DNA of 64,000 nt, taken from the IMG/VR virus record IMGVR_UViG_3300050034_000334, one strand, 5' to 3'. The DNA is from a virus. Lineage: Duplodnaviria; Caudoviricetes. The position numbers and the translations under genes are program-made. Below, one piece after another: positions 1 through 64,000 of this stretch. Below the pieces are notes generated by a model. The model searched no databases and was not told the origin of the DNA. It worked only from the letters and a program-made list of their open reading frames with translations. Numbering within the stretch: the stretch's first letter is position 1; the number at the start of each line of letters is the position of its first letter.

Positions 1-1
1 A

Positions 2-2251
2 GCGACCTGTCAGAATATAGTTGGCATTGCCTGAGGCCATTACTCCTGTGATGAAAGCTCCATTAGTCTGAGTTCCAGGGACTTGAACTCCATTCACTAG
101 AGTGTATGTCAGTTCTGCTGGGTTGACAAAGATGGAAGCCGTCAATCCAGCTGGATTGTTGTAAACTTGAGCAGTTTGAACTCCCAAATACACCATTCTG
201 CCCAAACTTGTTGCTGAAAGACTCAGAACCATGTAGAGAGGACTTGTTAGACTATTCACACTGAACTTGATGGAACTCGAATTGCTCAGCAGATTCAATG
301 TCAGAGATCCGGTCTCAGAGTAGTTGTACACCACATTGTTGATCTGTTCAGAGAAGGAAGTTCCACGAGTGTAGATGTCAACACAGCCAAATATGTGCTT
401 GCCTGACCTCTTGATGATGAGTCCTGAATCGGAAATATCCGCCGGCAGCCAGTCGCGAAGCATCTCGTCATCTCCGGCAGCGACAACCATGGCTTGAACA
501 ATTCCTGGTGTTTGAATGGCAGTTCCCCAGTACCCGTATCGGGTACCAGTGTCGACTCCGACAATCTTCTTGTTCTTGATGCGCTCTGCGAAACGAGAGT
601 TGAGTTCCGTGTCTACTGCAGGAGAAGTTCCACTTTGATTGATGCAGGACATTCCTTGAGGTACACCAGAAACTGTCTGACGGATAGCTCCAGCACCAAT
701 TGTGCCCACACTTCCTGCTGTCTGACAGACCACCGGAATATCGACTGACCACCAACCCTTTGTGGCGTTGTAGAGACTATCAGCGTATCTCGGATCGATT
801 GAGGCACTTCCCTGAGTGGTGAAGTTCACTGATGCCGTGGAACTATCAGCCAGGGTTGCTACAACGGCTCCCTGCTGAATGCTGATCAAGGTGGTGGGAC
901 GGACATAGGTGAAGAAGGTCACTGTTCCAGCAGAGTATGTGGGACCTCCTCTAGTTAGACCCGCGTCTTCACCGGCCACATCGAAGGCATGGTCGATGTA
1001 TGACTGGATGTCTGTGCTGTTAAGACCGAAGGCCGCCGCCAGCTGCTGTTTCACAGAAGAATCTGAAACTGGGTCACTGTATCCATTCCCATTGGCATTG
1101 TCAATCTGAGCCAAGGCTGAAATGCTCTGGCAGCACAGAGCATACCACTGCCTGACCGACATGTTGCTGATCTCAACAGCGAACGGGTCGATGAAGAGGT
1201 CACGATTCTCTGAACGAGGAGTGAGGTCCAAGTCAGGATAGATTCTGATGATCTGAGAGATCATCCTCTGGGCAACGTCCTCTTTCCTCTGAAGCGCAAG
1301 GAAATCAGTCGGGTTGACTGCCTTCAGGTTGACAAAGCCACAAGTGATCGGTCCGACCTGCTGAGATTCATAAATCTGGTTCGAAGTGGGATCCTGCAGG
1401 ATCGTAGAAGCCACTGCGTAGAAGATATCAGCATTGACGTAGGACTGAGCAATCGAGACTGAGTCAAAAGTCGTAGTCGTGAAGTTCTCTGTGACTGTGT
1501 AACTGAGGGTGTAATTTCCAGTTATGAGACCAGGAGTGTTGACCATCGCGGATTCTAGACTGCTGGTCTGAACATTTGCGGATCGAGTCACGCTATTGAC
1601 CAGATCTCCCACTTGAGCATATGGAACGGTGATGCCAGTAGGATCAGTGCTGATCTGAATCCGAACCCCGAGAAGATTGTTGTAGGGAGGAGTCACCCAC
1701 TCGAGTACACAGGATTGTTGCTGCTTGTAGCAACGGAAACCAGAAGGAGGAGAAATGCGAACAGCCAGGTTGATGTCGTTGTAAAAGACAAGGTAGAACT
1801 GAATTGAAGAATCGGTGGTGCCAGTACTCAGCACGAGGACTTGAGAAGGAGTCGTGATCTGTTGAACAGGTAGATTTCCGGCCCAAAGAAGAGTTGTTGC
1901 CCCGGTTGGCGTGAAGACAGCCTTGCTAGTCACTCCTGTCCAGTAATCAGTGGCTGTAGGAGCACCTGTAATGGTCTTCAGATACATTGCTGTGCTGGCG
2001 TTGAGGATAGTTCCATCAATGACAGCGGTCGCCCCGGTGCTGTCTTGAACGACAGCTTCATTCACGAGGAAGGAGGTCGTGCTGGTCACTGAGCCAGGAA
2101 CTTCAAGATCCAACGGAAATACCTGACTATATGCCTGAACAACCACATTGTTCGTTCCATTCGCAGTTTGCACCAAAAATGGGAGAGAAGCGACATCAAC
2201 CGACAGCGTACTGTTGGCAACAATGTTCGGTGATAGGATAGTCAAGCTCAT
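2..2251 (-). CDS. Baseplate J-like / baseplate wedge protein (3' end runs off the window)
   Basis: Not in the ORF track because it has no stop in the window. Translated by hand from ATG 2251 (ATGA overlap with the upstream stop), open in the stretches checked down to position 2. Contains the Baseplate_J-like segment 'ELNSRFAERIKNKKIVGVDTGTRYGYWGTAIQTPGIVQAMVV'; lies directly after a gp25-like gene. Confidence 0.8.
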   Translation of the reverse strand, partial: MSLTILSPNIVANSTLSVDVASLPFLVQTANGTNNVVVQAYSQVFPLDLEVPGSVTSTTSFLVNEAVVQDSTGATAVIDGTILNASTAMYLKTITGAPTATDYWTGVTSKAVFTPTGATTLLWAGNLPVQQITTPSQVLVLSTGTTDSSIQFYLVFYNDINLAVRISPPSGFRCYKQQQSCVLEWVTPPYNNLLGVRIQISTDPTGITVPYAQVGDLVNSVTRSANVQTSSLESAMVNTPGLITGNYTLSYTVTENFTTTTFDSVSIAQSYVNADIFYAVASTILQDPTSNQIYESQQVGPITCGFVNLKAVNPTDFLALQRKEDVAQRMISQIIRIYPDLDLTPRSENRDLFIDPFAVEISNMSVRQWYALCCQSISALAQIDNANGNGYSDPVSDSSVKQQLAAAFGLNSTDIQSYIDHAFDVAGEDAGLTRGGPTYSAGTVTFFTYVRPTTLISIQQGAVVATLADSSTASVNFTTQGSASIDPRYADSLYNATKGWWSVDIPVVCQTAGSVGTIGAGAIRQTVSGVPQGMSCINQSGTSPAVDTELNSRFAERIKNKKIVGVDTGTRYGYWGTAIQTPGIVQAMVVAAGDDEMLRDWLPADISDSGLIIKRSGKHIFGCVDIYTRGTSFSEQINNVVYNYSETGSLTLNLLSNSSSIKFSVNSLTSPLYMVLSLSATSLGRMVYLGVQTAQVYNNPAGLTASIFVNPAELTYTLVNGVQVPGTQTNGAFITGVMASGNANYILTGR

Positions 2252-3018
2252 GGGGTGTTGTTCGCTCTCAGGGTGAAATTGATGTTTTGCAGTGACGATG
2301 CTTTCTGGTTAGAGGTGACTGCAATTGACACTCTGACCAGATTTGGATTGTTCGGATCTTGCTGAGCAGAAATGCCATTGATCGCTACAAGAGTCTCTCC
2401 GTTATCCAAATGTTGAATGGTTGCTTGTGACCTTTGAATGTTCTGCATGTTGGTCAGAGCATTCGTGACCTCTTGACTGATATCGGTGTCTGTGATGTTC
2501 ACACCAAACTTCTTACCGATGTAGTCCTTGATGTGACACACAAGCTGAGGATAAAACCCACAAGTCGACGTGAGGATCCACTTCAGGCTGCGCTGTATGA
2601 GTTTGTCCTGTCCCCAAATATGGAGCAGGCCGCCAGAATTTTGAATGTGCAAATCATTGACGTGCGAAGTTCCATTGCAGCGCAAACAGAAATCCACGAA
2701 TGTTCGGTACGAAACTTCCAGCAGAGGCTGAGATAGCCGAACCTCCTGTTTGAACATGATCTTGAAGAAAGGTTCATCAAGAGAAAGAGTATCCGGATCT
2801 TTGAGAACCTGCCAACCATACAAGTTATGATTCTGAGGAACTGCAACTCCGCCTATGAACACCTTGATCTGACTGGCACCATTCAAAGGAGCTCTCATGC
2901 TCATGTTTGGATCAGCCGCCAGCAGAAAGGTCCGATAATCAAACGGACTTACGGCATACCTCTCCAGGGATTGAAGATGGTCACAACCTGCCGACTTGAT
3001 GGAGAGGTCATAGCTCAT
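2248..3018 (-). CDS. Baseplate protein with C-terminal gp25/GPW-like domain
   Basis: C-terminus 'LKWILTSTCGFYP...ETLVAINGISAQQDPNNPNLVRVSIAV' resembles gp25-like sheath initiators. Start placed at ATG 3018 (ATGA coupling). Confidence 0.65.
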   Translation of the reverse strand: MSYDLSIKSAGCDHLQSLERYAVSPFDYRTFLLAADPNMSMRAPLNGASQIKVFIGGVAVPQNHNLYGWQVLKDPDTLSLDEPFFKIMFKQEVRLSQPLLEVSYRTFVDFCLRCNGTSHVNDLHIQNSGGLLHIWGQDKLIQRSLKWILTSTCGFYPQLVCHIKDYIGKKFGVNITDTDISQEVTNALTNMQNIQRSQATIQHLDNGETLVAINGISAQQDPNNPNLVRVSIAVTSNQKASSLQNINFTLRANNTP

Positions 3019-3638
3019 GTTGTTGTCGTAGGACTCTGATAAGTGCGGTTGGAAATTGCCAGTTCCCAAGGAGTTGGAGGATCCATCTGATTGACCCGGA
3101 ATCTCGCCACTCCTTGGTATAGATCTGTCGTGTCCTGAACCAACACCGCCTGGTATTGGGGTTGAGAAAACATGTTTTCCAGGTTCTGTAGCTGAGTTGT
3201 AGTTTCTGTCGCCGCGCCATTGGCGTCCTGGGCATCATCCTCATTCATCTCTATGAGAGTTCTCACATGGTTCATGGAGAACACGCCGTCATCTTGACGA
3301 TTGAGAGTGTGCTGAAAGTTGTCCTTGATGGTAGACACAGTCACCATGGGAGCATGATCATTTCTGTAGGCATACGAGAAGTGACCATTGGGACCGGGCT
3401 TCCACGAATCTTTCTGGAATGTGGGAGTCAGAGGCTCCTCGTGAAACTCTGCATAGTACTGCTCTAGCAGACCGGCTGTCTTTCTAAACTGCTGAGCACG
3501 CATCTGATGATGCTGCTGGATCGGAGTGAAGTTGGCCGCCTTCTTGTTTACCCAGCTTTCAAACGCAACTTTCTGGCTGTGAGACAAATGGCCCAGGAAA
3601 TTGAAAGGAGGTCCGATGTTTGCATACGAAGTCGACAA
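3015..3638 (-). CDS. Hypothetical virion (baseplate operon) protein
   Basis: 207-aa ORF, TTG start with GGAGG Shine-Dalgarno, translationally coupled within the baseplate operon. Confidence 0.7.
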   Translation of the reverse strand: MSTSYANIGPPFNFLGHLSHSQKVAFESWVNKKAANFTPIQQHHQMRAQQFRKTAGLLEQYYAEFHEEPLTPTFQKDSWKPGPNGHFSYAYRNDHAPMVTVSTIKDNFQHTLNRQDDGVFSMNHVRTLIEMNEDDAQDANGAATETTTQLQNLENMFSQPQYQAVLVQDTTDLYQGVARFRVNQMDPPTPWELAISNRTYQSPTTTT

Positions 3639-3649
3639 TCAAGCCTCCA

Positions 3650-5872
3650 TTATCCAACGAAATAGCTGACCGTTACCGAGAAATAGTAGAAGAAGCTGCG
3701 GGTGGTGCCATTGTCTACAATGGTCACTTGGAATCCGACACCGAAGGAAGAATCATTGACGATTGCCGGCGTGAGTGCTGCACCCCACATGTCATTTCCT
3801 CCGCCAAATCCCACCACTGTTGGAGAACTCTGATTGTAGAGGCCAGGGTTCTTGGCGGTGCCAATTATGCTTCCCTGATAGAACAGAGCCACTCCTGTGA
3901 GAATACCATCTCCAGCATTCTGACCTTGCCAATCCACACTTGCCGATACACCGTAGATGGTCGCATTAGAGGGTACTCCGAGCCCAAAGCCATAGGCTCT
4001 GATGTAGTCAGTAACTGTGCCTCCGCCGACACCTTCCTTTGTACGGAGCGCATTGGCTCCTTGGAAGTTGTTGTACTCGTACTGCGAGGTGTTGTATGTG
4101 AGAGAAGCAGAATTGGGATAGGTCGTACCCGCTTTGTTCAGTACAGTTACACTTACGACGGTTATGGGCACGTTGCCTCCGTAGTAAGTGAAATTTGAGT
4201 GTGTAACAAAGCTGGTTCCATACAGATAGGTGACTGGTCCAGAGATAGTGACATTCAAGTTGGAGACAACCGTACTGCTGACATTCACCACCGGAGTGGC
4301 TACAGCCGTCCATCCAGTGATCCAAGCATTCCCAGTGCCACCCATCACTGGAGTGGCTGTCACTACAGCAGAGCCAAAATAGGAATCAAACGTGAGAACA
4401 CAGGTCGTTCCATTTTGCAGCGGAGGCAATGGCTTGACCAGGGAAATAGTGAACGTCACCGGACTGCCATCAGCTGCCACTGATGTGGGACTGACGTTTG
4501 GAGATGCTCCTATTCCTGGATTTACCAGCCAGTCAACTTCAATTCCTAAACTCTGACCTCCACCCTGACTTGTAACTTGGAACATATCGGCAAATCCGGA
4601 TCTGTACCAAGCCAGGTCGTCCTGTGTAATGGTGATGTTGGTCTTTGCCACATTGGGATCAGAGGAGTTGCCATTGTAGTACAGGCCGACAGACCCTGAT
4701 ACGGGATACGTGAAACTCAACTTGCCTGAATAGCTTCCGTTGTCTCCGGTTACATTCAACATCCCTGGTGGTGGATTGGTTGGAGATGCTCCGTTGAAAC
4801 TGGGAAGAACGAAGTCCGTTCCGCTAGATGTGCTGTTCGTGAGGAACACATATCCAGTGGAGCCTTCCAACAAGCCCAAATAGGGACGAGTGTTGTAACT
4901 AATCCCCTGAACTTGGACATTGATTGTTGCTGAAGATCCTACCACATAGGGACCCTGGCTGGTTGGAGTCAAAACCAAATTGCCATTAATGGCGCCAGGA
5001 GGAGCAGGAACGATGGTGGAAGCAACTGGAAGGATCAGAGATCCGGCTCCAGTTCCGTAGAAGAGGTCGAACTGGCATTGAGAAGCACCAGAAGCGAAGC
5101 AGATTTCAAACGGATAGACACCTGCAGTCGGGAAGTTGACCACAAAATTATCGGTCTGATTGTATGGATAGACCGAAGGAGGACCTGTAAGACCAGAATC
5201 TCCAAGCAATGGACTGTATCCCTTGATCGGAGTTGTGATCATGCCATTGAATCCCTGACGACCTGAGACGTACGAAGCACCCTGAATGGCGATAATGCAG
5301 GTAGAGTTCAGGACCGCCATCAGATTCATGTTGCCTGCGGACCCAACTACAAAGTTACCAGTGAGACACACCAGAGAAGGATAACTGGCGATGGTTTGAT
5401 CACCACCATATCCACCGGCTGAAGTAACAATGTTGCTGACAAACGGATTGGCTTGGTTGCCAACTGCGTGAGGATCTCCTGAAAACGAGCTCTGTGGGAA
5501 TGTATTGAACATCAAGCCGCTGATGCCGGACGCCACTGCGTTTCCAAAGTTACCGGCTGTCAATCCTGATGGGAAATTTGCGTTGTAGTTGGCTGTGTTC
5601 ACATACGCAGTGACCGGAGTGACAGCGATTGGACCATTGGTGGCTTGCCATACCACATTGACAGCATTGGACGTCAAACCAACACGAGAGATGGTAGCCT
5701 GAATGCTATCAACACCTGCTAATGTGCCGATGTCAACAATTGTTCCAGTTCCAGATCCTGTAGTTCCGGATCCTGATCCAGAAGTAGTGGAAGTATCGAC
5801 AGAAATGGAGCCAGTTCTAGGACTCCCTCCTCCCGATGGTGTAATGGTATAGTTGACTGTCTCTCTCGGCAT
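3650..5872 (-). CDS. Tail/baseplate appendage protein with PA14-like carbohydrate-binding domain
   Basis: About 740-aa G/S/T/N-rich beta protein; 'VVNFPTAGVYPFEICFASGASQCQFDLFYG' resembles the PA14 C-terminal strands. Start moved to ATG 5872 behind GAGGA. Confidence 0.55.
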   Translation of the reverse strand: MPRETVNYTITPSGGGSPRTGSISVDTSTTSGSGSGTTGSGTGTIVDIGTLAGVDSIQATISRVGLTSNAVNVVWQATNGPIAVTPVTAYVNTANYNANFPSGLTAGNFGNAVASGISGLMFNTFPQSSFSGDPHAVGNQANPFVSNIVTSAGGYGGDQTIASYPSLVCLTGNFVVGSAGNMNLMAVLNSTCIIAIQGASYVSGRQGFNGMITTPIKGYSPLLGDSGLTGPPSVYPYNQTDNFVVNFPTAGVYPFEICFASGASQCQFDLFYGTGAGSLILPVASTIVPAPPGAINGNLVLTPTSQGPYVVGSSATINVQVQGISYNTRPYLGLLEGSTGYVFLTNSTSSGTDFVLPSFNGASPTNPPPGMLNVTGDNGSYSGKLSFTYPVSGSVGLYYNGNSSDPNVAKTNITITQDDLAWYRSGFADMFQVTSQGGGQSLGIEVDWLVNPGIGASPNVSPTSVAADGSPVTFTISLVKPLPPLQNGTTCVLTFDSYFGSAVVTATPVMGGTGNAWITGWTAVATPVVNVSSTVVSNLNVTISGPVTYLYGTSFVTHSNFTYYGGNVPITVVSVTVLNKAGTTYPNSASLTYNTSQYEYNNFQGANALRTKEGVGGGTVTDYIRAYGFGLGVPSNATIYGVSASVDWQGQNAGDGILTGVALFYQGSIIGTAKNPGLYNQSSPTVVGFGGGNDMWGAALTPAIVNDSSFGVGFQVTIVDNGTTRSFFYYFSVTVSYFVG

Positions 5873-5880
5873 TTCAGTCC

Positions 5881-8800
5881 TCAACCCGCGTAGTAAGTTG
5901 GAATGGAGCCACTTGCAGGTACCAAGTAGATCGCTTCACTCGTGTACTGCAGCCACTGAAAAGTGACCGATTTTGAAATTCCCTTGTCAATCACTGACAC
6001 GGTTATGTTGTTGCTTCCCGTTGAGCCAACTAATGACCCGGTCAGTTGAATCAGAGCCACCGCACTGCCTGAAGATCCAGTTACAGATGTTACAGTTGCC
6101 GAAACTCCTGGTACTGAAGTGGATGCTGAAATAGTGCTAGTTGAAGTAGAAATCACTCCAGTTGCAACCACATAGAACGACATGTTCGGACGAGGACTGA
6201 CTGAACTGATGTTACCAGCATCCACTCCTCCTACGAATCCACTTGGAGATCCTCCAGCAACATAGTCCGGCCCTGACACCAGATACAAGTTAGAAGCTAC
6301 AGTCAGAGACAAGGTCCTTGTGACATAGGCTGTGGTAGAATCTGTCAGCCGGAAAGTGAAGCTGTATGTTCCAACCGCAGTCGAAGTGCCTGTGATAGCT
6401 CCAGTCGAAGCATTCAGATTCATGCCAATTGAAGACAAAGAAGCTGCTGAGGAAGGATCAATCGACCAAGAATAAGCTCCCACACCGCCAGTTCCAGTCA
6501 GAGTGGCGGCGCTGTAAGCCACTCCTGCTGTTGAGTTAGGAAGTGAAGAAGTGGTAATGACCAGAGTCGTATTCTGAACCCTGATGCTGAGAGTGGCTGA
6601 AACCCCGGTGTCTCCAGTGTATCCAGGGACTCCAGACAAAGCCGCATTCAAACTGTCAGTGGCCGTCACAGTAAAGGTCGAAGTGTCAGTTGCAGAAGGA
6701 GTTCCAGATATCACTCCTCCAGAACTCAGAGTCAGCCCAGTTGGGAGACTTCCAGAAGTGAGAGCCCAGCTAACAATCGGAGGATTGTTGGTGGTGGCCG
6801 CCAGGGTAGTGCTGTAAGTGCCTCCAGCAATTCCATCCGGTACAGCAATGGTTGTAACCTTGACCGATGACACAGTCGTGAAAGGAACAGGACCCGTGAA
6901 ATTCTGTCCTAGGCTGTCCTGCACCATGAAGGTGTAGTTGGCCGCCGTGAGAACTAGGTCACAAGTTCCCGAAAGTCCACCGTTGTAAGTGTATCCACTT
7001 CCACGAGTCATCTGTAAATAGTTGGGAAATGCAGGTACTCCCGTGTAGTTCCAGGTATAGGGTGGGGTGCCTCCTAGAGCACCTAGAGTTCCAATGTATC
7101 CCTGTCCACCATAGGGAGCACGAGTGATCGGACCAACACCAGAAATATCAATTGACATGGTGTTAACAGTAACTGAAATCGTAAACACCTCTGAGGTTGT
7201 GACACTAAGGCTATCAACAACCTGAATCGTCACAGATTGAGGTCCTGACAATGTTGCCGGCCCAAGGCCACTGATAGCACCACTCGAATTCATTGTAATT
7301 CCTGCAGGAAATCCTCCAGCAATTACTGACCAAGTGTATCCCAGACCAGATCCTCCACGAGCCGACATCTGAGCATTGTAGTAAGCCGATTGTGTTACGC
7401 TTGGAAGAGGAGAAGTGTTGATAATGATCAGAGAGTCATTCAGAGTGATCGGCAGGGAAGTAGTTGCCTTCACCCCTCTCGAGTCTGTGAGCGTGATCCC
7501 CAGAGTGCTCGAGAAAGCCGTGAGTGCTGTTGTTCCAGAGATAATTCCATTGGGGATCGCAACCGGCAACGATGAAGTCGAAGGTGTGAATCCTGAAGGA
7601 AGACTTCCACTGGTCAGTGTCCAAGTGTACGGTCCGACTCCTCCAACTCCCTGCAGGGAGTCACTGTACGCAATAGACGGGAAAATCTGATCAAGATAAC
7701 CTGTGAGGATCGCCAGAGGAGTGACATACTTGGAAACGAATCTCTTGTAGAGGAACCCAACCGCCCCGGTTGTCGCTATGACCTTGAACCAGACATCAAA
7801 GTATCCGGATTCCGTAGTCGTTCCCGCGACCGTCACTTGTGTTGGAGTCACACTGTTGACCACTGCTGTGATTCCAACAGGGAGCCTTCCTGCAACGATG
7901 GACACCGAAGACAAAGTTCTGTCGGCTTGAATTGACCCAGAATACGGAAGCTGAATGGTGCAATAGGGACTTCTGGGATCACCAAGGTTATCGGTCAAAA
8001 TCACCACACCAGCATAGTTGTTCCAAGTGATCGTGACTGTTCCAGTAGTCACATTGGCAACTATGTAGTTCAGGACTGTCGAATAAACATTGGTGGAAGT
8101 GAGGTATCCATAGATCAACCCAGAACTTGAATCCAATGACAAGCCGCCCGGCAGGAAAGATCCAGTTGCCAGCGAAACTGTGCAACCTGCTCCTTTGCCG
8201 AACGATGGTGAGTTGAAGAAGGGCTTCAGTGGATTCAGGGTTACTAGATTTCCGACTAGATACGGAATAGCTGAAGAACTCAAGTTTCCACCCACAACCG
8301 CCAAAGTTGCGCTGTTGGAGTTCTCCACTGTGTACTCATGGCTGACAGTTGCCACCTGATTTCCTGCAGCGAGAATTGGAACTGAAGTCGTTCCATTGGC
8401 ACTGCCGAAGAAACTGGGAGAAACTATCTGCTGGAAGATCAGGTCTCCGCTCGTCAGAGTGATGCTGATTCCGTTTGCCGAAGTTGCTGAGTACGAACCC
8501 AGGGTCAACCCAGACAAGTTCGAAGAATCGAGGGGAAGAGAAACTGTCGTTGTTGTATCCCCTGATTCCCAAAGATGATCAACAATCGGATTGTACAATC
8601 CAACATTGGCAACCTGAAGACCGACCGTGTAACTGACACTTAGATTTTCGGTGTGGGAAGCAGAGTCAGTGACCAAGAAAGACAGGGTCTGAATTCCGAT
8701 TCTACCAACTGTTGGAGTCAGAAGAAATTCCCAACGACCGTCAATCAAGGCCCCGGAAGATGTGATGCCGGCTCCGTCAGTCATGACTACAGTGTAAGGT

Positions 8801-10701
8801 CCAACTCCACCAAAGATTCCCAATCCGATTCTGAACGTCTCTCCAGCAAAGACTACTGGCAACTGAGAAGGGTCCAAAGTCAGCGTGGCAGGAGTAAGAT
8901 CGATGCCAAAGTACTGCATGGCAACGGCTCCAATGGCATCAGCCACTTGAATCGTGACAAAGAACGGTGTCGTGAAATCAGTTGTGGAGTTGTCTGTGGT
9001 CGGATATCCGCTTACGAGACCGGCAGAATTCACGATCACATTGTTGGGCAAACTACCAACCGAACCTGGAGTAACTGACCAAGTGAACGGTGCAATGCCT
9101 CCGGTATTCAGCATCTGGTAGGAATAGCTCGCCATCACTTGTGCTGAAGGCAGGTAGACATTTCCGTTGATGATGGGAAGACCAGTTGTGTTGATCGCCA
9201 GGTTGCTACGAACAGCGACGTCTACAACAATAGTATCGATGAATTCCGGGTTGCTGCTGTCACTCACTGAGAAGGTACACTGGTAGATTCCCAGAACCAT
9301 CGGAGTTCCTGTTAGCGTTCCATCAATTGAAAACTTGAGACCATAGGGAAGATCTGCAGCGTACCAGCTGTAAGGAGCGATTCCTCCAGAAGCCGTGAAG
9401 CTGATTTCACCCATCGGCAGACCAGCAATCACATCAATTTCAGGAGTCGTTCCTACCGCATTCACCAAAGGAAGATTGGAAGAATTGATGACTACTGGAG
9501 AACTGCTGGAAGTTGCCGCTGTGAGAGCAGGTGTGATATCCATCAGATCCTGCACCTGAGGTCTTCCAATGAGCGGAAAGACATCTGCTGCCATGGTGCC
9601 CAGAATTGAACTGGCGTTCTGGTAGCGAGACAATGCCACCAGCAGCTTCAATTCATTGGTCACCGTGTCGCGAACCAAAGATCTCATGATCACAGCATAA
9701 GGTTCGGGAACTCCTCCAGCCAGCGCGTCTGTGATCTCGAAGCCGGTGGTGCCATACATGCCCACCGTTCCCGTGATGATTTCTGACGAGGCCTGAGTTG
9801 GAACCCAAACTGAATTGCTGACAAAGATCGATTTGGTGATGGACCGGCGAAGTTGAACTGCCGGCGAGGCAGTCGAGTAGTCATTCTGGACTTCAACTGA
9901 AAACGTGACCGCACCAGAATTGCCAAAGATATGGCTGACCGTCTGTACACTGATGGGAAGCCAGGCAGTTGCCCCTGTTGAGAATACCAGACGCCACTGA
10001 GATGCACCAGTGTAAGTGCCAGATAATGAAATGAGAACTGGCTGGTTGATCTGAGCCGTGGTTAGGTCAACTGCCACCGAACTGTCAGTGAAGACGCTTG
10101 GAAAACTGAGGTAGTTTGTCCATCCAGGAGCATCGGCATAGTCCGGATCAGCCGACAGGGCCTGCATTTTGACACTGTATCCGTCCAAGGTTACAGTCGT
10201 CCGGAAAGAACGTGAACTGAGGGTTCCTCCAAACTCCAAACCTGTGGGAAGATTTCCTCCCACCGACTGAAGTAGAGGATCAGTGGGATTGGAAGCCGCG
10301 ATCAGCCAAATGTTCCAGTCATTGTAAACGGAGTATCCACCGTTGACTGCAGCCGGATTCCAAGCCAGTGTCAGAGTGAGATCCTCTTCAATATAGCCCA
10401 AAGTGATGGCATCCTGAAGAGGAGTTGGATTAATGGCGAGGCTGATGGTTGTTGTGGCTGTCTCTGCGGTCGGAGTAGTGGAATCTACGACTGAAAATGC
10501 CACTGAGTACGGTCCAATGGCCGACAACGATGGAGTTCCAGTGATCGCTCCGGTAGCAGTATTGAGCACCAGTCCATTCGGGAGACCTGCTGCACTGTAT
10601 GTGTACGGAGTGATGCCTCCAGTAGCCACCACGGCATTGCTGTAAGCGATGCCTGCTGTACCACTTGGAAGAGAAGTCGTAGAGAAAACCAAAGTTGACA
10701 T
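5881..10701 (-). CDS. Large virion protein with many putative Ig (He_PIG/cadherin-like) repeats
   Basis: Repeated units such as 'TTSLPSGTAGIAYSNAVVATGGITPYTYSAAGLPNGLVLNTATGAITGTPS' and 'SWALTSGSLPTGLTLSSGGVISGTPS' across 1606 aa. Confidence 0.85.
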   Translation of the reverse strand: MSTLVFSTTSLPSGTAGIAYSNAVVATGGITPYTYSAAGLPNGLVLNTATGAITGTPSLSAIGPYSVAFSVVDSTTPTAETATTTISLAINPTPLQDAITLGYIEEDLTLTLAWNPAAVNGGYSVYNDWNIWLIAASNPTDPLLQSVGGNLPTGLEFGGTLSSRSFRTTVTLDGYSVKMQALSADPDYADAPGWTNYLSFPSVFTDSSVAVDLTTAQINQPVLISLSGTYTGASQWRLVFSTGATAWLPISVQTVSHIFGNSGAVTFSVEVQNDYSTASPAVQLRRSITKSIFVSNSVWVPTQASSEIITGTVGMYGTTGFEITDALAGGVPEPYAVIMRSLVRDTVTNELKLLVALSRYQNASSILGTMAADVFPLIGRPQVQDLMDITPALTAATSSSSPVVINSSNLPLVNAVGTTPEIDVIAGLPMGEISFTASGGIAPYSWYAADLPYGLKFSIDGTLTGTPMVLGIYQCTFSVSDSSNPEFIDTIVVDVAVRSNLAINTTGLPIINGNVYLPSAQVMASYSYQMLNTGGIAPFTWSVTPGSVGSLPNNVIVNSAGLVSGYPTTDNSTTDFTTPFFVTIQVADAIGAVAMQYFGIDLTPATLTLDPSQLPVVFAGETFRIGLGIFGGVGPYTVVMTDGAGITSSGALIDGRWEFLLTPTVGRIGIQTLSFLVTDSASHTENLSVSYTVGLQVANVGLYNPIVDHLWESGDTTTTVSLPLDSSNLSGLTLGSYSATSANGISITLTSGDLIFQQIVSPSFFGSANGTTSVPILAAGNQVATVSHEYTVENSNSATLAVVGGNLSSSAIPYLVGNLVTLNPLKPFFNSPSFGKGAGCTVSLATGSFLPGGLSLDSSSGLIYGYLTSTNVYSTVLNYIVANVTTGTVTITWNNYAGVVILTDNLGDPRSPYCTIQLPYSGSIQADRTLSSVSIVAGRLPVGITAVVNSVTPTQVTVAGTTTESGYFDVWFKVIATTGAVGFLYKRFVSKYVTPLAILTGYLDQIFPSIAYSDSLQGVGGVGPYTWTLTSGSLPSGFTPSTSSLPVAIPNGIISGTTALTAFSSTLGITLTDSRGVKATTSLPITLNDSLIIINTSPLPSVTQSAYYNAQMSARGGSGLGYTWSVIAGGFPAGITMNSSGAISGLGPATLSGPQSVTIQVVDSLSVTTSEVFTISVTVNTMSIDISGVGPITRAPYGGQGYIGTLGALGGTPPYTWNYTGVPAFPNYLQMTRGSGYTYNGGLSGTCDLVLTAANYTFMVQDSLGQNFTGPVPFTTVSSVKVTTIAVPDGIAGGTYSTTLAATTNNPPIVSWALTSGSLPTGLTLSSGGVISGTPSATDTSTFTVTATDSLNAALSGVPGYTGDTGVSATLSIRVQNTTLVITTSSLPNSTAGVAYSAATLTGTGGVGAYSWSIDPSSAASLSSIGMNLNASTGAITGTSTAVGTYSFTFRLTDSTTAYVTRTLSLTVASNLYLVSGPDYVAGGSPSGFVGGVDAGNISSVSPRPNMSFYVVATGVISTSTSTISASTSVPGVSATVTSVTGSSGSAVALIQLTGSLVGSTGSNNITVSVIDKGISKSVTFQWLQYTSEAIYLVPASGSIPTYYAG

Positions 10702-10711
10702 GCCTGCTCCG

Positions 10712-13700
10712 CTAACCTAGACTTGGAACTGCCGCTGAAGAAGAATCTGTGATGATGATGCCTCCAGCAAATGAATCAGTCCCTGATGTGGGATACTGCA
10801 GCACCGACATCGTGTTCAGGGATGCCTGACCTCCTGATGAGAAATCAGGACTGCAAACGATTGAAGAACTAATACCCGCAGTCGCCACAAGGATAGAACT
10901 CGTAATACCTGTTTCTCTCAAAGGTGAGTGAGTTTCCAAAACCAGTGAACTGCCATACTGCATCGCGTAAAATGGACCTGCTACTCCAGTGCAAGCTAGA
11001 TCTACTGCTGAAGAAGTCATCTGAGATCCAGAAAGGATGATTCCTTGCGTTCCTTCGCTCAGGTTGATCAAACCTTGATGCATCTCAACACTGCTCTGAT
11101 CAAAAGAGCCAGCTGTAACATTATTCACGAAGTTGCAGTCTACGAACTCAATATCTGAATCGACACCCTGCACTGCCCCGTTGATGAATCCCTGGAATGT
11201 GAAACCACTGAACACCACACGTGAGTCATTCACATAGAAAGCAGAGACTTCTCCATCTCCATAGCTGACACCTGTACCATCAATTACCGCACCAGGACCC
11301 AGGATAGTGAGAGATCCCTCTTCTTGTATTGAGTATCCTATGATTCCCAGAGCGTAGTATTTGTTAGCACGGATGGAAGAATCACCACCCAAATTCGCAA
11401 TTTCCAATGAGGAATAGCTGGACAGAAGGTACGGAATTGGTGCTCCGGTAGTTGTCACGGGAGCCGCAACATTCAAGATCACTTTATGCAGCAAGATTGG
11501 AGGAAGAGTTGCCAGCGCGGCCTGGATGGTCATCATCGGAGTAGTGAGTGACAAACCATCGTTAGAGTCCTTGCCAACTACTCCGTTCACATACAGATTC
11601 ACTGGAGAAGATGTCGTGGTGGCATATACCGATCCCGACGTGACAGTTGGGCCATGAACCGCGAATCCAACATGAGGAAGAATCTGTGTGAATCCTCTTG
11701 TTGATGGAAGACTCAGTTGAATCGTCATGCGCTTGTCGTCGGCAAGGGACTGAATGAAGTCGTTGGTATACACCGGGACTTCGAAGACATTTTCTACGTT
11801 GTTGTACAGCTTTGATTCATAGTTCGAATCAAAGTAAGATGAAACCGGCTGATTGATCAAGTCGGTATCGTTCCAAGAACTGCCAGTGGGAAGTGAGGTA
11901 ACGATGGGGAGCTCTCTGTTGTAGGGATATACATCCTTGATTCCCACCAAAGGAGCCGCGCCTGTTCCATTAGTGGTGACCAGAGCACAGTCCTGGGTGT
12001 AGATCACATCGTAATTCCGGTTGGCAACTCCCTCTCCCTGATAGGGAACAATCAGTGTTGACAACATCAACTGAGCATCTGCTCTGAAAGCCGGAAGAAT
12101 TGCTCCAGTCATGAAGAATCCCTGTACTTCGAGATTCACCGTGGCCGGAATGGTGATAGTCAGCAAGCCATTGTTGGTGAACTGCACTGAAGTAATCGGA
12201 ACCGCTGTGAGAGTGCCCGAGCCGCCGTCTACCCAGACATATCTGAGGACGTCATTTCCCGAGATTCCCTTCAACACGCAGTTCGTAGCTGCTGCCACGA
12301 TTATGTTGTTGACGCCTGAGTAGAACTTCTTAGACACCACCTGAACGCGGGTGTCCATCAGATAGGTGCCAGTGGTGTCAGCATAGGTGCCAAAGAGAAC
12401 GGTCTCTTCAATCGCCACAATCCCTCTGACCGCTGCATTGTACACGAGTTGGGCAGTGTTGGCACAAAGAACTGTGATCTGTAATGGATCAATCATGTTT
12501 CCGAGGATAGTGACTGCCATCATGTTCACTGGAGCAGAGGCTGTAGTCGCGAGGGCAACTGAGAATGGAGCTATCATGCTTCCAGCATCATTCACGCTGA
12601 CGATGTGCAATCCCTCTAGATTTGTGTTAGCCTGACTGCTGGGAATGGCCAGAGTTGTGTAGCTGCCTCCCAGAGTAACTCCGAAAATTGTGGATGTAGG
12701 CACAGTCACAGTGTTATTGATGACGAAAGTGAGAAGAGTTCCGCTGGTAGAAACTGACACCACAGGGTACAACTGACCAGAGATAGCATTCCAGGCTGTG
12801 ATCTGGGAAGCCAGCCAAGTTGTTGTTGGGACCGGATTGGGAATGCTTACTGTGGTGGTTGGTCCTGAATTGGAAGCAACAACAACTCCAGGAATGAGAT
12901 TGAGAGTAGCTCTGACTCCAAATACCTTGTTGCTGTACTCGTTGTTGATTACAGTCAGGTTACCATCTGCAGATGAGGAGTTTTCATACTCCGAAACTCC
13001 AAACACAGGCAAGCTCTTGCCGCTCGCTGTGTCAAGAAGGGTTCCACCATAGACCTGTGTGGGAATTTGTCCCAAGTCAAATCCAGATCCCTTTGCATAG
13101 CTGATTCCGAGAGTCACATACAGAGGATTGGCACCGGGATCAAAAGAAGTCCCTGCGACATTCTGAACAATCGTGATTGTGACAGTTTGCGGATTTGTTA
13201 GGTTCAACCCTGCAATGCTGACCTGGCCCTGCATGAGAAAGACTGGATTCTTGATGTTGTTGATATTGTCGTTGACCAGAGCCATGACCTGCACAAACTC
13301 AATAGTGCCAACTGAGGGAGCGACAGTGAGTGAGAATGCATCGCCCTGAACCCAAGGTCCTCCAATGATTCCAGCAACATTCTTGCTGTTGATGGAGACC
13401 TGTTGAGTTAGATAGTACAACCGATTGTCAGCGCAGAAACCGTTCATGTAGCCATCAAAGGTGCCCAGACGCAGAGTGTTTGCAATTCCTGTCTGAGCCA
13501 CTGAGATGTCATAGGTCACCTGAGATCCCAAAGAATTGACTGGCGGAATCAGAATGGTTCCTCTGCCGACTGCCTGCCGAGACTCTCCTGTGATGAGATC
13601 AACAAATCCTTTCCTGAGGACGTTGTCGTATTCATAATCCTTGAGAGAGACCGTGAGGCGAGTGTCTACCACCTCATCCGAGGTGATGCCGTCTGCAAAC

Positions 13701-14671
13701 TTGCCATCAAGACGTCCTGATACTCCAGAAGTCAGCAAGCCAGCGCCGAACGGATTTGACTGAATTGAGAAATTGCTGCTGTTCTTCTGGAAGATGACCG
13801 CCAGAGGATAGGCGTAGGAATATCCATCCAAGGCTCCGATCCCATTGGTGGTCGTGCCATCTCCGGCCCTCCACAAACCGCTGTCTCCATTAATCGTAGA
13901 CATGGGTGTGTAGGAGAAAGGGTCGGCAACAATGGGATTTCCGTTTGTGTCGGAAGCATAGACGGTGTTGGCAGGATCCGTGGGTCCGCTGTTTCCTGAC
14001 AGGAAGGTTGGCGTCAAGCCGTTCGATTGTGTGAAATTATAGGCCAGAGTCACCGGCTGAATTCGAATGGCCCACTGAATCATGGCACGAGTTGTAGTGT
14101 TGTCAGATTCAAACGGGTCAACGACATCCATGAGCAGAGAATTTGCCAGAGTCGGATCAGGCGCGGCAATGATCGACGCCATGTTAGCAGTCCGGCAGCC
14201 GTTCGGAAAGAAGAAGTTTCTAGGATATGACAGAGTGTTGTCAACATAGTATGCTGTTAGGTCGTTCTGCAAAGAAGTGTAGCGGAACTCTACAAACGCG
14301 ATGTAGACGGTGGCTGCCATATCCGCCGCCGCTGTCTGGCCAACTGGAGGAGGAAGCACCACGTTGTTTACAGTCATGTCGCTGGAAAGGTTGCCAGCGA
14401 TAGTCACGATCTCCCCTTTGAAGAGGACATTGAAGGCCGGAACCTGGAAGGTGTTGGCAACAGTCGGCGTGAGAACAAATGGAGACCAGGATACTGCCCC
14501 CGAGACCGTCTCGTTGTCCAGTATGCGCTGGCGTTTGTAGTCCTGCAGATCCTGAATCAGATTGATGTCTGCGTCGGACAGGTGATGCTCAAACATACCA
14601 ACGACAGTGGTAAGAGCCTTCTGGCTAGGATCCAGGGATCTGGAGACGACGGATTTCGGATATGTCTTCAT
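10712..14671 (-). CDS. Baseplate/tail-fibre protein with C-terminal beta-helix (pectin-lyase-like) region
   Basis: 1319 aa; 'LYVNGVVGKDSNDGLSLTTPMMTIQAALATLP' is the motif that commonly precedes parallel beta-helix domains; first gene of the baseplate operon. Confidence 0.65.
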   Translation of the reverse strand: MKTYPKSVVSRSLDPSQKALTTVVGMFEHHLSDADINLIQDLQDYKRQRILDNETVSGAVSWSPFVLTPTVANTFQVPAFNVLFKGEIVTIAGNLSSDMTVNNVVLPPPVGQTAAADMAATVYIAFVEFRYTSLQNDLTAYYVDNTLSYPRNFFFPNGCRTANMASIIAAPDPTLANSLLMDVVDPFESDNTTTRAMIQWAIRIQPVTLAYNFTQSNGLTPTFLSGNSGPTDPANTVYASDTNGNPIVADPFSYTPMSTINGDSGLWRAGDGTTTNGIGALDGYSYAYPLAVIFQKNSSNFSIQSNPFGAGLLTSGVSGRLDGKFADGITSDEVVDTRLTVSLKDYEYDNVLRKGFVDLITGESRQAVGRGTILIPPVNSLGSQVTYDISVAQTGIANTLRLGTFDGYMNGFCADNRLYYLTQQVSINSKNVAGIIGGPWVQGDAFSLTVAPSVGTIEFVQVMALVNDNINNIKNPVFLMQGQVSIAGLNLTNPQTVTITIVQNVAGTSFDPGANPLYVTLGISYAKGSGFDLGQIPTQVYGGTLLDTASGKSLPVFGVSEYENSSSADGNLTVINNEYSNKVFGVRATLNLIPGVVVASNSGPTTTVSIPNPVPTTTWLASQITAWNAISGQLYPVVSVSTSGTLLTFVINNTVTVPTSTIFGVTLGGSYTTLAIPSSQANTNLEGLHIVSVNDAGSMIAPFSVALATTASAPVNMMAVTILGNMIDPLQITVLCANTAQLVYNAAVRGIVAIEETVLFGTYADTTGTYLMDTRVQVVSKKFYSGVNNIIVAAATNCVLKGISGNDVLRYVWVDGGSGTLTAVPITSVQFTNNGLLTITIPATVNLEVQGFFMTGAILPAFRADAQLMLSTLIVPYQGEGVANRNYDVIYTQDCALVTTNGTGAAPLVGIKDVYPYNRELPIVTSLPTGSSWNDTDLINQPVSSYFDSNYESKLYNNVENVFEVPVYTNDFIQSLADDKRMTIQLSLPSTRGFTQILPHVGFAVHGPTVTSGSVYATTTSSPVNLYVNGVVGKDSNDGLSLTTPMMTIQAALATLPPILLHKVILNVAAPVTTTGAPIPYLLSSYSSLEIANLGGDSSIRANKYYALGIIGYSIQEEGSLTILGPGAVIDGTGVSYGDGEVSAFYVNDSRVVFSGFTFQGFINGAVQGVDSDIEFVDCNFVNNVTAGSFDQSSVEMHQGLINLSEGTQGIILSGSQMTSSAVDLACTGVAGPFYAMQYGSSLVLETHSPLRETGITSSILVATAGISSSIVCSPDFSSGGQASLNTMSVLQYPTSGTDSFAGGIIITDSSSAAVPSLG

Positions 14672-14775
14672 GTTTTCCTTGTGAACTGCTCACCCTATAA
14701 AGTGATCATGTAGTGCTTTTCCCGGATTCAAATTTTCAGAATCCAGTTAGGGTGCAATAGTCCGGAGGTAGATCC

Positions 14776-15288
14776 GTGCCAACATCGTCGATTCTGATCA
14801 TCCCAAGGCCTGGAGTTTCGTCATGTCTCATCAGTCCCAGAGACAATGATTCATTCTTCAACCCAGTTTTAATGGGACATACTGGGTTTGCTGCCAATGG
14901 AACGATGTACAATACAGGAGTTCCACAGCCTGTGGTTGCTTCCTGGTTCTCTGAAGGATTAAGTTCCACACGTGGAAATCCTGCTTTCCCCAGTACCGGG
15001 CTGGCTCTGTTGTCCAAGACGGATCTCACCATCTACGATGAATCCGATAGACATCTTCCTCTATGGATGAGGTTCGTACTTGCGGACAATCTTCTGCTTA
15101 CGAACAACTTTGATGGATTACATGGGTTCACACCCAGTGAAGTGAGCTATGCACAGGGAGTTATCAGCCTCCTGTTCACACCAGATCCCGGACTTGTTCT
15201 TCAGACCAATCTAGTTATCACTATCGATTTCTCTAAGGACACTGCTGCCATTGAGTTTATTTCGGGTCCTGGTTCGGCGGAAGCGTAG
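14776..15288 (+). CDS. Hypothetical protein
   Basis: 170-aa ORF, GTG start behind GGAGG (14764-14768), fills the gap after the tail operon. Confidence 0.6.
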   Translation: MPTSSILIIPRPGVSSCLISPRDNDSFFNPVLMGHTGFAANGTMYNTGVPQPVVASWFSEGLSSTRGNPAFPSTGLALLSKTDLTIYDESDRHLPLWMRFVLADNLLLTNNFDGLHGFTPSEVSYAQGVISLLFTPDPGLVLQTNLVITIDFSKDTAAIEFISGPGSAEA

Positions 15289-15502
15289 GGTTGATGTCTA
15301 CCGTCACTCCTTCCGGAGTCACCTTGGCATCCACTGGTCCCAACTGGGAGTAATCAATTGTCTGAGGGTTGTTTATCCGCTGCCAGGTCGCGGCGGCGAT
15401 TTCACACTCTCCAGGATCCATACCAGATCTCGTGTATGTTTGGAATACATGAAGCAGGTATGTGTGCAGGTTTTCCGGAAGGACAACGACTTTGACATCC
15501 AT
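15257..15502 (-). CDS. Hypothetical protein
   Basis: ORF 'MDVKVVVLPENL...'; start uncertain. Confidence 0.45.
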   Translation of the reverse strand: MDVKVVVLPENLHTYLLHVFQTYTRSGMDPGECEIAAATWQRINNPQTIDYSQLGPVDAKVTPEGVTVDINPTLPPNQDPK

Positions 15503-15594
15503 GTTAGAGAGATACCGGAGTTCTGAAATTTGAGGACAAATCACGAGAACGAGTATTAGATCCCTGAGTTCCACCAAATCAAAAGGAGATTCCG

Positions 15595-16170
15595 ATGGAA
15601 ATGGCACTGAAGTATCCCACATCCCAGAAGCTGGGAGCGTGGTCTATGATTATGACTCTGATGCTGGGGATGTTCGTTTCCGTCGGCATCGTGCAGACAA
15701 CCGGATGCACAACCAACCAGATCCAGAATAACGTCAATGCGGTGTTGAGTGCTGCTCAGGCAGTTCTCAAGGTTGCTGAACCCAATGCACCTTGGGTGCC
15801 CCAACTGACGGCAGCCATTACAGCCTTGCAACAGGCAGAAGCCTCCTGGAAGGGTGGCAGTTCAATCGCTATTGTGGAGTCTGCGTTGAACACCGTTGCC
15901 GCCGTGGCCTCAGTGATTCCTATCGCGTCAGCTTACGGTCCGTTGATTGACATCCTCGTAGCTGCGATTGACCTGGTACTGAATACCATTCAGGTGGACA
16001 ATCCGACTGTCACTGTCAAGGCAATTGCTCCGTTCGGACCGTTCAACCATCATGGCCGCGTCCAGTTGAAGAAGCCCGGAACATTCCAGAATCAGGCCGG
16101 TGCAATCAAGGCTCAGTGGAATGCTGCTGTCAAGGCGAATCCCGCGTTGGCCGCTGCGAAGCTGCAGTAA
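15595..16170 (+). CDS. Putative lipoprotein/membrane protein
   Basis: AGGAG SD; hydrophobic N-region ending 'VQTTGC' (lipobox-like), Ala-rich amphipathic helices, followed by a terminator. Confidence 0.6.
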   Translation: MEMALKYPTSQKLGAWSMIMTLMLGMFVSVGIVQTTGCTTNQIQNNVNAVLSAAQAVLKVAEPNAPWVPQLTAAITALQQAEASWKGGSSIAIVESALNTVAAVASVIPIASAYGPLIDILVAAIDLVLNTIQVDNPTVTVKAIAPFGPFNHHGRVQLKKPGTFQNQAGAIKAQWNAAVKANPALAAAKLQ

Positions 16171-16186
16171 CTCATTCGTGCGCGAG

Positions 16187-16223
16187 AAGGCCCTTGGATT
16201 TTTGATAATCCAAGGGTCTTTTT
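16187..16223 (+). terminator. Rho-independent terminator
   Basis: AAGGCCCTTGGATT / AATCCAAGGGTCTT stem followed by a T run, 17 nt after the stop at 16170. Confidence 0.8.
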
Positions 16224-16242
16224 GTCTTCTCATTTCCAGACC

Positions 16243-16638
16243 ATGGGTGGAAAATGGGTACATCGAATTTCCAATATTGATGAAAGTACCAAGACAGGCC
16301 TGTGCTTAAATTGTGGACCAGTCAAACTCAAGTTTCTAAAAGGTCAGAAGAGATGGGCCTGCAGAATACAAAGTGAAAACTGGAGTTGGCGAGGCATTTA
16401 CATCAGAAGCACTGGAATTACCTATGAACAGTTTATGAAAAAGATGAAGTCAGTAGAAGGCAAGTGTGAGATCTGTGGAAGTGATCTAAATCCAGTATTT
16501 GATCATGACCATAAGACCAATAGAGCTAGAGGAATTCTTTGTAGGGACTGTAATACAGGACTAGGATTGCTCAAAGAAGATCCCAGTGTTCTTTTGTCAG
16601 CTATTCGATATCTTGAAAAGGAGTACCCTCGTTTCTAG
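16243..16638 (+). CDS. Endonuclease VII-family (His-Me) nuclease, probably a homing endonuclease
   Basis: 'CEICG...FDHDHKTNRARGILCRDCNTGLGLLKEDPSVLLSAIRYL' is the Endonuclease_7 signature. Confidence 0.85.
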   Translation: MGGKWVHRISNIDESTKTGLCLNCGPVKLKFLKGQKRWACRIQSENWSWRGIYIRSTGITYEQFMKKMKSVEGKCEICGSDLNPVFDHDHKTNRARGILCRDCNTGLGLLKEDPSVLLSAIRYLEKEYPRF

Positions 16639-17326
16639 TTCTTCTTTTGAGCATCAAACGAGAGACAATCCTGACTGAACCCTTCTTCTCAATTTTCTTA
16701 ATCCACGACGGAGGTATCGTCACAGCGATAGAGATGTCAGCACCTTTCAACATCGGATGCTGGGCAAGCAGAGCGTTGTCGTCCTCATATCTCATGTCCG
16801 GAACTATGTATCTGTAATATTCCGGAGGTACGACAAACTTGACTTCCACCTTGGTGGAATCAAACACGAAACCTGACGGCTGATCAATTGTACCGAAGGT
16901 GCTCTGGCCCTCTTCACCGCCGTTCAGACCTTGCCTCTTGATGCTGTCCATGTACTTGGCAAAGGTCTCATGATAGACCGGAAGTCCATTGGGATACCTG
17001 GCTCTGAGATTGTACTGGAAGGGAGAATCCCCTGTGAGACGGATGCCCCAGGGATTCATGTCGCTGTCAAGGACTGACCTTACTTCGCTAGAGAATCCCA
17101 CCAGATACAGAGAGTTGAATGGGACATGCCAGAACTGCTGGGGAGCGAGATGATCTTCAGAGTCGTCATCCACCCATGCCTTCATCCGAACAACATCGGA
17201 CATGCGATAGACACGTTCCTTAAGACGCAGAAGGGTGTGTTCCATCGCCTCTGCAGGAACATGCTTAAACTGGATGGGAACCCAGGGTCCTGGTTTTAGA
17301 ATTGTGTGATCTGACGGAGGCGGCAT
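16601..17326 (-). CDS. Putative ADP-ribosyltransferase-fold (Tpt1/KptA-like) protein
   Basis: 'VYHETFAKYMDSIKRQGL' resembles the ART first strand (lYHgT...sIlkeGL); 'IPPSWIKKIE' resembles the terminal ART strand. Confidence 0.45.
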   Translation of the reverse strand: MPPPSDHTILKPGPWVPIQFKHVPAEAMEHTLLRLKERVYRMSDVVRMKAWVDDDSEDHLAPQQFWHVPFNSLYLVGFSSEVRSVLDSDMNPWGIRLTGDSPFQYNLRARYPNGLPVYHETFAKYMDSIKRQGLNGGEEGQSTFGTIDQPSGFVFDSTKVEVKFVVPPEYYRYIVPDMRYEDDNALLAQHPMLKGADISIAVTIPPSWIKKIEKKGSVRIVSRLMLKRRTRNEGTPFQDIE

Positions 17327-17467
17327 CTAGGTTAGCTGCACACCCTTTCCGAACACGAACTCAGCAAGCACCTGTGACTGCTGGTCGGCGGGAGTCTGAG
17401 CCAGAAGCTGCTCAAGTTGGGCTGCGGTCTTCTTGATCTCGGCTTCCTTATTGATCTGCTTCTTCAT
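17327..17467 (-). CDS. Small hypothetical protein (46 aa)
   Basis: Hand translation MKKQINKEAEIKKTAAQ...GVQLT*; AGGGGG SD and a consensus promoter directly upstream; abuts the next start. Confidence 0.65.
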   Translation of the reverse strand: MKKQINKEAEIKKTAAQLEQLLAQTPADQQSQVLAEFVFGKGVQLT

Positions 17468-17486
17468 GGCTTTCCCCCCTGTTCTA

Positions 17487-17515
17487 TTCTACGGAGATTT
17501 CCCATGAAACGGGTA
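17487..17515 (-). promoter_or_regulatory. Phage promoter TACCCG-N17-GTAGAA
   Basis: One of 11 matches to the conserved bipartite motif with an exact 17-bp spacer. Confidence 0.75.
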
Positions 17516-17671
17516 ATCTCTACCTAGAATAGAGAAGTTAAAATCCGGTCAATTCGACTTCGTACTCGAAGGCATCCTGCTTGATCTTCGTTTTTGTCGA
17601 ACCGGATAGATTTCATTGTTTCCCTCCACCTCTCTCTACGGAGTTCGTGCGAGTTCCAGCTAACAAATGTC

Positions 17672-17699
17672 AAAAGAAAAGGCCTCCGAAGAGGCCCTC
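17672..17699 (-). terminator. Rho-independent terminator of the tmRNA gene
   Basis: GAGGGCCTC-TTCG-GAGGCCTTT hairpin followed by TCTTTT on the minus strand. Confidence 0.85.
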
Positions 17700-18110
17700 T
17701 CTTTGCCACGTGATCCCGGTTTATCCAGGACCTTCTGTTGCTAGGATCGTAACCGACCCCCGACAGCGATTAAGCTGCCATTGCCAGCGGAGCGAACGAA
17801 CGGACCGGGAAGGCCAGGACGTTGCTACGACGGGCGCTGATACCATTGTCGGTAGCAGTTATTGTTTCTGTGTCCGATTACGGAGGGCCACAGCGTACCG
17901 AGTTGTTATCTCTGGTCAGTTCCAATTGTCGAATCTGTTCGCCCCCATCATAAGCACTCTGGTTCCCAACTTCTGAACAGTCTCTTCTCCAGCGACCGTA
18001 TGAAATTCTAGGCGAAGTGGAGAGTGCTTATGGTGGAGGCGCGGGTCTATGCTAACCCGGTCCAAATGGCACATCACTTTGACTTCAGCTCCGAAGAGCA
18101 TACAACCATA
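17700..18110 (-). ncRNA. ssrA: Circularly permuted (two-piece) tmRNA: acceptor piece ~18110-18031, intervening segment 18030-17947, coding piece 17946-~17700
   Basis: Minus strand: ...GACCGGGT-TAGCATAG-ACCCG-CGCCTCC-A-CCA comes before GGGGGCG-AACAGATTCGAC. The acceptor stem has G3:U70; resume context AATAACT|GCT; tag frame 17856-17770 = ATDNGISARRSNVLAFPVRSFAPLAMAA*. Intervening ends pair (ATAAGCACTCT/AGAGTGCTTAT). Has its own promoter and terminator. Confidence 0.92.
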
Positions 18111-18116
18111 TAGATA

Positions 18117-18145
18117 GTCTACTGGCTATATTTGAATTCCAGGTA
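18117..18145 (-). promoter_or_regulatory. Phage promoter TACCTG-N17-GTAGAC driving the tmRNA
   Basis: One-mismatch match to the consensus, 17-bp spacer, just upstream of the acceptor piece. Confidence 0.65.
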
Positions 18146-18177
18146 CATCAGTAGTATCTTTAGAGAGGTGGCGAGAT

Positions 18178-18936
18178 TTGAACAAGCGTCTGGTATACAC
18201 GGTCTATAAAACCGTGAACAAAGCAAACGGTAAGTTCTACCTTGGAGTTCATAAGACTTCAAATCCGATGGATGAGTACTTAGGTTCTGGTACTTACATC
18301 AAGCGAGCCGTTGCAAAGTATGGTCAATCTGGTTTCACGAAAGAAATCCTCTTTGAGTACGAAACTCAAGAAGAAGGATGGGACAAGGAGGATGAACTCA
18401 TTGAGTTGAATCGGAATAATCCTCTTTGTACAAACATACGGAAAGGAGGTTCTGGAGGATTTGATTATATCAACAAAAATGGATTACTGACTATGTCAGA
18501 CGAGACTAAATCTAGGTGTACTGCTAAGCTGTTAAACTGGAGGAAAGAACATCCTAATGAAATCAAAGAGAATGCTCGAATAGCTAATCTAACTAGAAGC
18601 AAGCAGTGGAAGGGAGGTAAGCATACAACTGAAGTTTGTCATAGAATCTCAGAAGTGAGTAGTGGACCACACAATAACATGCATGACAAGAAATGGGTAC
18701 ATCATCCTGAATTGGGATTTAAGGCCGTTCTTCTAGATGAAGTACAATCGTATCTAGATGCTGGATGGCTACTTGGAAGAATTAGATATCGCAAGACTAC
18801 TCATTCAACTTATGGTAAGATTTGGATAAATAATGGAGAAAGAAACAAATTGGTGTCTAATCTAGAAGAGTTTCCAGGATGGAAACGTGGAAGATTGATG
18901 ACTATGATACAACGCAGTTTTGCTTCCATCTCTTGA
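18178..18936 (+). CDS. GIY-YIG homing endonuclease (Seg-like, NUMOD-type C-terminus)
   Basis: 'VYKTVNKANGKFYLGVHKTSNPMDEYLGSG'; divergent from the tmRNA gene. Confidence 0.85.
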   Translation: MNKRLVYTVYKTVNKANGKFYLGVHKTSNPMDEYLGSGTYIKRAVAKYGQSGFTKEILFEYETQEEGWDKEDELIELNRNNPLCTNIRKGGSGGFDYINKNGLLTMSDETKSRCTAKLLNWRKEHPNEIKENARIANLTRSKQWKGGKHTTEVCHRISEVSSGPHNNMHDKKWVHHPELGFKAVLLDEVQSYLDAGWLLGRIRYRKTTHSTYGKIWINNGERNKLVSNLEEFPGWKRGRLMTMIQRSFASIS

Positions 18937-18988
18937 AGATTGTGTCCACGCGAAACCCGAAGGTCAGAACTTGTGTCCACCACCAGCG

Positions 18989-19213
18989 ATGAACCACAAC
19001 GGCGCATACTGTGTACGCCACGCATGGAACGCCCTCACGCAAGGGCCGTGCTGCACCTGCACGCCGGAAGGCAGCACGATCACGCTAGACGACGGCGAGT
19101 ACCTTGCGCTGACCAGGATCACCGATAGCGGCTGTCCGATACACGGGATGAGCAGCGCACACGTACCAGACCCGCACGAGGGCGCAAGCACGAAGGGAGG
19201 GCCGAAGCTGTGA
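18989..19213 (+). CDS. Small hypothetical protein (Cys/His-rich)
   Basis: First of four tightly coupled short + ORFs in the GC-richer island. Confidence 0.45.
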   Translation: MNHNGAYCVRHAWNALTQGPCCTCTPEGSTITLDDGEYLALTRITDSGCPIHGMSSAHVPDPHEGASTKGGPKL

Positions 19214-19428
19214 TGGGTAGGCTGATTGGTAGTGATTTTACTCAGGTAGTCCAAACGCGCAAAACACGCTGCTCTGAGTGCGGCTTCAATATCCCTGTCG
19301 GGGATACCGCTCTGGAGTCTATCAAGGACGGCAAATGTGTCAAGCGCGTATGTGGGGAGAATTGCCGGATGGACTTCGATGATCGTTTCTGGCGTGGAGT
19401 TGCGGCCAGAGACAAGAGGCTACGCTGA
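19210..19428 (+). CDS. Small Zn-finger-like hypothetical protein
   Basis: CSEC and CGENC motifs; stop/start overlaps on both sides. Confidence 0.6.
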   Translation: MMGRLIGSDFTQVVQTRKTRCSECGFNIPVGDTALESIKDGKCVKRVCGENCRMDFDDRFWRGVAARDKRLR

Positions 19429-19691
19429 TGACCACGCCCCTGCTCATCATCCTGATCGGCGCCGTGCCGGTAGCCATTCTGAGCGCATGGCTGGACCACG
19501 CATGGCGCAAGCGGCACCCGAAGCAGATCAGCACGGCGGAGTGGCTGCGTAGGATGCGTGCTCTTGAACCTGGAGTGCCCCCTGTGCGTCGCTACGAGGG
19601 CGCGGTAGGGGTAAGCACACCAGAACGCCCTGTGAGGGATAAGAAACTGGCGCTGGTGGTCAAACCGGCGAGAAAGAACGGGACACAATGA
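19428..19691 (+). CDS. Small membrane-anchored hypothetical protein
   Basis: N-terminal hydrophobic helix 'LLIILIGAVPVAILSAW'; coupled overlaps. Confidence 0.6.
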   Translation: MTTPLLIILIGAVPVAILSAWLDHAWRKRHPKQISTAEWLRRMRALEPGVPPVRRYEGAVGVSTPERPVRDKKLALVVKPARKNGTQ

Positions 19692-19906
19692 AGACTCCAT
19701 CAGGGATTGAAATTGAGATAGGTCAGGTTTGGCGCGGTCCTGATTATGGCGTTCAAAATCGCGTGGGACACTTTGAGGATGGTATTGTCTGGCTGTACCG
19801 GAAACATTGCAACGGGCCAGATCGCATCCCTGTGAGTCGATTCAACGGTAAGCGTGGCGGATATGCGCTGTCGGCCGGCAACGATGCGACAGAGGAGAGC
19901 AAGTGA
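19688..19906 (+). CDS. Small hypothetical protein
   Basis: 'IEIGQVWR...' type phage protein; ATGA overlap. Confidence 0.6.
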   Translation: MKTPSGIEIEIGQVWRGPDYGVQNRVGHFEDGIVWLYRKHCNGPDRIPVSRFNGKRGGYALSAGNDATEESK

Positions 19907-19932
19907 TCGCCGCTGGTCTGGCTGCTTACTTC

Positions 19933-20424
19933 CTATCTGTGATCGCCGCTTCGCACGGCCTGTAAGGGCACGAAAGCCGGGGCGTCATGCTCCGGCTTTC
20001 GTGCCTGCTCTGCGCGATACTTCTCGAACCAGAAAACTACCGGCGTTGTATCGATACTTAATTTGCCAAAACGCATCAAGTGGTGTACGTGCGTGTAGGT
20101 TGATATTGTTGGGATGCTGTTCGCAAAATAGGTGAGTATAGAGCGGAAGCCTTCGACATTTGTATCTGCCTTTAGTATGTTGCATCTGACACAAGCAGGG
20201 TAAAGATTGTCTTTATTATCGTTTTCGGGTGAATAAAGTTTCCCGGTTTCCCGTGTCTTTGTGTACCCTGCTTTAGTAACTTCGCCGTGTACATATTCTG
20301 TTTGGCGGCGAACTGGTTCCACATGATCGGCGTGCCATTTGTCGATCAACTCCTGCCCACAATAAGCGCATCGACCGCCAAACATCATGCGGATTCTTTC
20401 GCGCTCTGGCTTGCTAAGGATCAT
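19933..20424 (-). CDS. HNH endonuclease
   Basis: 'GRCAYCG...WHADHVEP...NLYPACVRCNILK'; ATGA-coupled to the endolysin. Confidence 0.85.
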   Translation of the reverse strand: MILSKPERERIRMMFGGRCAYCGQELIDKWHADHVEPVRRQTEYVHGEVTKAGYTKTRETGKLYSPENDNKDNLYPACVRCNILKADTNVEGFRSILTYFANSIPTISTYTHVHHLMRFGKLSIDTTPVVFWFEKYRAEQARKPEHDAPAFVPLQAVRSGDHR

Positions 20425-20975
20425 TTCAACGCTCTCGCCGTCCATGCGTCTTTGTAAATGGCCAGCGCGGGATTCTTGGCAATAAGCGCATCGTAGTACG
20501 CGACACGAGATTGCTGGAAGCTGCCAACAAGTGCAGGGCCGCAAGCGTTTACCTGCTCGACGGTATTTGGACCCCACTTGCCGTCACATATCAATCTCGG
20601 CAATCCAGGATCACCGCACCAATTCACGGCTTGCTGCAAGCACCTCACAGACGCCTCACTGCCGGCATTCACGGCGAAGTCAAAGACGCGCTTTGCAACT
20701 TCGTCGCTGGTCAGTTGCGCGTACCAGGACGAGCCGTTCAAGATGCACCAGAAATGGGCTAAGTAGAACGTCTTCACGAGCGGTCCACGATCAGCTTGCG
20801 GCATGTTGGCAATCGCCGTGTACTGGAGCGGGAAGGCTCCTGAGTTGATTCCTGAGATGGCGAAGCAGTGGTCAAGCGTGCAACCTTCGGGGCACCTGTC
20901 CGTCACGGTCGCGTGCATGTCGGCGGCGTCTTCATTGCTGAGGAGCCATGAATATGCGGTTTTAAACGATGCCAT
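20421..20975 (-). CDS. Glycoside hydrolase family 108 endolysin with PG-binding region
   Basis: 'LLSNED...AISGIN...FY...FW...VFDFAVNAG...RCLQQAV...DGKWGPNT' matches the GH108 + PG_binding_3 layout. Confidence 0.85.
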   Translation of the reverse strand: MASFKTAYSWLLSNEDAADMHATVTDRCPEGCTLDHCFAISGINSGAFPLQYTAIANMPQADRGPLVKTFYLAHFWCILNGSSWYAQLTSDEVAKRVFDFAVNAGSEASVRCLQQAVNWCGDPGLPRLICDGKWGPNTVEQVNACGPALVGSFQQSRVAYYDALIAKNPALAIYKDAWTARALK

Positions 20976-21002
20976 TCTCTCTCCTTAAGGCCGTACAGCG
21001 CC

Positions 21003-21506
21003 TTACTCGCAAAGCCCATACTTTGATTCGCAAGAAGGGCGTTCTGTGTTACCACGAAAAATATTGAATTGCCTTCCGCCTCGATCTGTCTTTGCCCACT
21101 CGATTACTTCATCAATGAAGTTGTACCCTGTTGACTTGATCGGGTCTATCGGGGGAAAGAACGTCACACCGCTTTCAACTTCATAGCGGCGAACTTTTTC
21201 TATCATCTCAGGATAGCGTTCAATCCAGAGGAGAATGTCTTCCTTCCCGCTATTCACACACGGAGCGCAACCGACACGGCCAAATCCAAGTTTGTAAAGA
21301 TGATTGTATTCCTGCCCATGACCCTCAATGAAATCGAAGCACATCTTTTTAGTCCAGTCAGCTAAAGGCGCATGACACATACAATCGAAGTAGGAATCAA
21401 ACCAAGAGAACGGCGTATCTTTCCGGCGCTCCGACTCATCCCTTCGCACTCCAGTGTACCTCTCATAATCCAATCCTGCGTATTCTCCCATCGGGCCGAA
21501 ATGCAA
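21003..21506 (-). pseudogene. C-terminal half of a PAPS reductase-family protein (N-terminus missing)
   Basis: Has 'TGVRRDESERR...PLADWT...LYKLGFGRVGCAPC' but no upstream SGGKDS PP-loop segment in the frames read; no good start. Confidence 0.7.
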
Positions 21507-21534
21507 CTCAGGCTCCGCGTGGAACCTAGAAAAA

Positions 21535-21705
21535 TCAGTATGTGATCGCGACCTTCATCTTGCGGAAGCGGTCGACTGCCTGCTTTGAGTGGTCAACTGC
21601 TTGCGCGGTCTGCTTCTTGGTTTGTTCCCAGAAAGAAACCATCGCCTTCCAGCAGGATTCACCGTTCAAAACCACTTTGCCGTTGACTTCAACATTCATT
21701 TTCAT
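21535..21705 (-). CDS. Small hypothetical protein (56 aa)
   Basis: Hand translation MKMNVEVNGKVVLNGESCW...KVAITY*. Confidence 0.45.
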   Translation of the reverse strand: MKMNVEVNGKVVLNGESCWKAMVSFWEQTKKQTAQAVDHSKQAVDRFRKMKVAITY

Positions 21706-21967
21706 CACCATTCAAGTGGGAATCAGGCTGCGGGCCATCTGGGCGTCGTCCCACCCGATCCGCTCCCAGACAGTTCTGTCTTGCGACAGGCCGCAGCCCT
21801 CACCCTCGTTAGGAGATAGACATCTCCTGAAATTTGGGTGGAGTCAGTCGCCCTTCTCCAACTCTCAAGATTCTGGCATCCGTCAATGTCCATGAGAGAC
21901 CACTCCACTTCGTGGTTTTAAGTATTTCCTGTGGGTGATAGGCGTGGTGCAACGCCTTGTTTTGCTT

Positions 21968-22021
21968 CTAGGGTCGGGGAGGGATTGCTCCCTCCCGGAT
22001 CACCCTCTCCTGCTGCTGCAT
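21968..22021 (-). CDS. Mini-ORF MQQQERVIREGAIPPRP (17 aa)
   Basis: GGAGG SD ahead of the ATG; overlaps a GCAA-tetraloop hairpin. Confidence 0.35.
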   Translation of the reverse strand: MQQQERVIREGAIPPRP

Positions 22022-22075
22022 ACAAATACCTCCGCAGCGAGTTCTCGCTCCACTGATTAGCTGCTCGTTAGGCAG

Positions 22076-22111
22076 CTAGAAATCGTCACCAAAGAAATAG
22101 CCATCGCGCAT
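22076..22111 (-). CDS. Mini-ORF MRDGYFFGDDF (11 aa), leader-peptide-like
   Basis: AGGAG SD, first ORF after the promoter at 22150-22178, stop inside a hairpin. Confidence 0.35.
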   Translation of the reverse strand: MRDGYFFGDDF

Positions 22112-22149
22112 GGGAAGTCTCCTGTACAGATCTCACCTTGACGAGTGAA

Positions 22150-22178
22150 TGATACTACTCTACCGAAGAAAACGGGAA
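22150..22178 (-). promoter_or_regulatory. Phage promoter TTCCCG-N17-GTATCA
   Basis: Consensus match, 17-bp spacer. Confidence 0.7.
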
Positions 22179-22183
22179 ATCAG

Positions 22184-22420
22184 TTATTTTGCCCCAAGAG
22201 TGGGCTGGGTGCCGGTCACAAATTCTACATGCCTGATTTCCTTGGCCGTCTGTTCCGGAGTGGCTTCGACGGTTTCCAGGTGCCTATCCATGTTGGGCTC
22301 TACCATCCGTTCACCCAGTGAAGGACTTTCGGCGCTGATGAAGGCGACTGGACTCAGCTTGATCATGAGTTCTCCCTTGAATCGGAAGAGACTCTTGATT
22401 GGGATTTCTGCGAATGTCAT
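22184..22420 (-). CDS. Hypothetical protein
   Basis: 78-aa ORF directly after the GIY-YIG gene. Confidence 0.6.
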   Translation of the reverse strand: MTFAEIPIKSLFRFKGELMIKLSPVAFISAESPSLGERMVEPNMDRHLETVEATPEQTAKEIRHVEFVTGTQPTLGAK

Positions 22421-22429
22421 GTTATGCCT

Positions 22430-22975
22430 CTAGACTGGATACGCTACTTCAGCGAGTTTCCTTCTCTTGCCGGCGGAAATAGCCGCGCACTCTTCCGGAG
22501 AGCGTTTCTTGCCCAGTCTTCCTCTAGCAAAGGACTGAAGAGTTGCCAACGCAAGCGGGTGTGGTACTCTTCCTTTCTTCAACGCAGATTGACTATCACA
22601 GAATTCCTTAGTCCTTTTCTTTCCTATATTTGCTCTGCGGATTCTTTCAACCACTTCTCTAGGCATCTTCCAACCAGACTTACCTTCTCCACCAAGGGTC
22701 TCGTTGTAGCCACTACCCAAAGAGGCAAGCGTACCTTGTGATTTGATGAACTGCTTCTCGAGATCATTCAACAAACTGACTTCGCAGCAAGCAAGTTCCT
22801 GAATGGAAAAGTTGGAAGCACCATACTTTCGGATGGCCCGATACAGAGCAAAGTCAAGTCCGCTTTTTGCGTTGGCGACATGGTCCTTCCATCTCCCAGC
22901 CACCGATTTCGAGGTTTGTCCAACATACTTCTTCTGATTCACCAAGTTGACAATAAGATAGATGAATCCATTCAT
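22430..22975 (-). CDS. GIY-YIG homing endonuclease with NUMOD3-like tail
   Basis: 'GFIYLIVNLVNQKKYVGQT...R...H'; start at ATG 22975. Confidence 0.85.
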   Translation of the reverse strand: MNGFIYLIVNLVNQKKYVGQTSKSVAGRWKDHVANAKSGLDFALYRAIRKYGASNFSIQELACCEVSLLNDLEKQFIKSQGTLASLGSGYNETLGGEGKSGWKMPREVVERIRRANIGKKRTKEFCDSQSALKKGRVPHPLALATLQSFARGRLGKKRSPEECAAISAGKRRKLAEVAYPV

Positions 22976-23139
22976 ACCTGATAGGTTCCTTCGAAACAGT
23001 CTTTGACATCCTGAAGTCCACAAGTACACTTTGGAGGAGGCTTCGTTCCGCCTTCTGCCACCTTCTTGTTCCACTCGCTCACTTTGCACTCAGGTGTGTG
23101 CTCAGCTTGCTCGAGGTACTCTTGTGCCTTGCTTAGCAT
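22972..23139 (-). CDS. Small hypothetical protein
   Basis: 'MLSKAQEYLEQAEHTPEC...CTCG'; overlaps the previous gene end by 38 nt. Confidence 0.4.
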   Translation of the reverse strand: MLSKAQEYLEQAEHTPECKVSEWNKKVAEGGTKPPPKCTCGLQDVKDCFEGTYQV

Positions 23140-24187
23140 TTTCGGTTGCCCACTTGGTGATGATTCCATCCCAGGGTGTCTTCTGAGAGTTTGCTCTCTT
23201 CCAGGATGCAACGCGGCGGTCCCAGGATGACGATTTGTACTTGTTCACAGCCTCTACGAAATCCTTGGGAAGTTCAATCTCGATCTTGTAGTAGGACTCA
23301 GTCTGCTTGGCATTGAACGGAGCAACCAATGCTCTGGCTTTCTTCAGATAATCACGGAGCCAGCGAAGCTCAGTGTCAATCTTGGGATCGTCCTCATCCT
23401 TCTTGAGAGCATCGTTCATCAAGCGAAGCAAGCTGGTGCAGTAGTTGGTACGAGGAGTGCTGTACTTCAGATCTCTGAATTTGTCTTCCTTTTCACTACC
23501 TGCCAGAGCCGCTTCCATCTCCGCACGATACTTTTGGAGCTTTCCGTACTCAACCGCTGTGAGATCAGCACCTTCAAGTTTCTGACCACACAGCTTCTCA
23601 TACTTCTTTATGATCTCTGGCATGCGATTATTCTTATCATCTGCCAGAAGTGAAAGTAGCAGTTGCTCGAGCTCAGGCCACCGCTTGGGAGCAATGTGAG
23701 GAGGAGACGTCCATCTCTCTTTGGAACCATAGGAATTTGTGTTATTGAACGCGAACTCGCCTGAAGTTCCGCCGTAGTAATACATCATGTCGTAGTCATC
23801 TTTGACTGCAATCATGGCTGCTTCAAGACTAGCATCACGCTCCTTGTAATTCTTGAAAGCGTTGAATGTCAGCACATCTCCGAATCTCGTAGAACAGCAA
23901 GCCAGAACGAGGTCATGAAGATCCTGGCGCCAAGGCGACGAGCATCTGTAGTAGTATTGCTTGAGGAAGGCCTCCAGCTTGTTTCCGACCTTTTCGATGC
24001 CGGTAGTCTCAGTGTCGTATGAATCCTTGGTAGTCGGAGGCGGAGTTGCCACTCCCTGCTTCAGCAAGGCAATTGCTGCTTCTTCGAACTCTGGCCAAGG
24101 CTTCTCAGCATTGACTCTGAGATAGGTGTTGCTAACGAAGTTCTGTTTGTAATAGGTGAGGACTGCCTGCAGGTCGTTCATGGTCAT
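23102..24187 (-). CDS. Hypothetical helical protein (~360 aa)
   Basis: Long charged ORF; start placed at MTMNDL. Confidence 0.75.
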   Translation of the reverse strand: MTMNDLQAVLTYYKQNFVSNTYLRVNAEKPWPEFEEAAIALLKQGVATPPPTTKDSYDTETTGIEKVGNKLEAFLKQYYYRCSSPWRQDLHDLVLACCSTRFGDVLTFNAFKNYKERDASLEAAMIAVKDDYDMMYYYGGTSGEFAFNNTNSYGSKERWTSPPHIAPKRWPELEQLLLSLLADDKNNRMPEIIKKYEKLCGQKLEGADLTAVEYGKLQKYRAEMEAALAGSEKEDKFRDLKYSTPRTNYCTSLLRLMNDALKKDEDDPKIDTELRWLRDYLKKARALVAPFNAKQTESYYKIEIELPKDFVEAVNKYKSSSWDRRVASWKRANSQKTPWDGIITKWATENAKQGTRVPRAS

Positions 24188-24497
24188 CTTCTGCAGCAGG
24201 GGTCGAACCAAAGATAACCCAAATCTAACGGCTCGTACAAAACTTTCTGCACATGAACGAAGAGCGAACTGGAAAATTGTTGGACACTGTAAAAGTACTC
24301 TTGAGCTAGCATCCCGAAAGATGGAAATACTCAGGAGAACGACAGTCAATGACCGCCACAGTTAGGTAGATAATCCAATCCAACGGCTCGTGTGCAAACT
24401 GTGGGCAACCCACCGGGCTGCCTCTGGACTATCGATACGCTGAATATTCAGAAAAGTAAACACTTTTAATTGAACATCTGACTTTTTGCTCCATTGT

Positions 24498-25304
24498 ATG
24501 GAATGTTCATACTGCCACACCAATCCTTGTAGACCAGGCTTCGACACCTGCAGTCGTAGTTGTGCTTCCTCTAGAGCCAACAGTAATCGAAAACTATCTG
24601 AGGAGACTAAAGAGAAAATTAGAAGAACTCTTCAATCCAAGTATCCTGTCAGAAAATGCCCTATATGTGAAAAATTGTTCCGTCGTAAACAAGAGTACTG
24701 CAGCAGGTCTTGTGACATGAAATCTAGAATGAGAGATCCTGTCCAGAGGAAAGCAGTGTCTGATTTTATGAAATCTGCTCCTCATAAGGGCTGGAAATCG
24801 AGATCGATGTCCTCCTATGCAGAGCTGTTTTGGATTGACATTCTCGCTAGAGAACAAGTCAGCTTTATCCGTGAAAAAGTCATGTCAAAGAAGAGCTTAG
24901 GAATTGAATCCTCCGGAAGCTATTTCCTCGACTTTTTCTTTCCTCAATTGAACCTAGATTTAGAAATAGATGGTAGCCAACATCTCAATCCTGTGGCAAA
25001 AACCAAAGATGACGAACGTGATTTAATCCTAGAAAGAAATGGGATTCATGTTGTGAGAATGCCTTGGAAGGGATTGACCAGACATCTAAAATTCACATTT
25101 TCACAAGTGGAAGAAGTTCTTATAATGGTCGGGGTGAGGCATTTCGAAAGCCCAACCTCATGTTCCCAAAACATGTGCTCTACCCTTGAGCTACACCCCG
25201 ACATGTTAAACCTTTTCTGCGTGCCGGATTTGACCGGCGTTTCCGTCCTCAATGGACGGCGTGCTGTCCGCTTACGGAATCCTGCCCAGGCGATGCGTCT
25301 ATAG
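24498..25304 (+). CDS. DUF559/Vsr-like PD-(D/E)XK endonuclease with Zn-finger/NUMOD N-terminus (probable homing endonuclease)
   Basis: 'YFLDFFFPQLNLDLEIDGSQH...DDERDLILERNGIHVVRMPW'; AT-rich; its 3' end runs antisense through tRNA-Pro(TGG). Confidence 0.75.
   Translation: MECSYCHTNPCRPGFDTCSRSCASSRANSNRKLSEETKEKIRRTLQSKYPVRKCPICEKLFRRKQEYCSRSCDMKSRMRDPVQRKAVSDFMKSAPHKGWKSRSMSSYAELFWIDILAREQVSFIREKVMSKKSLGIESSGSYFLDFFFPQLNLDLEIDGSQHLNPVAKTKDDERDLILERNGIHVVRMPWKGLTRHLKFTFSQVEEVLIMVGVRHFESPTSCSQNMCSTLELHPDMLNLFCVPDLTGVSVLNGRRAVRLRNPAQAMRL
25126..25200 (-). tRNA. tRNA-Pro(TGG), atypical T-stem (T53-T61 mismatch)
   Basis: CGGGGTG acceptor, CATGT-TTTGGGA-ACATG anticodon arm, encoded CCA. Confidence 0.75.
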
Positions 25305-25388
25305 CCACAAAGTCCAGACATTCTACCTGCTGCCCTTTGTTCTCACCCGTCGGCAAGATCTCAGGCTCTATTGCACTATCGCAAACTT

Positions 25389-25465
25389 TGGTCGGGATAA
25401 CTGGATTCGAACCAGCGACCTCACCCACCCCAAGGGTGCGCTCTACCAGGCTGAGCCATATCCCG
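25389..25465 (-). tRNA. tRNA-Pro(GGG)
   Basis: Full cloverleaf, anticodon loop TTGGGGT, GGTTCGAATCC T-arm, CCA. Confidence 0.93.
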
Positions 25466-25562
25466 ACAAACTGTGCCGCGTCCGATGTTGTCTCTTGTCA
25501 ACTTGAGGCTGGTTGGCTCTTCAAGTCACATCCTAGTGCGGCTTACTACGCTCTTCAAACTT

Positions 25563-25637
25563 TGGTGGACTCGAACGGGATTGAACCGCCGACGCCAACC
25601 TCTTCAGGGTTGCGCTCTACCACTGAGCTACGAGTCC
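25563..25637 (-). tRNA. tRNA-Phe(GAA)
   Basis: Full cloverleaf, loop CTGAAGA, CCA. Confidence 0.93.
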
Positions 25638-25652
25638 ACATACAGCAAAAAT

Positions 25653-25729
25653 TGGTCGGCGTGGTCAGATTTGAACTGACGGCCCCTTGTTCCCGAAACA
25701 AGTGCGCTACCAGGCTGCGCTACACACCG
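25653..25729 (-). tRNA. tRNA-Pro(CGG)
   Basis: Full cloverleaf, loop TTCGGGA, CCA. Confidence 0.93.
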
Positions 25730-25907
25730 ATGTTACATAGCACAGTTGTCTAGGATTGGAGAACGGAATTGTGTGAGGAATTTCTTCTCACCCTCCTGCT
25801 AGAGCAACTGGCGTCGCCCGAGGAGAGGAGTCTTTAGGACTTAACCCTCCGCGAGCCTTGCAGGTTGCGGTCGAAATCGAAATGTTGGTCGCATTCTCAT
25901 GATCTCA

Positions 25908-25936
25908 CTCTACTGACCTGGTTCGAAAACCGGGTA
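25908..25936 (-). promoter_or_regulatory. Phage promoter TACCCG-N17-GTAGAG (tRNA cluster 1)
   Basis: Consensus match, 17-bp spacer. Confidence 0.75.
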
Positions 25937-25944
25937 CAAATCGA

Positions 25945-25973
25945 TGATACCTCAGTTTTTGGAAATACGGGAA
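25945..25973 (-). promoter_or_regulatory. Tandem phage promoter TTCCCG-N17-GTATCA
   Basis: Consensus match, 17-bp spacer. Confidence 0.7.
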
Positions 25974-25984
25974 GAAAAATTTGC

Positions 25985-26146
25985 CTAGGACATCCAACCA
26001 CGAAAACGGAGCTTGGTGGGAGCATCCTCTAGAAGCTGTTTGCCCATACGACGCATGGCCTTGGCCGCGAACTTCTTGCGGAATTGACGAGCCTTGCTGG
26101 GACGCTTGCAGCTGACGTCGATCTGCTCAATGGAGACGAATTTCAT
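25985..26146 (-). CDS. Small basic hypothetical protein (53 aa)
   Basis: Hand translation MKFVSIEQIDVSCKRPSKARQFRKK...RGWMS*. Confidence 0.55.
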   Translation of the reverse strand: MKFVSIEQIDVSCKRPSKARQFRKKFAAKAMRRMGKQLLEDAPTKLRFRGWMS

Positions 26147-26218
26147 GTCTTCACCTTTTCTGAGCTATACTGAACTCAAGTTCACTGAATAAGTGAAACA
26201 GTCGTTGAAAAGTGTATC

Positions 26219-26512
26219 TTAATCGTTGAAAAGTGTAACCTTGATGCCGCGAGCCTCAGGAACGGTGCGAAGACTTTCGCGAGTGGGAATCAGTTCGTAT
26301 GCCAGCAGGTCGCCTTCTTCATCGCGAACCACGTTGTCGACTACGAAAGTCACTTCTTTGCGTCCAACAATCACCAGGCCCTCATCGCAGGCATCAGGAT
26401 AAACCCGCTGGAAAATGCTGCCGCCACCTTGAAGATCGCTCAGTTCGGCGCAAAGGACCGTTTGTCCGTCTTCCGTGGTCTTGGTGAATTTCTGGATGCT
26501 AAAAGTTGCCAT
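26219..26512 (-). CDS. Hypothetical protein
   Basis: 97 aa, GAGGGAGG SD, own consensus promoter. Confidence 0.75.
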   Translation of the reverse strand: MATFSIQKFTKTTEDGQTVLCAELSDLQGGGSIFQRVYPDACDEGLVIVGRKEVTFVVDNVVRDEEGDLLAYELIPTRESLRTVPEARGIKVTLFND

Positions 26513-26532
26513 TTGTCATTCCCTCCCTCATT

Positions 26533-26561
26533 CTCTACTGACAGAGAACTCGGATCGGGTA
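26533..26561 (-). promoter_or_regulatory. Phage promoter TACCCG-N17-GTAGAG
   Basis: Consensus match, with the ATCCG extension shared by three other sites. Confidence 0.75.
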
Positions 26562-26569
26562 ACAGACCG

Positions 26570-27112
26570 CTAGTCCTTCCACTTTCTGTTCTTGCGACCG
26601 ATCTGCTTCATCCTCTTCATCCACTTGTCCATCAGCATCGAACGATCCAGCTTCTTCAGGTAGTCCACGATCAGGACTCCGTTCAGATGATCGATCTCAT
26701 GCTGAATGCGGCGAGCCTCTTCACCAGTGAAGGTGCGGCTGAATGGAATGAGCTTCACTTCCGGATCGTCATCCTCACCAATTGCGGTGATCGTGATTTC
26801 CCGATAGCGAGGGACTGAAACCCTGATCTGCGGAAGGCTGAGACATCCTTCCAGCTTGGCATCCTTCTCTTCAGAGTGAGCAGTGATGACTGGATTGACC
26901 AGTCCTAGTAGCATTCCACTGTTGGACTGATAGACAATGATGCGCCGGGTATCTCCTGCCTGATTGGCAGCTAAACCAGCCGCCTTATGACTATCCACCA
27001 CGATCTTCATGTAGTGCAGGATGTCGAGCGTGCCTTCGATATCAGCCGGGAAGTCCACCGGAATACACGGATGCAACAGGATTGAATCTGGGTACTGCTT
27101 TACTGGCATCAT
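26570..27112 (-). CDS. def: Peptide deformylase
   Basis: All three PDF motifs: AGLAANQ, EGCLS, HEIDHLNG. Confidence 0.95.
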   Translation of the reverse strand: MMPVKQYPDSILLHPCIPVDFPADIEGTLDILHYMKIVVDSHKAAGLAANQAGDTRRIIVYQSNSGMLLGLVNPVITAHSEEKDAKLEGCLSLPQIRVSVPRYREITITAIGEDDDPEVKLIPFSRTFTGEEARRIQHEIDHLNGVLIVDYLKKLDRSMLMDKWMKRMKQIGRKNRKWKD

Positions 27113-27236
27113 CTCTTTCCTTCTCTTCCTCGACATCCGGAGGGTTGCAATCCGGGCAGGGAATGGTCCCCTTGCTGTTGCTGATAAACCCAACATCCTT
27201 ACAATGCTTGCATTCGATACTCGGCTGCGGCTTCAA
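27042..27236 (-). CDS. Small Zn-ribbon hypothetical protein
   Basis: CKHC and CPDC pairs; overlaps the def start by about 70 nt. Confidence 0.35.
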   Translation of the reverse strand: MKPQPSIECKHCKDVGFISNSKGTIPCPDCNPPDVEEEKERDDASKAVPRFNPVASVYSGGLPG

Positions 27237-27334
27237 ACCCGATCCTCCCCATCATATTACTCTACTGACGACTAGGAAGACCAAACTTTCCTAGAGTACT
27301 CTTCTACGGAATGTCCAACAAAAGTAGCTACTGT

Positions 27335-27727
27335 CTAGAACTCCAGGCTCAGGATATGGTTTCGAATACTGGCCAAATTGGCTTTTGAGAGGATCTTCAC
27401 TCTTGTTGGAAGGCTGCCACGCAGTTCACTCTCAGAAATTCCAGAGATCATCATCACGTGTTTTGGTTTTGTGGATTCATCCCAGGTCAGGATCTCGTTC
27501 AGAAACTCCACTCCTGATACATAGGGCATCTGATAATCGCTCATCACGAGATCAAACGGAACTCCATCTATTGATGCGCGGCGGCAAGCTGATATTGCAG
27601 CACCGCCATTCCAGGTTGTCTTGATGTTTTCAGCAGAGTAACCCAGGTCTATGATCATAGTACATAGAGCATCCTGGATTTCCTTGTCATCGTCTACAAC
27701 AAGGACTTTCACGTCTTTCACTTCCAT
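27335..27727 (-). CDS. Single-domain response regulator (CheY-like receiver)
   Basis: 'VLVVDDD...DLVMSDYQMP...G.E...MMISG...ILSK': acidic pocket, phospho-Asp, Ser and Lys all present. Confidence 0.9.
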   Translation of the reverse strand: MEVKDVKVLVVDDDKEIQDALCTMIIDLGYSAENIKTTWNGGAAISACRRASIDGVPFDLVMSDYQMPYVSGVEFLNEILTWDESTKPKHVMMISGISESELRGSLPTRVKILSKANLASIRNHILSLEF

Positions 27728-28206
27728 TGGAGTTTCACCCGTTCTATCAAGAATTTCTGAGCAGCTTCATGATCGTCAAGATTCACACCCTTGATAATTC
27801 CAGATTCTACAATTCCGCTCAGGCAGGAAGGCCGTCCGGTCAGGAAATCGAATGAACCGACCGGAGACTTCTGCACAGTGTTGCTTATCCAATCAGCCTC
27901 GCCGCCTTGGTACTCGTTGGCGTCATCAATGGCTTGTTGAGCAGAAACAGCGTTCTCAACTTTCTCGGCATCGTAGCAAGTTTGGTAGATGGACACACCC
28001 TCTAATCGAACGATTTCGTAGTTGTACACTGCTCCATTCCAACCGTAGACCATCCAAATGGGATTGGAAATTCCCACTTGCTCCGGAGTCTCCAAGTCTA
28101 CTTCTGCACATACAGCCATGCCGCCCAAGTAACCACAGTCAGGTTCCTGTTCGGTAGAAGTAAACGTGGACCAGTTTTTAGAACTGGGGATCAGGATTGA
28201 TGACAC
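27718..28206 (-). CDS. Hypothetical protein
   Basis: 162-aa ORF in the operon. Confidence 0.65.
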   Translation of the reverse strand: MSSILIPSSKNWSTFTSTEQEPDCGYLGGMAVCAEVDLETPEQVGISNPIWMVYGWNGAVYNYEIVRLEGVSIYQTCYDAEKVENAVSAQQAIDDANEYQGGEADWISNTVQKSPVGSFDFLTGRPSCLSGIVESGIIKGVNLDDHEAAQKFLIERVKLQWK

Positions 28207-28253
28207 TTTGAGGCTCTCCTATGAATCGTCTACGCGATCGCTATGAAGAAGAG

Positions 28254-29186
28254 CTAATTCTGTGGTCGTTCATCACAGGAGAACACAAGGAAAGGGCAGT
28301 TGGTGAATCTCGAGGTCAGATTGTGGAACTCGTCATTCGTGTTGAAGAAGTCGGTGACGATCTGAACAGATTTCATTCTGGGAATCAGAACCTTGACATT
28401 TGCAGTCCGGACCGCCCCATAGACATGACTGGTGACCCAGCGCGAGAACAAGACTTCGTTCAGAATTTCGCCACCACTCTTGCTGATGAACGAGTAGTCG
28501 ATCCCAGGAGTCTTGAAGCTGCCATCCTCCTGAGGAATGATGATGCCTGGCGTTGCCGGCCACGAGATGAAGTAGACGCGGGTGCCAGGGATGGTCACGA
28601 GATACTTGTCGCCACCGGCTCCGATCATGCTCACATTGAGAGAGTCCGCAAAGGCCGGTGTGCTTCCAGTAGGAGACACTCTCCAACTGTTCGCCATGCC
28701 GAACTTCTCAATCATCCGGAGAGCCTTGAGTGCAGACAAATCGTTGTTGTAACGCAGATCATCGAACCGGGTGGCATTCTTGACCATGGTGGCTTTGGAC
28801 ACGAAAGGCGACTTTTCCTTGTCCTTGTAGAAGGCCTCGAGACTATCAAGTTGCTTCTTCGCTTCGGCTGTGTTGTAAGCAAATCCCAAGTATTTCTGCA
28901 GGTTCATCAAGACTTGAGTGAACAGACTGTAGTCCAGCAGACCATAGAGATGGTCAAGGATCTGCTCCTGATCGTAGGGAGTCTGCACAGAACGAACCTC
29001 TGGTCCCTTCTCAAACCAGACGTCAGTCAATTTTCTTCCTAGAATACCACTCCAATGATCCGTACGACTGAATGGGAGCATGGTGAAAACTCGATGAAAT
29101 TCCCTTTCTAGGGATTCTTCAGAGGAGAACATACTGATAATTTCCTCTGCGAATTTCTTTGCCACACGTTGATATACTTCCTGCAT
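28254..29186 (-). CDS. Hypothetical protein
   Basis: 310 aa; the + strand ORF 28221-29042 reads as its antisense shadow. Confidence 0.7.
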   Translation of the reverse strand: MQEVYQRVAKKFAEEIISMFSSEESLEREFHRVFTMLPFSRTDHWSGILGRKLTDVWFEKGPEVRSVQTPYDQEQILDHLYGLLDYSLFTQVLMNLQKYLGFAYNTAEAKKQLDSLEAFYKDKEKSPFVSKATMVKNATRFDDLRYNNDLSALKALRMIEKFGMANSWRVSPTGSTPAFADSLNVSMIGAGGDKYLVTIPGTRVYFISWPATPGIIIPQEDGSFKTPGIDYSFISKSGGEILNEVLFSRWVTSHVYGAVRTANVKVLIPRMKSVQIVTDFFNTNDEFHNLTSRFTNCPFLVFSCDERPQN

Positions 29187-29944
29187 AGGTTTCTCCCATC
29201 ACTTGGTAATACTGTGTTGTTAGCTATCATGTGACACATACTAATAAAGACGTCTGTGGGAATTGCGTTTTTCATCAAGTTCACTGTTTTGTGTACCCAT
29301 TGAACATTTCCCAGTTTGTATCCTAAACTTGTATCTATCCTATCCAACGAAGCTGTAAACTCGTTGAAGTCTGAAGGAGCACTAGGAAGAGTAATCTCTA
29401 CCCCGGACAGCGCACAACACCTATCCTGGTCAAGTAGTAGAGCATAGGCTTCTTCCTTGCTGATTTCAAATTCGATATTCCTGTACTGAGCACAGTCTTT
29501 AATCTTTTTCCAGACTGGCCCAGGAATTGCCCATTTTGGATATATTTCTTTGGGTCTAATCCAACGAGTTTCCTTAATCTGACAGCCACAACTAACCGTT
29601 AGTTTATGTCTCAAGTTGTGGATTGAAACCTCCTTAGTAACTCCACAATCACAAGAAACTCTAACTCTTCCTCCAGGACCGGGAACAATGTCGGAAACGA
29701 CTAGCCTTCCAAATCTCCGACCTATTTCCTTCTTTGTCCTTTCATTAGCGGCTTTCCAGCTATTTTCTTTGAGACTTGCAAATCGGCATTCAGGACTGCA
29801 GAACATAGTGTTCACAAAGGAAGGAGATACTTGAAATTCTTTTGAACAAAATTGACAGTTTAGAGTGAATCGATGAAAGAATTTCTTGCTGCACTTTTCT
29901 CGAATTGCAGGATCAACATCCAATCCACATTTGGTACAAATCAT
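29108..29944 (-). CDS. HNH-type homing endonuclease
   Basis: 'GRRFGRLVV...SCDCG...SCGC' plus 'SLDRIDTSLGYKLGNVQWVHKTVNLMK'; AT-rich. Confidence 0.8.
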   Translation of the reverse strand: MICTKCGLDVDPAIREKCSKKFFHRFTLNCQFCSKEFQVSPSFVNTMFCSPECRFASLKENSWKAANERTKKEIGRRFGRLVVSDIVPGPGGRVRVSCDCGVTKEVSIHNLRHKLTVSCGCQIKETRWIRPKEIYPKWAIPGPVWKKIKDCAQYRNIEFEISKEEAYALLLDQDRCCALSGVEITLPSAPSDFNEFTASLDRIDTSLGYKLGNVQWVHKTVNLMKNAIPTDVFISMCHMIANNTVLPSDGRNLCRKYINVWQRNSQRKLSVCSPLKNP

Positions 29945-30007
29945 CAGTAACTCCTTTGTAAGAGGAGCATGAAGTCAATATACGAATAGAAAGTCAGTTC
30001 TCACTTT

Positions 30008-30526
30008 CTAGTCATATGTGTCCTCAACTTTGGCAAAGAATTGTTTGAGAGATTCTACTTCTGGACGTTCGTAGAGCCGATTCTTGTGACCACAAGCCGG
30101 GCAGGTGAACTGACCTTCCCCAGAGTTCCAATAGTCCCCTTCAGTGCATCCGGAAGGCGGAGTGTACCAATGTGTCTGAATGTATGTCAGTTGGTTGACA
30201 GGAAACTGGGCTCCACATCCGCTCCACTCTCCGCTGCCTCCAGTGATCGACCACCCCAAACAAGTGATCAGTGTGGTCTTGGTGGCTTCACGCTCTCCAG
30301 CCCGGAGGATGCGGAGCTTCTCGTTCAGCTTTGCAATCTTGGCCCTGATAGACAGCATCTCTTCAGAAGGAACGATCCCCTGGCGAGAGATTTCTGCATA
30401 GGGACTGTGTTCGCCCTTGTGGCCCTTGAGCAGATTACAGGTGAATCCCCACCGGAACTTCGCAATGTGTTTGTAGGGTTCGTCTGGTTCACGAACACTC
30501 TCCCGGCAAATTGTTGACCAGTCCAT
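30008..30526 (-). CDS. Hypothetical Zn-ribbon protein
   Basis: Coiled coil plus Cys pairs ('CLG...GCG', 'CPACG'); start at MDWST. Confidence 0.6.
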   Translation of the reverse strand: MDWSTICRESVREPDEPYKHIAKFRWGFTCNLLKGHKGEHSPYAEISRQGIVPSEEMLSIRAKIAKLNEKLRILRAGEREATKTTLITCLGWSITGGSGEWSGCGAQFPVNQLTYIQTHWYTPPSGCTEGDYWNSGEGQFTCPACGHKNRLYERPEVESLKQFFAKVEDTYD

Positions 30527-30731
30527 CAGTCGCACCTTCTTGCACAAAATAGACATCGAAGTCCATGTTCTTGGCCTGCGTGACGTTAGAGGCATCCACG
30601 TCCAACTCGCATTCTTTGGCAATAGCGAGAGCCTGAGTGACATTGTCGGCCACGACTGTTGCGATCTTCTCGTGCAGGCCAGAGTAGTATCTCAATTGCC
30701 ACAACTTGCTTTTTCCAATTTTCATCAGCAC
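30489..30731 (-). CDS. Hypothetical protein
   Basis: 80 aa with GAGGTG SD. Confidence 0.55.
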   Translation of the reverse strand: MLMKIGKSKLWQLRYYSGLHEKIATVVADNVTQALAIAKECELDVDASNVTQAKNMDFDVYFVQEGATDGLVNNLPGECS

Positions 30732-30735
30732 CTCG

Positions 30736-31377
30736 TTACTTTTGACATTTCTTACAGTAGTTGCGAAATCCGGATGGTCGGCAGTTACAGCGGTAGAATT
30801 CGTCTGTGGGCAAGTATTCTTGATGCCCGCTGCACCAAGCAGTTCCTTGTGGAGCTAAATGATGTCTACCTAGTCTAAGTTTGAGAAGACCTTGGCTTAT
30901 TTTGGATCTAGTATCGCCAGATCGTTCCTTACCCAACATAGGGTGACTTTTTGCATCCAGTTCTCTAACAGCTTTAGATACCGCACTACGTTGCAGTTGA
31001 CCATTTGTTTTGCCATAACGATGATTCTTTGCTCCCATCTGAGCTTCACTTACTTTCTTGCGAGCACTTTCAGTTAGACCACAACCACCATCTCCTCCCG
31101 GAGTCATGTTGTAGCCATACCCAGCTATGTTGGCTCTATACTGAGCGATATACATCTTTTCTTGATCGGCAAGATCTTGCTTTGAACCTATTCCTGAGGA
31201 CAAAACGCTAATTTCAAACGTCTGCGCTCCGTATTTCCTCATAGCTCGGTAAAGGTAGCAATCTCCTCTTACAGCATCTCTCAGATGTCTTTGCCAACGA
31301 TCTTTGACATGTTCTCCCACGAATTTTCCCACGTACACTTTGTTGTTAACTGTATTCGTCACGAGGTAGACCAGCAT
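30736..31377 (-). CDS. GIY-YIG homing endonuclease
   Basis: 'LVYLVTNTVNNKVYVGK...RW..H...LYRAMRKYG...E..YI...GYNMTPGG'. Confidence 0.85.
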   Translation of the reverse strand: MLVYLVTNTVNNKVYVGKFVGEHVKDRWQRHLRDAVRGDCYLYRAMRKYGAQTFEISVLSSGIGSKQDLADQEKMYIAQYRANIAGYGYNMTPGGDGGCGLTESARKKVSEAQMGAKNHRYGKTNGQLQRSAVSKAVRELDAKSHPMLGKERSGDTRSKISQGLLKLRLGRHHLAPQGTAWCSGHQEYLPTDEFYRCNCRPSGFRNYCKKCQK

Positions 31378-31378
31378 G

Positions 31379-32401
31379 TCACAACTCACAAATCTCTACA
31401 GCTTTGTCAAAGATTGAGTCATCGTCAGTAAGTGCTCTGAGCACTTCTAAGGCATCCGACGATTCAATACCTTCAACAGCCTCATCCATAACTGAAAAGA
31501 AGGCAGACATTTCGCCTGTTTTATTGCCTACCTTTTCCATTCCCTTGTCGGCCATCGTGAAGATAACTTCAAGTGGTTTCACAGGGATAGGAAGTTCCTT
31601 GTAAGCCATGCCCTTTTCAGAGAAGGAGAGTAGAGCCAAAGATACCGGGCGATCCACCTCATCCATATTTAGAGCCGCCCTTGCTACTGAGCCAAGATGA
31701 ATATGTGTTACATTTCCCACTGTAACAGTTTCTTTTCTACTATGGTCATGTCCCCAACATACAAAATCGTAGTCAGTTTCAGCCAAAGCAGGATAACCAA
31801 TCGGGTTGTAAGGAATGCCTGTGTTACCGAAGGTCGCGTTCTCGGCATCCGGGTGACCATAGGCATGGAGTAATGCTATCCGATAGGTGACGCCCTGAGG
31901 ACGAGGAGGAGCATCTAGGATAAGTGGAAGGAGCGCGGTCTCGTCACAGTAGGGATAGCCTTCCACCAGTACGGAGATGGTCTCATCACGATTGGTGAAA
32001 ATGACAGAATTGTTCAAGAGATTCTGAAATGCACCGGAGGCCATGACCACTCCAAGCGGCTGATGGGGAAGGGATTCCAGACTGTCCCAGCTTAGATCAT
32101 GATTCCCTGGAATGCCCCAAAGTCCAAGAGGAAAGGTCTTCAGAATCTGAATGGTGTGACGAATCAGATTCATGGTGTTGCCTTGAGCTTTGGGCTTCTT
32201 GCTGTGGAAAAGATCTCCACCGTGCAGGCCCACGGCCCGGTACTTCACACACATGCTTACCCAGTAACTTACCTTGCCCAAGATCGTGTCGGAATAGTCG
32301 TCCGCTCGACGGCCTGGAGGCACCGCGCAGACATGAGTGTCCGTTCCGTAGATGAAATTGATAGCATGGTGATCAATTTGGACTTTCTGGTACATATACA
32401 T
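31379..32401 (-). CDS. sbcD: SbcD/Mre11-like metallophosphoesterase nuclease
   Basis: DTH, GGDLFH, GNHD and WGHDH motifs; near the SbcC-like gene. Confidence 0.85.
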   Translation of the reverse strand: MYMYQKVQIDHHAINFIYGTDTHVCAVPPGRRADDYSDTILGKVSYWVSMCVKYRAVGLHGGDLFHSKKPKAQGNTMNLIRHTIQILKTFPLGLWGIPGNHDLSWDSLESLPHQPLGVVMASGAFQNLLNNSVIFTNRDETISVLVEGYPYCDETALLPLILDAPPRPQGVTYRIALLHAYGHPDAENATFGNTGIPYNPIGYPALAETDYDFVCWGHDHSRKETVTVGNVTHIHLGSVARAALNMDEVDRPVSLALLSFSEKGMAYKELPIPVKPLEVIFTMADKGMEKVGNKTGEMSAFFSVMDEAVEGIESSDALEVLRALTDDDSIFDKAVEICEL

Positions 32402-33047
32402 GGTCCTATCTGGTGTGTACCGTATCGTTAACACAAGGAATGAAAACACCTATGTTGGAAGTTCCTACAATGTGCAAGCTCGCATGCAAGTTCATCGCTA
32501 CGAACTCAAGAAAGGAACTCATCCTAATCCTCACTTACAGAGATCCTGGAACAAGTATGGAGAATCTGCCTTTGTCTTTTCCATGATTGAAGAGGTACCA
32601 GTTCCTCATCTCTTGGAACGTGAAAACTACTGGATTCAATACTACCATTCCTTCGAGAGAGAACACGGATTCAACATCCTTCGCTATGCTCACAGTTGTC
32701 TTGGATATAGATGGACAGAGGACCAAAGAAGACATCTCAGTGAGAAAAGAAGAGGACATGTTTGTTCCGAGATCACCAGAAAACGAATAGCCAATTCTCA
32801 CATTGGGAAGCATAGAGAAGTCAAGCCTGTAGAATTGCGACAACGCTGGTCTGAAATTAAGAAAGGAAAGACCAAAAGCGAAAGTTGGAAAGCTAAGATT
32901 GGAGAATCTCAACAAGGAGTAAAGAATCATCGTTTTGGTAAACGATGGATGAGTCGTTATGACCATCATCCGATATCAGTTAGCCCGGATGAAATCGACA
33001 ATTTGATACTCCAAGGTTGGCAGCTCGGAAGAAAGAAATTCAGTTGA
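32400..33047 (+). CDS. GIY-YIG homing endonuclease (antisense to the operon)
   Basis: 'SGVYRIVNTRNENTYVGSS..VQARMQVH...HPNPHLQRSWNKYG'. Confidence 0.88.
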   Translation: MVLSGVYRIVNTRNENTYVGSSYNVQARMQVHRYELKKGTHPNPHLQRSWNKYGESAFVFSMIEEVPVPHLLERENYWIQYYHSFEREHGFNILRYAHSCLGYRWTEDQRRHLSEKRRGHVCSEITRKRIANSHIGKHREVKPVELRQRWSEIKKGKTKSESWKAKIGESQQGVKNHRFGKRWMSRYDHHPISVSPDEIDNLILQGWQLGRKKFS

Positions 33048-33204
33048 TACTCAGCTTGTTGATGACTGCCTCTGCCATAGCTTTGGCAAAGGCAAGAGCT
33101 TCTTCCTCGTTGTCAAACTTCTTGGTGGTCTTCAACTGCCTGGATCCATGTTCACCTGGCACCAGCGTTACCTCAACCTCTTCCCCATTGACAACAACCT
33201 TCAT
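33040..33204 (-). CDS. Small hypothetical protein
   Basis: 'MKVVVNGEEVEVTLVPG...' with GAGG SD. Confidence 0.55.
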   Translation of the reverse strand: MKVVVNGEEVEVTLVPGEHGSRQLKTTKKFDNEEEALAFAKAMAEAVINKLSIN

Positions 33205-33262
33205 CCTCGTGTCCTTCCTCAACCTTTGTGGTCCCTCGTCGGTTCCAAGTTGAGGTGGTCAG

Positions 33263-33538
33263 TTAGACCTGTTGAGGCTTGATGTAGGGATTAGGCTCCT
33301 CGTCAGCGAACCGAAAGTAGAAACCATGGACAGGAGAGTTGGACTTGTGAGGAATCGAAGTTGATCTTTCGATCTGACGTCCATACGGATCCTGCTTGGT
33401 GTCATCTCCCGATACGAAGACAACATTGATGCAAGTGGGACTCCAAACAGCAGTCACAAGAGCATCATGAGGAGTGCCGACCGGGTCATGATAGATTACT
33501 GCATGACCAAGCTGAGGGTTAGGGTTGCTGGTTTCCAT
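33263..33538 (-). CDS. Hypothetical protein
   Basis: 'G..V.Y.DP.G..H.ALVTAVW...CINVV' type phage protein, AGGAG SD. Confidence 0.65.
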   Translation of the reverse strand: METSNPNPQLGHAVIYHDPVGTPHDALVTAVWSPTCINVVFVSGDDTKQDPYGRQIERSTSIPHKSNSPVHGFYFRFADEEPNPYIKPQQV

Positions 33539-33601
33539 AGTGTTTGTGTCTCCTGCCACGAAAGTGTACTGCTACACTGGTACGTGGCCTACAGTGTAAT
33601 G

Positions 33602-33904
33602 TCAATCAAGAGATATTCTTCTGAAATGGCGGCGGATGTTGGCATATTCAGGAACCATACCAAGAGTAATGATAATTTCAGCGGCAGCTGCTTCAATGAT
33701 GGCAGCCTCCCCGAATTCAACCATTTGTCTCTCAGCTCCAACAATTCCAATTTCATGAAGAGCATGAATCATTTTGCTAGCTGTGCGAATGCGAGCCATA
33801 ACCCAGGACTCTTGATCACGGTTAGCAATAGGACGTTGACACATCATCTGTTCCCCTGATGAGGGTGGTTGTGGATCAGATGATTGCTTAGATTTCGATT
33901 TCAT
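33602..33904 (-). CDS. Hypothetical protein
   Basis: 100-aa ORF with GAGG SD. Confidence 0.55.
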   Translation of the reverse strand: MKSKSKQSSDPQPPSSGEQMMCQRPIANRDQESWVMARIRTASKMIHALHEIGIVGAERQMVEFGEAAIIEAAAAEIIITLGMVPEYANIRRHFRRISLD

Positions 33905-33942
33905 AGTTGTTACCTCGCAAATCTTGATACAGTCAAGACATT

Positions 33943-34698
33943 ATGACTTCCGGATTCACTTACATGGAAATCATTCATGGTATTTATCAGATACTCAATC
34001 TCAGAAACGGGAAGAGCTATATTGGCCAAAGTTACGGAAAACAGGGGATCTTGGGAAGATGGGAGGGACATCGTAGTGATTTACGTCGTGGAAGTACAAC
34101 CAACACCAAGTTTCTAAATGCATGGAGAAAATATGGAGAAGATAGTTTTGATTTCAGAATTGTCATGGTTATTCCTAACAAGATAGAAATTCTGGATGAA
34201 GCTGAAACATATTTCATCAAACTGTTTGATTCCATTGACAACGGATACAATCTTCGAGAAGGAGGTAATTCAGCTAGACATAGTCCCTCTAGTACAGAGA
34301 AACTCAAGCAGTCCCTTCATACTTACTATTCAAACCAAGGCAATAGGAACAAGGCTTCCATAGCTCAAAGGAAACGGTTTGCTGAACAAGGAGTTTCTAA
34401 GGAGACTCGTATCAAACAATCAAAAAGTCAAACCGGAAGAATTCATCCAGACGAAGTGAGAAAGAAGATACAAGTGGCTTCCTTAACATCTCAGAGAATA
34501 CGGTTTGACACTCAAGGAGTAAGTGAAGAAACTCGTAAGAAGATGTCTATTCTAAGAAGAGGAGTGAAACCTTCAGAAACTGTTCGTCAATCCAGAGCCG
34601 AAGGAGTTAGAAAATTTCATGCCACCCAAGGATTCAGCGAAGAAACCAGGCAGAGAATGTCTGCTGCCCAAAAGAAAAGGTTTGCTAAGACACCTTGA
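33943..34698 (+). CDS. GIY-YIG homing endonuclease with NUMOD3 repeats (antisense)
   Basis: 'GIYQILNLRNGKSYIGQS' and repeated 'SEETR.KMS' units. Confidence 0.9.
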   Translation: MTSGFTYMEIIHGIYQILNLRNGKSYIGQSYGKQGILGRWEGHRSDLRRGSTTNTKFLNAWRKYGEDSFDFRIVMVIPNKIEILDEAETYFIKLFDSIDNGYNLREGGNSARHSPSSTEKLKQSLHTYYSNQGNRNKASIAQRKRFAEQGVSKETRIKQSKSQTGRIHPDEVRKKIQVASLTSQRIRFDTQGVSEETRKKMSILRRGVKPSETVRQSRAEGVRKFHATQGFSEETRQRMSAAQKKRFAKTP

Positions 34699-35284
34699 TA
34701 AGTATAATCTTTCCACTTAGAGTCAGAGAGGAAAGGATGGGCCGGTCATATTCTGGTTGATCTCTCTCTTCTTTATAGATCACCGTCTTCACATTATTGA
34801 TAATAATGGACTTAAAGCAATCCAAACACGGAACGGCTGTATTAAAGAGTACCAACCCCTCCTGTCTAGGAAGTATGGAGTTGACAGGATGTTCCAGACT
34901 CAACTGGGTCAAAGCAGACACTTCAGCATGAACAGTGAGCCGGCAAGTGACCGCTGGGATGCAACCAATCTTCCGGCAGTCACCCTTCAGACCCTCCGGT
35001 TTCACGTTGGCTCCCCAGCTGAGAATTGCCAGGTTCCGGTCAGTCACAACACAACCCATCTTTCGACGTTCACATTCAGCCGTCTCGGCAACTTCATCGA
35101 TGCGATCGAAGATACCTGCGACTGACTGCTCGTCAAATTGTGGGATATTTGGGCTGATCTCATGAGGTTCAGCATCAATCCAGTCAAAGGACCGGGCATA
35201 GTAGGCTATGCGATGTCCTGGATCAAGTTCTAGCCTCACCTTGTACGAGTTGAACGGAACATACAATCTTTGAGTGAATTTCAT
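34685..35284 (-). CDS. dCMP deaminase
   Basis: 'CERRKMGCV', HAE and PCLDC zinc motifs. Confidence 0.85.
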   Translation of the reverse strand: MKFTQRLYVPFNSYKVRLELDPGHRIAYYARSFDWIDAEPHEISPNIPQFDEQSVAGIFDRIDEVAETAECERRKMGCVVTDRNLAILSWGANVKPEGLKGDCRKIGCIPAVTCRLTVHAEVSALTQLSLEHPVNSILPRQEGLVLFNTAVPCLDCFKSIIINNVKTVIYKEERDQPEYDRPILSSLTLSGKIILIKVS

Positions 35285-35565
35285 ACTCCCTCATACTCTC
35301 TTAGGAGAGCTTCTCCTTTGGAGATTTCCTCGGTGATTTCGACCAGCTTGGCAGCCAGCGACTGTTCGAGCTCAGTGGCCTTGGCCTGCATCTCGTCGGC
35401 ACTCATGTCTTCGGGATCGGCCACGCCGTATTCGCGCAACTTGTTCAGAGCTTCGGAGAGTTTCTGCTCTTCGATTCCGGCCTCGCGAATCAGTTGATCC
35501 TTCTTGCCAAGTAGGACCTTCTGTCGGTTTTGGACATCGCGCAGGAGAGTTTGGGTATCGGGCAT
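35281..35565 (-). CDS. Small coiled-coil protein
   Basis: 94-aa heptad-rich ORF directly after the SbcC-like gene. Confidence 0.7.
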   Translation of the reverse strand: MPDTQTLLRDVQNRQKVLLGKKDQLIREAGIEEQKLSEALNKLREYGVADPEDMSADEMQAKATELEQSLAAKLVEITEEISKGEALLREYEGV

Positions 35566-35566
35566 T

Positions 35567-36772
35567 CTAGACCTCGTGGATACAGAAACTGGCACCACAC
35601 TTGGGGCAGGTGACTGAATCCTTCAACCTGCGCTCTTCCTCAATGGTTTTCCTGAGTTCAGCTTCTTCCTCTTCGTTTTCTTCAAGGACATTGATTGCTG
35701 ACTGCAGGCGCTGCTGACAACTACCCACTGAGGACATAAGTGAAGCGGCTTGTCTTAGATACCCAACCAAGGCTCTGATGTCCTTGATTTCTTCCAACCC
35801 GTTATCAGTGTTGGAAATGACGCTATCTACAGCATCGGAGATATGCTCTCCAGAGGCTTTCTTGCTTCTAAGTAGGACTGCTGTACTGTCTAACTGGGCA
35901 ATCATGCGATACAAGGCGAGTAACTCGCTCCACATATCCCTGACTGTCGATAACCGGGTAATTGCCTGACCAAGCAGCGTGTCGCGCTTCTTGATGATAG
36001 CACTCTTTTCCAGCCAAGTTATCAAGGACTGTAAGTTGGCGACCTCGTCCAATGGCGGAGCAGTTATGTTGGAGATTAGTTGGCGAAGTGAATTGAACTT
36101 ATCCAAACTTACAGCGGATTCTTGATACAAGAAGTTCAAGGTCTCAAATCCCTTGGCTTCGCTCTCTAGCAGAACCAGACCTTCCATGATCGGAGTGACA
36201 TTGGTCTGAATCTCGGTCAGCTTGTGCTTACGAGTCTCCGCCTCATTGATCTCAGTAGCAATGGACTTCGCCTCTGAGCCTTTCTGTTGAATCCTGGTGT
36301 TAGTCTCGCGCTTCCCCATCTCGAGCTTCTCAGTCGACGAGAAGGCCCCAAGGATGGCGTTCATTTGAGTTGGCCCAACATCCTGAAGCATGAACTTCGA
36401 ATCGTGCTGATTCGAAAAGATGGGGTCGAGCTTTGTGTCACCGATTTCGATGATCCCCATGTTCAGAGCTTTGACTTCATCGGGGATCTCGAGTGCTCCA
36501 CGCTTGAGGAGCTTGCCATCGATGAGGTACTTGTTGCTGTCGCCGACGGATCGTTTGATAGTGATTTTGTGACCCCCAATTTCGAGGGTCACTTCGGTAT
36601 CTTCTTCTCCCACCCGGATCTGATCTGCTTCGATCTCATTCCGAATTAGACCTTGCAGAGCACGAACAGCAGCACTCTTGCCGGTGTCACTGTCGCCAAC
36701 CAGGACGGTCAGTTTTCCCAGGGCCAGTGAAAACTCTTCCCATGGTTGGAAGTTCTTGGCAGACAGTTTCAT
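35567..36772 (-). CDS. sbcC: SbcC/Rad50-like ATPase, N-terminal half only (ends at the Zn hook)
   Basis: 'KNFQ...LTVLVGDSDTGKSAAVRAL' Walker A, coiled coil, C-terminal CPKCG. Confidence 0.75.
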   Translation of the reverse strand: MKLSAKNFQPWEEFSLALGKLTVLVGDSDTGKSAAVRALQGLIRNEIEADQIRVGEEDTEVTLEIGGHKITIKRSVGDSNKYLIDGKLLKRGALEIPDEVKALNMGIIEIGDTKLDPIFSNQHDSKFMLQDVGPTQMNAILGAFSSTEKLEMGKRETNTRIQQKGSEAKSIATEINEAETRKHKLTEIQTNVTPIMEGLVLLESEAKGFETLNFLYQESAVSLDKFNSLRQLISNITAPPLDEVANLQSLITWLEKSAIIKKRDTLLGQAITRLSTVRDMWSELLALYRMIAQLDSTAVLLRSKKASGEHISDAVDSVISNTDNGLEEIKDIRALVGYLRQAASLMSSVGSCQQRLQSAINVLEENEEEEAELRKTIEEERRLKDSVTCPKCGASFCIHEV

Positions 36773-38052
36773 CAGAAGGTCTCTACATCCCCATCCTTGA
36801 CATCTTCAACTTCAAACTTCTTGTTGACGAAGACCTCGTCATCATCGAAGGCTGCTTCCTCACCCTTGACATAGGTAGCCAGGGCAGAATCAACCTCACA
36901 CTCGAACTCGGTGGAGTCGACTGTGTTCACCAAGAGCTTGCGAAGTTCACCCAGAATCTCCGGATTCTGATTGATGACCAGATCCTGGATCGCCGCGTCC
37001 TTGGATGCATACTTGATGATGGCCTCGTCAGGGTTCTTGCCGACGAAGTAGGTGCGACCGATGTAGTCGATGAACTTGTAGCGACGTCCCAGCTGGCGAA
37101 CAGAGATGTTCTCGTCCACTCCAAGACCAGTTCTGAGCCAGAGAGTTCCCTCGCGGAAACCTCCACCGGTCACCTTGTTCTTCAATGAGCGAGCACGAAT
37201 CTGAGTGACAGCAAAGGGTCCCTTATTGTCACCTGGCTCGATGATGAACGGATCGTCAGCGAATCCACCGGCTCGGAATGCCTTCACGGTCTTCAGTTCC
37301 AGCATGTAGGACGTGTTGTAGCGATTCGCCATTCCGCCGGGAAGAGTGTAGGGGAGGTTGGTGAATGATGGGTACTTCTGTGCCCACTTGGCGTCGTTTC
37401 CGTCCTCGATGCGTGCTCTCTGCTGGTTGATCATGATGAAGATGCAATCATGCTCAGCAGCGTGAGGCAGAAGAACGTCGTAGAAGTCTTGAATGGCCTT
37501 GGCGTGTTTACCCACGGTTGCCTTGAATGCGGCACCCGACTGAATGTCCTTTTCGTCGACCTTGGACTTCATGCGAGGAATGGAGTCAAACACGAAGAAG
37601 CGGCAGCCGGCATTCATCAGGTCGATGACATCCTTGGCACTCTGCTCGATGCTGTCAGGCTTCTTGATGAAGACCATGCTCTCGTCAATGCCCATGACCC
37701 TGGCATACTTGCTGTTGGTGGTGCGCTCGAAGTCGAACGCTGCAGCAGGCTCGCCGGTCTGACGTTGGTAGTTGGCAATGATCCCCAGAGTGAGAGTCGA
37801 CTTGCCGGCTCCTTCATTACCGTGGATGTGAATTACACGACCACCATGACAAACCCCTCTCCAGCCCAAGACCTGGTCCATAGTCAGGAAGCCGAACGGA
37901 ACGAAGGTCTCGTCGACGTTCTCTTCAAGGACACGCCAGTCTCCCTTGGACTGGGCCTTATACTTGAGGAACTGTTCACGACGATCCTGAATGGTGAAGA
38001 CGCGGGTGTTGATGCTGCTTCCTGCAGATTTCTTGACGGTTGGCGCGGCCAT
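36772..38052 (-). CDS. recA: RecA/UvsX-like recombinase
   Basis: 'GRVIHIHGNEGAGKST', 'FDFER', 'VFDSIP', 'IFIMINQQR'. Confidence 0.92.
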   Translation of the reverse strand: MAAPTVKKSAGSSINTRVFTIQDRREQFLKYKAQSKGDWRVLEENVDETFVPFGFLTMDQVLGWRGVCHGGRVIHIHGNEGAGKSTLTLGIIANYQRQTGEPAAAFDFERTTNSKYARVMGIDESMVFIKKPDSIEQSAKDVIDLMNAGCRFFVFDSIPRMKSKVDEKDIQSGAAFKATVGKHAKAIQDFYDVLLPHAAEHDCIFIMINQQRARIEDGNDAKWAQKYPSFTNLPYTLPGGMANRYNTSYMLELKTVKAFRAGGFADDPFIIEPGDNKGPFAVTQIRARSLKNKVTGGGFREGTLWLRTGLGVDENISVRQLGRRYKFIDYIGRTYFVGKNPDEAIIKYASKDAAIQDLVINQNPEILGELRKLLVNTVDSTEFECEVDSALATYVKGEEAAFDDDEVFVNKKFEVEDVKDGDVETF

Positions 38053-38064
38053 AATCTCCTCGGT

Positions 38065-38586
38065 TTACTGGTTTGTCAGAGCATAGTGTGCAAGCAGAAG
38101 CGCATCAGCCCTTCCTAGATGCCCGATAGTTCTGCCACGATACTCATGGCATAGTTCACTGGCACTGTCCGGATAAAGTTGGACTGCTCTCTGTACAGCA
38201 GCTTCTTTCTCCTTGGGCATATCCTTCATGATCTTGACCTTCCAAGTGGCCGGATGCACGAGAGAATACGGAATGTGATAAGCCGAAAGCATGCCTCTCC
38301 ACAGGCCAAATCCCATGCCAAAGTTGAACATGGAAGTGACACCCTGACCAGGCATCGCCGACACCTTCTCTAATACGCAGGTGGCCTCATCTGCGGAGTC
38401 TGCAAAGGCTTTCAATGCCCTTGCCATGTCGATTTCGTTGTACTCGGATTTGTTCTTGGTTCCGCTCTTCACCTGGAACATGGCAGGGTCATAGAATTCC
38501 ACGGAGGTTACAGCACTGTCCACCACCGTGATGCAAGCTATGGCTCCAGTTTGCCCGGGATCAATTCCTAGATAGACCTTCTTCAT
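38065..38586 (-). CDS. ruvC: RuvC-like Holliday junction resolvase
   Basis: 'YLGIDPG', 'LEKV.AMPGQGVTSMFNFG', 'GRADALLLA'. Confidence 0.85.
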   Translation of the reverse strand: MKKVYLGIDPGQTGAIACITVVDSAVTSVEFYDPAMFQVKSGTKNKSEYNEIDMARALKAFADSADEATCVLEKVSAMPGQGVTSMFNFGMGFGLWRGMLSAYHIPYSLVHPATWKVKIMKDMPKEKEAAVQRAVQLYPDSASELCHEYRGRTIGHLGRADALLLAHYALTNQ

Positions 38587-39326
38587 TGCTGCTCCCTGTT
38601 CGGTGTGAATGGCTTGACCAGAGGAAACGGCTGGGCAGTGAATCCCAACTTGAGTGCCTCCTGCTGCTCTTCTTCCAGTTCACACTCCTTGATGTCCTTG
38701 AGCCACTTCTTGCCTTCGCTCTTCCAGTAGAATCCGCCGGTCTTGGCCAGTTCCCGGTTTTCGTAGGACACAATGGCCTCGATCGTCAGCATCGGAGAGC
38801 GAGCCATTCTCATGACCTCATCCAACGGATAACGATCAAGGATCACGAGCATCGTCATGACATCGAACAGAGCTCTGTGTGGGAACGGATTGAGGAATCC
38901 ATGTTCGGCTGCCATGTAGGTCAGCTTCTTGGCCGCCTTGCGAGGCATCTTGAGATCGGTCATGGTATCGATCCAGACCTTGTCTTCGATCTCAAGGTCG
39001 TGCTTCTTGCACCACTTGTTGAGGAAGAACTTGTCAAATCTGTTGCCGTTATGTGCACAAACTGCCTCTGCCTGATTGTACCAGCGAAGGAGTTGCTTCA
39101 GTCCATTTTCAGATGTGTATCCCTGCTGTTCACACAGTTGTGGCGTGATGCCTGTGATGTTCTGACAGGCCTCGTCCCAGACAGGGTTGATAGGATTGAC
39201 CAGATACCCTATGGATTTGAGAGGAGCATGTAGTTCAGTACTCCAAAGAACTGCGCCAACTTCAGTGATGGAGTGAAGTTCAGGCTCCATTCCTGAGGTT
39301 TCGAAATCTAATCCGAGAATGATCAA
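38583..39326 (-). CDS. DEDDh 3'-5' exonuclease (DnaQ-like)
   Basis: 'LDFETSG', 'AHNGNRFD', 'HRALFD'. Confidence 0.9.
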   Translation of the reverse strand: MIILGLDFETSGMEPELHSITEVGAVLWSTELHAPLKSIGYLVNPINPVWDEACQNITGITPQLCEQQGYTSENGLKQLLRWYNQAEAVCAHNGNRFDKFFLNKWCKKHDLEIEDKVWIDTMTDLKMPRKAAKKLTYMAAEHGFLNPFPHRALFDVMTMLVILDRYPLDEVMRMARSPMLTIEAIVSYENRELAKTGGFYWKSEGKKWLKDIKECELEEEQQEALKLGFTAQPFPLVKPFTPNREQQ

Positions 39327-39354
39327 TCACTTGCCTCAGTGAATCAAAGAGAAT

Positions 39355-39374
39355 AGGAGGGGTTGCCCCCTCCC
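39355..39374 (-). terminator. GC-rich hairpin, probable terminator (possibly bidirectional)
   Basis: AGGAGGGG/CCCCTCCT stem with a GCAA-type loop, just after the SSB stop. Confidence 0.6.
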
Positions 39375-39388
39375 TTTTCTCCTCTTGG

Positions 39389-40261
39389 TTAGAGCTCTTC
39401 CACGTCATCCAGGGACTGGTCTTCGGCACCGGCCACCAGAGACTGAAGAACGATCTTCATCTCTGCCAGTGATACCTTCTTGCCCAGCTTGGAATTCAAC
39501 TTCTTGCGGTCCATGAACTTGGCACAAGCCTCCTTGACTTCGGCGACGAGTGCTTCGTTCTGGCGCCAGCGAGCGTTGTCGGTGGCCATGACGAACTTGT
39601 ATCCGATACCGCTGTCCTTGTGGGTCATCACGATATCGAGGTCAGTCACAACCTTACCTTCGGGAGCCAGTTCGCTGATGTCGCGGTAGTTGGTCTGTCC
39701 CAGCTGAACGTATTCAATTGCCCATTCAATGGGAGGAACTCTACCGTGTTCATCCTTGCGATACTTGCCATCCTTGGAAGGAGCATTGGTGTAGTGAAGT
39801 ACCAGAGCAGCAATCGTCAACTGACCGTCTTCTGCCAACTTCTTGCAGCAGAGGCCAGGTTCATCTTCAGTCGCCAGGCAACGGAACGTGCCCTTCTTGT
39901 CGATGAAATGAGTGAGTGCTCTCAGAGGCTTGAGCCAGGGGATGATGGCGAAGCGGACAGCCTTGCCCTTCTCAGGACGGAGGCGATCCAGGCCACCAGA
40001 ACGGGACATGGTCTTTTCATCTCCCCATTCCAGTTCATCAGCGATGCTGTCATCAGTCGCGGCGGCGGCGGACTTCTTGCCCTTGATTACAGGCTCGTCG
40101 TCATCACCTTCGTCTGCTCCTGAGGCAGCAGTCGTCTTCTTCTCAGGCTCTGCGGTCTTCTTGGTTTCAGGCTCTTCAGCCTTCTTGACTTCCGGTTCAG
40201 TCGTCTTCTTTGCGGTTACAGCAGCGTCGAGTTCGTCGTCAATTTCAGTGAATTTTGCCAC
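39389..40261 (-). CDS. Putative single-stranded DNA-binding protein (gp32-like)
   Basis: Charged low-complexity N-tail, 'H...C...CC' Zn-like cluster, acidic C-terminus 'DDVEEL', replication context. Confidence 0.6.
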   Translation of the reverse strand: MAKFTEIDDELDAAVTAKKTTEPEVKKAEEPETKKTAEPEKKTTAASGADEGDDDEPVIKGKKSAAAATDDSIADELEWGDEKTMSRSGGLDRLRPEKGKAVRFAIIPWLKPLRALTHFIDKKGTFRCLATEDEPGLCCKKLAEDGQLTIAALVLHYTNAPSKDGKYRKDEHGRVPPIEWAIEYVQLGQTNYRDISELAPEGKVVTDLDIVMTHKDSGIGYKFVMATDNARWRQNEALVAEVKEACAKFMDRKKLNSKLGKKVSLAEMKIVLQSLVAGAEDQSLDDVEEL

Positions 40262-40343
40262 GTTGTTATCTCCAGTGTTAGTTTGGATTGCGTCGTAGAC
40301 GCTGGGTATTTAATACTGTTACTAGGCTCTAGCCGGCAGATAA

Positions 40344-40673
40344 CTACTTGACTACTTCCAGCTTACGCAGGTCACCCAGCGTGGTGAACTTCACCTTGCG
40401 CTTGGTGCTGGTCTGAGTAAGTTCACCGTTGCGGAATGGGTTCTTGCGGAGCTTGCCCAAGTTGTGCTTCACGATCAGCTTTCCGAGACTCGGAACGCGA
40501 AGGGTGTAGCCATCTTGGTCAATATGTGAACTCACGATCTGGTAGACGCTGTCGAAGACTGCCTTGGTAATCTTCTCAGCTTCCTTCTTCTCGGTAAGTC
40601 CCAGCGCAGTTTGCACGGCAGCGACGATCTGCTCCGGCCCTTCCATCGGAAGTTTTGCCATTGGTTGAATCAC
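40344..40673 (-). CDS. HU/IHF-like DNA-binding protein
   Basis: 'LRVPSLGKL.V.H..GKLRKNPF...KVKF' arm motif. Confidence 0.8.
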   Translation of the reverse strand: MIQPMAKLPMEGPEQIVAAVQTALGLTEKKEAEKITKAVFDSVYQIVSSHIDQDGYTLRVPSLGKLIVKHNLGKLRKNPFRNGELTQTSTKRKVKFTTLGDLRKLEVVK

Positions 40674-40739
40674 CTTTCTCTGTCAGAGAGTAATCCCTGA
40701 AGATTGATGATTCTGAATACTGGGAAATGGTGGATTTTG

Positions 40740-41507
40740 CTAGTTCCATATCTTAGAAATTTGAAGGGCACACACGAAAGCACTGGATTTTCGAACACGC
40801 CATTTTGATAAACATCTAATCGATTGGTCCACTCTCCCCAGGTCAAGCGATATCTGGCGTAATCTATTGAATCTCGTTTGACTGATGCCGAACTTACGAG
40901 CAGCCGGGAAATCGTTCTCATGGGCAAAGACGTAGCCAACCAAGTCACGATACAATACATTCAATCGATAGGATGGTTCTACTTCCGCTGGAATCCAGTG
41001 ATTACTTTCCCAGGGTGCTGGCCATAGGGGAGCACTCTTCAGAGGTACATCACCAGTTAGCTGCCACACAGCCTCCCACAGTGCTCCGCGTATGTCTACA
41101 ATTTCCGATTCACGGCATACCTCACGACTAACTGCTTCTAACTTCTCTTTTACTGGCTTTTCTTCACCAAGGATCTCAGATGCCACCCTCACGAGAGCAT
41201 TCATTCCTGCTGATCCACTCTCTAAGGGTTGAATGGACCAGATGCCAGTTTTCTTCTTGACATCAGGACTCAGATCAATGCAGTTCGAAGATGTGACTCG
41301 CAGGAGGAGATTCTCATCCTTCCCCAGTAAGTCATCATCCTTGACAGTTTCTCTATCCTGGCACACCAAATCCAAGAGTTGTTCAGCGAACCGGATCTGC
41401 GCTCTGTCGAACCCAACCAAGATGTTGTTCTTGGACCTCGACTTCTTGCTGATCAGGAGAGGAACCTGAGGGAACTCAGTGGCGGTGTTGTTCTTTACTT
41501 TGACCAT
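40740..41507 (-). CDS. Hypothetical protein
   Basis: 255-aa ORF coupled to the HAD gene. Confidence 0.7.
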   Translation of the reverse strand: MVKVKNNTATEFPQVPLLISKKSRSKNNILVGFDRAQIRFAEQLLDLVCQDRETVKDDDLLGKDENLLLRVTSSNCIDLSPDVKKKTGIWSIQPLESGSAGMNALVRVASEILGEEKPVKEKLEAVSREVCRESEIVDIRGALWEAVWQLTGDVPLKSAPLWPAPWESNHWIPAEVEPSYRLNVLYRDLVGYVFAHENDFPAARKFGISQTRFNRLRQISLDLGRVDQSIRCLSKWRVRKSSAFVCALQISKIWN

Positions 41508-42421
41508 GGATGCAAATACTCAGGAGCATGAGTACGGACCTCTGCGATCCGCTTGTCTTCGATCTCAACTTCTTCAGTCGCGATGCGAGCCTTGATTGCC
41601 AGCACCTTGTTGATAATCCAGCTTCCAACAGTGGCTTCCTCTCGATAGTCAGCCATTCCCAAGATGTCCAGGAACCCATCCTTCCGGATGATCTCCATCT
41701 GCTTGAAACCCTTGGCGTTGGCATACACTCCGACCGCGAACCCGCCATACTTGCGGACCTGTTCGAAGGCATAGACGTCGCTGACTCCATCACCAACATA
41801 GATCATGTTCTTGTATGGAATGAGGTACTGCTCCGGAGGCAAAGGGACACAGGCGTCGTAGAAGAATTCAGCACAGCCCTTGGCGATCTCTTCGAGCACT
41901 CTGACCTTGTCAGAGGGGAGCAAGGTCTTGGCTACAGAAACGATGTGACCCTGTGGAACTCGCTGAGGCTTGCCGTCGAGACCTGTCTCCCAAACGTAGT
42001 CAAGGAACTCCGCTCCTTGGATGTTCTTGTCCTGCACGATAGGCTTGATGGACGGGTGCTCAAGGAGCATGGCCCGGATGCCAGAGGTCACAATGTGGAC
42101 TTCGGCGCCAAGTTCATCGAGTTTCTTGATGATCGTGTCAAGGCCAGGGAAGGTGGGTATCTTGCAGCCAATCTCTGTCAAACGAGGATTGTCGAGATCC
42201 TTCATCGTCCCATTACAGGCACATTCCACAAGATAGTTGAGATACTCATGCTCGACGAAGACGCGGGTGTTCAGGTACTTGGTGTCTTCGTGAGCGCGGC
42301 GGTGTACTTCTTCCCAGAAGGTTCGTTCGGGGATGCCATAATGAGTAAAGATGGGACCCTCCATGTACATTGGAGAACATGTATGGTCCCAATCTAAGAC
42401 GACGGCAATTCTCTGTTTCAT
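41495..42421 (-). CDS. HAD-superfamily hydrolase
   Basis: 'VVLDWDHT', 'IVTSG', 'K', 'YVGDGVSD' motifs I-IV. Confidence 0.88.
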   Translation of the reverse strand: MKQRIAVVLDWDHTCSPMYMEGPIFTHYGIPERTFWEEVHRRAHEDTKYLNTRVFVEHEYLNYLVECACNGTMKDLDNPRLTEIGCKIPTFPGLDTIIKKLDELGAEVHIVTSGIRAMLLEHPSIKPIVQDKNIQGAEFLDYVWETGLDGKPQRVPQGHIVSVAKTLLPSDKVRVLEEIAKGCAEFFYDACVPLPPEQYLIPYKNMIYVGDGVSDVYAFEQVRKYGGFAVGVYANAKGFKQMEIIRKDGFLDILGMADYREEATVGSWIINKVLAIKARIATEEVEIEDKRIAEVRTHAPEYLHPWSK

Positions 42422-42441
42422 TCGTCTCTATTACTGGGTGA

Positions 42442-43467
42442 TTAGTAATCCTTGTCTAACTCCTCAGAAGAAACCTTCTTCAAGTGAACCGTTGCTTTGA
42501 TAGCCTTCTGAGTCTCCTCCCAGTACTTGTCCACTGAATGAGGGTCAAGTCCGTTGGCCTCGGCATACTTCTCCCAGAACTCCTCAGTTCTCGTCGCCTT
42601 GAAAGCATCGATAGCTTCCTGCTGTCCGGAAGTGTACTTTGGCTCCGGAGCTAGGATATCGTTCCAGCGATCGATGGTAAGAAGGAAATCAGGTGAATTC
42701 TTGCCACATCGTCCAGCAAGGCAGTAACCTGTGATGACTGGCCAATCCTGATGAGGATCGTATGGCCCTTCAAGATGCCACATCACGTCAAAGCGAGGAA
42801 TCATACTCTCCCCGGAAGTATTTGAATCAGGAACAGCATACCTGGTATCTCCAAGATTCCAACCAGACCAAGACTGAGGAGGATTGTTTTCCAGTGAAGA
42901 ATTGGGACAATTATCAATGAAGTCGCTGCCGATAACGACAGGTTTGTCGGATTTCAACTGAGTGACGACGTACTTCAATACATAGATGTTTAGTGAGCCT
43001 TCAACATACCGCTGATACAACCAGCCAGTCTTACGCTCGTACCAGTGATCCCAGTAGTCGTTCTGCATAGTGTGAGACAAAAACTTATCGCCTTGTCCAC
43101 AGAAAGAAAGAGCCTGATGAGGCCATTCAATCTTCTCCTCAGTCTTTCCGTAGATCTTCACATTCACTAAAACAGTCCCAATGGAGGTATCTCCGTTTGA
43201 AGACTGAGATCCATCTATTATATAGATGAGAGGTACATTTCCTAGAGGAGTTCCGGCACTATGCCGAGAATCAACGATATGATCCATCATGTAACTTACG
43301 TGTTGGGCATGTTCCTTTTCTGGATTGGCCAACCACACCATACCCCAGATAGTGAAAATAACCACGCCCATTGCCAGCAAACTGAAGACCTTCAGCACAT
43401 AGAAAGCTAGTTTGAATGGTGCCAGTAAGAACGCTGCTGCTTCTCCAAGCCAACTAAACTGTCCCAT
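42442..43467 (-). CDS. Membrane-anchored hypothetical protein
   Basis: N-terminal TM helices, GGAGG SD, own promoter. Confidence 0.75.
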   Translation of the reverse strand: MGQFSWLGEAAAFLLAPFKLAFYVLKVFSLLAMGVVIFTIWGMVWLANPEKEHAQHVSYMMDHIVDSRHSAGTPLGNVPLIYIIDGSQSSNGDTSIGTVLVNVKIYGKTEEKIEWPHQALSFCGQGDKFLSHTMQNDYWDHWYERKTGWLYQRYVEGSLNIYVLKYVVTQLKSDKPVVIGSDFIDNCPNSSLENNPPQSWSGWNLGDTRYAVPDSNTSGESMIPRFDVMWHLEGPYDPHQDWPVITGYCLAGRCGKNSPDFLLTIDRWNDILAPEPKYTSGQQEAIDAFKATRTEEFWEKYAEANGLDPHSVDKYWEETQKAIKATVHLKKVSSEELDKDY

Positions 43468-43486
43468 GATGTATCCCTCCAAGAGT

Positions 43487-43515
43487 ATCTACCACTCTGG
43501 AAGGCGGATCGGTTA
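43487..43515 (-). promoter_or_regulatory. Phage promoter TAACCG-N17-GTAGAT
   Basis: Consensus match, 17-bp spacer. Confidence 0.75.
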
Positions 43516-44238
43516 CACAAGAGCCAGTTTCGGCCTCTCCTTTTGAAATGCACGATGTGAGTCTGACAGAATTTCAATAAACTTCTGAATGTCGACCATG
43601 TGCCAGTACACGCGAGCACCACAGGGAGTCGTCTTGAATTCGAAACCTTCGTTTTCGAACAAGCCAAAGGCACATCCGACTGCAAGGAAAGTGTCCACCA
43701 TCTGACCCATCATCTTTCTGACAATATCCTCGGTCTCTGCCCTGTTGACTTTCCTGCCTTGCTTGTCAGCCGTCACTGTGAACTTGATCTTGGCGAGTAC
43801 CTGATCCAAAGCACCTCGATTGGTGTCCTCCTTCTCAAGATGATTCAACATGACCATGAGGATCTTCCGGAGAAGAGGCTTCAGTCTTTTCTGCTGGTTG
43901 TATACTTGCTCGAGCACTATATCCTGCACAAGCACGGCCACTCCGAATGTTCCACCCCATTTGCCATCCTCACTTACCTGGGAAACGGCCTGATTGAACT
44001 CGGTCAGAGTAGGCATCAATGACCACTTTTCTAGAAGTTCCTTCTCCTGTCTGATGTATTCGAAAAGGCGATTCTCGTTTGGTTTGTTGAGATCAAGGTT
44101 GCTGCTGTCAATGGAGGCAAATTCCTTCTTGGCCTTAGCAGCGATCATCTTCTGAGTGTGCAGAACTCGAGAAAGGTCATCCAAACTCCGGATGACCACC
44201 AGAACTTTCGGCGGCGGAACCAATTCCTTCTTCTTCAT
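43513..44238 (-). CDS. Hypothetical protein
   Basis: 241-aa helical ORF downstream of DnaB. Confidence 0.75.
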   Translation of the reverse strand: MKKKELVPPPKVLVVIRSLDDLSRVLHTQKMIAAKAKKEFASIDSSNLDLNKPNENRLFEYIRQEKELLEKWSLMPTLTEFNQAVSQVSEDGKWGGTFGVAVLVQDIVLEQVYNQQKRLKPLLRKILMVMLNHLEKEDTNRGALDQVLAKIKFTVTADKQGRKVNRAETEDIVRKMMGQMVDTFLAVGCAFGLFENEGFEFKTTPCGARVYWHMVDIQKFIEILSDSHRAFQKERPKLALV

Positions 44239-44542
44239 GGTCTCTTTTCCTAGGTGGAACCCTCAGCATACGACAAACCAAATTCACCATCGGTCGGATC
44301 TGTTCACATACATCGGCAGGAAGATTTCCCACCTTGACGCAGAAGTAGAATCCGTTGTAAACGTCGACTGTCCAAGTCACTTCGCGAGTCGAACCTGTGA
44401 TTCTGTAGTTTGGTGCACCGGCATCCGAAAACCTCCACTCTCCCCTGAGAGGTTCGTCAAGAGGGATGGCCACTTGGAGAATTCGCCAAATGGTTGTCAG
44501 TTCGGAGCCGGTTGGCCAAATGATGTTCTTGACTCTTCTCAT
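44177..44542 (-). CDS. Hypothetical protein
   Basis: 121 aa, ATGA-coupled to the helicase stop. Confidence 0.55.
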   Translation of the reverse strand: MRRVKNIIWPTGSELTTIWRILQVAIPLDEPLRGEWRFSDAGAPNYRITGSTREVTWTVDVYNGFYFCVKVGNLPADVCEQIRPMVNLVCRMLRVPPRKRDHEEEGIGSAAESSGGHPEFG

Positions 44543-46029
44543 AACAGATAAGGGTCGATCACTTCATTGAGAGTCTTGTCCAGCATGTCAGTGGACATTA
44601 CAACTCCACCATTCACAAGACCGGAATCTGAAGAAACCCCAATCATGAATGGAGGGACGTTGCTCCGCCGCCGATTCTTGCAGGTGCCCAGCTTGATCTT
44701 CTGTTGGGCTTCTAAGTCTGAATCCGAAAACGTAAACATACAACCATCAAGCGACTTGTCGAATTCGGAATACTCGTAGACTCCCTCCATCTCCCATTTT
44801 CCTTCGTGCTTTTGAGCATCAGTGTATCCATCTCTATTGCCCTGAACTGGAGTCAGCAGACAGATCTTGCGCTTGTTTCCGAAGTTGAGGCACCACGATT
44901 TGGCATTCTTGATGAGACCGTTCATGACCTGGCGGTCTTGGCCCTTGGAGTACGAAGTATCGAGGAGAGTGAAGTAGTCGATGAGCAGTAGATCCACCGG
45001 TGCAATCTGTTGCTGAAGCTCCACCTGAGCCTGAACTCCTTCCAGGGTACACTCGGAAGGTTGGCGAACGATGATATCCCCAGGAAGATTGTCAAGATCA
45101 GGTGCGACCACATTGAAGAGAAAGTCTTCCTGATCCGGAGTGAGATTGCCATCCTCAAGGTCATTGATGGAGATCTTGATATTGAAGTCCTTGAACTTCT
45201 CGTGATGACTGTGAATCACCGCATAGATGTTGTTTTCTTCCTCACAAGATTGCTCCAAAGGGATGTGCATCACCTGGAATCCCTGGTTCGCGACGTTGTA
45301 GGCAATGGTGCGGCACAGGGAAGATTTACGCTGACCAGCGTATCCTAGAACTCCCCAGAAGTTGCCACGCTTGAATCCTCCAATGATCTGGTCAATCGCC
45401 GCAATACCCGTCTTCATGGTTAGAGAACCTTTCAAGTTCTCCCTCTTGGCCAGGTTGTAGTTGTCACGAAGTTCGCTGGAAATTGCCTTGATGCTTCCGC
45501 CCACACTCTTCTGCTGAGAGGTCAGAATACCATTCTGAATCTGACCCAGCAGGTATACGAGGGCATCCTTGTTTCCAGCCAGCTTCTTCTTGGTCTTGGG
45601 ATCCTCAACTGCACCATTGGCAATCTTCTTGGTGGCCTCTATAACCGCATTGAGTTTCCAGTTCTCAAACTCGTCAGTCTTGTCACGCAGGACTTGATAG
45701 AGATCCTGAGCATCGAATCTCCTCAGTTCAGAGGCGGACTTCAGATCCTGGTAATTGGACAGAGCTTCTTGCAAACCCTCGCTCTTGTCCTGCTTGAGGA
45801 CGATGTCCTCAATCATCTTGTAGGAGGGAGCTTCCCGGTGGGCTGTCCAGAAATTCCAGATCAGTTGCATCAGGGGAAGTTCGTAATCGGGCATACAAAT
45901 GGCCCGAATCTGAACCATGTTGTCGGATACCCAGCGAAGGTTCGCTTTCACGCGCTCGGATTCCTCTGGGGAGGAGTCCTTACGCAGTAGAGAGTGGAAT
46001 AAATTCCAAAAATTGACCGTATCTGCCAT
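44539..46029 (-). CDS. dnaB: DnaB-like replicative helicase
   Basis: 'TGIAAIDQIIGGFKRG...GYAGQRKSS...IPLEQ...LLLIDY...PVQGNR...KNRR' SF4 motifs. Confidence 0.85.
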   Translation of the reverse strand: MADTVNFWNLFHSLLRKDSSPEESERVKANLRWVSDNMVQIRAICMPDYELPLMQLIWNFWTAHREAPSYKMIEDIVLKQDKSEGLQEALSNYQDLKSASELRRFDAQDLYQVLRDKTDEFENWKLNAVIEATKKIANGAVEDPKTKKKLAGNKDALVYLLGQIQNGILTSQQKSVGGSIKAISSELRDNYNLAKRENLKGSLTMKTGIAAIDQIIGGFKRGNFWGVLGYAGQRKSSLCRTIAYNVANQGFQVMHIPLEQSCEEENNIYAVIHSHHEKFKDFNIKISINDLEDGNLTPDQEDFLFNVVAPDLDNLPGDIIVRQPSECTLEGVQAQVELQQQIAPVDLLLIDYFTLLDTSYSKGQDRQVMNGLIKNAKSWCLNFGNKRKICLLTPVQGNRDGYTDAQKHEGKWEMEGVYEYSEFDKSLDGCMFTFSDSDLEAQQKIKLGTCKNRRRSNVPPFMIGVSSDSGLVNGGVVMSTDMLDKTLNEVIDPYLL

Positions 46030-46082
46030 AGAAGGCGAGCACCTTTGGCTCGCCTTCTCCAATACTTGGCAGGTGAGTTTTG

Positions 46083-47412
46083 CTAGTAGTAACGGTCACC
46101 TTCATGGCGAAGGCTGTCGGACTTGGTGCCGAACATTCCCATCTTGTCCAGTGCTTTGTAGATATTGCTCCTGCTTTTTTCGTAGGCAGCAAGGATGTCA
46201 CCACCCACTGCCTTGCGGACGGTGGGAACGACCCTTCCAAGACGGTCCCAGGCTACATCAGGCCCATTGGTGGTCAGAACTTCGTACACAATCTTCTTCT
46301 CCAGCTGGAGCCGGGGATTCCTCTGTCTCTGCAGGTCACTGTAGGAGCCGTAATCTCCTGGATCCGATGACTTGGCTAGACCGATGCTCCTGGGATACCT
46401 CTGTGCGATTTCCTCGAGAGACTCGACAGCGGCCTTCCTCTTCAACAGAGGATGCTTCGCGCTAGATTCCTTTTCGCCAGAATAGAAATCTTCGTCCTCG
46501 ATACTTCGTAGGAGGCAGACCATCTTCTTCTCTTTTGCGCTCTTGATCGAAGAACTCCTGCAGGGGAACTTTTCTGATCTCAGGCTTGCCCTTCTCAGAA
46601 AACTCAGGTGGAACTGCACCCTTGGGACTTTCCCCAATAGCCTCCGTCTCCTTGCGATCGAACTCGCGATCCATGTCCTCGCGCCAGCCGGCAATCAAAA
46701 CGAACTTCTTGGAGGAGGATTTCCTCATCTTGTTCATTGAGCGGAGATACTCAATCAGCTGCTTCTCTTCCTCTTTTGTTGTGTTTTCTGGGATCATCAT
46801 CGAAGACCGGCCTTCGTGAAGAACTCGATACTTCGAAGGCTGACCCGTTTCTTCTCTCCTCCGTTCGTGTTCAAAGAACTCCTGCATAGGAACCTTACGG
46901 ATCTCTGGTTCTGGAGGAAGGTCTTTCTCCTTTTGGTCGTATTCACGTTCCATTTCGTCACGCCAGCCAGCTACCAGGACGAACTTCTTCTTGGCATAGA
47001 CGCTCTGTCGGGGAGTAGGAGTTCCTCCTCCCATGATGGCCATTATCGGAAGTGAACTCCAAATGCTGATTGATGGGCAGACAAAGGTGAAGTTGCTTGC
47101 ACCTCTAGTGGCTTTCCACGTCTTTCCATCGGAATCACGAAAATCGATCTGATCATCCATGGCCAATCCACGGAGAGCATTGACCGTCGACGGATTCATC
47201 TTGGGGATGACACTGTCATCACGCTTGGGCCTGGAAGGTCCAAAAATCCCAGCGGTCTTCTTCAACTCATCGAAGCCACGATTGCATCCATGGCAGTAAT
47301 ACTTATGTGGAGCCTCAGCTTCCGGATTCTCGATGTAGACCGGCTTGTGGCCGCATAGAGGACAAGGTTCCTCAATCAGTGAACCCTCAGGAAAGATTGG
47401 CTTCAACGGCAT
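46083..47412 (-). pseudogene. Frameshifted gene with an internal tandem duplication (Zn-ribbon N-terminus)
   Basis: ORF 47412-46462 and ORF frame 46694-46083 join into natural-looking sequence across a frameshift near 46500; may instead be an assembly error or programmed shift. Confidence 0.55.
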
Positions 47413-47423
47413 AGTGACTCCGA

Positions 47424-48059
47424 TCACATGAACATGACTCCACGAGGATGCCACACAACCTTACCGATGGTCACTCCTGGCATGTAGTCTTCTTTGATGG
47501 CTGCATTTGCAATGGCTCTGGCGTGCTTCTCGTTCTTGGCTACAACGTCGATCTCTTCACTCATGTCCTCATCATCTTCTCCCGTATCTGGATCCTTGAA
47601 GGTAGTGAAGATGGTGTAGGTGTCCATGTCATTGGGATACGGGTACTTCTTGTCGAAGTATCCGCGATAATCACCTTTGACTGCTTCTTCACTTCTTCCC
47701 AACTCGATCTGTGGAAGATTATCAGGACGGAAAGGATCTTTCTTGACCCGAAGGACGTTCTTCACCTTGGAGATGAGGTCGCGAGGACGAGTCCCATCGT
47801 CACCCATGCGAGACTTCTCATTGGTATAATCCCAGGTGCCAAGATCCAGGTTGAGGACTACCACATGTTGATCTTTGCGAAACTCTGAGATGTTGCCCTG
47901 CCACTTCTTTCCTCCACCAAAGGTTGCTCGGAAAGCTGGATCTTTGGGATCCTGCCTCTTCTCGGTGAAGCCTTGAGACAACAGCCACTTCTTGGCTTCC
48001 TCGGGAGGGATAGGAGGAAACTGAGGTGCGGCGGATTTCTGTAAGAGTTTGCTTTTCAA
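47424..48059 (-). CDS. Hypothetical protein
   Basis: 211 aa, TTG start. Confidence 0.7.
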   Translation of the reverse strand: MKSKLLQKSAAPQFPPIPPEEAKKWLLSQGFTEKRQDPKDPAFRATFGGGKKWQGNISEFRKDQHVVVLNLDLGTWDYTNEKSRMGDDGTRPRDLISKVKNVLRVKKDPFRPDNLPQIELGRSEEAVKGDYRGYFDKKYPYPNDMDTYTIFTTFKDPDTGEDDEDMSEEIDVVAKNEKHARAIANAAIKEDYMPGVTIGKVVWHPRGVMFM

Positions 48060-48097
48060 AGGTTTTCCCTCTACATTCTGAGTTCGTAATTCACTTC

Positions 48098-49837
48098 TTA
48101 TCTAGGAATCAATGCGTTGACCCACCAGCGAGGCAACATGCGACCCGACCGGCGGAGGAGGTTCTCGAAATCAGCATCGAGCAGCCATCCGTGAGCCTTA
48201 TCTTCCCGGGAACGAACCACACGACCGAACTCCTGAACGATCGCCAGCAGGGTCATGTAGTCATACCAGTCCTTGTCGCGCTTCATGCGCGCTTCGACAT
48301 AGGGATCGATGTAGAGGAAGGGAACCTTGATGACGATACAGAAGCGACCCAGATCTTCATTCAGATCCAGACCCTCAGTCATGGACGGAGAGATCAGCAC
48401 CGTGTCATCTTCACGCTCAGCATGCTCAAGGACAGCGGCCTCGCGGCTGCCAGTATCGCTCGTATGAGTCACGACCCGGTATCCGTGGCGAGTGGAGCGC
48501 AGATGGATGATCACCTGTTTGGCAAATTCGTAACTGTTGGTGTGGATGATTCCCTTCTTGCCGGAGTACTTGTCTAGTAGCTTCTCCACGAAGAGTACCA
48601 TCTTGGGCATGGTGAGTTCCCGCATCCGCATGCCAGTTTCCTTGTCAACTCGAGCCGCCATGCTACCAATCTTCTGGAAATACACCGGACGATTCTCGAC
48701 AGGAAAGTCACTGTCGATTCGAACACAGATTGCGTCAGCTGGGTTGATGCCCAGGTTGCGCATGAAGAAGTTGAAATCGAGGATGGTCGCGCTCATGATG
48801 ACCACCATCTCTGCCTTGTCGAACAGAATCTCATCGGCGAACATCGTGGCAGTCAGAGGCTTGATGAGCAATTCTTCCTTGGTTCCACTCCTCTTGTTCT
48901 CTTCGGTTGTGAAACAAAGCCAGTTCAGCATGTCGTCGGAAGCCATGAACCGATTCAGCCGGCAAATGAACTTGTCCCAGCTATCGAGCTTCTTGATCAG
49001 CTTCATCAGGTCTTCACGATTCTTGCCACCTTCGAGATAGGAGATGTCTGAATCGATGCGAGCCATCTCAATCTGATTGGTGAGATCAGTCATGTGCTGT
49101 TGAGCAGTGGGAATGAAAGTTTCCGACAACCACTTCTTGCACTTGAGATTCTCACCAGGCTTGAAGGTCGGGATGCGACCCAGGCCCAACTCTTCAGTCT
49201 TGTAACGAGAGATGACCGTGTCAGCGAAACCTAGAACCTGAGACTCGGTGTTATGACCTTCGTCAAGGATCAGCATCTTGCGATTCTTGAGCTGACCAGC
49301 ATACTGGGTTTCGTTCAGATAGAAAGCGAAATTCGTTACACCAATGGGGTTGTCGATGAAACGCTTCTTGGCGATCTTGTAGGGGCAGTCCATGCAGCAG
49401 GATCGATTGTCACCCTCTTTGCTGGCGTTGTTGATGATCGCCGCAGAGTCACAATCAGTATCGTGTGTTGTGCACCAGTAATTCGCTTTGCCTTTGAGTT
49501 CCAGCAGACCATTGATCTCGAAATCCTTCATGTACTGAGCGGTCAAGGTCTTTTGTGGAGAAAGGATGTAGGCACCTGGCTGAGTCAGCGGGTGATCGAC
49601 TTGGAGAGTCTTAGCCCAGGACGCGGCGGCCATTGCAATGCCAGATTTACCAGAGCCGGTCGGAGCCTCGATGATGACGAACTTCTTGTGTTCAGCATAG
49701 GCACGAGTGATTTCATCGAGTGCCACATCCTGAGCAGGTCGAATCCCTGGAAACGGAAAGTGATCCCTGATGACTGGCGAATTGAGCCAGGCAAGGTTCT
49801 TCACTGTAGGATTCAGTTGCACCAGGTCAGTTGCCAT
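48098..49837 (-). CDS. DinG/YoaA/XPD-family SF2 helicase with Cys cluster
   Basis: 'Q', 'PTGSGKS', 'C...C...CCMDCPY' (putative Fe-S), 'DEGHN', 'SAT', 'EGLDL', 'Q..GR..RS'. Confidence 0.9.
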   Translation of the reverse strand: MATDLVQLNPTVKNLAWLNSPVIRDHFPFPGIRPAQDVALDEITRAYAEHKKFVIIEAPTGSGKSGIAMAAASWAKTLQVDHPLTQPGAYILSPQKTLTAQYMKDFEINGLLELKGKANYWCTTHDTDCDSAAIINNASKEGDNRSCCMDCPYKIAKKRFIDNPIGVTNFAFYLNETQYAGQLKNRKMLILDEGHNTESQVLGFADTVISRYKTEELGLGRIPTFKPGENLKCKKWLSETFIPTAQQHMTDLTNQIEMARIDSDISYLEGGKNREDLMKLIKKLDSWDKFICRLNRFMASDDMLNWLCFTTEENKRSGTKEELLIKPLTATMFADEILFDKAEMVVIMSATILDFNFFMRNLGINPADAICVRIDSDFPVENRPVYFQKIGSMAARVDKETGMRMRELTMPKMVLFVEKLLDKYSGKKGIIHTNSYEFAKQVIIHLRSTRHGYRVVTHTSDTGSREAAVLEHAEREDDTVLISPSMTEGLDLNEDLGRFCIVIKVPFLYIDPYVEARMKRDKDWYDYMTLLAIVQEFGRVVRSREDKAHGWLLDADFENLLRRSGRMLPRWWVNALIPR

Positions 49838-49853
49838 CTTCCCTCCACGTTCA

Positions 49854-49882
49854 TTCTACTGTACGAGAACTCGGATCGGTTA
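49854..49882 (-). promoter_or_regulatory. Phage promoter TAACCG-N17-GTAGAA
   Basis: Consensus match just upstream of the DinG-like gene. Confidence 0.75.
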
Positions 49883-50518
49883 TCAGATTACTCGAAAACA
49901 GTCACTCGTACAGGAGAAATCCGAGATCAGATGTTTTTCAATCATCTTGCTATCTGACTCTGCAAACGAGAGGGTTAGATCATCAGCAAGTTTGTTGAGT
50001 TGGAATCGAAAGGCCACCAGGTTCTCAGGACTGGATGCCATAATCTTGATACGCTGGATGTAGTTGTTAGAGACAGTCTCTGGGAGAGTTGTAAGACCGA
50101 TTAGTTCTTGCACCTCAGTCAATCTCGGGAGCGGAAAGTCCACATGATTTATCAGACAGGTGAGCTTGGCCCAAGAGCGAACCCTGTACGAGAGATCCTC
50201 CCATCTGGGAGCATCCCGCATAGCAAGATGGTACCTGATGTCTTCCTCCATCTGGTGAATATGGAGGTAGTCCAGGCAATTCTCTAGAGACTTGGCATCC
50301 AAGCTCAGAAATCTAGCTCTCCGGCGTCGCTTCTCTTCCCGGACCTTCTGTAGAGAACAGACCGTAGAGTCTGCAATCCCCAAGGCACAGTTCACCAGTT
50401 GATCGTACTGAACCAGAGCTAGACTTTTCTCGTCGAATTTCTTGCCTTGTTCGAGCAGTGAATCGCGAACCTCGTAGAAGTTCTGAACTCCAAGGCTTTC
50501 AACGGTCACATTGGACAT
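49883..50518 (-). CDS. Hypothetical protein
   Basis: 211-aa ORF. Confidence 0.7.
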   Translation of the reverse strand: MSNVTVESLGVQNFYEVRDSLLEQGKKFDEKSLALVQYDQLVNCALGIADSTVCSLQKVREEKRRRRARFLSLDAKSLENCLDYLHIHQMEEDIRYHLAMRDAPRWEDLSYRVRSWAKLTCLINHVDFPLPRLTEVQELIGLTTLPETVSNNYIQRIKIMASSPENLVAFRFQLNKLADDLTLSFAESDSKMIEKHLISDFSCTSDCFRVI

Positions 50519-50540
50519 GGTATCTATTACTTTTCATCAC

Positions 50541-50903
50541 TCAGAAGAGATTGCGGGTTGGCAATCTATTTGGTCGATTTTTAAGCTCAGGGAACTCCGC
50601 CAAAGCCTCGCCATCCACTGCGATGTTGGCCGGATTCGGAGAGTCTTCAACCTTCTCGCGCTGCTTGTTAGTGTCGCGCTGATTGGTCTGATTCTCCTCT
50701 TGAACAATTCCCGTCGTGTCGTACCCATATGCCTTCTTGAGCAATTTTGAACGGAATCTGAAACCGGCTGTGACGACAGTGAAAGTCTCTCCAGGTTTCG
50801 ACTGTTTGGAAGCAGACACTTGGGCATTGCTGTCGCTTGTCGATATGAACTCCCAAGTTCCAGCAAATTCACCATCCAAGTAATATGTGGCGATGTATTT
50901 CAT
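50541..50903 (-). CDS. Hypothetical protein
   Basis: 120 aa, GAGGA SD. Confidence 0.65.
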   Translation of the reverse strand: MKYIATYYLDGEFAGTWEFISTSDSNAQVSASKQSKPGETFTVVTAGFRFRSKLLKKAYGYDTTGIVQEENQTNQRDTNKQREKVEDSPNPANIAVDGEALAEFPELKNRPNRLPTRNLF

Positions 50904-51084
50904 GTCTGTCCTCTAAGAAGAGTACTGTAGTCTCTGTATATGGCCGAAATCATCATACTCGACGACATGGCTCGATACAATGCACACCTTGCCAAGTGTG
51001 ATCAGTGTTGGTATGCTAGATTTTGCTGGGATATGTGTGATAAGGGAAGGGAATTACAGGAGAAATCGTTTGCGATAAGAGTTT

Positions 51085-51161
51085 TGGCGACCCTGATGGG
51101 ATTTGAACCCACGTTCCCGGCTTGAGAGGCCAGTCTCCTAGGCCATCTAGAGGACAGGGTC
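51085..51161 (-). tRNA. tRNA-Glu(CTC)
   Basis: Cloverleaf, loop CTCTCAA, CCA. Confidence 0.9.
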
Positions 51162-51174
51162 GTATGTGGAAAGT

Positions 51175-51251
51175 TGGTAGCGTGTATGGGATTTGAACCC
51201 ATGATTCCCTGCGTGAAAGGCAGATGTCCTTGACCACTAGACGAACACGCC
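51175..51251 (-). tRNA. tRNA-Glu(TTC)
   Basis: Cloverleaf, loop CTTTCAC, CCA. Confidence 0.92.
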
Positions 51252-51338
51252 ACAGTCAAATTCTATCCCGGATGATTGAGTCGTCCAGCGGTGTTTTCCT
51301 GGCATGGATAACGCTGAACAGTTCGACCCGGGAATTTC

Positions 51339-51414
51339 TGGTGGAGATAACTGGAGTCGAACCAGTGGCCTCCGCAGTGCGAGTGCGGCGCTCTCCCAAC
51401 TGAGCTATACCCCC
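51339..51414 (-). tRNA. tRNA-Ala(CGC)
   Basis: G3:U70, loop CTCGCAC, CCA. Confidence 0.92.
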
Positions 51415-51434
51415 GAAAAACTGCTACAAAACTT

Positions 51435-51510
51435 TGGTGGAGACAGAGGGGTTCGAACCCCCGACCTCTTGCTTGCAAAGCAGGCGCTCTCCCAACTGAG
51501 CTATGCCCCC
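51435..51510 (-). tRNA. tRNA-Ala(TGC)
   Basis: G3:U70, loop TTTGCAA, CCA. Confidence 0.92.
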
Positions 51511-51616
51511 ACGATGTCAGACAACAGCGCCTGACGGATAAATTCATCAGCATGAGAGGCGTCGAGTCGAGCCAAGCTCTGATCTCGTCCCTCTGGTTCA
51601 TACTGCCTTGAAGTCT

Positions 51617-51692
51617 TGGTGGAGATGACAGGGTTCGAACCTGCGACCTCAACGCTGCCAGCGTCGCGCTCTCCCAACTGAGCTACACCCCC
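51617..51692 (-). tRNA. tRNA-Ala(GGC)
   Basis: G3:U70, loop CTGGCAG, CCA. Confidence 0.92.
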
Positions 51693-51889
51693 ACTATCAC
51701 GAAGATACCACTGTGCCGCAAGCCTCTTGTGTACGCTATTCAAATCGGCATCCAAATGTTCCTTCATGGTTCTCTCCATACTCAATCTTGGAGCGGGTTT
51801 CCAGGTTTCCCTGTTTCATGAACTGGCTCCATCCTGCAGGAACAGATAACCAGACATGCTTCCTTGCGGAAGCCCGCATATCAAAAAGT

Positions 51890-51966
51890 TGGCGGGGCCG
51901 ACGAGACTTGAACTCGCGACTTCTTGCGTGACAGGCAAGCACTCTGACCAGCTGAGCTACGACCCC
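51890..51966 (-). tRNA. tRNA-Asp(GTC)
   Basis: Cloverleaf, loop CTGTCAC, G73, CCA. Confidence 0.93.
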
Positions 51967-52760
51967 GCATTGTGCTTGTCATATATCTGAAACAGATCAG
52001 AGATAGCCAAGCCAGAAAACTTTTCAGCAAATGCAAATACTTCGGATAGATCACTTTCAAAAAGGAAAGTCACATTTGGATGAGCCTTTTGTTTTGCCTC
52101 AGTTTGAGCAGAAGGCCATCCCTTGATTTCTATGAGTTTCCCATCCACTTCAAAGTCAGGAAAGAATTTCTTAAAAGATCCTTGGAATTCGTACTTCAAC
52201 CCCAGCCTATTTCTCTGGATTGATTTCCCATTTTCTAGACACCAAATCAAGAAAGCACATTCCCAAGTTGATTGAACTAGAAATCCTCTGAATCTTCCTT
52301 GTTTTCCTCTTCCTCCCTTTTCTCGAAAACCACCTATCCTATTTGAGTTGTGAATACCCAACATCCGAATCATTCGTACACAATCATCCGAGCAAGTTAT
52401 CCTCCCCTTTAAGGAAGGTTTCCCACAATATTTGCAAGGAACAGGAACTCGATTTCTGTCCCTTTCCTGCCGCTCTTTGCTTCGTATCTCTAGGATTCTC
52501 TTGTGACTTTCAGGACTCCAAGGATTCCTTGAAGCAAAACTACGAGCACAGGATATCTTGCAAAACCGTTCTTTCTCTCCCTCCTTAATCTCTTTTTGGA
52601 AGGTAGTGTTACAATTCTCGCAAACAAACTGGCAAGTGATCCGATTATTACAACAAGGTTTCTTAATTCTAGGTCGCAGAGAACAGTTCCGGATATGCGC
52701 TCCCCAAACTTGACCCCTTTCGTTCCCCCTCATCAATCTGCACCACTGGCACTGACTCAT
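51957..52760 (-). CDS. PD-(D/E)XK (TnsA-like) endonuclease with Zn-finger N-terminus, probable homing endonuclease inside the tRNA cluster
   Basis: 'STWECAF...FFPDFEVDGKLIEIKGW'; AGGAGG SD; AT-rich; its stop overlaps the 5' end of tRNA-Asp. Confidence 0.75.
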   Translation of the reverse strand: MSQCQWCRLMRGNERGQVWGAHIRNCSLRPRIKKPCCNNRITCQFVCENCNTTFQKEIKEGEKERFCKISCARSFASRNPWSPESHKRILEIRSKERQERDRNRVPVPCKYCGKPSLKGRITCSDDCVRMIRMLGIHNSNRIGGFREKGGRGKQGRFRGFLVQSTWECAFLIWCLENGKSIQRNRLGLKYEFQGSFKKFFPDFEVDGKLIEIKGWPSAQTEAKQKAHPNVTFLFESDLSEVFAFAEKFSGLAISDLFQIYDKHNAGS

Positions 52761-52803
52761 GATTCCGACCTCCTATAATCAAATAGGAAGTCGGAATTCA
52801 AAG

Positions 52804-52875
52804 AGCGGGTAGTCAGATTTGAACTGACGCATGATAGAGTGGAAGTCTATTGCCTTACCACTTGGCGATACCCGC
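52804..52875 (-). tRNA. tRNA-Gly(TCC), CCA not encoded
   Basis: GCGGGTA acceptor, loop CTTCCAC, U73, followed by CTT. Confidence 0.88.
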
Positions 52876-52892
52876 AACTTGTACAACAAAAT

Positions 52893-52967
52893 TGGAGCGG
52901 CGGATGGGATTTGAACCCACGACCTCTTGCTTGGCAAGCAAATGTTCTACCACTGAACTACCACCGC
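52893..52967 (-). tRNA. tRNA-Gly(GCC)
   Basis: Cloverleaf, loop TTGCCAA, CCA. Confidence 0.92.
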
Positions 52968-52972
52968 TCATC

Positions 52973-53083
52973 TGACGTGAATGAGTTTCGATTCATGTCT
53001 GGAATGCGCCCCCATAAACCCACCGCGATTGCCCCAATGGGCTTATGGTGGAGCAGATAACCCAAACACATCGACTCACGTCA
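52973..53083 (-). ncRNA. Candidate permuted Ala-acceptor mini-RNA (tmRNA-junction-like rod)
   Basis: TGCTCC-A-CCA followed by a 12-bp hairpin and then GGGGGCG; outer arms TGACGTGA/TCACGTCA pair; 13 nt identical to the tmRNA junction. Confidence 0.45.
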
Positions 53084-53123
53084 TAAATCTCTGCACGAAC
53101 GAAAAGTGAACTTCGTTTTTTAA

Positions 53124-53206
53124 GGCGTCCTAACCCCTAGACGACAGCCCCATGATTTGGCGGGGCCACCAGGATTCGAACCTGGGTATCCTCCTTGACA
53201 GGGAGA
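53124..53206 (-). tRNA. Candidate circularly permuted tRNA-Asp(GTC) (3' part 53206-53158, then 5' part 53151-53124)
   Basis: Anticodon arm, T-arm, TGGCCCC-G-CCA, a 6-nt linker, then GGGGCTG plus a complete D-arm; the two parts pair into one cloverleaf. May be two decayed tandem copies. Confidence 0.5.
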
Positions 53207-53236
53207 ACAAAATTCTGACGGCTCGTGCAAAACCTT

Positions 53237-53314
53237 TGGTGCGCCGTCAGGGATTCGAACCCCGGACCTACTGCTTGTAAGGCAGCCGCTCTAACCGGAC
53301 TGAGCTAACAGCGC
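53237..53314 (-). tRNA. tRNA-Val(TAC)
   Basis: Cloverleaf, loop CTTACAA, CCA. Confidence 0.93.
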
Positions 53315-53327
53315 ACATCTTAGTACC

Positions 53328-53358
53328 AAAACGAAAAGGACAGCCGCTTGGGCTGTCC
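53328..53358 (-). terminator. Rho-independent terminator
   Basis: GGACAGC-CCAAGCG-GCTGTCC followed by TTTTCGTTTT. Confidence 0.8.
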
Positions 53359-53379
53359 TTGGTTGAATCTCGCTGAAGT

Positions 53380-53484
53380 TTAGCTGATTCGCACCAAGGA
53401 CAGATGCCCGGTATCCACGCCCTCCGCTGCTTCAGCGGCGACGACCGTTGCAACTGCTCCGACGAATTCAACCATGCTCTTCAT
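53380..53484 (-). CDS. Small peptide MKSMVEFVGAVATVVAAEAAEGVDTGHLSLVRIS (34 aa)
   Basis: GGAG SD and a downstream terminator. Confidence 0.45.
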   Translation of the reverse strand: MKSMVEFVGAVATVVAAEAAEGVDTGHLSLVRIS

Positions 53485-53764
53485 GACAATCTCCATAATA
53501 CTACGGATTTGCTCTCCGTAAACTACTATTTTTGCCACCAGGCAAAAGATTTCGCGTGTAGGAGGATGATAGCCCAGACACTGGTGACCAGATGTGACTA
53601 TCACCACTACACGCATCTCAAACTTTGCGACGGAGTTTAGCACCCTCTAAAGTGTCGCTCACTCCATCGTTCAGGAAGGTTTCGCACTTTCGCGTACACC
53701 TACAACCCTGTCATCTAGGACATCGCTGTTATGCTAGTTCATCGAAGCTCAATTTGTCGGCGAC

Positions 53765-53857
53765 CCGCTCTGGTCGTCCTGCGCTTCTGTTCGATCTTCC
53801 GACATGTTTCCATGCCTACCGTCTTCGAATTTCAGACCGCTCTGGTCGTCCTGCGCT
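53765..53857 (-). repeat. Two exact 21-nt direct repeats separated by 51 nt
   Basis: CCGCTCTGGTCGTCCTGCGCT at 53765-53785 and 53837-53857. Confidence 0.9.
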
Positions 53858-53870
53858 ATCGCCTGATTAC

Positions 53871-53899
53871 CTCTACGGAGCAACTTGGGAAAACGGGTA
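53871..53899 (-). promoter_or_regulatory. Phage promoter TACCCG-N17-GTAGAG
   Basis: Consensus match immediately upstream of the repeat-containing leader. Confidence 0.75.
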
Positions 53900-54256
53900 A
53901 TCCTTGTCATCTTTGATGATTTTCACTTCAATGAGAGAGTCTTTAAGCTGATCGTAAACCTCAGGCGAGATATTGACACAACCCTCAGTCACGTTCCTTC
54001 TCTGTAAAGGATCAGCGGAATCCAATCGTTCCTCACGATGCTGAGAAGGAATTAGAAGCCACGTTCGATGGATAGCATACACTCTGTCTGGTAGCTCATC
54101 AAACACAAGAATGTCTCCGCCGTAGCCAGGAGCCTTAGTGCTTTTATGAACCACGGAGAAATCACCAGTCGGAGTTAATCTGCCGACCAAGGCCGGGTAG
54201 CAGTGGCCTTGGAAACAGATCAACGCCGAGTTGAGAAGAATAAAAGCGACGATCAT
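53873..54256 (-). CDS. L,D-transpeptidase (YkuD-like) catalytic domain protein
   Basis: 'PALVGRLTPTG.F...YAIHRTW...VTEGCVNI' keeps the His and Cys catalytic motif. Confidence 0.75.
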   Translation of the reverse strand: MIVAFILLNSALICFQGHCYPALVGRLTPTGDFSVVHKSTKAPGYGGDILVFDELPDRVYAIHRTWLLIPSQHREERLDSADPLQRRNVTEGCVNISPEVYDQLKDSLIEVKIIKDDKDYPFSQVAP

Positions 54257-55251
54257 TACTGGCTAATCTTCTTGGTTTCTTGTGGAAACACGGTGTAAGC
54301 AGGAACAGGAACAGGAGTTGGAGACGTAGCTGTCGCCGGCACTGGTGATGCTGGAGGCATCGCAACTGTGGGAGTTGTCACAACCTGAGGAGGAATAATG
54401 GATTGTGGCTGTTGTGTAACTGGCGCTGCTGGAGATGATGCGACGACTGGATTCGTCATCTCGGCCACCTGAGCATCGGAGATTTGGACAGCCATAACGA
54501 TCAGACCTTCTTTGTAAACAGGTCCTGCTGTCGCATGGTTGAGACCAGTTCCGGCACTGTATGCCTGAGATCCCGTAGCAGCGGAGCCGGTCAAAGCTGC
54601 ACCGACCGCGCCCATGCCAACTCCCCATCCCGTGGTTGTGGTGCTTGTCGTTGTCACCTTCTTAACCAAGAAGATACCGTTCGCATGCATGTGCAGCGTC
54701 TCGATCACCGCCTTGGCAATCACGTCGATAGTGTTGGATTTCTTTCCACCTTGAAGGAAGATGTACCCAACGCGAGAAAACTTGGAGTCATCGAAAACCA
54801 GGATCGGTTTTCCATTTTCCTCAACGATTCTCCCATCCTTACCGATGAGTGCCTTCGTCGGCAGAGACTTGAGAATTTTGCAGGTGCTGAACTGATAACT
54901 GCCGTCAGCCATCCTGTTGACTCGTGCCGACACCCCTCCGTTGTACATCTGCTTGGCCTCGCCGAGAGTGATTTCTTCGGGCAAAGAGACCAGGTTATCC
55001 ATGATATTGGCGCCTGTGCTCCACGGCCCCAGATACACTTCCACTGGCGCTTGATAGGGTGCTACTGGTGATGCAAACCACCGACCCGTACTCGGATCAG
55101 AAGCTGCATAGTTTTGGTTGACCACCGACGATGACCCTGCTGTTGCTCCCGATGTTGCTCCGGATGTCGTCATAGTCTGTGCGAATGTCGTAGCCACCGC
55201 GAATGCCATTAATGCGATTGTGGTAGCAGCAAGTAACCTCTTCACGTTCAT
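54256..55251 (-). CDS. Secreted protein with signal peptide and Pro/Thr-rich tail
   Basis: 'MNVKRLLAATTIALMAFAVATTFAQ' signal; Gly-zipper-like segment. Confidence 0.75.
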   Translation of the reverse strand: MNVKRLLAATTIALMAFAVATTFAQTMTTSGATSGATAGSSSVVNQNYAASDPSTGRWFASPVAPYQAPVEVYLGPWSTGANIMDNLVSLPEEITLGEAKQMYNGGVSARVNRMADGSYQFSTCKILKSLPTKALIGKDGRIVEENGKPILVFDDSKFSRVGYIFLQGGKKSNTIDVIAKAVIETLHMHANGIFLVKKVTTTSTTTTGWGVGMGAVGAALTGSAATGSQAYSAGTGLNHATAGPVYKEGLIVMAVQISDAQVAEMTNPVVASSPAAPVTQQPQSIIPPQVVTTPTVAMPPASPVPATATSPTPVPVPAYTVFPQETKKISQ

Positions 55252-55319
55252 AAATCTCCTTTATGTAGGTGGGAGGTTATCCTCCCACCCATCATTGTTG
55301 AGGTCAAAACGCAGTAGAA

Positions 55320-55961
55320 CTACGGCTTGAAAGTGGGAGTAATGGACGATGTCGACACTGTGGAAGCAACGCTGGTAACAGAGTAGCCTCCGTTCACCCC
55401 AGCGATGAGCGTATTGCCCTTGCCAGTGGTGGAACCGGAACCAGTAACCACATTTCCAACGGTCGGAGAAGGGCCATTGCCGGCGTACAAGAATGCACCA
55501 GAGGTAGCGGTGCTGCCCTGTGCTCCGTTGCTGATGTCACCATTCGAAACTCCGGCCACGGTCTGCATGGAACCGCTGCCACTGACAGCCGCAGTGTATC
55601 CGTTATTGGCATACACAGCTACGCCAGCGGTGTTCTGGGTGTTTCCAAATGTGGTCGCGCTATGGTCGGTGAGAGATCCATTGACCGTCGAACTGCCGGT
55701 GACCCGTGCTGTTCCGTTCGCGCCGTCGTTGTACTGCCATGAACTGGTGGGAACTGCAACATTCGTGCCGGTGAACGAAGCCGCACTGATCTGACCGCCA
55801 CCTGCACCATAATAACCAGCCGAATTGGTCTGGTTAACGACAGCGTTGTTGATCTGGGTCGTACTTCCGGATACGACGACGGGATTCTGAGCAATTGCCA
55901 TCGTTCCGGCGGCAATGAGCGCAGCAATGGTCAACGTGCTAAATGCAAACATCTTTTTCAT
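55320..55961 (-). CDS. Secreted G/S/T/N-rich beta protein
   Basis: 'MKKMFAFSTLTIAALIAAGTMAIAQ' signal peptide; AGGAG SD. Confidence 0.75.
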   Translation of the reverse strand: MKKMFAFSTLTIAALIAAGTMAIAQNPVVVSGSTTQINNAVVNQTNSAGYYGAGGGQISAASFTGTNVAVPTSSWQYNDGANGTARVTGSSTVNGSLTDHSATTFGNTQNTAGVAVYANNGYTAAVSGSGSMQTVAGVSNGDISNGAQGSTATSGAFLYAGNGPSPTVGNVVTGSGSTTGKGNTLIAGVNGGYSVTSVASTVSTSSITPTFKP

Positions 55962-56067
55962 AAACTCTCCTAAAGCGAGACGCTGGTTGTGAGATTACCT
56001 CGATGGGCAATCTAGTGAACTACTTCGCGATTCCGCGATAGGATCTTACGGCATCGCACTACGGAAC

Positions 56068-56096
56068 TTCTACGAGTATCAATTTCAAAACGGGTA
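56068..56096 (-). promoter_or_regulatory. Phage promoter TACCCG-N17-GTAGAA
   Basis: Consensus match about 100 nt upstream of the secreted-protein operon. Confidence 0.75.
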
Positions 56097-56280
56097 CATC
56101 CTGCAGAATGTTTTTCATAATTTTCATCATGTAGGATTATCTCTTCCAACGCTTTCGTTGGCGACCGCTCAGGTCTTCCCGCGCATCAGGTTTAGTCCTT
56201 GTGAGATTGCACCCTGATCGCACTTGGTAGACCGGCGCTGGTCGCCCAACGAGACTCTACGCAATAAGTTATGGAAACGG

Positions 56281-56532
56281 TTACAGAGCAGTATCCTTCG
56301 GAGGCTGAGGCTGCTCTTTGGGAGGCAAGCTAGCAGTCTTGAAGACCGGAGGAGGCAAGTTGGCAGTGAAGCTCTTGAAGTCTGCAATCAGCAAATTCAA
56401 GAACTTGTAGATGAAGACGTACCAACCGCTCGATGCCGTAGTTGGAACTGGCAGAGACTGAATCAAAGCTGAGGCAACCTGATTTACCACGTAGAAAATC
56501 AGAAGCCATTGGACAGGAATTGTTGTCGACAT
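56281..56532 (-). CDS. Small membrane protein (holin-like)
   Basis: Two hydrophobic segments, 'Q...ALIQSLP.PT..S..WY.F.YKF' pattern; the holin role is inference. Confidence 0.5.
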   Translation of the reverse strand: MSTTIPVQWLLIFYVVNQVASALIQSLPVPTTASSGWYVFIYKFLNLLIADFKSFTANLPPPVFKTASLPPKEQPQPPKDTAL

Positions 56533-56634
56533 AAGAACCCCCACTGGAGAGGGGTTGGAAATCAAAAAGAGGGTGTAAGAATCCTCCTCCACAGAGAATC
56601 CCTACACCCTAACCCGCAAAATACTTCAAGTTTC

Positions 56635-57564
56635 TTAGACCCGCTTCTCACCATGAGGCAGTTGCTTCAACGTCCACTTGGCGATCAGTTCGTCCATCAT
56701 CTCAATACTGGATTCGACCTGTCTCTGCTCGTAAGTGCACCTGGAAATTGCGCTGGTCCGGATGTGTTCGTACCGGGTTGTGCCACGAGCGTATTTGCGA
56801 AATTCGTTGTTGCCATTCACGCGAACGATTTCGGTCTGTTCGTCAGCAACCTGATTGTGAAGGTCCAGGATGCTCTGAATGAGCTCATCGCGCTTCCTGT
56901 TCAGAGTGATCTTGTAGGCTTCGCATCCTTCTGTACCCAGTTCGTACGGCAGGAATCCAACGCCAGGGCAGCTACCAACGCGGCAACCGTAGTAGTGGCC
57001 GGTGCCACCGGAGATCTCGAAACCGTGGTGAACCATCTTGCGGCTGGCGTTTGTCTTGTAAAGACCACCGCATACCGGGCAGGTGCCGGTGTTCGTGAGA
57101 TCGATCACGGTCGGATTGATTGCCGGCTTGCGACCCTTTTCGATGAAGGACTTGGTGGACTTCACCAGTTCGGCGAGCATCGCGGCTTCGGTCAGTGTGG
57201 CGATGTACTCAGCCAGTTCCGGAGCATTCTTGACAACCTTCATCCGTTTCAGGAATCCAGGTGTATTTGAGAAAGCCGCGATTCCCAGGTTGTGGCGGGG
57301 ATCGGTATCTGACCAGGTGCAGAAGAGCTCGCTGCCACCGCAGGGATAGTAGAAATCGCGGAGAGGGTCAGAAAGAACCTCTTCAACCTTGTCCCAGACG
57401 TTGGAGATGGTGGACTTGGCGTTCTCGTAATCAACATTCCAGATGTGCTTGTCAGCCAGCCCTGCCTCAAAGATCGCCTTTGCTTCAGCAAACTTCTGCA
57501 CGCTGAGATAGGTGGGAACCTTGCTGTTGAGGAGGATGTCCGTAATTTTTGGGGTGCTGATCAT
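56635..57564 (-). CDS. Hypothetical protein with Zn ribbon
   Basis: 'GTCPVCG...HHGF...SCPG'; GAGG SD and own promoter. Confidence 0.75.
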   Translation of the reverse strand: MISTPKITDILLNSKVPTYLSVQKFAEAKAIFEAGLADKHIWNVDYENAKSTISNVWDKVEEVLSDPLRDFYYPCGGSELFCTWSDTDPRHNLGIAAFSNTPGFLKRMKVVKNAPELAEYIATLTEAAMLAELVKSTKSFIEKGRKPAINPTVIDLTNTGTCPVCGGLYKTNASRKMVHHGFEISGGTGHYYGCRVGSCPGVGFLPYELGTEGCEAYKITLNRKRDELIQSILDLHNQVADEQTEIVRVNGNNEFRKYARGTTRYEHIRTSAISRCTYEQRQVESSIEMMDELIAKWTLKQLPHGEKRV

Positions 57565-57570
57565 ACCTCT

Positions 57571-57599
57571 CTCTACGGATATGAAAGGCGGATCGGTTA
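57571..57599 (-). promoter_or_regulatory. Phage promoter TAACCG-N17-GTAGAG
   Basis: Consensus match, 17-bp spacer. Confidence 0.75.
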
Positions 57600-57992
57600 G
57601 TGAGACGTGGCTCTTTTACTGTGCTGATGACGATTGGCAAAGAACAGTCCCAAAGCCTGGATCAACAAGCCCAAACCAGTAAAGTAGTTTCCAATTGTAG
57701 CTTGGTCCAGATGCTGAGTAATTTTTCCCGGAATAGGATCTGGAACCTCTTTCTTGACCTCTGGAGGAGCAACAGACTTCTCCTCCTCAAAGGGAGCAAG
57801 AGACTTGTTGTGTGACTTGAAAACTGGATGGGGTGCTTGGGCTGCAGGGGCAACGATCTTCGCCTTCGCCTTCTGCTCTTCCTGCTTCAAAGCAGTGACA
57901 GCCTTGTGCTCCACGACTGACTTGTAGATACCGAATCCGCAGATTCCAAAAGCCAAGACCGTGCAGGCAATTGCAAGAGTGAGTTTAGACAT
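57597..57992 (-). CDS. Membrane protein (N- and C-terminal TM helices)
   Basis: Two hydrophobic helices around a Pro/Lys/Glu linker. Confidence 0.65.
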   Translation of the reverse strand: MSKLTLAIACTVLAFGICGFGIYKSVVEHKAVTALKQEEQKAKAKIVAPAAQAPHPVFKSHNKSLAPFEEEKSVAPPEVKKEVPDPIPGKITQHLDQATIGNYFTGLGLLIQALGLFFANRHQHSKRATSH

Positions 57993-58016
57993 CGTATCTC
58001 TCCTTGTACTAGAGAT

Positions 58017-58307
58017 TCAAAGTCTGGGTTGGTGGTGAAGATACTGCTTGACCTTCTCACTCTTCTCCAACACTCGTCTATCCACGTCATCATGAGAGAT
58101 GTCTTCAGCCTGATACAACAGTGTCACATCCCCGATTTCTCGAACTAGCTGCTCTCGATTCGTACCTCGCACCTGACCTGTTGGATCCCAGCTTTCATAG
58201 CCATGGCGAATGATCTTTCCGATTACTTGCTGAGCCTCTCCCATCTCTTCAGACAGGAGAGCTAGACGTTCAAGTTCAGCCGGTTCGAGTTCGTTGGAAA
58301 ATTCCAT
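58017..58307 (-). CDS. MazG-like nucleotide pyrophosphohydrolase
   Basis: 'LSEEMGEAQQVIGKIIRHG...LVREIGDV' EExxE/ExxD pattern. Confidence 0.75.
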   Translation of the reverse strand: MEFSNELEPAELERLALLSEEMGEAQQVIGKIIRHGYESWDPTGQVRGTNREQLVREIGDVTLLYQAEDISHDDVDRRVLEKSEKVKQYLHHQPRL

Positions 58308-58315
58308 AGTGACCT

Positions 58316-61300
58316 CTAACTGCATCCAGTTGTTTGTCCACAATCGTTGCACTTTTCACAGGTTCCGGATCTCACCATGTGCATAGATCCGCAAGCACCA
58401 CAGGAGTTCCCAGTGAAACCACTGCGCTTGGCTTCACTGGCCTCTGATACGGTTGGCAAACGTGTTTCTTTGTCTACTAACAGCCCCAATGATTTCACCT
58501 TTTCCTTGTCCTCAGGTTTGATGTGGGCAAGGTCATAGCGATCCAGATAGGTGATTGCCAACTCACGGAAGACATAATCCATCAGAGAAGTGGCATTCTT
58601 GACATAGCTGGAACCCTGAACAAATCCAGAAGGTTCAAACTTGGTGAAAGTGAACGCATCCACAAACTCCTCGAGCGGAACGCCGTACTGCAATCCCAGA
58701 CTGATGGCGATAGCAAAGCAGTTGAGGAGAGAACGCAAGGTTGCTCCCTCGCGACTGACATCGATGAAGACCTCTCCCAACCTGCCATCCTCGTACTCCC
58801 CGGTGTGCAGATAGAGGGAATGATCGCCAATTTTGGCCTTCTGTACAAATCCATGGCGACGGTATGGTAGACGCTTGCGAAATCCTCGAGCTAATGCTTC
58901 TGCCAAGACAGCAGCTTTTGTGTCGTTGTTGGCACCGCTGGTGAGCACTTCAACTTCCTTCTCATCCAGGCCCTCCAGCAGCTGCATGTTTGTGGCTAGA
59001 GCCTGTGACATCTTGGATCCGTCACGATACAGAGCCACTGCTTTGATGCCAAGTTCCCACGCCAACAGATGAATGTCATTGAAGTCTTGTTGAGTAGAGT
59101 TGGCCGGGAGATTTACAGTCTTGCTGATAGCTCCTGAAATGAAGGGTTGAACAGCTGCCATCATCTCCACATGAGCACGTGGAGAGATGAAACGAGTACC
59201 ATTTTCACCACACTTGTTGGCACAATCGAACACGGCCAAGTGAGCATTCTTCAAGGCCGGTGCCCCTTCGATGGTCTTCTCGTTCTCGATGTGCTTGAGG
59301 ATCTCAACCACTTGTTCGTCCGTGTACCCCAAGTTCTTCAAGGCCGGAGGGACAGACTGATTGACTATCTTGAAGTATCCTCCACCGGCCAACTTCTTGA
59401 ACTTCACCAGAGCATAGTCAGGTTCCGCTCCCGTCGTGTCGCAATCCATCACCAACCCGATGGTCCCTGTCGGAGCCAAGCAGGTGCTCTGGGCATTCCT
59501 CAACCCGAATTCCTCAACCTGAGACACTACCTTGTCCCAGATGTCACGAGCCTGAGTGACCAGCTTTCTTGGTCCACGATAGAGAAGTTTCAGACCCACA
59601 GGAGTAGTTGAAAGCCCATCGTATCCAAGCTCTCCATTGTAAGCAGCCGAACGATGGTTCCGCATCACTTTCAAGACAACCTCTCGATTTTCATCATAGC
59701 CAGGAAACACTCCCAACTTCTGAGCCAAATCTGAGGATGTCAGGTACGATTCACCTGTCATGATGGCAGTGATGGCCGCAGCCCAGTTTCGGCCGGTCTC
59801 ACTGTCATAAGGAAAGCCCAGCTGCATGAGCATGGCGCCAAGGTTCGCGTATCCCAAGCCCAGGGTGCGGAACTTGTATGACAACTCAGCAATCGAGGGT
59901 CCTGGGAACTGAGCCATCGTTACAGAAATCTCTAGAGCGATGGTTGTCAAACGGCAGCAATGGCGGAAGGCCTCGACGTTGAACTCTCCGTCTTCCAGGA
60001 ACTTCACGAGATTTGAGGAAGCCAGATTGCAGGCAGTGTCATCCAGGAACATGTACTCGCTGTTGTGTATAAACACACCAGAAAAGTTGTCGTGACCATT
60101 CACACAAGACGGTTTTGACGAAGTGAAAACAGCAAAGTTGTGGGTATTGTCTACCGTACCATCGTAGACGTCTTCATTACCACAGAACTCTACCGAAACA
60201 ACCGTATGGTTGAAGTTGACCACGGCCTCTTGTAGTAACTCATCAGTGGGGTACCAACGAACAATAGTGTCTTTTGTGGGAAATTTCTTCACTCCAAGTT
60301 GCTTTGCTACATCTCGTAGTTCTTCCCAATTTTCTAGAGAAAAAGAAACTCCATTATCTTGAAAAGTTCGAGCAACCTCAGCAATCATACCCTCGATTAA
60401 ACGCTTCGAGTGACGTTCTCCAAACATTTGTTTACCAAGTGGAGATCTCTGACATTCAGTACCACAGCAAATCTGATCCTCCAAAATGGTGATGAAATTA
60501 CCACGGCATATAGGGCAGCAACGCTCAAATCGTTCAGCAGTTACTGTACGACCAATATGCCTACCCTCTGATCGCATTTTTGTTTGTGTTTCTCTTATAG
60601 ATCTACTCAACTGTTCGTGTTGTTGGTGGTCTTCCCATCTAGAAACTGCAGAATTACTCATATTCTGTTTGGAAACTTCACTGTGCTGTTTTCCAAACAT
60701 AGGGTTAAGTTCACCAGTGATTGATTTTGAAATGTTGGCACGCCATTCATCATTCATTAAACGACGGGCTGGATTATTGTCACCAAGCATTGATTCCCGA
60801 TGCAAAGCTGCATGATCCTTCGCAGACAATAGCTTGAAATTTTGTGGGTTATCATTCAGAGCATCAAAATCAGAGTGATGAATGTGATAACCTTCCGGTG
60901 CTTGACCAAAAAAGAAATCGTTAATTAAACGATACTGCTGAGCCCAACGAGTACCTCCCCACACATTTCTACGACGCGTGGCTCCTTTTCCATTTTGGAT
61001 TATGGAAGAGTGAAAAGGCATAAGAGAATCACCAGGTTGTAGGTCTATAACCTTTCGGTATGAACCATCCCGCAGCATCATAAGTTCGTCGTCAGTAACA
61101 CGTAGGCTACTTCCATCGTCAAACGTAACGCAGAAAATGGGAGCATTAGTTCTTTTAACTCCAATATTCCACATCAATTCTATTGAAGTCTTTTGCGTCC
61201 TGTGATTCCTGGTAAACACAGGCACTTCTGTTCCTACCAAATCTCTAATAGGAACCGCTGTACGACCATCTGCTACAGCCACCAAAGTCTCCCCAGTAAC

Positions 61301-62710
61301 ACAGCACGGATTGCTGGCATTGATTCTTCCGGAATTCAGACAAGTGTGCCAGTCATTGATGGTCGTGTCGAACTGGATCCCAGGATCTGCACAAAGGAAA
61401 GAAGCCCGGTTGATCTGATCAAACAACTTCTTGGCCTTAAGAGTCTTGGCCACTTCCCCGGTGGTGCGGAAGGTCAGATTCCAGTCCCTGTCCTTTTTGA
61501 CGGCATGCATGAATTCATCTGTGACACGAATTGTGTTGTTGGCATTCATGCCTGAGACTGTCTGGTATGCCTCTCCCTCCCAGTTCAGATCGTACAGAGG
61601 AAGATCGTCAGTGAAGTCAGATTCAGACAAACGAGTCAGACACTGCCCTAGAAATGCTCCAGGCACTCCCATTTTTCTGGCATGGCTGATGACTTTGGCA
61701 AGCTCCTTGTTCTCTTTCGGATTTGCCTTCAAAGCCAAATCTTTGGAAGTGAAGGTGTTGTAAGCCTCCAGCATCTCTCCCCAGATGGTGCGAAGGAGTT
61801 GACTGCCAGCAGCCATTGCAACAACCTTGCGCTCTTCATTCACCTTCCAGTTGATGAAGGCCTCTACATCGGGATGGTCCACATTGAGAACAACCATCTT
61901 GGCTGCTCTGCGGGTGGTTCCTCCAGACTTCACTCCTCCGGCTCCGACGTCTCCCACCTTCAACCAAGACATGAGACCTGAGCTCTTTCCGCCGCCGCTC
62001 AAAGGTTCTCCATATCCACGCAGGGCAGAGAAGTTGGATCCTGTTCCGGAGCCATACTTGAACAAGCGAGCCTCGCGATGGAACAGGTCGAAGATTCCTC
62101 CAGGATTGACGAGGTCGTCTTTCACTCCCTGAATGAAGCAGGCATGAGGCTGAGGACGCTTGTACGCAGAATCGCTCACGGTCAACTCTTTGGTGCCGTC
62201 GTCGACATAGTAGTGACCCTGTGGATCTCCCTCAATTCCGTATGCCCAGTACAAGCCGGTATTGAACCACTGAGGGGAATTGGGAGCAACGTACTGCATC
62301 ACCACCATGTAGAGCATCTCGTCGTAGTAGGCTTGGGCGTCTTTCTCTGAAGAGAAGTATCCGTATTCCTCTCCCCACCCAGTCCAGCAACCTACGATTC
62401 TATGAGCAGTCTGTCTCACATCAGTTTCGTAAGTGATCCCATCCGGATGGTCCAGCTTGGAGGCCCACTCGGTGGAGTACTTGCTGTTGTAAAGGGAGTT
62501 GGGGTGGTTGTGATTCACTCCTTGCCGGCGGAAATACTTCTGGGCAAGGATATCCAAGGCAGTCTGAGACCAGGATTCTGGCACGATGACATTGTCGTTC
62601 TCAAAAACCACAGAATTGTCTGGTCTAACGATGTTGGAGCATCTCCGTATGAAGCTGATGCCCTCTAAAGGCGACTGTCCGGCCTTGGTGAAAATTCGCT
62701 TTACCTTCAT
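58316..62710 (-). CDS. nrdJ: Class II (B12-dependent) ribonucleotide reductase, intein-containing
   Basis: 'PNSPQWFN', 'HACFI', 'SGTGSN', 'KSGGTTRRAA', 'ASNPC|SEY', 'ACNLAS', 'APTGTI', TSCPD-like C-terminus with a Cys cluster. Confidence 0.95.
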   Translation of the reverse strand: MKVKRIFTKAGQSPLEGISFIRRCSNIVRPDNSVVFENDNVIVPESWSQTALDILAQKYFRRQGVNHNHPNSLYNSKYSTEWASKLDHPDGITYETDVRQTAHRIVGCWTGWGEEYGYFSSEKDAQAYYDEMLYMVVMQYVAPNSPQWFNTGLYWAYGIEGDPQGHYYVDDGTKELTVSDSAYKRPQPHACFIQGVKDDLVNPGGIFDLFHREARLFKYGSGTGSNFSALRGYGEPLSGGGKSSGLMSWLKVGDVGAGGVKSGGTTRRAAKMVVLNVDHPDVEAFINWKVNEERKVVAMAAGSQLLRTIWGEMLEAYNTFTSKDLALKANPKENKELAKVISHARKMGVPGAFLGQCLTRLSESDFTDDLPLYDLNWEGEAYQTVSGMNANNTIRVTDEFMHAVKKDRDWNLTFRTTGEVAKTLKAKKLFDQINRASFLCADPGIQFDTTINDWHTCLNSGRINASNPCCVTGETLVAVADGRTAVPIRDLVGTEVPVFTRNHRTQKTSIELMWNIGVKRTNAPIFCVTFDDGSSLRVTDDELMMLRDGSYRKVIDLQPGDSLMPFHSSIIQNGKGATRRRNVWGGTRWAQQYRLINDFFFGQAPEGYHIHHSDFDALNDNPQNFKLLSAKDHAALHRESMLGDNNPARRLMNDEWRANISKSITGELNPMFGKQHSEVSKQNMSNSAVSRWEDHQQHEQLSRSIRETQTKMRSEGRHIGRTVTAERFERCCPICRGNFITILEDQICCGTECQRSPLGKQMFGERHSKRLIEGMIAEVARTFQDNGVSFSLENWEELRDVAKQLGVKKFPTKDTIVRWYPTDELLQEAVVNFNHTVVSVEFCGNEDVYDGTVDNTHNFAVFTSSKPSCVNGHDNFSGVFIHNSEYMFLDDTACNLASSNLVKFLEDGEFNVEAFRHCCRLTTIALEISVTMAQFPGPSIAELSYKFRTLGLGYANLGAMLMQLGFPYDSETGRNWAAAITAIMTGESYLTSSDLAQKLGVFPGYDENREVVLKVMRNHRSAAYNGELGYDGLSTTPVGLKLLYRGPRKLVTQARDIWDKVVSQVEEFGLRNAQSTCLAPTGTIGLVMDCDTTGAEPDYALVKFKKLAGGGYFKIVNQSVPPALKNLGYTDEQVVEILKHIENEKTIEGAPALKNAHLAVFDCANKCGENGTRFISPRAHVEMMAAVQPFISGAISKTVNLPANSTQQDFNDIHLLAWELGIKAVALYRDGSKMSQALATNMQLLEGLDEKEVEVLTSGANNDTKAAVLAEALARGFRKRLPYRRHGFVQKAKIGDHSLYLHTGEYEDGRLGEVFIDVSREGATLRSLLNCFAIAISLGLQYGVPLEEFVDAFTFTKFEPSGFVQGSSYVKNATSLMDYVFRELAITYLDRYDLAHIKPEDKEKVKSLGLLVDKETRLPTVSEASEAKRSGFTGNSCGACGSMHMVRSGTCEKCNDCGQTTGCS
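60062..61303 (-). mobile_element. Intein (414 aa) with HNH homing endonuclease, inserted at NPC^SE
   Basis: Begins 'CVTGETLV', ends 'VYDGTVDNTHNF...VFIHN' with +1 Ser; internal 'HIHHSDFDALNDNPQNF...H...H'; AT-rich. Confidence 0.93.
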
Positions 62711-62895
62711 GCTATTGTGTCCTTGGGTATGGGGGATTTCGAGGGTCAGAAATCGTACGTGATGATTCAATACTCAGCCTATGAAAGATTGGTTACAAGT
62801 TACCGATTACCAAGGTGGTTACTCACTCGGGTGCGTATTTCTTCATGCGGCGAAAGCATCGCCAAACGCTGGTCTCACTGGTAGGATGGATAAGT

Positions 62896-64000
62896 ATGTC
62901 AACTCCACGAAAGCAGTACATTGCTATCAAGAACTGGGATAGGTACCAGTGTGACAGCAAAGGACAAGTCAGAAATACTCCCAGCCCTTGGATTAAGGAT
63001 TGGTGTAATAAGGAAGACGACTATGAATACACACAATTGAATAGTTCTAGAAGGTACACATACGATGCTCTACGGAGATTGCGCGGAAGGTATGGGAAAA
63101 ATCCAACTCACGATCTTGAGTACCTTCGCAATCAGTTGTCACTGAAGAAGGGAGATCGTGAAAATCTAGGTCCAACCATCAAGAAACTATGGGAACTCCG
63201 ACTTGTGGTAATTGTGTTTTCTGAAATCGGAGATGACTTGCTTGCTGATGATATCGTGCCGGAAGAAGATATCGATTTTGAACAGAAGAGCCCATCGTTA
63301 GCCCACGGTGCGCCCATCGTTAGCCCATCGTTAGCCCACGGTGCGCCCATCGTTAGCCCATCGTTAGCCCACGGTGCGCCCACAACCCTCGATGTAACTT
63401 CCATAGAACTGCTACCCATTTCCGAGAAGAGAGAAGAGAAAGAAGAAGAAGAAGAGGAAGAGGAAGAGGAAGAGTCTCCACCTCCTCCAGATGATGATTT
63501 GATACCTGGTGAAAGCAGGGAGAACCCTGCACCCCTCTTGTCGTCTTCGTCGAGTTCTTCTCCGGTTGCGTTTGGCGTCGGGCCTTGTCCTCCGGACTTC
63601 GATTTTGGCGCGTACAAGATCCCTATGGATTCCCGCAATTTGCCTCATCCTAGTTTCTGGAATCCTCTTCCGGCTGATTGGAAAGACGGATACCGCGTTT
63701 GGAAGAAGGGGAAGGATGACGAAGCCGAGAAAGCCAGATTCAAGTCAAGGCCTCCAGCTAAGGCTGAAGGCAAGAAAACTTCCGAGTATCAAGCAACTCA
63801 GGGAGTTTTTGATCCTGCTACATACGCCAAGAAGATCGGCAAGTACTCTGCGGAGTTTGTTCACGACCTCTGCAAATGGGAGTGGGATCTTAACGAGGAC
63901 CATGATCACTACTGGTGCTGGATTGTAACTGAAGAGGATCTCATCAAGCAGTTTGACAAGATCATCAAGCACAAGCAGGAGCAAGAGAAGAAGTCTCAAT
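62896..64000 (+). CDS. Putative phage replication initiator (lambda O-like organisation), 3'-truncated by the window
   Basis: Hand translation from ATG 62896 (alternative 62845), open to the window end: 'MSTPRKQYIAIKNWDRYQ...PWIKDW'. The 'IKNW..yQ...PWIK' motif is typical of phage initiators. The minus-strand ORFs in the track are its shadows. Confidence 0.6.
   Translation, partial: MSTPRKQYIAIKNWDRYQCDSKGQVRNTPSPWIKDWCNKEDDYEYTQLNSSRRYTYDALRRLRGRYGKNPTHDLEYLRNQLSLKKGDRENLGPTIKKLWELRLVVIVFSEIGDDLLADDIVPEEDIDFEQKSPSLAHGAPIVSPSLAHGAPIVSPSLAHGAPTTLDVTSIELLPISEKREEKEEEEEEEEEEESPPPPDDDLIPGESRENPAPLLSSSSSSSPVAFGVGPCPPDFDFGAYKIPMDSRNLPHPSFWNPLPADWKDGYRVWKKGKDDEAEKARFKSRPPAKAEGKKTSEYQATQGVFDPATYAKKIGKYSAEFVHDLCKWEWDLNEDHDHYWCWIVTEEDLIKQFDKIIKHKQEQEKKSQ
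63289..63387 (+). repeat. Nine tandem 11-bp units (33-bp higher-order repeat), iteron-like
   Basis: AGCCCATCGTT / AGCCCACGGTG / CGCCCATCGTT repeated three times; the last unit is degenerate. Confidence 0.9.
63424..63474 (+). repeat. 51-nt pure polypurine tract
   Basis: GAGAAGAGAG...GAGGAAGAG, 36 nt after the 11-bp repeats; encodes a Glu-rich run. Confidence 0.85.

Follow-up and report, generated by a model that had tools for sequence, protein, structure and literature searches.

A complete, circularly permuted tmRNA gene of divergent sequence in a jumbo phage from peat and permafrost

Introduction

The tmRNA is the ribosome-rescue RNA of bacteria. Phages carry genes for it as well, and the OM43 phage Melnitz was found to encode a two-piece, alpha-like ssrA (Buchholz et al. 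2022, PMC9004378). Among the 133 distinct tmRNAs in public phage genomes, that study counted 53 of the two-piece form, 50 of which were marine or aquatic (PMC9004378). Seventy-nine sequences in the 2025 tmRNA database come from bacteriophages. In IMG/VR, at least 120 contigs match a pattern that requires the permuted gene order.

Here we report the analysis of a 64,000-nucleotide stretch of viral DNA (IMG/VR record IMGVR_UViG_3300050034_000334; called the window here), in which a first-pass annotation had proposed a phage-encoded, circularly permuted two-piece tmRNA gene. The annotation regarded phage tmRNAs as one-piece, a premise that does not hold in the light of Melnitz, the other two-piece forms and the IMG/VR contigs. 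Two-piece phage tmRNAs are already known, and the novelty of the present gene is modest. What is new is the subgroup to which it belongs, the link to the Acidobacteriota and the mosaic structure of its alleles.

Results and Discussion

Identification of the gene

A complete, circularly permuted tmRNA gene is located at 17672–18109 on the minus strand of the window. When the window was searched with Infernal and the Rfam covariance models, tmRNA_permuted (RF04321) matched over its full length (model positions 1–213) with 64.8 bits (E = 3e-10 for the whole window), and alpha_tmRNA (RF01849) also matched over its full length with 61.6 bits (E = 1.7e-14). Both scores lie above the gathering thresholds, which are 47 bits for RF04321 and 50 bits for RF01849, and are much higher than chance would give. 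The beta-type model (RF01850) reached 18.7 bits on this gene, below its gathering threshold of 84 bits, and the cyano-type model (RF01851) gave no match to it. The proposal of a permuted tmRNA gene was thus confirmed, and all coordinates of the first-pass annotation, on the minus strand, proved correct. Membership in the alpha type is above gathering yet marginal, as typical members score 91–135 bits. Since ordinary permuted genes on viral contigs score 90–135 bits, far more than the window copy, the latter is divergent.

ARAGORN, a check that the annotation had suggested, called 13 tRNAs in the window and did not call the tmRNA gene, probably because of its 8-nt T-loop, UAGCAUAG. The program also failed on the tmRNA gene of Tunturiibacter phage Tunturi_5, described below, and on four of the loci that we collected (L130, L060, L124 and L209). 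We attribute the missed call to the detector and do not count it against the gene. ARAGORN did call the permuted form in two further loci, L197 and L129, and placed the resume codon at the same position in both.

Architecture of the two pieces

The acceptor piece, which is the 3′ half of the tRNA-like domain, spans 18031–18109 on the minus strand and was delineated by the Rfam alignments and helix checks. It contains a short 5′ hairpin (GCUCUUCGGAGC, 18088–18099). The 5′ strand of helix P2a (CCAUUUG, 18063–18069) is followed by GGAC and then by the T-arm, in which a 5-bp stem (CGGGU/ACCCG, 18055–18059 with 18042–18046) closes the 8-nt loop. This T-loop is non-canonical, and the variant recurs in other phage tmRNAs. 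The piece ends with the acceptor 3′ strand CGCCUCC (18035–18041, identified in the helix check), the discriminator A and an encoded CCA (ACCA, 18031–18034, with the CCA end at 18031). The acceptor half and its T-arm are therefore present as first annotated.

The coding piece spans 17704–17946 on the same strand; it was defined by the alignments and helix checks, and its 3′ limit was taken from RNA contigs. G1 is at 17946, and the acceptor 5′ strand GGGGGCG (17940–17946) forms seven of seven pairs with CGCCUCC, among them G3:U70. The D-loop analogue (AACAGAUUCGA, 17929–17939) comes next, and the motif AACAGAUUCGAC, by which the T-arm and D-loop analogue (...UUCGAC) are recognized, is present. 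The 3′ strand of P2a (CAAUUGG, 17922–17928) forms six of seven pairs with CCAUUUG. Of helix 2 across the pieces, as originally proposed, P2a is present; the distal part shows up irregularly or not at all in the model alignment, and a competing duplex has a slight edge in stability (−15.5 versus −13.8 kcal/mol). Minimum free energy cofolding of the two pieces recovered the acceptor stem and the T-arm and missed P2 and PK1, as expected with pseudoknots.

A pseudoknot, PK1, is formed at 17868–17900 by the stems CGG/CCG and CUGUG/CACAG. Its stem 1 shows a compensatory change relative to Tunturi_5 and L197, which have CGA/UCG in place of CGG/CCG. The tag reading frame at 17770–17856 translates into 28 residues, ATDNGISARRSNVLAFPVRSFAPLAMAA. 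It is open, starts with an alanine codon, reads ATDN...LAMAA and ends in two alanines. The resume codon GCU (17854–17856) is at the position homologous to that of the L197 tag called by ARAGORN, in support of the resume motif that had been annotated. The stop codon UAA (17770–17772) lies in the loop of a hairpin at 17762–17779 with a 6-bp stem (GGCAGC/GCTGTC), again as annotated. The combination of an open frame, an alanine start, an AA end and a stop in a hairpin was likewise found in five of six related genes. The 3′ tail carries the motif GCAACAGAA at 17733–17741.

Spacer, flanking signals and transcription

The two pieces are separated by an intervening segment of 84 nt (17947–18030, minus strand) that is expected to be removed. 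Its ends, TAAGCACTCT and AGAGTGCTTA, pair to form a clamp of 10–11 bp (18021–18030 with 17951–17960), leaving 4 nt (UGAU) between the clamp and G1. The spacer folds with −28.0 kcal/mol (z = −3.1). In the fold of the precursor (−49.3 kcal/mol), the clamp stacks on the acceptor stem, which agrees with the description of the paired ends in the first-pass annotation. We looked for an open reading frame in the 84 nt and found none.

The gene ends with an intrinsic terminator at 17672–17696 on the minus strand, made of the hairpin GGCCUC-UUCG-GAGGCC (17681–17696) and the U-run UUUUCUUUU; here, too, the annotation was right. It had also listed a promoter, which we could not confirm. A scan for a sigma-70 consensus promoter found none, and the only promoter-like sequence for the gene is a weak candidate, TTCAAA-18 nt-TATATG at 18107–18136, which lies partly inside a homing-endonuclease block.

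The gene is transcribed, and its product is a discrete RNA in the environment. When 601 nt around the gene were broken into words, six metatranscriptome runs contained 54–63% of them. We compared four of these runs, from four studies, with positions 17560–18220, and each gave one contig that covered the gene only and left the flanks empty. The contigs extend from 17704, 17729 or 17775 to 18083, 18095 or 18109, with a mean depth of up to 617, and in one metatranscriptome the tmRNA is very abundant. Because the uncovered flanks serve as a silent control, DNA carry-over is unlikely. All four contigs continue through the spacer, which shows that the precursor exists. Contigs cannot show the ends of an RNA, so the cutting into two pieces, unlike the permuted gene order itself, keeps the status of a prediction.

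The phage and its relatives

The source of the gene is a phage, as had been annotated. The window encodes a ribonucleotide reductase, two helicases, a UvsX-like recombinase, an exonuclease and homologues of tail-fibre proteins in addition to the 13 tRNAs and several homing-endonuclease genes. A 20.8-kb IMG/VR fragment is 100% identical to the window over the tmRNA element; because this fragment is rated 7% complete, the phage genome should measure about 300 kb. Metagenomes of peat, permafrost and bioreactors, from 17 studies in all, contain the element, and at least 13 DNA runs and two other metagenome contigs carry it without any difference in sequence. With blastn, no match to the element was found among 50,697 phage records.

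The closest isolated relative is Tunturi_5 (PP885688.1), a jumbo phage of 308,711 bp. It was obtained from Finnish tundra soil, and its host is Tunturiibacter psychrotolerans (Acidobacteriota). Proteins of the window are 37–41% identical to those of Tunturi_5; the helicase is 37.5% identical, and a tail-fibre protein of 1319 residues shows 40.8% identity across 99% of its length. The window is thus part of a jumbo phage from peat and permafrost with a genome of roughly 300 kb. Its probable host is a member of the Acidobacteriota, judging from the relationship to Tunturi_5 and the habitat alone.

Comparison with the IMG/VR fragment L123, which is 99.8% identical to the window, uncovered further differences. 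An extra block of 2.5 kb in the window (18983–21504) contains an HNH endonuclease (19933–20577), an endolysin-like fragment and an ORF with a PAPS-reductase domain. Conversely, L123 has about 2.1 kb that the window lacks, at window position 24200, and about 60 extra bases (L123 4968–5027) just 3′ of the tmRNA terminator that are absent from the window (17586). A GIY-YIG endonuclease is encoded at 22430–23089. This region is a hotspot of endonuclease-associated insertions and deletions. Two other features of the window are recorded here. Directly after a tRNA-Val, at 53089–53232 on the minus strand, there is a back-to-front tRNA-like module that may be a tRNA mimic of the Y-RNA/YrlA kind; it consists of a T-arm (CCAGG-TTCGAAT-CCTGG), TGGCCCC-G-CCA, a linker of 6 nt, GGGGCTG and a D-arm, in this order. 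The large subunit of the ribonucleotide reductase (58316–62770, minus strand, 1484 residues) has an HNH-endonuclease-like stretch at residues 618–662, which suggests an intein or an inserted endonuclease.

A subgroup with long tags

Among about 215 collected loci, only those of Tunturi_5 and L197 match the window in the mRNA-like body. The Tunturi_5 homologue is at 157818–158215 on the minus strand of PP885688.1 (about 2819–3216 of our locus L195) and scores 86.4 bits with RF04321. It has no annotation in GenBank, and the paper describing Tunturi_5 does not mention a tmRNA. The other homologue (L196/L197/L198) is on a 127-kb contig with 34% GC. The three tags have 28 (window), 34 (Tunturi_5) and 26 (L197) residues. 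All three genes have perfect acceptor stems with G3:U70 and a PK1 that differs by one compensatory pair, and their stop codons are placed in hairpin loops made of differing sequences. A 28-nt motif comprising PK1 and the resume site is common to the three, and among 241 million metagenome records it was found only on these phage contigs.

With RF01849, Tunturi_5 scored 25.4 bits and L197 gave no hit, so that both remain under the gathering threshold. Matches of these two genes to the alpha, beta and cyano models are confined to the tRNA-like domain, and we therefore regard the subgroup as a divergent, alpha-leaning phage lineage. The window, Tunturi_5 and the 127-kb contig together form an undescribed subgroup with long tags (26–34 residues), of which Tunturi_5 is the only cultured carrier. 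Searches with two conserved proteins detected nothing that would place L209, L197, L124, L130 or L060 in the same phage lineage, which is weak evidence. Because ARAGORN misses the window gene and the GenBank annotation of Tunturi_5 lacks one, pipelines applied to soil phages are likely to under-report such genes.

A sister allele and a neighboring homing endonuclease

A sister strain (L129; IMGVR_UViG_3300014168_000013) carries another allele at the same locus, with flanks that are 95–99% identical to the window. The acceptor strands and the terminator are 100% identical and the spacer 95%. By contrast, the T-arm, the D-loop analogue, P2/PK1 and the tag are only 31–67% identical. The L129 allele has a canonical T-arm, differs from the window in P2 and PK1, and encodes a tag of 10 residues, AEPYALPMAA; it scores 103 bits with RF04321 and leans toward the beta type.

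An inserted block of 830 bp (18110–18939, plus strand) adjoins the tmRNA gene on its upstream side. The block holds a free-standing gene whose ORF (18178–18936) encodes a homing endonuclease (phrog_314, E = 9.4e-32). The block is absent from L129 and from the strain in the RNA runs X16 and X17, which has a window-type tmRNA gene without the endonuclease block. It is plausible that endonuclease-driven co-conversion between co-infecting relatives produced the allelic mosaic. Two alleles built around a common spacer beside a homing endonuclease offer a natural example of modular exchange within a structured RNA gene.

Proposed function

We consider it quite likely that the gene is a functional, phage-encoded, circularly permuted ssrA. 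Cutting, alanylation, use of SmpB, tagging and a benefit to the phage are steps that we infer for it from the features described above. A single precursor of about 400–440 nt would run from about 18100 to the terminator near 17672. Host tRNA-processing enzymes would act on it, with RNase P cleaving at G1 (17946) and trimming of the 3′ side leading to the encoded CCA (18031), and the clamped spacer would be freed. The two RNAs that result would remain joined through pairing in the 7-bp acceptor stem and in helix P2. The G3:U70 pair and the discriminator A would direct charging with alanine by the AlaRS of the host, and host SmpB and EF-Tu would bring the RNA into stalled ribosomes. Translation would resume at GCU (17854–17856) and add the 28-residue tag ending in LAMAA, and the ribosome would be released at UAA. 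The benefit to the phage would most plausibly be that ribosomes are kept free while host mRNA is degraded or cleaved; the phage also brings dozens of tRNAs.

A search for SmpB was negative both in the window and in the genome of Tunturi_5, which is complete. The RNA would therefore need the SmpB of a host phylum that uses one-piece tmRNA. Ordinary trans-translation with host SmpB is the most likely function.

The main functional rival is that the RNA acts as a decoy or inhibitor, a diverged mimic that sequesters SmpB, AlaRS or EF-Tu of the host, or whose entry into ribosomes is unproductive, and that so shuts down trans-translation in the host. There is precedent for this, as a tag-less mini-tmRNA of mycobacteriophage DS6A was reported to shut down host trans-translation (cited in PMC11915505). 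The low model scores, the enlarged T-loop, the weakened P2, the absence of a phage-encoded SmpB from the window and Tunturi_5, and the high abundance of the RNA in one metatranscriptome would all suit such a role. So would a tag-less mini form in the tRNA array of another phage (L206; IMGVR_UViG_3300024265_000070, at about 7810–7910). This tmRNA-like gene of about 100 nt has GGGGATG with the same GAACAGAUUCGAC D-loop variant, is completed about 95 nt downstream by CATCTCC as its acceptor 3′ strand, and recalls the DS6A-type form. In the window gene, however, the tag frame, the resume context, PK1 and the stop hairpin are intact and have been kept relative to Tunturi_5 and L197, although the genomes have diverged widely. 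Such conservation would be unexpected if only the tRNA-like part mattered, and we therefore judge the decoy role to be unlikely and retain trans-translation as the preferred reading.

Origin of the permuted form

The first-pass annotation offered two readings of the permuted order, namely that it marks the host lineage or that it arose independently. The first does not fit. The only cultured relative infects an acidobacterium, and among 2144 Acidobacteriota genomes the tmRNA is one-piece in 1589 cases and permuted in 5 (PMC11915505, Table S2). As the phylum is almost entirely one-piece, the form of the phage gene does not mirror that of its probable host. The same table lists small numbers of permuted tmRNAs in otherwise one-piece phyla, and archaeal MAGs are among their sources; examples are Acidobacteriota (5), Bacteroidota (48) and Thermoplasmatota (10). 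These sporadic cases in non-proteobacterial MAGs may be binned phage DNA.

For the second reading, the distribution of a variant of the tRNA-like domain has to be considered. The variant of the window combines the D-loop analogue GAACAGAUUCGAC with the T-loop UAGCAU. It occurs in permuted genes (the L130 group and L205) and also in one-piece genes, namely L124 (RF00023, 81 bits) and L209, the latter on a 307-kb contig, and the tag-less mini form L206 shares it as well. L124, on a 61-kb contig, has an apparent long tag ending in ...QVLAPVAIAA. We found L124 through the 5′ 19-mer of the window gene, considered it as a sign of independent permutation and rejected it, as only universal tRNA-like parts match.

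An independent permutation, or a switch of gene order within the phage tmRNA pool with no descent from the alpha, beta or cyano permuted lineages, would account for the shared variant in one-piece (L124 and L209) and permuted (L130 group and L205) phage genes, and for the matches of Tunturi_5 and L197 to the three models over the tRNA-like domain only. The window gene, however, matches the alpha model above gathering over its full length, including the PK1/resume region and the 3′ GCAACAGAA motif. The spacer clamp UAAGCA...UGCUUA is common to 60 viral contigs, typical alpha and beta types among them. Furthermore, the mRNA-like bodies of L124 and L209 bear no similarity to that of the window, and no relationship between their phages and that of the window was detectable. 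Exchange of tRNA-like modules, or convergence, accounts equally well for the pattern of the variant and is the simpler reading, so that a separate origin of the permutation appears improbable.

In a search of 185,579 species-representative genomes, the exact 5′ 19-mer had no match in a tmRNA, and a near-identical host ssrA, which the annotation had named as a refutation, was not found among them; the three matches of the 19-mer, against about four expected by chance, all lie inside coding sequence and are without a CCACCA partner. The match to the alpha model and the fact that tmRNA genes are frequent phage integration sites might suggest that a host ssrA was acquired recently and simply, or that the gene is what remains of one at an attachment site, but this is scarcely credible given that 19-mer result, the restriction of the PK1/resume motif to these phage contigs among the 241 million metagenome records, and a gene that is complete, is kept between phages whose proteins are about 40% identical and has a likely host phylum of one-piece type.

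A divergent phage lineage of alpha-leaning type, with exchange of modules or convergence in the tRNA-like domain, is our preferred view of the origin. A broader scenario can be outlined, which we put forward as a speculation with a rather low chance of holding as a whole. Jumbo phages of soil and peat may maintain an evolving two-piece lineage of their own, rather than a recent host copy, that works in one-piece Acidobacteriota. Their long, mostly basic tags of 26–34 residues may serve a phage-specific end and not ordinary degradation tagging. Neighboring homing endonucleases may reshuffle the modules between co-infecting phages, possibly switching between permuted and one-piece order.

Comparison with known systems

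Among the described groups close to it in architecture is the alpha type (RF01849), known from Caulobacter (Keiler et al. 2000, cited in PMC9004378 and PMC11915505). The window gene shares with it the order of an acceptor 3′ half with CCA, a spacer and G1. G3:U70, helix P2 across the pieces (seen in the window as P2a), a single pseudoknot before the resume codon and the 3′ GCAACAGAA motif are further points in common, and both tags terminate in AA. It differs from the alpha type in its score (61.6 versus 91–135 bits), its 8-nt T-loop, its 84-nt spacer, a tag of 28 instead of about 12 residues and its location on a phage. Outside the tRNA-like domain, the alpha model does not fit the nearest homologues of the window gene. 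The D-loop variant GAACAGAUUCGAC is also present in permuted viral genes of low GC content whose tags are short and alpha-like (the L202 group).

Among phages, Melnitz and related pelagimyophages likewise carry an alpha-like permuted ssrA in a large lytic myophage genome, and there, too, the type of the phage tmRNA differs from that of the host (PMC9004378). Those phages are marine, have genomes of about 140 kb, encode short tags and carry a glutamine riboswitch (PMC9004378), whereas the window phage comes from peat, measures about 300 kb and encodes a 28-residue tag; a search of the window with Rfam gave no riboswitch hit. The window thus adds a terrestrial case to the mostly marine and aquatic two-piece phage tmRNAs.

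The gene of Tunturi_5 has a canonical T-loop of 7 nt, the acceptor stem GGGCCCG and a spacer of 36 nt, and differs from the window in all three. Together with Tunturiibacter psychrotolerans, Tunturi_5 provides a cultured and tractable system in which a two-piece phage tmRNA meets the SmpB, AlaRS and proteases of a one-piece phylum, and in which the role of a 28–34-residue tag can be addressed. It belongs to the same jumbo-phage lineage as the window and is its closest homologue in the mRNA-like body, with a near-identical PK1/resume region, a stop codon in a hairpin and a long tag of 34 residues that ends in AFAMAA and shares the core V-L-[A/S]-F with the tag of the window.

What the first reader, a model, noticed from the sequence alone, without database searches (positions are those of the whole stretch)
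52973..53083. Second permuted element: a miniature tmRNA-like Ala acceptor with no message
On the minus strand TGCTCC-A-CCA is followed by a 12-bp GCAA-capped hairpin and then GGGGGCG, the same 3'-half/spacer/5'-half order as the tmRNA gene. The 13-mer CTCCACCATAAGC is identical to the tmRNA junction (53041-53053 vs 18026-18038). The outer arms pair over about 20 bp (TGACGTGAGT/ATTCACGTCA, CGAT/ATCG, GTGTTTG/CAGACAT). G3:U70 and A73 are kept, but there is no canonical T-arm and no tag frame. It could be a decayed ssrA paralog or a processed decoy for AlaRS, SmpB or an anti-phage nuclease (inference).
Basis: partly seen in the sequence, partly recalled or inferred. Interest (0 to 1): 0.7.

Follow-up and report, generated by a model that had tools for sequence, protein, structure and literature searches.

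The report
Back-to-front alanine acceptor on RNA rod
A giant peat-soil phage carries, inside its tRNA gene cluster, a conserved gene for a small rod-shaped RNA whose tip copies the alanine-accepting end of tRNA/tmRNA written back to front; it is a real and unusually stripped-down tRNA mimic, but what it does is still untested.

Summary
On the minus strand, 53083-52973 folds into a 111-nt rod (-54.1 kcal/mol, z -7.3). Its tip reads UGCUCC-A-CCA, then a 12-bp hairpin, then G-GGGGCG. The 13-mer CTCCACCATAAGC occurs only here and at the junction of the window's two-piece tmRNA gene.

It is not a decaying relic. A second phage contig (L012) carries a diverged copy, also directly 5' of tRNA-Gly(GCC). 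There, all 8 pairs of the middle stem have changed and still pair. Five blocks stay invariant: the two strands of the base, GCUCCACCAU, AGCCCA and AUGGGGGCGCAU.

With the hairpin removed, the two halves are predicted to form a 6-bp acceptor helix with G3:U70, A73 and a free CCA. There is no T arm, no D arm and no conserved tag frame. No Rfam family matches.

Best reading: a minimal, permuted tRNA-Ala/tmRNA acceptor mimic on a protein-binding rod, akin to YrlB-type Y RNAs. It sits beside the YrlA-like RNA at 53089-53232. It is probably processed like the two-piece tmRNA, but this is not shown: the only RNA data were assembled contigs, which cover the element and cannot show ends.

This scan had already noted the same stretch as a rod-like hairpin in an overlapping window. 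It found nothing like it on other DNA.

The parts
52973..53083 (-). Whole rod-shaped RNA element (111 nt). Index i = 53084 - coordinate.
   Evidence: Fold -54.1 kcal/mol, z -7.3. The covariance model finds it on the minus strand at 132.8 bits and on the plus strand at only 18 bits. 96.8% of cells are paired, with 6 pairs changed on both sides.
53075..53083 (-). 5' strand of the 9-bp basal stem. It pairs with 52973-52981.
   Evidence: Pairs 2-9 are invariant between the window and L012.
53069..53075 (-). GUCGAUG. It matches 6 of 7 positions of the bacterial Y-RNA Ro60-contact motif GNCGAAN0-1G. Its 5' strand is invariant; the opposite strand is variable.
   Evidence: Sequence; motif from Chen et al. 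2014, PMC4201824. The motif is short, so this is a lead only.
53061..53069 (-). 5' strand of the middle stem. It pairs with 52995-53003.
   Evidence: All 8 comparable pairs differ between the window and L012 and all remain standard pairs: 4 changed on both sides, 4 on one side.
53056..53060 (-). 5' side of the internal loop (UUAUC). It faces CAU at 53004-53006.
   Evidence: Unpaired in the folds of both homologues.
53050..53055 (-). 3' strand of the acceptor mimic, UGCUCC (positions 67-72 in tRNA numbering; U70 = 53052).
   Evidence: Dimer fold of the two halves. GCUCCACCAU is invariant in L012.
53046..53049 (-). Discriminator A73 (53049) and the encoded CCA (53048-53046).
   Evidence: The window's tmRNA gene has the same ACCA-UAAGC.
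53014..53045 (-). Intervening (spacer) hairpin of 12 bp. It would be excised if the RNA is processed.
   Evidence: The stem is kept in L012, with A-U to U-A, G-U to G-C and U-G to C-G changes and one break. The loop varies in sister strains.
53007..53013 (-). GGGGGCG: G(-1) at 53013, and the 5' acceptor strand G1-G6 at 53012-53007.
   Evidence: AUGGGGGCGCAU is invariant in L012. One Logan contig (L143) has A at 53009.
52973..53006 (-). 3' arm: loop CAU, 3' strand of the middle stem, AUCGA, a 6-nt bulge, and the 3' strand of the basal stem.
   Evidence: AACUCAUUCACGUCA is invariant in L012.
52893..52967 (-). tRNA-Gly(GCC), starting 5 nt after the rod. RNase P cleavage at its 5' end would set the rod's 3' end (inference).
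   Evidence: ARAGORN and Rfam. The rod is directly 5' of a tRNA-Gly(GCC) in every context seen (window, L020, L141-L143, L012), although the tRNA itself differs strongly in L012.
53089..53232 (-). Neighbouring permuted tRNA-Asp-like RNA on a long stem (YrlA-like), 5 nt upstream of the rod. It is absent upstream of the L012 copy.
   Evidence: Sequence; sub-threshold Rfam tRNA hit of 23.5 bits; fold; earlier notes e1-5322938 and e1-5322934.
18026..18038 (-). The identical 13-mer at the CCA junction of the window's two-piece tmRNA gene (17723-18139).

Best explanation
The element is a gene for a small non-coding RNA, made on the same strand as the phage's tRNA array and probably within the same transcript.

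Architecture:
- The 5' and 3' ends pair into a rod with three stems.
- The base of the rod (invariant GACGUGAGUCGAUG opposite AACUCAUUCACGUCA) is a sequence-specific protein-binding site of the Y-RNA kind.
- The far end is an alanine-type acceptor mimic written in permuted order: UGCUCC-A-CCA, a spacer hairpin, then G-GGGGCG.

Proposed processing, as for the phage's own two-piece tmRNA:
- RNase P cuts before G1 (53012).
- The spacer hairpin is removed back to CCA (53046).
- RNase P cutting at the 5' end of tRNA-Gly(GCC) frees the 3' end.

Proposed product: a two-piece duplex of about 38 + 40 nt with a free GCUCCACCA-3' end carrying G3:U70 and A73, but no T or D arm. That end would dock tRNA-handling enzymes (AlaRS, CCA-adding enzyme, RNase P) and/or protect the RNA's ends.

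I read it as the minimal member of this phage's set of permuted tRNA mimics, paired with the YrlA-like RNA next to it as YrlB is paired with YrlA.

Shown: the structure, its conservation and covariation, the Ala-type junction, and its presence in RNA libraries.
Inferred: the cleavages, the protein partner, and any charging.
For: 1. Strong, strand-specific fold. It scores -54.1 kcal/mol, z -7.3. Eight G-U pairs make the plus strand a poor folder (18 versus 133 bits).

2. A diverged homologue exists in IMG/VR contig 3300042090_000643 (L012 5646-5749, 58 bits, E 2.6e-12 with a model built from the window alone).
- The Val-rod-Gly segment is 69-78% identical between the two phages; the rod plus tRNA-Gly(GCC) is 68.8% over 199 nt. 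The flanks are 96-99.8% identical.
- Within the rod, blocks of 14, 10, 6, 12 and 15 nt are invariant.

3. Covariation.
- 96.8% of cells are paired, against 33-48% when the partners are slid.
- 6 pairs are changed on both sides.
- 1 of 500 shuffles reaches the observed values.
- In the middle stem, 8 of 8 pairs changed and all still pair.

4. With the spacer removed, both homologues are predicted to form the same 6-bp acceptor with G3:U70, A73 and single-stranded ACCA.

5. The junction matches the tmRNA gene: CUCCACCA-UAAGC, then a hairpin, then UAU-GGGGGCG. None of the 13 tRNA genes has UAAGC after CCA.

6. The pre-tmRNA junction is predicted to be a continuous helix with CCA paired, like the rod. 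So a paired CCA in the precursor does not argue against processing. The tRNA-like register is only 1.5 kcal/mol above the minimum when a single pair is forced.

7. Contigs from four peat and permafrost metatranscriptomes of four studies cover the element.

8. Precedents.
- M. smegmatis YrlA is cut by RNase P in its acceptor-like stem and receives CCA.
- Characterised bacteria have a tRNA-like Y RNA plus a second, long-hairpin Y RNA, made from one precursor, in one case together with a tRNA (Chen et al. 2014, PMC4201824).

Against: - No RNA ends could be measured. All RNA runs were assembled contigs, and in three of four runs a contig runs unbroken across CCA, spacer and G1. An uncut form therefore exists, or DNA is present in the libraries.
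- The spacer hairpin itself is structurally conserved. This fits an intact rod as well as it fits a processing signal.
- In the uncut RNA the rod register with paired CCA is favoured (pairing probability 0.94-0.99).
- There are only two diverged sequences plus near-identical strain variants. One variant (L143) has GGGGACG, which breaks the G4-C69 pair.
- No TROVE/Ro60 gene is found in the window's 16 ORFs of 309 aa or more, nor in three shorter ORFs flanking the array. None is found in four related phage records.
- The Ro-type motif matches only 6 of 7 positions and is short.
- Rfam YrlA, Y_RNA and tmRNA models do not hit the element.
- There is no T stem to complete the 12-bp acceptor/T stack that RNase P and EF-Tu normally read.
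Confidence: 0.45

Rival explanations
1. Intact-rod Y RNA (YrlB/Yrn2 type). The RNA works as an uncut long hairpin that binds Ro60 or another protein through its base. The CCA/GGGG tip is an inherited or mimicking feature that is never opened, like the closed acceptor loop of most YrlA RNAs.
For: - The rod register is the minimum-energy fold, and the CCA is paired in it.
- The spacer hairpin keeps its structure through compensatory change.
- RNA contigs run unbroken across the junction in three of four metatranscriptomes.
- Every bacterium studied has a long-hairpin Y RNA beside the tRNA-like one (PMC4201824).
- GUCGAUG lies 9 nt from the 5' end, and only the 5' strand is conserved, as described for YrlA and YrlB.
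Against: - A plain rod would not need 10- and 12-nt invariant blocks that spell exactly the Ala acceptor end, with two conserved single-base bulges.
- The apical loop, where Y-RNA effectors usually bind, is the least conserved part, and it is not pyrimidine-rich.
- No Ro60 gene is in view.
- Rfam Y-RNA models do not hit the element.
Confidence: 0.3
2. Cis-acting processing or stability element of the tRNA-array transcript. The hairpin with a pseudo-acceptor recruits RNase P (or RNase III) to separate the upstream RNA or mRNA from tRNA-Gly(GCC). It leaves a stable 3' hairpin on the upstream product, as the mascRNA module does for MALAT1. It has no function of its own in trans.
For: - It always lies 2-5 nt upstream of tRNA-Gly(GCC).
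- In L012 it directly follows an ORF whose stop codon lies in its first bases.
- tRNA-like structures used for 3'-end formation are known (cited in bioRxiv 10.1101/312249).
Against: - tRNAs in the same array are separated by 9-100 nt spacers without such a device.
- The invariant basal-stem sequence and the Ala-specific identity elements are not needed for a mere cleavage site.
- RNase III has little sequence specificity.
Confidence: 0.12
3. Decaying duplicate of the ssrA junction, or a chance inverted repeat with no function.
For: - It has a 13-mer identity to the tmRNA junction.
- It has no T arm, no tag frame and no Rfam hit.
- The family is tiny: one IMG/VR contig besides the window's phage.
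Against: - Covariation in two stems and invariant blocks, within a segment about 31% diverged.
- It keeps its position next to tRNA-Gly(GCC) in four different array contexts.
- Similarity to tmRNA outside the junction is not above chance.
Confidence: 0.04

Closest known systems
Two-piece (circularly permuted) tmRNA, including the window's own gene at 17723-18139 (Rfam RF04321, RF01849)
   Same: - The gene order is the same: 3' acceptor strand-ACCA, intervening hairpin, then a G-run 5' strand.
- Both have G3:U70 and A73.
- The sequences are identical over CUCCACCAUAAGC and GGGGGCG.
- In both precursors the CCA is buried in a continuous helix.
   Different: - It has no T arm, no D-loop analogue, no pseudoknots and no conserved tag frame.
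- The short frames after GGGGGC (AFQT* in the window, AYGGSI* in L012) differ and lie inside a stem.
- The acceptor has 6 bp with an extra G(-1).
- The spacer is 32 nt rather than 84 nt.
- The covariance models do not score it (8.6 bits on L012).
TLD-only tmRNA-like RNA of mycobacteriophage DS6A (Hudson et al. 2014, PMC4131195), and message-less mitochondrial tmRNAs of jakobids (Jacob et al. 2004; from my own knowledge, not read here)
   Same: It is a phage- or organelle-encoded tmRNA derivative that keeps the alanine acceptor but has no message. For DS6A, a role as an inhibitor that titrates SmpB has been suggested.
   Different: Those RNAs keep the whole tRNA-like domain, with the T arm that SmpB and EF-Tu need. 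This element keeps only the acceptor helix on a rod, so titration of SmpB is unlikely.
Bacterial and phage Y RNAs: YrlA (RF02553) and the long-hairpin partners YrlB/Yrn2 (Chen et al. 2014, PMC4201824; Wang et al. 2018, bioRxiv 10.1101/312249)
   Same: - The ends pair into a long stem.
- A GNCGA-type motif lies on the 5' strand near the base.
- A permuted tRNA-like feature sits at the far end.
- It is encoded next to a tRNA-like Y-type RNA and to tRNAs.
- M. smegmatis YrlA is opened by RNase P and carries CCA.
   Different: - No Ro60 gene lies nearby.
- The motif matches 6 of 7 positions.
- There are no T or D arms (unlike YrlA).
- The CCA is encoded rather than added.
- The tip is Ala-specific.
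- The loop is not pyrimidine-rich.
- No Rfam hit.
Minihelix-Ala, microhelix-Ala and duplex-Ala substrates of AlaRS (Francklyn and Schimmel 1989, and later work; from my own knowledge)
   Same: It is an acceptor helix with G3:U70, A73 and CCA and no rest of the tRNA. Two annealed strands suffice for alanylation in vitro.
   Different: Those are laboratory constructs. This would be a natural, genome-encoded one. Charging has not been tested, and there are 6 pairs followed by a mismatch.

Membership tests
Two-piece tmRNA (RF04321 / RF01849) | Permuted gene order: acceptor 3' strand + CCA, intervening segment, then acceptor 5' strand | tested here: met
   Sequence and dimer fold.
Two-piece tmRNA (RF04321 / RF01849) | Alanine identity: G3:U70 with A73 | tested here: met
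   Present in the window and in L012 in the 6-bp register.
Two-piece tmRNA (RF04321 / RF01849) | T arm and tRNA-like domain elbow (SmpB site) | tested here: not met
   ARAGORN finds nothing. An Rfam E-value scan finds no tmRNA or tRNA hit on 52973-53083. The folds show an unbranched rod.
Two-piece tmRNA (RF04321 / RF01849) | Conserved tag reading frame with a resume codon | tested here: not met
   The frames after GGGGGC read AFQT* (window) and AYGGSI* (L012). They are not conserved, have no ...AA end, and lie in the middle stem (sequences).
Two-piece tmRNA (RF04321 / RF01849) | Covariance-model score at or above the gathering score | tested here: not met
   No hit at E <= 10. The L012 copy scores 8.6 bits against a cut-off of 47.
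Y RNA (YrlA / YrlB / Yrn2) | Long stem formed by the 5' and 3' ends | tested here: met
Y RNA (YrlA / YrlB / Yrn2) | GNCGAAN0-1G (Ro60 contact) near the 5' end | tested here: inconclusive
   GUCGAUG at i = 9-15 matches 6 of 7 positions. It is invariant in L012, while the opposite strand differs. The motif is too short to be diagnostic.
Y RNA (YrlA / YrlB / Yrn2) | Encoded within about 4 kb of a Ro60 (TROVE) gene on the same strand | tested here: not met
   No TROVE domain in the flanking ORFs, in any of the window's 16 ORFs of 309 aa or more, or in records G002-G005. The rest of the genome could not be searched.
Y RNA (YrlA / YrlB / Yrn2) | tRNA-like T and D arms (YrlA), or an RF02553 hit | tested here: not met
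   Unbranched rod; no RF02553 or RF00019 hit at E <= 10.
Y RNA (YrlA / YrlB / Yrn2) | Bound by Ro60/Rsr | not testable with these tools
   Needs immunoprecipitation or a gel-shift assay.
tRNA-Ala acceptor minihelix (AlaRS substrate) | Acceptor helix with G3:U70, A73 and CCA | tested here: met
tRNA-Ala acceptor minihelix (AlaRS substrate) | Free 3' CCA end in the mature RNA, and alanylation | not testable with these tools
   Only assembled RNA contigs were on hand. Ends and charging need raw small-RNA reads or biochemistry.
Functionless inverted repeat / pseudogene | No constraint: substitutions break pairs at random | tested here: not met
   96.8% of cells paired; 6 pairs changed on both sides; slid controls give 33-48%.

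The most novel reading that the evidence does not exclude
The phage makes a natural two-piece 'duplex-Ala': a T-arm-less RNA that AlaRS charges with alanine but that cannot enter the ribosome.

It would act off the ribosome in one of two ways:
- as a sink or decoy for AlaRS, or for an acceptor-end-directed host nuclease or acetyltransferase toxin; or
- as a dedicated alanine donor for a non-ribosomal aminoacyl-transferase.

That would be a new class of genome-encoded minimal acceptor RNA.
Probability: 0.1. Interest if true: 0.85.

Novelty: new variant of a known kind. Interest (0 to 1): 0.52.

Why it matters
Natural tRNA mimics described so far (tmRNA, YrlA, viral tRNA-like structures, mascRNA) keep the L-shaped core. 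This element keeps only the acceptor end, written in the permuted order of two-piece tmRNA and mounted on a Y-RNA-like rod. It is conserved under selection in a jumbo phage that also carries a tmRNA and several YrlA-like RNAs.

If it is processed, it would be the smallest natural RNA with a full alanine identity set. It would also link two RNA families (tmRNA and Y RNA) that already co-occur in large phages such as the Bxz1 group.

It offers a simple test object for three questions:
- how permuted RNA genes are opened by RNase P;
- what an acceptor end alone is good for during infection;
- which protein reads the invariant base of the rod.

If it is not processed, it is one more lineage-specific phage small RNA of modest interest.

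Tried and rejected
1. An exact 17-mer scan of IMG/VR (TGCTCCACCATAAGCCC) gave four hits, all chance matches in coding DNA or terminators.

2. Four more IMG/VR pattern scans found only the L012 contig, plus six chance hits in GC-rich coding DNA and one chance locus (L140). The four patterns were the basal stem, the junction, a three-block pattern and a flank anchor.

3. Two scans of 185,579 bacterial and archaeal genomes were run.
- The three-block pattern gave 0 hits.
- The looser junction pattern gave 102 hits, 69 of them with a fixed 57-nt span in conserved coding genes. None is a homologue.

4. A blastn search of the element against 50,697 GenBank phages gave nothing.

5. Covariance models R1 and R2 found no copy:
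- elsewhere in the window;
- in relatives that are 49-66% identical in protein (L005-L008, L024, L026);
- in records G003 (313 kb, complete), G004 and G005;
- in Tunturiibacter phage Tunturi_5.

6. Contigs anchored on neighbouring proteins show that the tRNA array is mosaic. Most relatives lack this part or are cut short.

7. Local alignment of the arms and spacer to the tmRNA halves, excluding the junction, is not above shuffles.

8. RNA contigs.
- In run X1 one contig stops at 53042, 4 nt past CCA. Another starts at 52985. 52986-53041 is uncovered.
- This is one study and contigs only, so it is not evidence for ends.
- The strain variants at 53027 and 53032 do not explain these exact stops.

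9. RF02553 on related records gives only sub-threshold hits of the kind that ordinary tRNAs also give in the control genomes.

10. The plus-strand ORF 52839-53060 (73 aa) overlaps tRNA genes on the other strand and was dismissed.

Full report
**1. Observation**

Read on the minus strand, 53083-52973 contains the following, in order:
- a 5' arm;
- UGCUCC-A-CCA, with the CCA at 53048-53046;
- a 32-nt hairpin;
- GGGGGCG, starting at 53013;
- a 3' arm complementary to the 5' arm.

As RNA it folds into one unbranched rod at -54.1 kcal/mol. Dinucleotide shuffles average -31.5 (z -7.3, none of 200 as good).

The 13-mer CTCCACCATAAGC occurs only twice in the window. One copy is here. The other is at 18026-18038, the CCA junction of a circularly permuted tmRNA gene. 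Shuffled windows gave no matches. Rfam recognises that tmRNA gene (RF04321 64.8 bits, RF01849 61.6 bits).

The tmRNA junction reads CUCCACCA-UAAGC, then a hairpin, then GCUUAU-GAU-GGGGGCG. The small element reads CUCCACCA-UAAGC, then a hairpin, then GUUUAU-GGGGGCG. None of the 13 ordinary tRNA genes has UAAGC after its CCA.

ARAGORN and an Rfam scan at E <= 10 find no tRNA, tmRNA, Y RNA or other family in the element.

**2. Setting**

The window comes from an uncultured jumbo phage of peat and permafrost soils. Its helicase sits on contigs of up to 342 kb. Metatranscriptomes labelled peat or permafrost hold the stretch. The phage's own assembly is not held.

The element lies in a tRNA array, all on the minus strand:
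- tRNA-Val;
- a permuted tRNA-Asp-like RNA on a long stem (53232-53089);
- 5 nt of spacer;
- the rod;
- 5 nt of spacer;
- tRNA-Gly(GCC), then tRNA-Gly(UCC).

Earlier agents of this scan read the neighbour as a YrlA-type Y RNA (e1-5322938, e1-5322934). I confirm its architecture: an Rfam tRNA hit of 23.5 bits without a D arm and a fold with a closing stem. I note that RF02553 does not score it.

**3. A homologue, and covariation**

A search with the nearby helicase fetched IMG/VR contig 3300042090_000643 (L012; 95% amino-acid identity). Directly 5' of its tRNA-Gly(GCC) lies a diverged copy of the rod (L012 5646-5749). A covariance model built from the window alone finds this copy at 58 bits, E 2.6e-12.

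The two arrays are mosaic:
- The flanks are 96-99.8% identical.
- The Val-rod-Gly segment is only 69-78% identical; the rod plus tRNA-Gly(GCC) is 68.8% over 199 nt.
- The two tRNA-Gly(GCC) genes differ strongly.

Inside the rod five blocks are invariant:
- GACGUGAGUCGAUG
- GCUCCACCAU
- AGCCCA
- AUGGGGGCGCAU
- AACUCAUUCACGUCA

The stems between these blocks vary and still pair:
- In the middle stem all 8 comparable pairs differ and all remain standard pairs, 4 changed on both sides.
- In the spacer hairpin, A-U becomes U-A, G-U becomes G-C and U-G becomes C-G, with one break.
- On the model-based alignment, 96.8% of cells pair, against 33-48% for slid partners. Six pairs are changed on both sides, and 1 of 500 shuffles reaches the observed values.

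Eight G-U pairs make the fold specific to the tRNA strand (18 bits on the plus strand against 133 on the minus strand).

Identical or near-identical copies occur in a JGI contig and three Logan contigs (L020, L141-L143). In L142 and L143 the downstream context differs, yet the rod always abuts tRNA-Gly(GCC).

In L012 the upstream neighbour is a 225-aa ORF, not the YrlA-like RNA. The rod therefore does not depend on that neighbour.

Together these results exclude a chance repeat or a decaying pseudogene.

**4. The tip**

With the spacer removed, the two halves of both homologues are predicted to anneal with a 6-bp helix, GGGGCG with UGCUCC:
- G1-C72, G2-C71, G3:U70, G4-C69, C5-G68;
- G6:U67 in the window, G6-C67 in L012.

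This is followed by single-stranded ACCA. The first G of the run is left as position -1, so G1 is 53012.

In the uncut RNA a shifted register pairs the CCA with the first Gs and bulges U32 and A35. That register is about 5 kcal/mol better than the tRNA-like one, although forcing the single pair 34-72 costs only 1.5 kcal/mol.

The precursor of the phage's genuine tmRNA is predicted to bury its CCA in the same kind of continuous helix. A paired CCA is therefore not an argument against cleavage.

Outside the junction, the arms and spacer are not significantly similar to the tmRNA halves. The relation to ssrA is thus limited to the junction. It could be a small duplication, or convergence on the same processing signals.

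**5. RNA evidence**

Eighteen RNA runs hold part of the 701-nt stretch. I laid four metatranscriptomes from four studies, all kept as assembled contigs.
- Contigs cover the whole element.
- In three runs one contig spans CCA, spacer and G1. This is as expected for a precursor, an uncut RNA, or contaminating DNA.
- A sister strain differs only in the apical loop (53027, and a one-base deletion at 53032).
- One contig in one run stops 4 nt after the CCA. That is not evidence.

Ends, strand and abundance could not be measured.

**6. What it most likely is**

The strict conservation of exactly those bases that define an alanine acceptor end stands in contrast to the free covariation of the neighbouring stems. 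This points to recognition by tRNA-handling machinery. The conserved bases are G1-G4, U70, A73 and CCA.

The invariant base of the rod points to a sequence-specific protein. Its 5' strand carries GUCGAUG 9 nt from the end. This is one base off the GNCGAAN0-1G motif that Chen et al. 2014 tie to Ro60 binding. As in YrlA and YrlB, only the 5' strand is conserved.

Chen et al. also report:
- Every bacterium studied has a tRNA-like Y RNA plus a long-hairpin Y RNA.
- These are cut from common precursors, in Deinococcus together with a tRNA.
- M. smegmatis YrlA is opened by RNase P in its acceptor-like stem and receives CCA.

My best reading (confidence 0.45): this is a minimal permuted acceptor mimic on a Y-RNA-like rod. 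It is processed like the two-piece tmRNA into a two-piece duplex with a free Ala-type CCA end.

The main rival (0.30) is the same RNA working uncut. A purely cis-acting processing element (0.12) and a functionless relic (0.04) are less likely.

**7. Membership**

It is not a tmRNA. It has no T arm, no conserved tag frame and no model score.

It cannot be filed as a Y RNA either:
- No Ro60 gene lies in the window or in four related records.
- No Rfam Y-RNA model hits it.
- The Ro-type motif is imperfect.

It works like, and sits among, both kinds.

The nearest precedents for a message-less phage tmRNA derivative keep the full tRNA-like domain. One is mycobacteriophage DS6A, described as 'TLD only' in PMC4131195.

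**8. Novelty**

I rate it a new variant of a known kind. The family is tiny: the window's phage clade plus one IMG/VR contig. Nothing was found in 50,697 GenBank phages, in 185,579 prokaryotic genomes, or in more distant jumbo-phage relatives.

Its interest rests on one experiment that is easy to do: mapping the ends.

Noticed in passing
window 52933 (inside tRNA-Gly(GCC), 52893-52967, minus strand): RNA contigs of three metatranscriptomes (X1, X2, X4) carry a 20-nt insertion in the anticodon loop of this tRNA, at or next to the anticodon. The window, L020 and L141-L143 lack it. It could be an intron-like insert or a strain variant that disrupts the tRNA; this is unexplained.
   Followed up: partly
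window 53089-53232 (minus strand): A permuted tRNA-Asp-like RNA. In order it has a GUC anticodon arm, a T arm, an acceptor 3' strand with GCCA, 6 nt, then GGGGCUG plus a D arm, all closed by a long stem. Rfam tRNA scores only 23.5 bits and RF02553 gives no hit. One RNA contig of run X3 spans 53088-53233. A sister strain has C-to-U at 53165, which turns an acceptor G-C pair into G-U.
   Followed up: partly
L012 4976-5653: In the sister contig a 225-aa ORF with no Pfam hit replaces the YrlA-like RNA between tRNA-Val and the rod. Its TGA stop codon lies in the first bases of the rod. It shares only a weak C-x2-C...FC-x2-CAR N-terminal motif with the window's 267-aa array ORF (51957-52760).
   Followed up: partly
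window 51085-53621 versus L012 4565-7753, L021, L025: The tRNA array is a mosaic. The flanks are 96-99.8% identical between the two phages, while the Val-rod-Gly part is 69-78% identical. Genes are inserted, lost or reordered. L021 keeps only the two tRNA-Glu genes, and L012 has an extra tRNA-Val(GAC).
   Followed up: partly
L143 1118-1227 (equivalent to window 53009): One Logan contig has GGGGACG instead of GGGGGCG in the rod, which breaks the G4-C69 pair. It also has the apical-loop variant. This may be a real strain variant or an assembly error.
   Followed up: no
window 53336-53360 (minus strand): A terminator-like hairpin (10 pairs, followed by a T run) lies about 20 nt upstream of tRNA-Val. 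The array would therefore need its own promoter or read-through. No sigma-70-like promoter lies between the hairpin and the array.
   Followed up: no
window 58316-62770 (minus strand): A class II ribonucleotide reductase of 1484 aa is interrupted by an intein with HNH and NUMOD3 endonuclease motifs.
   Followed up: no

Follow-up and report, generated by a model that had tools for sequence, protein, structure and literature searches.

Within the tRNA array of a jumbo phage recovered from peat and permafrost metagenomes, the minus strand of the window (the whole 64,000-nucleotide stretch that was analysed) carries at positions 53206-53126 a sequence that reads as a tRNA-Asp with its 3' half placed first, and this raises the question of whether the locus is a circularly permuted tRNA gene or an RNA of another class with a tRNA-like fold. 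On the minus strand, positions 53206-53158 correspond to tRNA positions 27-76, including the anticodon GUC, G73 and CCA, and positions 53151-53126 correspond to tRNA positions 1-26, with a linker of 6 nt separating position 76 from position 1. The order begins with an anticodon-arm mimic (53190..53206), in which RNAfold pairs UCUCC with GGAGG in a 5-bp stem that carries the 7-nt loop CUGUCAA with U33, GUC and A37, the GUC triplet being read from the sequence at 53199-53197. It continues with a variable region of four nucleotides, AUAC (53189-53186), whose last base is C48, and a T arm, CCAGG-UUCGAAU-CCUGG (53185-53169). The 3' strand of the acceptor, UGGCCCC (53168-53162), is followed by G73 (53161), an encoded CCA (53160-53158), the linker AAUCAU (53157-53152) and the 5' strand of the acceptor, GGGGCUG (53151-53145), so that the region 53145..53168 forms a closed acceptor stem of seven pairs, three of them G.U, sealed by the 10-nt loop GCCAAAUCAU. 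U8 and C9 (UC, 53144-53143), the D arm GUCU-AGGGGUUA-GGAC (53142-53127) and G26 (53126) complete the core, and a post-D segment consisting of CCUU and a run of A (53116..53125), part of an A-rich linker kept in the family described below, follows on the same strand.

The universal tertiary positions of tRNA are all present in this core and no conserved tRNA position has decayed. G15 and C48 are both there and able to pair, and U13-G22 and A46 are what we take to be the usual state in D arms of the tRNA-Glu/Asp type. ARAGORN calls a tRNA-Asp(gtc) on the re-ordered 75-mer and makes no tRNA call on the native order, for which the Rfam tRNA model returns only 23.5 bits, below threshold; on many re-ordered joins of relatives, ARAGORN proved too permissive to discriminate. 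The original prediction was thus right about the layout: the 3' half comes first, the two halves cover positions 1-76 in full and their ends pair into a complete 7-bp acceptor stem. It had also reported an overlap of 2-3 nt at the junction of the D and anticodon arms, and this overlap is real, since both the local 5' strand and the CCUU lying 3' of G26 can pair with the 3' strand of the anticodon stem. The CCUU competes with the local strand for GAGG (positions 40-43), to which it can pair; in the window the local strand makes five of five pairs and the post-D CCUU four of five.

The core is embedded in a longer structure. Upon folding 53232-53088 with RNAfold, the minimum free energy structure contains a terminal stem, a second helix and the anticodon-like, T, acceptor and D arms, the tRNA-like part sitting at the tip of a stem that the flanks form in two steps; the long end-to-end stem is present in the minimum free energy structure and in the centroid. 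On the basis of this fold, the match to a covariance model (R1, see below) and the ends of contigs from RNA runs, the whole unit spans ~140 nt on the minus strand (53090..53229). The 5' strand of the terminal helix (53219..53229) consists of UGCACGAGC, a bulged C at 53220 and a G, and its 3' strand (53090..53107), with a CACUU motif before it (ACUUUUCGUUCGUGCAGA), reaches the 3' end of the RNA. This outer helix, in which UUUUGCACGAGC pairs with GUUCGUGCAGAG around the bulged C, is separated by an internal loop from the second helix, in which GAAUUUUGUU (53206..53215) pairs with AACGAAGUUC (53108..53117), both strands lying on the minus strand. The pairing of the flanks that had been proposed from the sequence (AAUUUUGUU/AACGAAGUU) is confirmed: it belongs to this second helix and so to the longer stem in two steps at the end of the RNA.

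The 5' strand of the terminal helix holds a motif resembling a Ro60 site, GAGCCG/GCCGUCAG, which fits the published GNCGAAN0-1G imperfectly in that GNCG is followed by UC where AA is expected; the bulged C is kept in the helix GAGC[C]G / CGUUC of the window RNA. Family members that adjoin genes for TROVE proteins deviate from GNCGAAN0-1G as well (GUCGCUGG in L284 and GCUGAUUG in L161), and the 5' strand of the window aligns with GGGCCGAUAG and GAGCCGAAUG of its relatives. The CACUU motif is reminiscent of the 3' strand of vertebrate Y RNAs, CACUUGAC.

Two pattern scans of IMG/VR for a T loop followed by a D arm gave 156 distinct matches, among which 25 distinct elements possess a perfect 7-bp closed acceptor where ~0.16 would be expected by chance; the element is more than chance. 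The closed acceptors of these 25 elements are either sealed by a tetraloop or carry, as in the window, NCCA and a short linker usually ending in U, the share of NCCA being biased upward as the first scan required CCA. Fifteen of these elements can be aligned with the window over their full length, inclusive of features that do not derive from tRNA, namely a GAGCCG or GGGCCG close to the 5' end, a CACUU(G) ahead of the 3' strand of the terminal helix and an A-rich linker 3' of the D arm. The covariance model R1 was derived from 14 phage elements of IMG/VR, the window being excluded. Its match to the window spans 53229-53090 and model positions 1-138, scoring 98.9 bits at a rough E-value of ~3e-26; no tandem tRNA in that search exceeds 32 bits. 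Over the 14 sequences without the window, the R1 structure, taken as the terminal helix, the composite anticodon stem and the T, acceptor and D arms, has 86.5% of its cells paired against ~40% with slid partners, and a covariation score of 0.544 against ~0.11. The terminal helix, the T stem and the 7-bp acceptor stem (99% of cells paired) covary in the family. An exact-junction pattern had no match in IMG/VR, among 50,697 phage records blastn of the region matched only the neighbouring tRNAs, and R1 has no match in Thermus phage phiLo, whose Y RNAs have been shown experimentally, or in Caulobacter phage CcrSC.

The family also clarifies the overlap at the anticodon stem. In its members, positions 41-43 have as partners the three bases that follow G26 (C27, Y28, N29), and the lower pairs come from the local upstream strand, so that the discontinuity falls inside the 5' strand of the anticodon stem; the pairs 27-43, 28-42 and 29-41 (helix 3) covary, with C-G, U-A, G-C and U.G all seen. 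The anticodon-like loop of seven nucleotides has U at its position 2 in 13 of the 14 relatives and a purine at its position 6 in all 14, and its triplet varies (GUC, AUC, UCC, ACC, GCU, UCG and GCG). Relatives with the same CUGUCAA or AUGCUAA loops have acceptors sealed by UUCG or GUGU, and the arm is thus a conserved mimicry and not proof of decoding.

Similar modules occur in the Tunturiibacter phage Tunturi_5 (PP885688.1; L110 404-466 and 4155-4264), where an R1-core module with its acceptor sealed by a 3-nt loop scores 47.2 bits. Another tRNA-like element of permuted order in this phage has an acceptor stem interrupted by a long insert; it directly follows a tRNA-Val(tac) and occupies the position equivalent to that of the window's element.

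Four records have an R1-family RNA and a TROVE gene on one and the same strand, no more than ~1.5 kb apart: G007 (RNA 35223-35357, TROVE match 33714-34595), G012 (RNA 43469-43608, TROVE match 41360-42256), G009 (RNA 97877-98013, TROVE match 96199-96387) and G008, in which two tandem RNAs (59010-59305) stand just upstream of the ORF (TROVE match 60341-60502). TROVE (PF05731) occurs in 9 of the 12 module-bearing IMG/VR records outside the window's lineage (G002 not counted), a co-occurrence that is weak on its own because two of five control huge phages also have TROVE; the adjacency is the stronger evidence. As adjacency to Ro60 is the criterion that defines YrlA, the R1 family is a phage Y RNA family. 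This linkage is established for members of the family and does not extend to the copy in the window: tblastn with three phage TROVE proteins found no Ro60 gene in the 64-kb window, the 4 kb around the element included, and PF05731 is absent from two complete related phages, Tunturi_5 and G002, and from three fragmentary close relatives. The window lineage is therefore one in which no Ro60 gene was found in the sequences searched; a tRNA-Val pattern scan of genome contigs, made to reach the hosts, which are likely Acidobacteria, and test them for Ro60, returned only Ignavibacteria and Bacteroidota. What had been predicted as a self-contained tRNA gene of 83 nt thus becomes an RNA of ~140 nt with a terminal stem of the Y RNA type, belonging to a family found beside Ro60 genes.

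The region 53095-53235 is contained in 18 metatranscriptome runs, and contigs cross the element in genomic order in four of them (X15, 53042-53270; X16, 52850-53270; X17, 53090-53450; X25, 53090-53357). Those of X17 and X25 end at 53090, exactly where the R1 match ends, and in X25 this base is directly joined to Illumina adapter sequence, the mark of a genuine fragment end. Being assembled contigs, these data speak for presence and not for transcription, level, strand or RNase P cleavage. In X15 a further contig end, at 53442, has an Illumina adapter abutting it and suggests a defined RNA end inside a structured non-coding region upstream of tRNA-Val. A terminator-like hairpin at ~53330-53360 is read through in several RNA-run contigs; a metagenome scan that used a terminator hairpin, which proved too common, gave window-related loci in 5 of 103 cases.

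We conclude, with a probability of about 0.75, that the locus is the gene of a ~140-nt YrlA-like Y RNA in the tRNA array of a peat jumbo phage, and not a decoding tRNA-Asp. The paired ends form the long stem with a bulged C that is the usual Ro60-binding module, and the far end folds as a tRNA L-shape; a loop seals the acceptor stem of this L-shape, and for this reason the 3' half of the tRNA comes first in the DNA. The RNA would be transcribed together with the tRNA array and cut out of the array transcript, with its 3' end at 53090. RNase P probably opens the acceptor loop at a predicted site between U53152 and G53151, given the 7-bp stem, the U at -1, the G73-CCA in place and the precedent of Mycobacterium smegmatis YrlA (PMC4201824). 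After this cut, exonucleases would remove AAUCAU as far as the CCA, and both pieces would remain base-paired, as has been shown for M. smegmatis YrlA. During infection the RNA would bind a Ro60 ring, of host or phage origin, and either link this ring to an exoribonuclease (e.g. PNPase) or gate it; such coupling of Ro60 and exonuclease has precedents in D. radiodurans and Salmonella (10.1101/312249) and in phage phiLo (PMC12135203). Most likely, it serves as other Y RNAs do.

The close relatives divide over the locus. L092, which is 98.5% identical over 903 nt, has the same RNA with C53165U as the only internal change (G4-C69 to G4.U69), and this allele also occurs in RNA-run contigs. L002 and three metagenome contigs, with a helicase 95% identical, have a different cassette between 51973 and 53328, in which there is another allele of tRNA-Val, an ORF of ~230 aa takes the place of the RNA and an adjacent mini-element is kept. 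The tRNA array as such is a mosaic, window 51973-53328 corresponding to L002 5862-7280 (also L007, L025 and L026). The L002 replacement brings in another allele of tRNA-Val(tac), the ~230-aa ORF (~5977-6653), which may encode a homing endonuclease, tRNA-Gly alleles that differ from those of the window, one more ORF and a tRNA-Val(gac), and L092 represents a third combination.

The mini-element (52973-53083, minus strand; L002 6645-6750) is a second structured RNA directly downstream of the Y RNA. It has a terminal helix (GACGUGAGU.../...CAUUCACGUC), a 5' motif, GUGAGUCGAUG, close to GNCGAAN0-1G, a second helix, an acceptor-like pair GCUCC-A-CCA / GGGGGCG and a long hairpin as cap, and L002-type relatives keep it, their second helix showing compensatory changes. 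It is a possible YrlB-like companion to the Y RNA. The idea that this phage holds several permuted stable RNAs is upheld by this conserved mini-element together with a permuted tmRNA at 17723-18139.

Other features of the array and its relatives deserve mention. The nine tRNAs of the array (51085-53314) all have anticodons with C36 (ctc, ttc, cgc, tgc, ggc, gtc, tcc, gcc and tac), a pattern into which the anticodon-like GUC of the Y RNA fits. In L004 (10700-10890) and L005 (313-kb related phage, G002) there is a tRNA-like gene with an apparent insert of ~110 nt, composed of ACCCGGU, a D arm UCGUCUAAAUGGUUAGGAC, a T arm that comes far later, ACCGGGU and CCA, on which ARAGORN makes no call; it may be an intron-bearing or otherwise interrupted tRNA. 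A tRNA with the anticodon CUA (labelled Pyl by ARAGORN) occurs in L003 (7541-7614), L004 (7538-7611) and L005 (6465-6538), downstream of a homologue of the 331-aa gene, and is likely an amber suppressor.

The same RNA and fold could instead act independently of Ro60 as a tRNA decoy, i.e. as an opened, CCA-ended, two-piece look-alike of tRNA-Asp that soaks up or distracts a tRNA-binding factor, for which a host anticodon nuclease or other tRNA-targeting defence, AspRS and a modification enzyme are candidates. We consider this unlikely, even if the anticodon-like arm is complete, with U33 kept in 13/14 and purine 37 in 14/14 relatives, G73-CCA is encoded with a U at -1, and the complete related phages Tunturi_5 and G002 have no TROVE gene. 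Of the identity elements that we take E. coli AspRS to use, G73, G34-U35-C36, G10 and G2-C71 are present and only C38 is missing, which also counts for a decoy. Against it, close structural homologues directly adjoin Ro60 genes, the bulged terminal stem, which a simple decoy would not need, is conserved and covarying, and no single target is evident among relatives whose anticodon-like triplets differ. A related proposal, that the opened two-piece G73-CCA RNA is charged by aspartyl-tRNA synthetase and is thereby a natural split tRNA mimic in a bacterial virus, we judge distinctly unlikely. If it were true, the RNA could act on ribosomes, elongation factors or tRNA-sensing defences, with or without Ro60, and the whole huge-phage family with built-in NCCA would be one of chargeable Y RNAs.

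That the locus is a true permuted tRNA-Asp, in which the flank helix is cut, positions 26 and 27 are ligated by an enzyme of the RtcB or Rnl type or the pieces remain unjoined, and the product decodes GAY, is very unlikely. The complete set of universal tertiary positions and the good tRNA-Asp that ARAGORN finds in the re-ordered sequence are in keeping with it, but an intact tRNA-Asp(GTC), already pointed out in the original prediction, lies 1.2 kb away at 51890-51966, and the element would not supply an isoacceptor that is otherwise missing. No go-back joint 53126-53206 was seen in contigs of four RNA runs, contigs being able to drop rare or very short species. The flanks contain no bulge-helix-bulge in the minimum free energy structure, where two long helices and an asymmetric internal loop are formed without a 3-4-3 motif and a single strand of 8-9 nt is present on one side only of the flank helices; to our knowledge, a splicing endonuclease of the bulge-helix-bulge type is not expected in bacteria. 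Homologues with the same arm have acceptors sealed by UUCG or GUGU, and the relative with a 95% identical helicase has an ORF instead of the element. The claim of a decoding tRNA-Asp is thus given up in view of the intact gene, the lack of a re-joined form in the contigs and the tetraloop-sealed homologues.

A dead remnant, left by two tandem tRNA copies that lost opposite ends (the alternative offered with the original prediction) or by a fragment of unit length that a homing endonuclease set free and that the array took up, is extremely improbable, for although the array is a mosaic shaped by endonuclease genes, with 51973-53328 replaced wholesale in L002-type relatives, and the element itself is seen only in near-identical strains (window and L092), it has full-length homology to an independent phage RNA family, conserved non-tRNA flanks and family-wide covariation included, no conserved tRNA position has decayed, its only internal variant (C53165U) keeps the base pair and a defined RNA end falls at the predicted terminus, 53090. 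Readings as a group I intron or an attP site were rejected as the flanks are too short and differently structured, and as conservation of the family extends to phages unrelated to one another.

Y RNAs that mimic tRNA are already known, and their tRNA-like end is without a settled function. The R1 family, which is common in the tRNA arrays of huge phages and is not detected by the Rfam YrlA model, takes this mimicry further than the studied examples, with a 7-bp acceptor stem and a conserved anticodon-like loop, and a subset of it that includes the window element has an encoded NCCA and a leader-like linker usually ending in U. Two questions become testable, viz., whether some Y RNAs are opened and charged like tRNAs, and whether phages use Y RNAs with the Ro60 of the host or without any. 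For annotation, calls of a "permuted tRNA" in phages should first be checked against the Y RNA class.

Among the known systems with which the window RNA can be compared are the permuted tRNA genes reported from Cyanidioschyzon merolae, other algae and Thermofilum pendens, whose precursors form a bulge-helix-bulge that is cut by splicing endonuclease, are ligated to a circle and are then opened into a decoding tRNA (Soma 2007; Maruyama 2010; Chan 2011). Genes of this type share with the window the 3' half placed first, a closed-loop acceptor holding the future ends and pairing of the flanks. Unlike them, the window has no bulge-helix-bulge, its RNA-run contigs show no joined product and a normal isoacceptor gene is present.

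A nearer comparison is the permuted two-piece tmRNA of the window itself (17723-18139; RF04321, RF01849), which has the same permuted order of a 3' part ending in CCA, a short spacer and the 5' acceptor strand. Maturation of two-piece tmRNA opens the loop, and the pieces stay paired. In contrast to tmRNA, with its G3.U70 alanine identity, tag frame and pseudoknots and its lack of D and anticodon arms, the window RNA carries no message, has a complete D arm and pairs G3 with C70; a test of the element for tmRNA found G3-C70 and a discriminator G, and RF04321 scored only 9.8 bits.

Yrl1 and Yrl2 of Thermus phage phiLo, which are bound by the phage Ro60 and the host PNPase (PMC12135203), are like the window RNA phage-encoded Y RNAs with a 5'-3' stem. 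As described, they are stem-bulge-stem Y RNAs, and with no R1 match their likeness to the window RNA is one of class and not of detectable homology.

The closest parallel is YrlA. The YrlA RNAs are Y RNAs of bacteria and phages whose protein partner is Rsr, the orthologue of Ro60, and RNAs of the YrlA type are reported from 254 bacterial species and 22 phages (PMC4201824; 10.1101/312249). Their paired 5' and 3' ends form a long stem that carries the GNCGAAN0-1G motif (PMC4201824), and their tRNA-like domains, with a loop-closed acceptor, "likely resemble circularly permuted tRNAs" (PMC4201824; 10.1101/312249). In M. smegmatis, YrlA has a 7-bp acceptor, and RNase P cleaves it both in vitro and in vivo, after which a CCA end is gained (PMC4201824). 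The statement made with the original prediction that nothing of the kind is known in bacteria or phages is therefore to be corrected, YrlA having been described already (PMC4201824; 10.1101/312249).

The window RNA agrees with YrlA in its paired ends in a long stem, which in YrlA carries the Ro60 site and in the window holds a motif that fits this site imperfectly, in a far end made of T arm, loop-closed acceptor and D arm in permuted-tRNA topology, and in the top pairs of the anticodon stem, formed by the post-D and pre-variable strands, with a variable region of 4 nt. The Rfam consensus of YrlA (RF02553) has the same order of elements, namely terminal helix, second helix, top pairs of the anticodon stem, 4-nt variable region, T arm, closed acceptor and D arm. 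With M. smegmatis YrlA the window RNA shares the 7-bp acceptor, a feature tied to RNase P cleavage and the CCA end, and the window RNA and the small RNA at 52973-53083 together resemble the tandem yrlB-yrlA arrangement. RF02553 (gathering score 69 bits) nevertheless gives no match on 53060-53250 (191 nt) even at E up to 10; its sub-threshold matches are unspecific, being obtained in 11 of 14 control genomes and from tandem tRNAs too. The differences from YrlA lie in the D arm, which is GUCU...GGAC (Glu/Asp type) in the window and GCUC...GAGC in YrlA (RF02553), in the complete anticodon-like stem-loop as compared with Salmonella Typhimurium YrlA, which is without the loop, and in the whole G73-CCA that the window RNA encodes within its acceptor loop. 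Ro60 binding explains neither the complete anticodon-like arm nor the encoded CCA. Thus, what is new here in relation to YrlA is a phage Y RNA missed by the Rfam YrlA model that has a full anticodon-like arm and a built-in CCA.

Follow-up and report, generated by a model that had tools for sequence, protein, structure and literature searches.

The closest described parallels to the locus reported here come from the phages SPP1 and lambda. In SPP1, the origin oriL lies inside gene 38, where repeats bound by G38P are found together with an AT-rich unwinding element, while G39P serves as the loader and G40P as the helicase (PMC6316719, PMC5737612). The origin of lambda (ori-lambda) is likewise found within a gene, occupying the central part of gene O (PMC7466680). 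Both origins have been established experimentally (PMC7466680, PMC6316719, PMC5737612).

Here, we describe a locus with a similar layout at the end of a 64-kb stretch of phage DNA. This stretch, which was analysed over its full length of 64,000 nucleotides, is referred to as the window. The locus constitutes a precise origin candidate of about 300 bp, with a presumed cognate initiator and a presumed loader.

A candidate initiator gene at a switch of coding strand

The gene in question is cut by the end of the window. Its full product, a protein of 392 amino acids named P0002, was recovered via an identity search and extends 24 codons past the window end. P0002 is encoded on a contig 342,198 bp in length, which makes the source of the window, a soil phage, a jumbo phage. 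The following features of the window describe the gene and its setting:

44539 to 46062, minus strand: DnaB-like helicase gene (PF03796 DnaB_C, E 7.9e-9), likely client of the loader
62712 to 62895, no strand: divergent intergenic region between the ribonucleotide reductase gene (minus) and the initiator gene (plus), taken from the open reading frame lists; point at which the coding strand switches
62896 to 64000, plus strand: putative replication initiator or replisome organiser gene, with an ATG start, cut by the window end

The gene found 5' of the putative initiator gene encodes a class II ribonucleotide reductase (RNR) with an HNH intein. It lies on the minus strand, as do the remaining large open reading frames back to about 20 kb. 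In L001, a near-identical relative, the genes 3' of the initiator gene are on the plus strand, which bears out the statement in the first-pass annotation that coding switches strand at this gene. A promoter and terminator scan of the intergenic region did not find a convincing sigma-70-type promoter. In addition to the helicase, a RecA gene is encoded within the window.

Cumulative GC skew was calculated over a 74-kb composite of the window and the downstream sequence of L001, out of at least 342 kb. The minimum was found in the 61-62 kb bin, within 2 kb of the repeat array described below, and the curve rises on the plus-strand side. This minimum would fit an origin, and the skew inflection considered by the first-pass annotation, but it falls at the coding-strand switch, which confounds it as an origin signal over the 74 kb covered. 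Apart from this, the skew reaches a maximum near 19-20 kb, where the coding strand does not switch.

A predicted winged-helix domain, a disordered linker, and a small helical domain

P0002 was predicted to consist of a single winged helix (residues 30-110) preceded by a short element, a disordered linker, and a small helical C-terminal domain. The parts of the gene encoding the domains and the distal part of the linker are:

62896 to 63225, plus strand: N-terminal domain (amino acids 1-110), presumed origin-binding domain; strand-helix element, then winged helix
63475 to 63585, plus strand: Ser/Pro-rich linker, poorly conserved (57% identity to L001, with many gaps) and with low pLDDT
63586 to 64000, plus strand: C-terminal domain with a small helical core, presumed to recruit the loader or helicase

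The N-terminal domain was modelled with confidence by AlphaFold2 from an alignment of 143 sequences (mean pLDDT 94.1, pTM 0.85). The model starts with a short strand-helix, IKNWDRYQ (the IKNWxRYQ element), which is followed by the winged helix. When compared to known structures with the exhaustive aligner VIA, the domain reached Z-scores of 5.0-5.6 to winged helices, including those of the DnaD N-terminal domain, the N-terminus of primosomal DnaB, ORC/Cdc6, and a RepA_N initiator, and also those of LexA, Fur, and MetAP inserts. Since these scores are under 6 and spread over many winged helices, they indicate a generic fold without specific kinship. Foldseek gave no match of the domain in the PDB at E≤0.001. 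By language-model features, the clusters closest to the domain were unnamed viral ones, followed by DUF4373 and Phage_rep_org_N (0.91-0.92), which serves as a lead only.

Sequence searches with P0002 gave no Pfam match at E≤1, no NCBIfam match, and no significant PHROG match. Similarly, no homologue was found among longer proteins, no hit was found in a scan of viral contigs with the single protein, and a DNA search of GenBank phages with the locus gave no match.

The model of the C-terminal domain was partly confident, with pLDDT above 90 for helices 98-111 and 125-149. A profile of the C-terminal domain of the family introduced below (alignment columns 501-600) matched P0002 and P0003 at 27.6 and 32.2 bits, respectively. 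Judged by this profile, the C-terminal domain of P0002 is a divergent member of the commonest C-terminal type in the family, which itself has a weak match to phrog_2514, annotated as a DnaD-like helicase loader.

Nine 11-bp repeats that the encoded peptide does not explain

Between the two domains, the gene contains three features that together make up the origin candidate:

63290 to 63388, plus strand: nine head-to-tail 11-bp units of the form GCCCAYNGTnn, arranged as 3 x 33 bp; candidate iterons
63389 to 63423, plus strand: spacer of 36 nt between the repeats and the purine tract
63424 to 63474, plus strand: homopurine tract of 51 nt, encoding EKREEKEEEEEEEEEEE; candidate unwinding or helicase-loading zone

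The count of nine 11-bp repeats in the first-pass annotation proved correct and can be refined, as a 33-bp unit made of three related 11-mers is present in three perfect copies. Tandem Repeats Finder detected the 33-bp unit at 63289-63382 (2.8 copies, 100% matches, score 188), as well as the 11-bp period within the array (76-77% matches). Read in an 11-bp register from 63290, the core GCCCA is invariant in all nine units. The longer motif GCCCAYNGT is present in eight, with the ninth unit retaining the core only. Three further occurrences of this motif were found elsewhere in the window, which is the level of chance outside the array (2.95 expected over all 64 kb). The array itself was not found a second time, either in the 64-kb window or in L001, including 10 kb of downstream sequence. 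No DnaA boxes were visible on direct reading of the array.

The array spans nucleotides 394-492 of the gene, directly after the N-terminal domain, in the part encoding the inter-domain linker. It is translated into three copies of PSLAHGAPIVS, with GCCCA being read in all three frames. An 11-amino-acid protein repeat accounts for a period of 33 bp, but not for one of 11 bp. Synonymous codons were resampled for the array peptide using the codon usage of the window itself. The identity at a lag of 11 bp was 0.73 in the array, compared to 0.35±0.05 in the resampled sequences, none of which reached the observed value (0/5000). When a resampled unit was copied three times, the highest lag-11 identity was 0.67, compared to 0.74 observed (0/20000). 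As resampling does not reproduce the sub-period, it is a property of the DNA, and a repeat that exists purely at the protein level was rejected.

The spacer that follows is itself partly conserved: in a pairwise alignment, its first 25 nt or so are kept in L001, inside a stretch that has otherwise diverged, and its word CCATAGA is found at the same place in the relatives L004-L006, where it is read in a different frame. The homopurine tract lies at nucleotides 529-579 of the gene, exactly the 51 nt located by the first-pass annotation 36 nt past the repeats. It has a GC content of 43% and consists of a run of GAR codons encoding poly-Glu. No other purine or pyrimidine run of at least 25 nt was found in the 64 kb (shuffled sequences: mean 16, maximum 27), and purine asymmetry reaches its window-wide peak at this tract. 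Its stability is close to what the peptide demands, with P=0.03 locally and P=0.09 gene-wide in synonymous resampling. Since poly-Glu coding accounts for this stability, it is by position that an unwinding role would be assigned to the tract in this genome.

An undescribed family in Acidobacteriota phages with phased repeats at the same place

A profile search (E≤0.001) showed the N-terminal 110 residues to be the conserved part of a family with 351 cluster representatives, clustered at 50% identity. The C-termini of its members are highly varied, and the linker is the least conserved part. None of 143 members had a Pfam match (E≤0.01) or an NCBIfam match, a tblastn search of 50,697 GenBank phages with the family gave no match, and the family profile found no relatives among PDB sequences. 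Among species-representative genomes, all eight family matches were in metagenome-assembled genomes of Acidobacteriota (Terriglobia, Acidobacteriaceae, Granulicella). By these searches, the N-terminal domain defines an undescribed family in phages and prophages of Acidobacteriota, for which neither Pfam nor NCBIfam holds a model.

The DNA of 24 relative loci was obtained. The repeat and stability counts cover 20 non-redundant loci, and the synonymous resampling of the stability covers 19. The closest relatives, L001 and L002, share 76% amino acid identity with P0002 and carry the same nine-unit array. In both, the core GCCCAY-GT is retained, while position 7 is changed in every unit and other positions are altered in concert; the array peptide differs, reading PQLAHSRPIVR. 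Comparing repeat numbers among relatives, as had been suggested at the outset, thus gave nine units in each of these three genomes, with a constant core and drift at the other positions.

More distant relatives are about 50% identical, in the N-terminal domain only, and carry other repeats at the same position of the gene. In L004-L006, AACSGCTG is repeated seven times at 11 bp after the N-terminal domain, while L003 has a 10/21-bp period, and L016, L019, and L021 have a period of about 10-11 bp. Wherever these phased repeats were resampled, they exceeded the synonymous expectation. Right after the N-terminal domain was also where 15 of the 20 loci had their strongest short-period repeat overall, although in many of them its period was 5, 6, 12, or 15 bp. 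In the proteins of 157 members, the 10 strongest internal repeats include 8 with a period of 11 amino acids just after the N-terminal domain, in sequences that are unrelated to one another (Cys-rich, His/Thr-rich, and others).

The DNA following the repeats was also distinctive in these loci. In 11 of 20 loci, including L003, L006, and L007, the stability of 50-mers reached its locus-wide minimum directly after the repeats, and the post-repeat tract was less stable than whole-gene synonymous resampling allows (P<0.01) in 8 of 19. Rare AT-rich codons (AGA, GTA, ATA) recur in this tract among the relatives. The tract of L001, like that of the window, is a GAR run encoding poly-Glu. For the family, there is therefore a good case for a putative unwinding element, while in this genome position is what argues for it: the homopurine tract would take the place that the low-stability tract has in the relatives, and as such be a candidate unwinding element.

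Repeats and N-terminal domain exchanged as one cassette

Sliding identity between the window and L001 delimited one further feature:

62941 to 63570, plus strand: exchangeable specificity cassette, comprising the N-terminal domain from about codon 16, the repeats, the purine tract, and the Ser/Pro linker

Outside this cassette, the RNR gene, the intergenic region at 62712 to 62895, the first 15 codons of the initiator gene, and the C-terminal domain are 98-100% identical between the two phages, whereas identity drops to 48-77% from about 62946 to about 63600. For codons 16-125, synonymous divergence is saturated (pS 0.69, dS about 1.9), with a dN of 0.19; by comparison, dS is 0.04-0.11 in the C-terminal domain and 0.003 in the RNR gene. 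Saturated dS in a near-identical background indicates that this part was replaced through recombination with a distant homologue and is under purifying selection. In these alignments, the repeats have travelled with the putative DNA-binding domain, as one cassette exchanged between near-identical phages.

In lambdoid phages, the N-terminus of O and the iterons form a type-specific module, while the C-terminus is conserved. The cassette that distinguishes the window from L001 mirrors this module.

Neighbouring genes and fusion partners point to replication

The window ends before the gene downstream of the initiator gene, and its identity was taken from L001, whose flanks are 98-100% identical. 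In L001, as well as in L006, the initiator gene is directly followed by a gene for a DnaC-like AAA+ loader (phrog_50) that overlaps its stop codon. Matches of this loader in the PDB were at the level of the Walker A motif only. Other relatives have comparable neighbours: a DnaB-like helicase gene adjoins the initiator gene directly upstream in L007, a primase-helicase gene is found downstream of the family gene in L016 and L017, and a helicase gene in L018. The C-terminal domains of family members match PHROGs annotated as replication initiation protein, O-like, DnaD-like helicase loader, primosomal protein, and replisome organiser. The function of the family is thus better indicated by its fusion partners and neighbours than by its fold.

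A candidate in-gene origin and its alternatives

We consider it fairly probable that the locus is an in-gene origin of the lambda/SPP1 type, served by a new family of winged-helix initiators, with nine binding sites spaced one per helical turn and an adjacent zone for opening or loading. The lambda-like origin proposed by the first-pass annotation thus finds computational support in the DNA-level repeats, the winged helix, the loader and helicase neighbours, the layout of the relatives, and the cassette. The gene at 62896 would encode the replication initiator, and the origin of the phage, or one of several, would lie within its own coding sequence. The N-terminal winged helix would bind the nine head-to-tail GCCCAYNGT sites, and as these are one helical turn (11 bp) apart, the bound proteins would line up on one face of the DNA in an O-some-like complex. 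Such a complex could strain the adjoining spacer and homopurine tract, leading to their opening, after which the C-terminal domain would recruit the DnaC-like AAA+ loader, the product of the following gene, and the DnaB-like helicase of the phage. Later replication may shift to a recombination system of the RecA/SbcCD type, as in SPP1. We infer that the protein binds the repeats, that the tract unwinds, that the C-terminal domain recruits the loader, and that replication starts at the locus. A phage of 342 kb may have several origins, or may replicate mainly in a recombination-dependent manner.

One alternative is that the repeats and the purine tract are a coding minisatellite and nothing else, part of a disordered and fast-evolving linker without a function at the DNA level, which arose by slippage of a 33-bp unit that itself once came from an 11-bp unit. 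The encoded peptide is indeed of low complexity (PSLAHGAPIVS in three copies, poly-Glu, Ser/Pro), conservation within the family is lowest in the linker, and the purine tract of the window stays within the coding demand of poly-Glu. Slippage in a disordered linker could also yield the in-frame periods of 6, 12, and 15 bp seen in many relatives. However, 11 is not divisible by three and the peptide does not call for an 11-bp period (0/20000), which recurs in unrelated sequences, both in separate lineages and in SPP1 oriL. Moreover, the nine copies are fixed in the window, L001, and L002, where the core is kept while other positions drift, and the tract following the repeats in relatives uses rare AT-rich codons beyond expectation. 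We consider the minisatellite explanation unlikely.

Two further explanations accept that the array is bound by a protein. The array could be recognised by the product of its own gene in a role other than initiation, such as an autoregulatory roadblock, fork pausing or a secondary function as at SPP1 oriR, or a centromere-like function as in the 11-bp parC repeats of plasmid R1, with the true origin located elsewhere in the 342-kb genome. The logic of the binding sites and the joint exchange of domain and repeats speak for cognate recognition, not for initiation as such; some partition sites, too, typically consist of direct repeats of 11 bp, and the skew analysis covers a fifth of the genome. 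The neighbouring genes, however, encode loaders and helicases rather than partition proteins, the order of repeats followed by a low-stability tract is that of functional origins, and the 64-kb window plus 10 kb of downstream sequence contains no second array, so that such a role appears distinctly unlikely. Finally, the repeats could be bound by another factor of host or phage, and the gene product could be a DNA-binding protein unrelated to replication, given that P0002 has no annotated family and that many transcription factors share the winged-helix fold. This is very improbable, as members of the family are consistently fused to replication-type C-terminal domains and encoded beside loaders and helicases, and as the repeats co-vary with the N-terminal domain and do not resemble DnaA boxes.

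Extending the in-gene origin to the relatives, we tentatively suggest, at somewhat short of an even chance, that these proteins form a large initiator family of Acidobacteriota phages and prophages, in which the origin of each member lies in its own linker-coding DNA, and that in the present jumbo-phage lineage the N-terminal domain and iterons form a swappable origin-specificity cassette, exchanged by recombination between phages that are otherwise 98-100% identical. Swapping the cassette could perhaps allow escape from replicon competition, or from parasites and defences that target the origin.

Significance

To our knowledge, mapped origins are rare among jumbo phages, and there is essentially no experimental replication biology for phages of Acidobacteriota. 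In-gene origins are textbook knowledge from lambda and SPP1, and the locus does not add a new principle in this respect. What is new is the undescribed protein family in Acidobacteriota phages, the jumbo-phage setting, the cleanly delimited specificity cassette, and the new host range. In addition, the window and L001 represent two natural phages with hardly any difference outside this cassette.

Comparison with known origins and initiators

As positive controls, identical scans were run on lambda gene O and SPP1 gene 38. In lambda, the top periodicity was 23-24 bp and corresponded to the annotated iterons (O nucleotides 349-433), after which purine asymmetry reached its highest value in the locus; the scan placed the iterons at nucleotide 355 of the gene and the purine-asymmetric AT tract at nucleotide 428. 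In SPP1, the top periodicity was 11 bp at nucleotide 360 of gene 38, formed by four to five head-to-tail units of rrAAAcGACAc, and the least stable 50-mer of the locus was found at nucleotide 411. The corresponding positions in the present locus are nucleotide 394 for the repeats and 529 for the tract.

Lambda, including its variants in Stx phages, shares with the present locus the order of iterons followed by a strand-asymmetric, A/G-rich tract, located in the linker-coding middle of the gene. In lambda, the loader gene P lies immediately downstream of O, as the loader gene follows the initiator gene in L001. The sites themselves differ, however: lambda has four palindromic iterons of 18-19 bp, spaced about 23-24 bp apart and bound by O dimers, whereas here nine 11-bp direct repeats are contiguous. 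The tract of lambda is also truly AT-rich, unlike the one found here with its GC content of 43%. With regard to the proteins, P0002 had no match to the lambda O family (Pfam Phage_rep_O) or any other Pfam family at E≤1, and hhalign gave a probability of 0.2% for the family profile against lambda O.

Among replisome organisers of the DnaD type, the N-terminal domain resembles the DnaD N-terminal domain (8ojj, Z 5.2; 2vn2, Z 5.0) and the N-terminus of primosomal DnaB (5wtn, Z 5.5), with scores on par with those to unrelated winged helices. The DUF4373 (PF14297) and Phage_rep_org_N (PF09681) clusters were the nearest named ones by language-model features (0.91-0.92), with a Pfam match in 0 of 143 members.

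Iteron plasmids, with initiators such as RepA, RepE, and pi, offer another candidate likeness, since their direct repeats are bound by a winged-helix initiator beside an unwinding element. Their initiators have a WH1-WH2 architecture and their repeats measure 17-22 bp, whereas here a single winged-helix domain of 110 amino acids accompanies contiguous 11-bp repeats. With one winged helix, P0002 falls outside the WH1-WH2 class. Unlike in these plasmids, the candidate origin lies inside a coding sequence, and a dedicated loader is encoded alongside.

In comparison with SPP1, the present locus has more repeat units (nine, against about four or five), a tract that is a homopurine GAR run of 43% GC instead of being AT-rich, and a genome of at least 342 kb instead of 44 kb. 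The G39P loader of SPP1 is not known to be an AAA+ protein, in contrast to the DnaC-like AAA+ loader of the present lineage, as found in L001. When P0002 and its relatives were compared to the G38P family, hhalign gave a probability of 2%, with only a 16-column IxIxNYxxYQ motif in common. This type of motif is located after the winged helix in G38P and before it in the P0002 family, and the IKNWxKYQ element of the family may be a permuted version of the element that follows the winged helix in organisers of the G38P type.

The likenesses to SPP1 concern the layout of the locus. In both, repeats with an 11-bp period are found in the organiser gene just after the N-terminal domain, and the tract following them is purine-rich on the coding strand, that of SPP1 being A-rich and of low stability. 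In SPP1, as in the present lineage, the loader gene comes next, and SPP1 also has a toolkit for recombination-dependent replication (PMC6316719, PMC5737612). The first-pass annotation had regarded an initiator-type origin alongside a recombination toolkit as notable; this is not the case, as the combination is normal in SPP1 and lambda. On these analogies, oriL in gene 38 of SPP1 would be the closest likeness to the candidate origin described here, more so than lambda.

A shared DNA word and repeats in the linker region of relatives

In the family of the putative initiator (351 cluster representatives sharing its winged-helix N-domain), the linker that follows this domain is, in many of the loci compared, encoded by DNA carrying repeats and then a low-stability tract. 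A DNA word, TAGAGTAGA, was found to be common to four separate lineages. In each case the low-stability tract begins with this word, which encodes R-V-(D/E) by way of the rare codons AGA and GTA. A long array in a fifth relative translates to SASVSASVSASGSGSGSGS, at the position that the linker occupies in the family, and is an extreme case among the family's repeat regions.

Features in the linker region of relative loci
L006:6415-6465, low-stability tract with TAGAGTAGA
L024:4291-4340, low-stability tract with TAGAGTAGA
L007:6381-6430, low-stability tract with TAGAGTAGA
L017:4315-4370, low-stability tract with TAGAGTAGA
L022:4394-4480, long array with a 6/12-bp period (CAGCTTCAGTTT..., with GGTTCA four times)

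Divergence from the sister phage and genome landmarks

Comparison with the locus of the near-identical sister phage (L001) revealed short islands of 75-85% identity at 56496-56645, 57396-57545, and 57846-58145 of the window, in sequence that is otherwise 95-100% identical, a pattern in the alignment that suggests further small exchanged cassettes. The class II RNR gene (58316-62711, compared with L001:5421-9816) differs at 46 nonsynonymous sites but at no more than 3 synonymous ones when counted by the simple NG86 method, and identity dips locally across 59946-60095, close to where its intein ends on the C-terminal side. Such a pattern is odd in a housekeeping enzyme and may have arisen from a short frame-shifted stretch or from intein turnover.

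Cumulative GC skew reaches a clear maximum at about 19000-20000 of the window, where the sign changes from plus to minus; the genes to either side of it all lie on the minus strand. This maximum could mark the boundary of a module, a terminus-like point, or another landmark of replication, the second in the window.

Every genomic copy of the family, found in GTDB MAGs (L018-L025), belongs to Acidobacteriota (Terriglobia, Acidobacteriaceae, Granulicella), and an integrase adjoins the family gene in L003, another relative. The jumbo phage therefore likely infects hosts of this phylum, and many relatives are temperate.

Comparison with the SPP1 replisome organiser

The N-domain of the family starts with a strand-helix motif, IxIKNWxKYQ (window 62917-62949, aa 8-18), while a very similar motif, IxIxNYxxYQ, is located at the end of the N-domain in the family of SPP1 G38P, the replisome organiser encoded by gene 38 (L028:470-514, aa 98-112). 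This motif pair was the only hhalign match between the two families. Residues 8-43 of the window protein aligned with the C-terminal part of a 173-position PHROG profile, its sole and weak PHROG match. Judged by these alignments, the two families may share an organiser domain that has undergone circular permutation.
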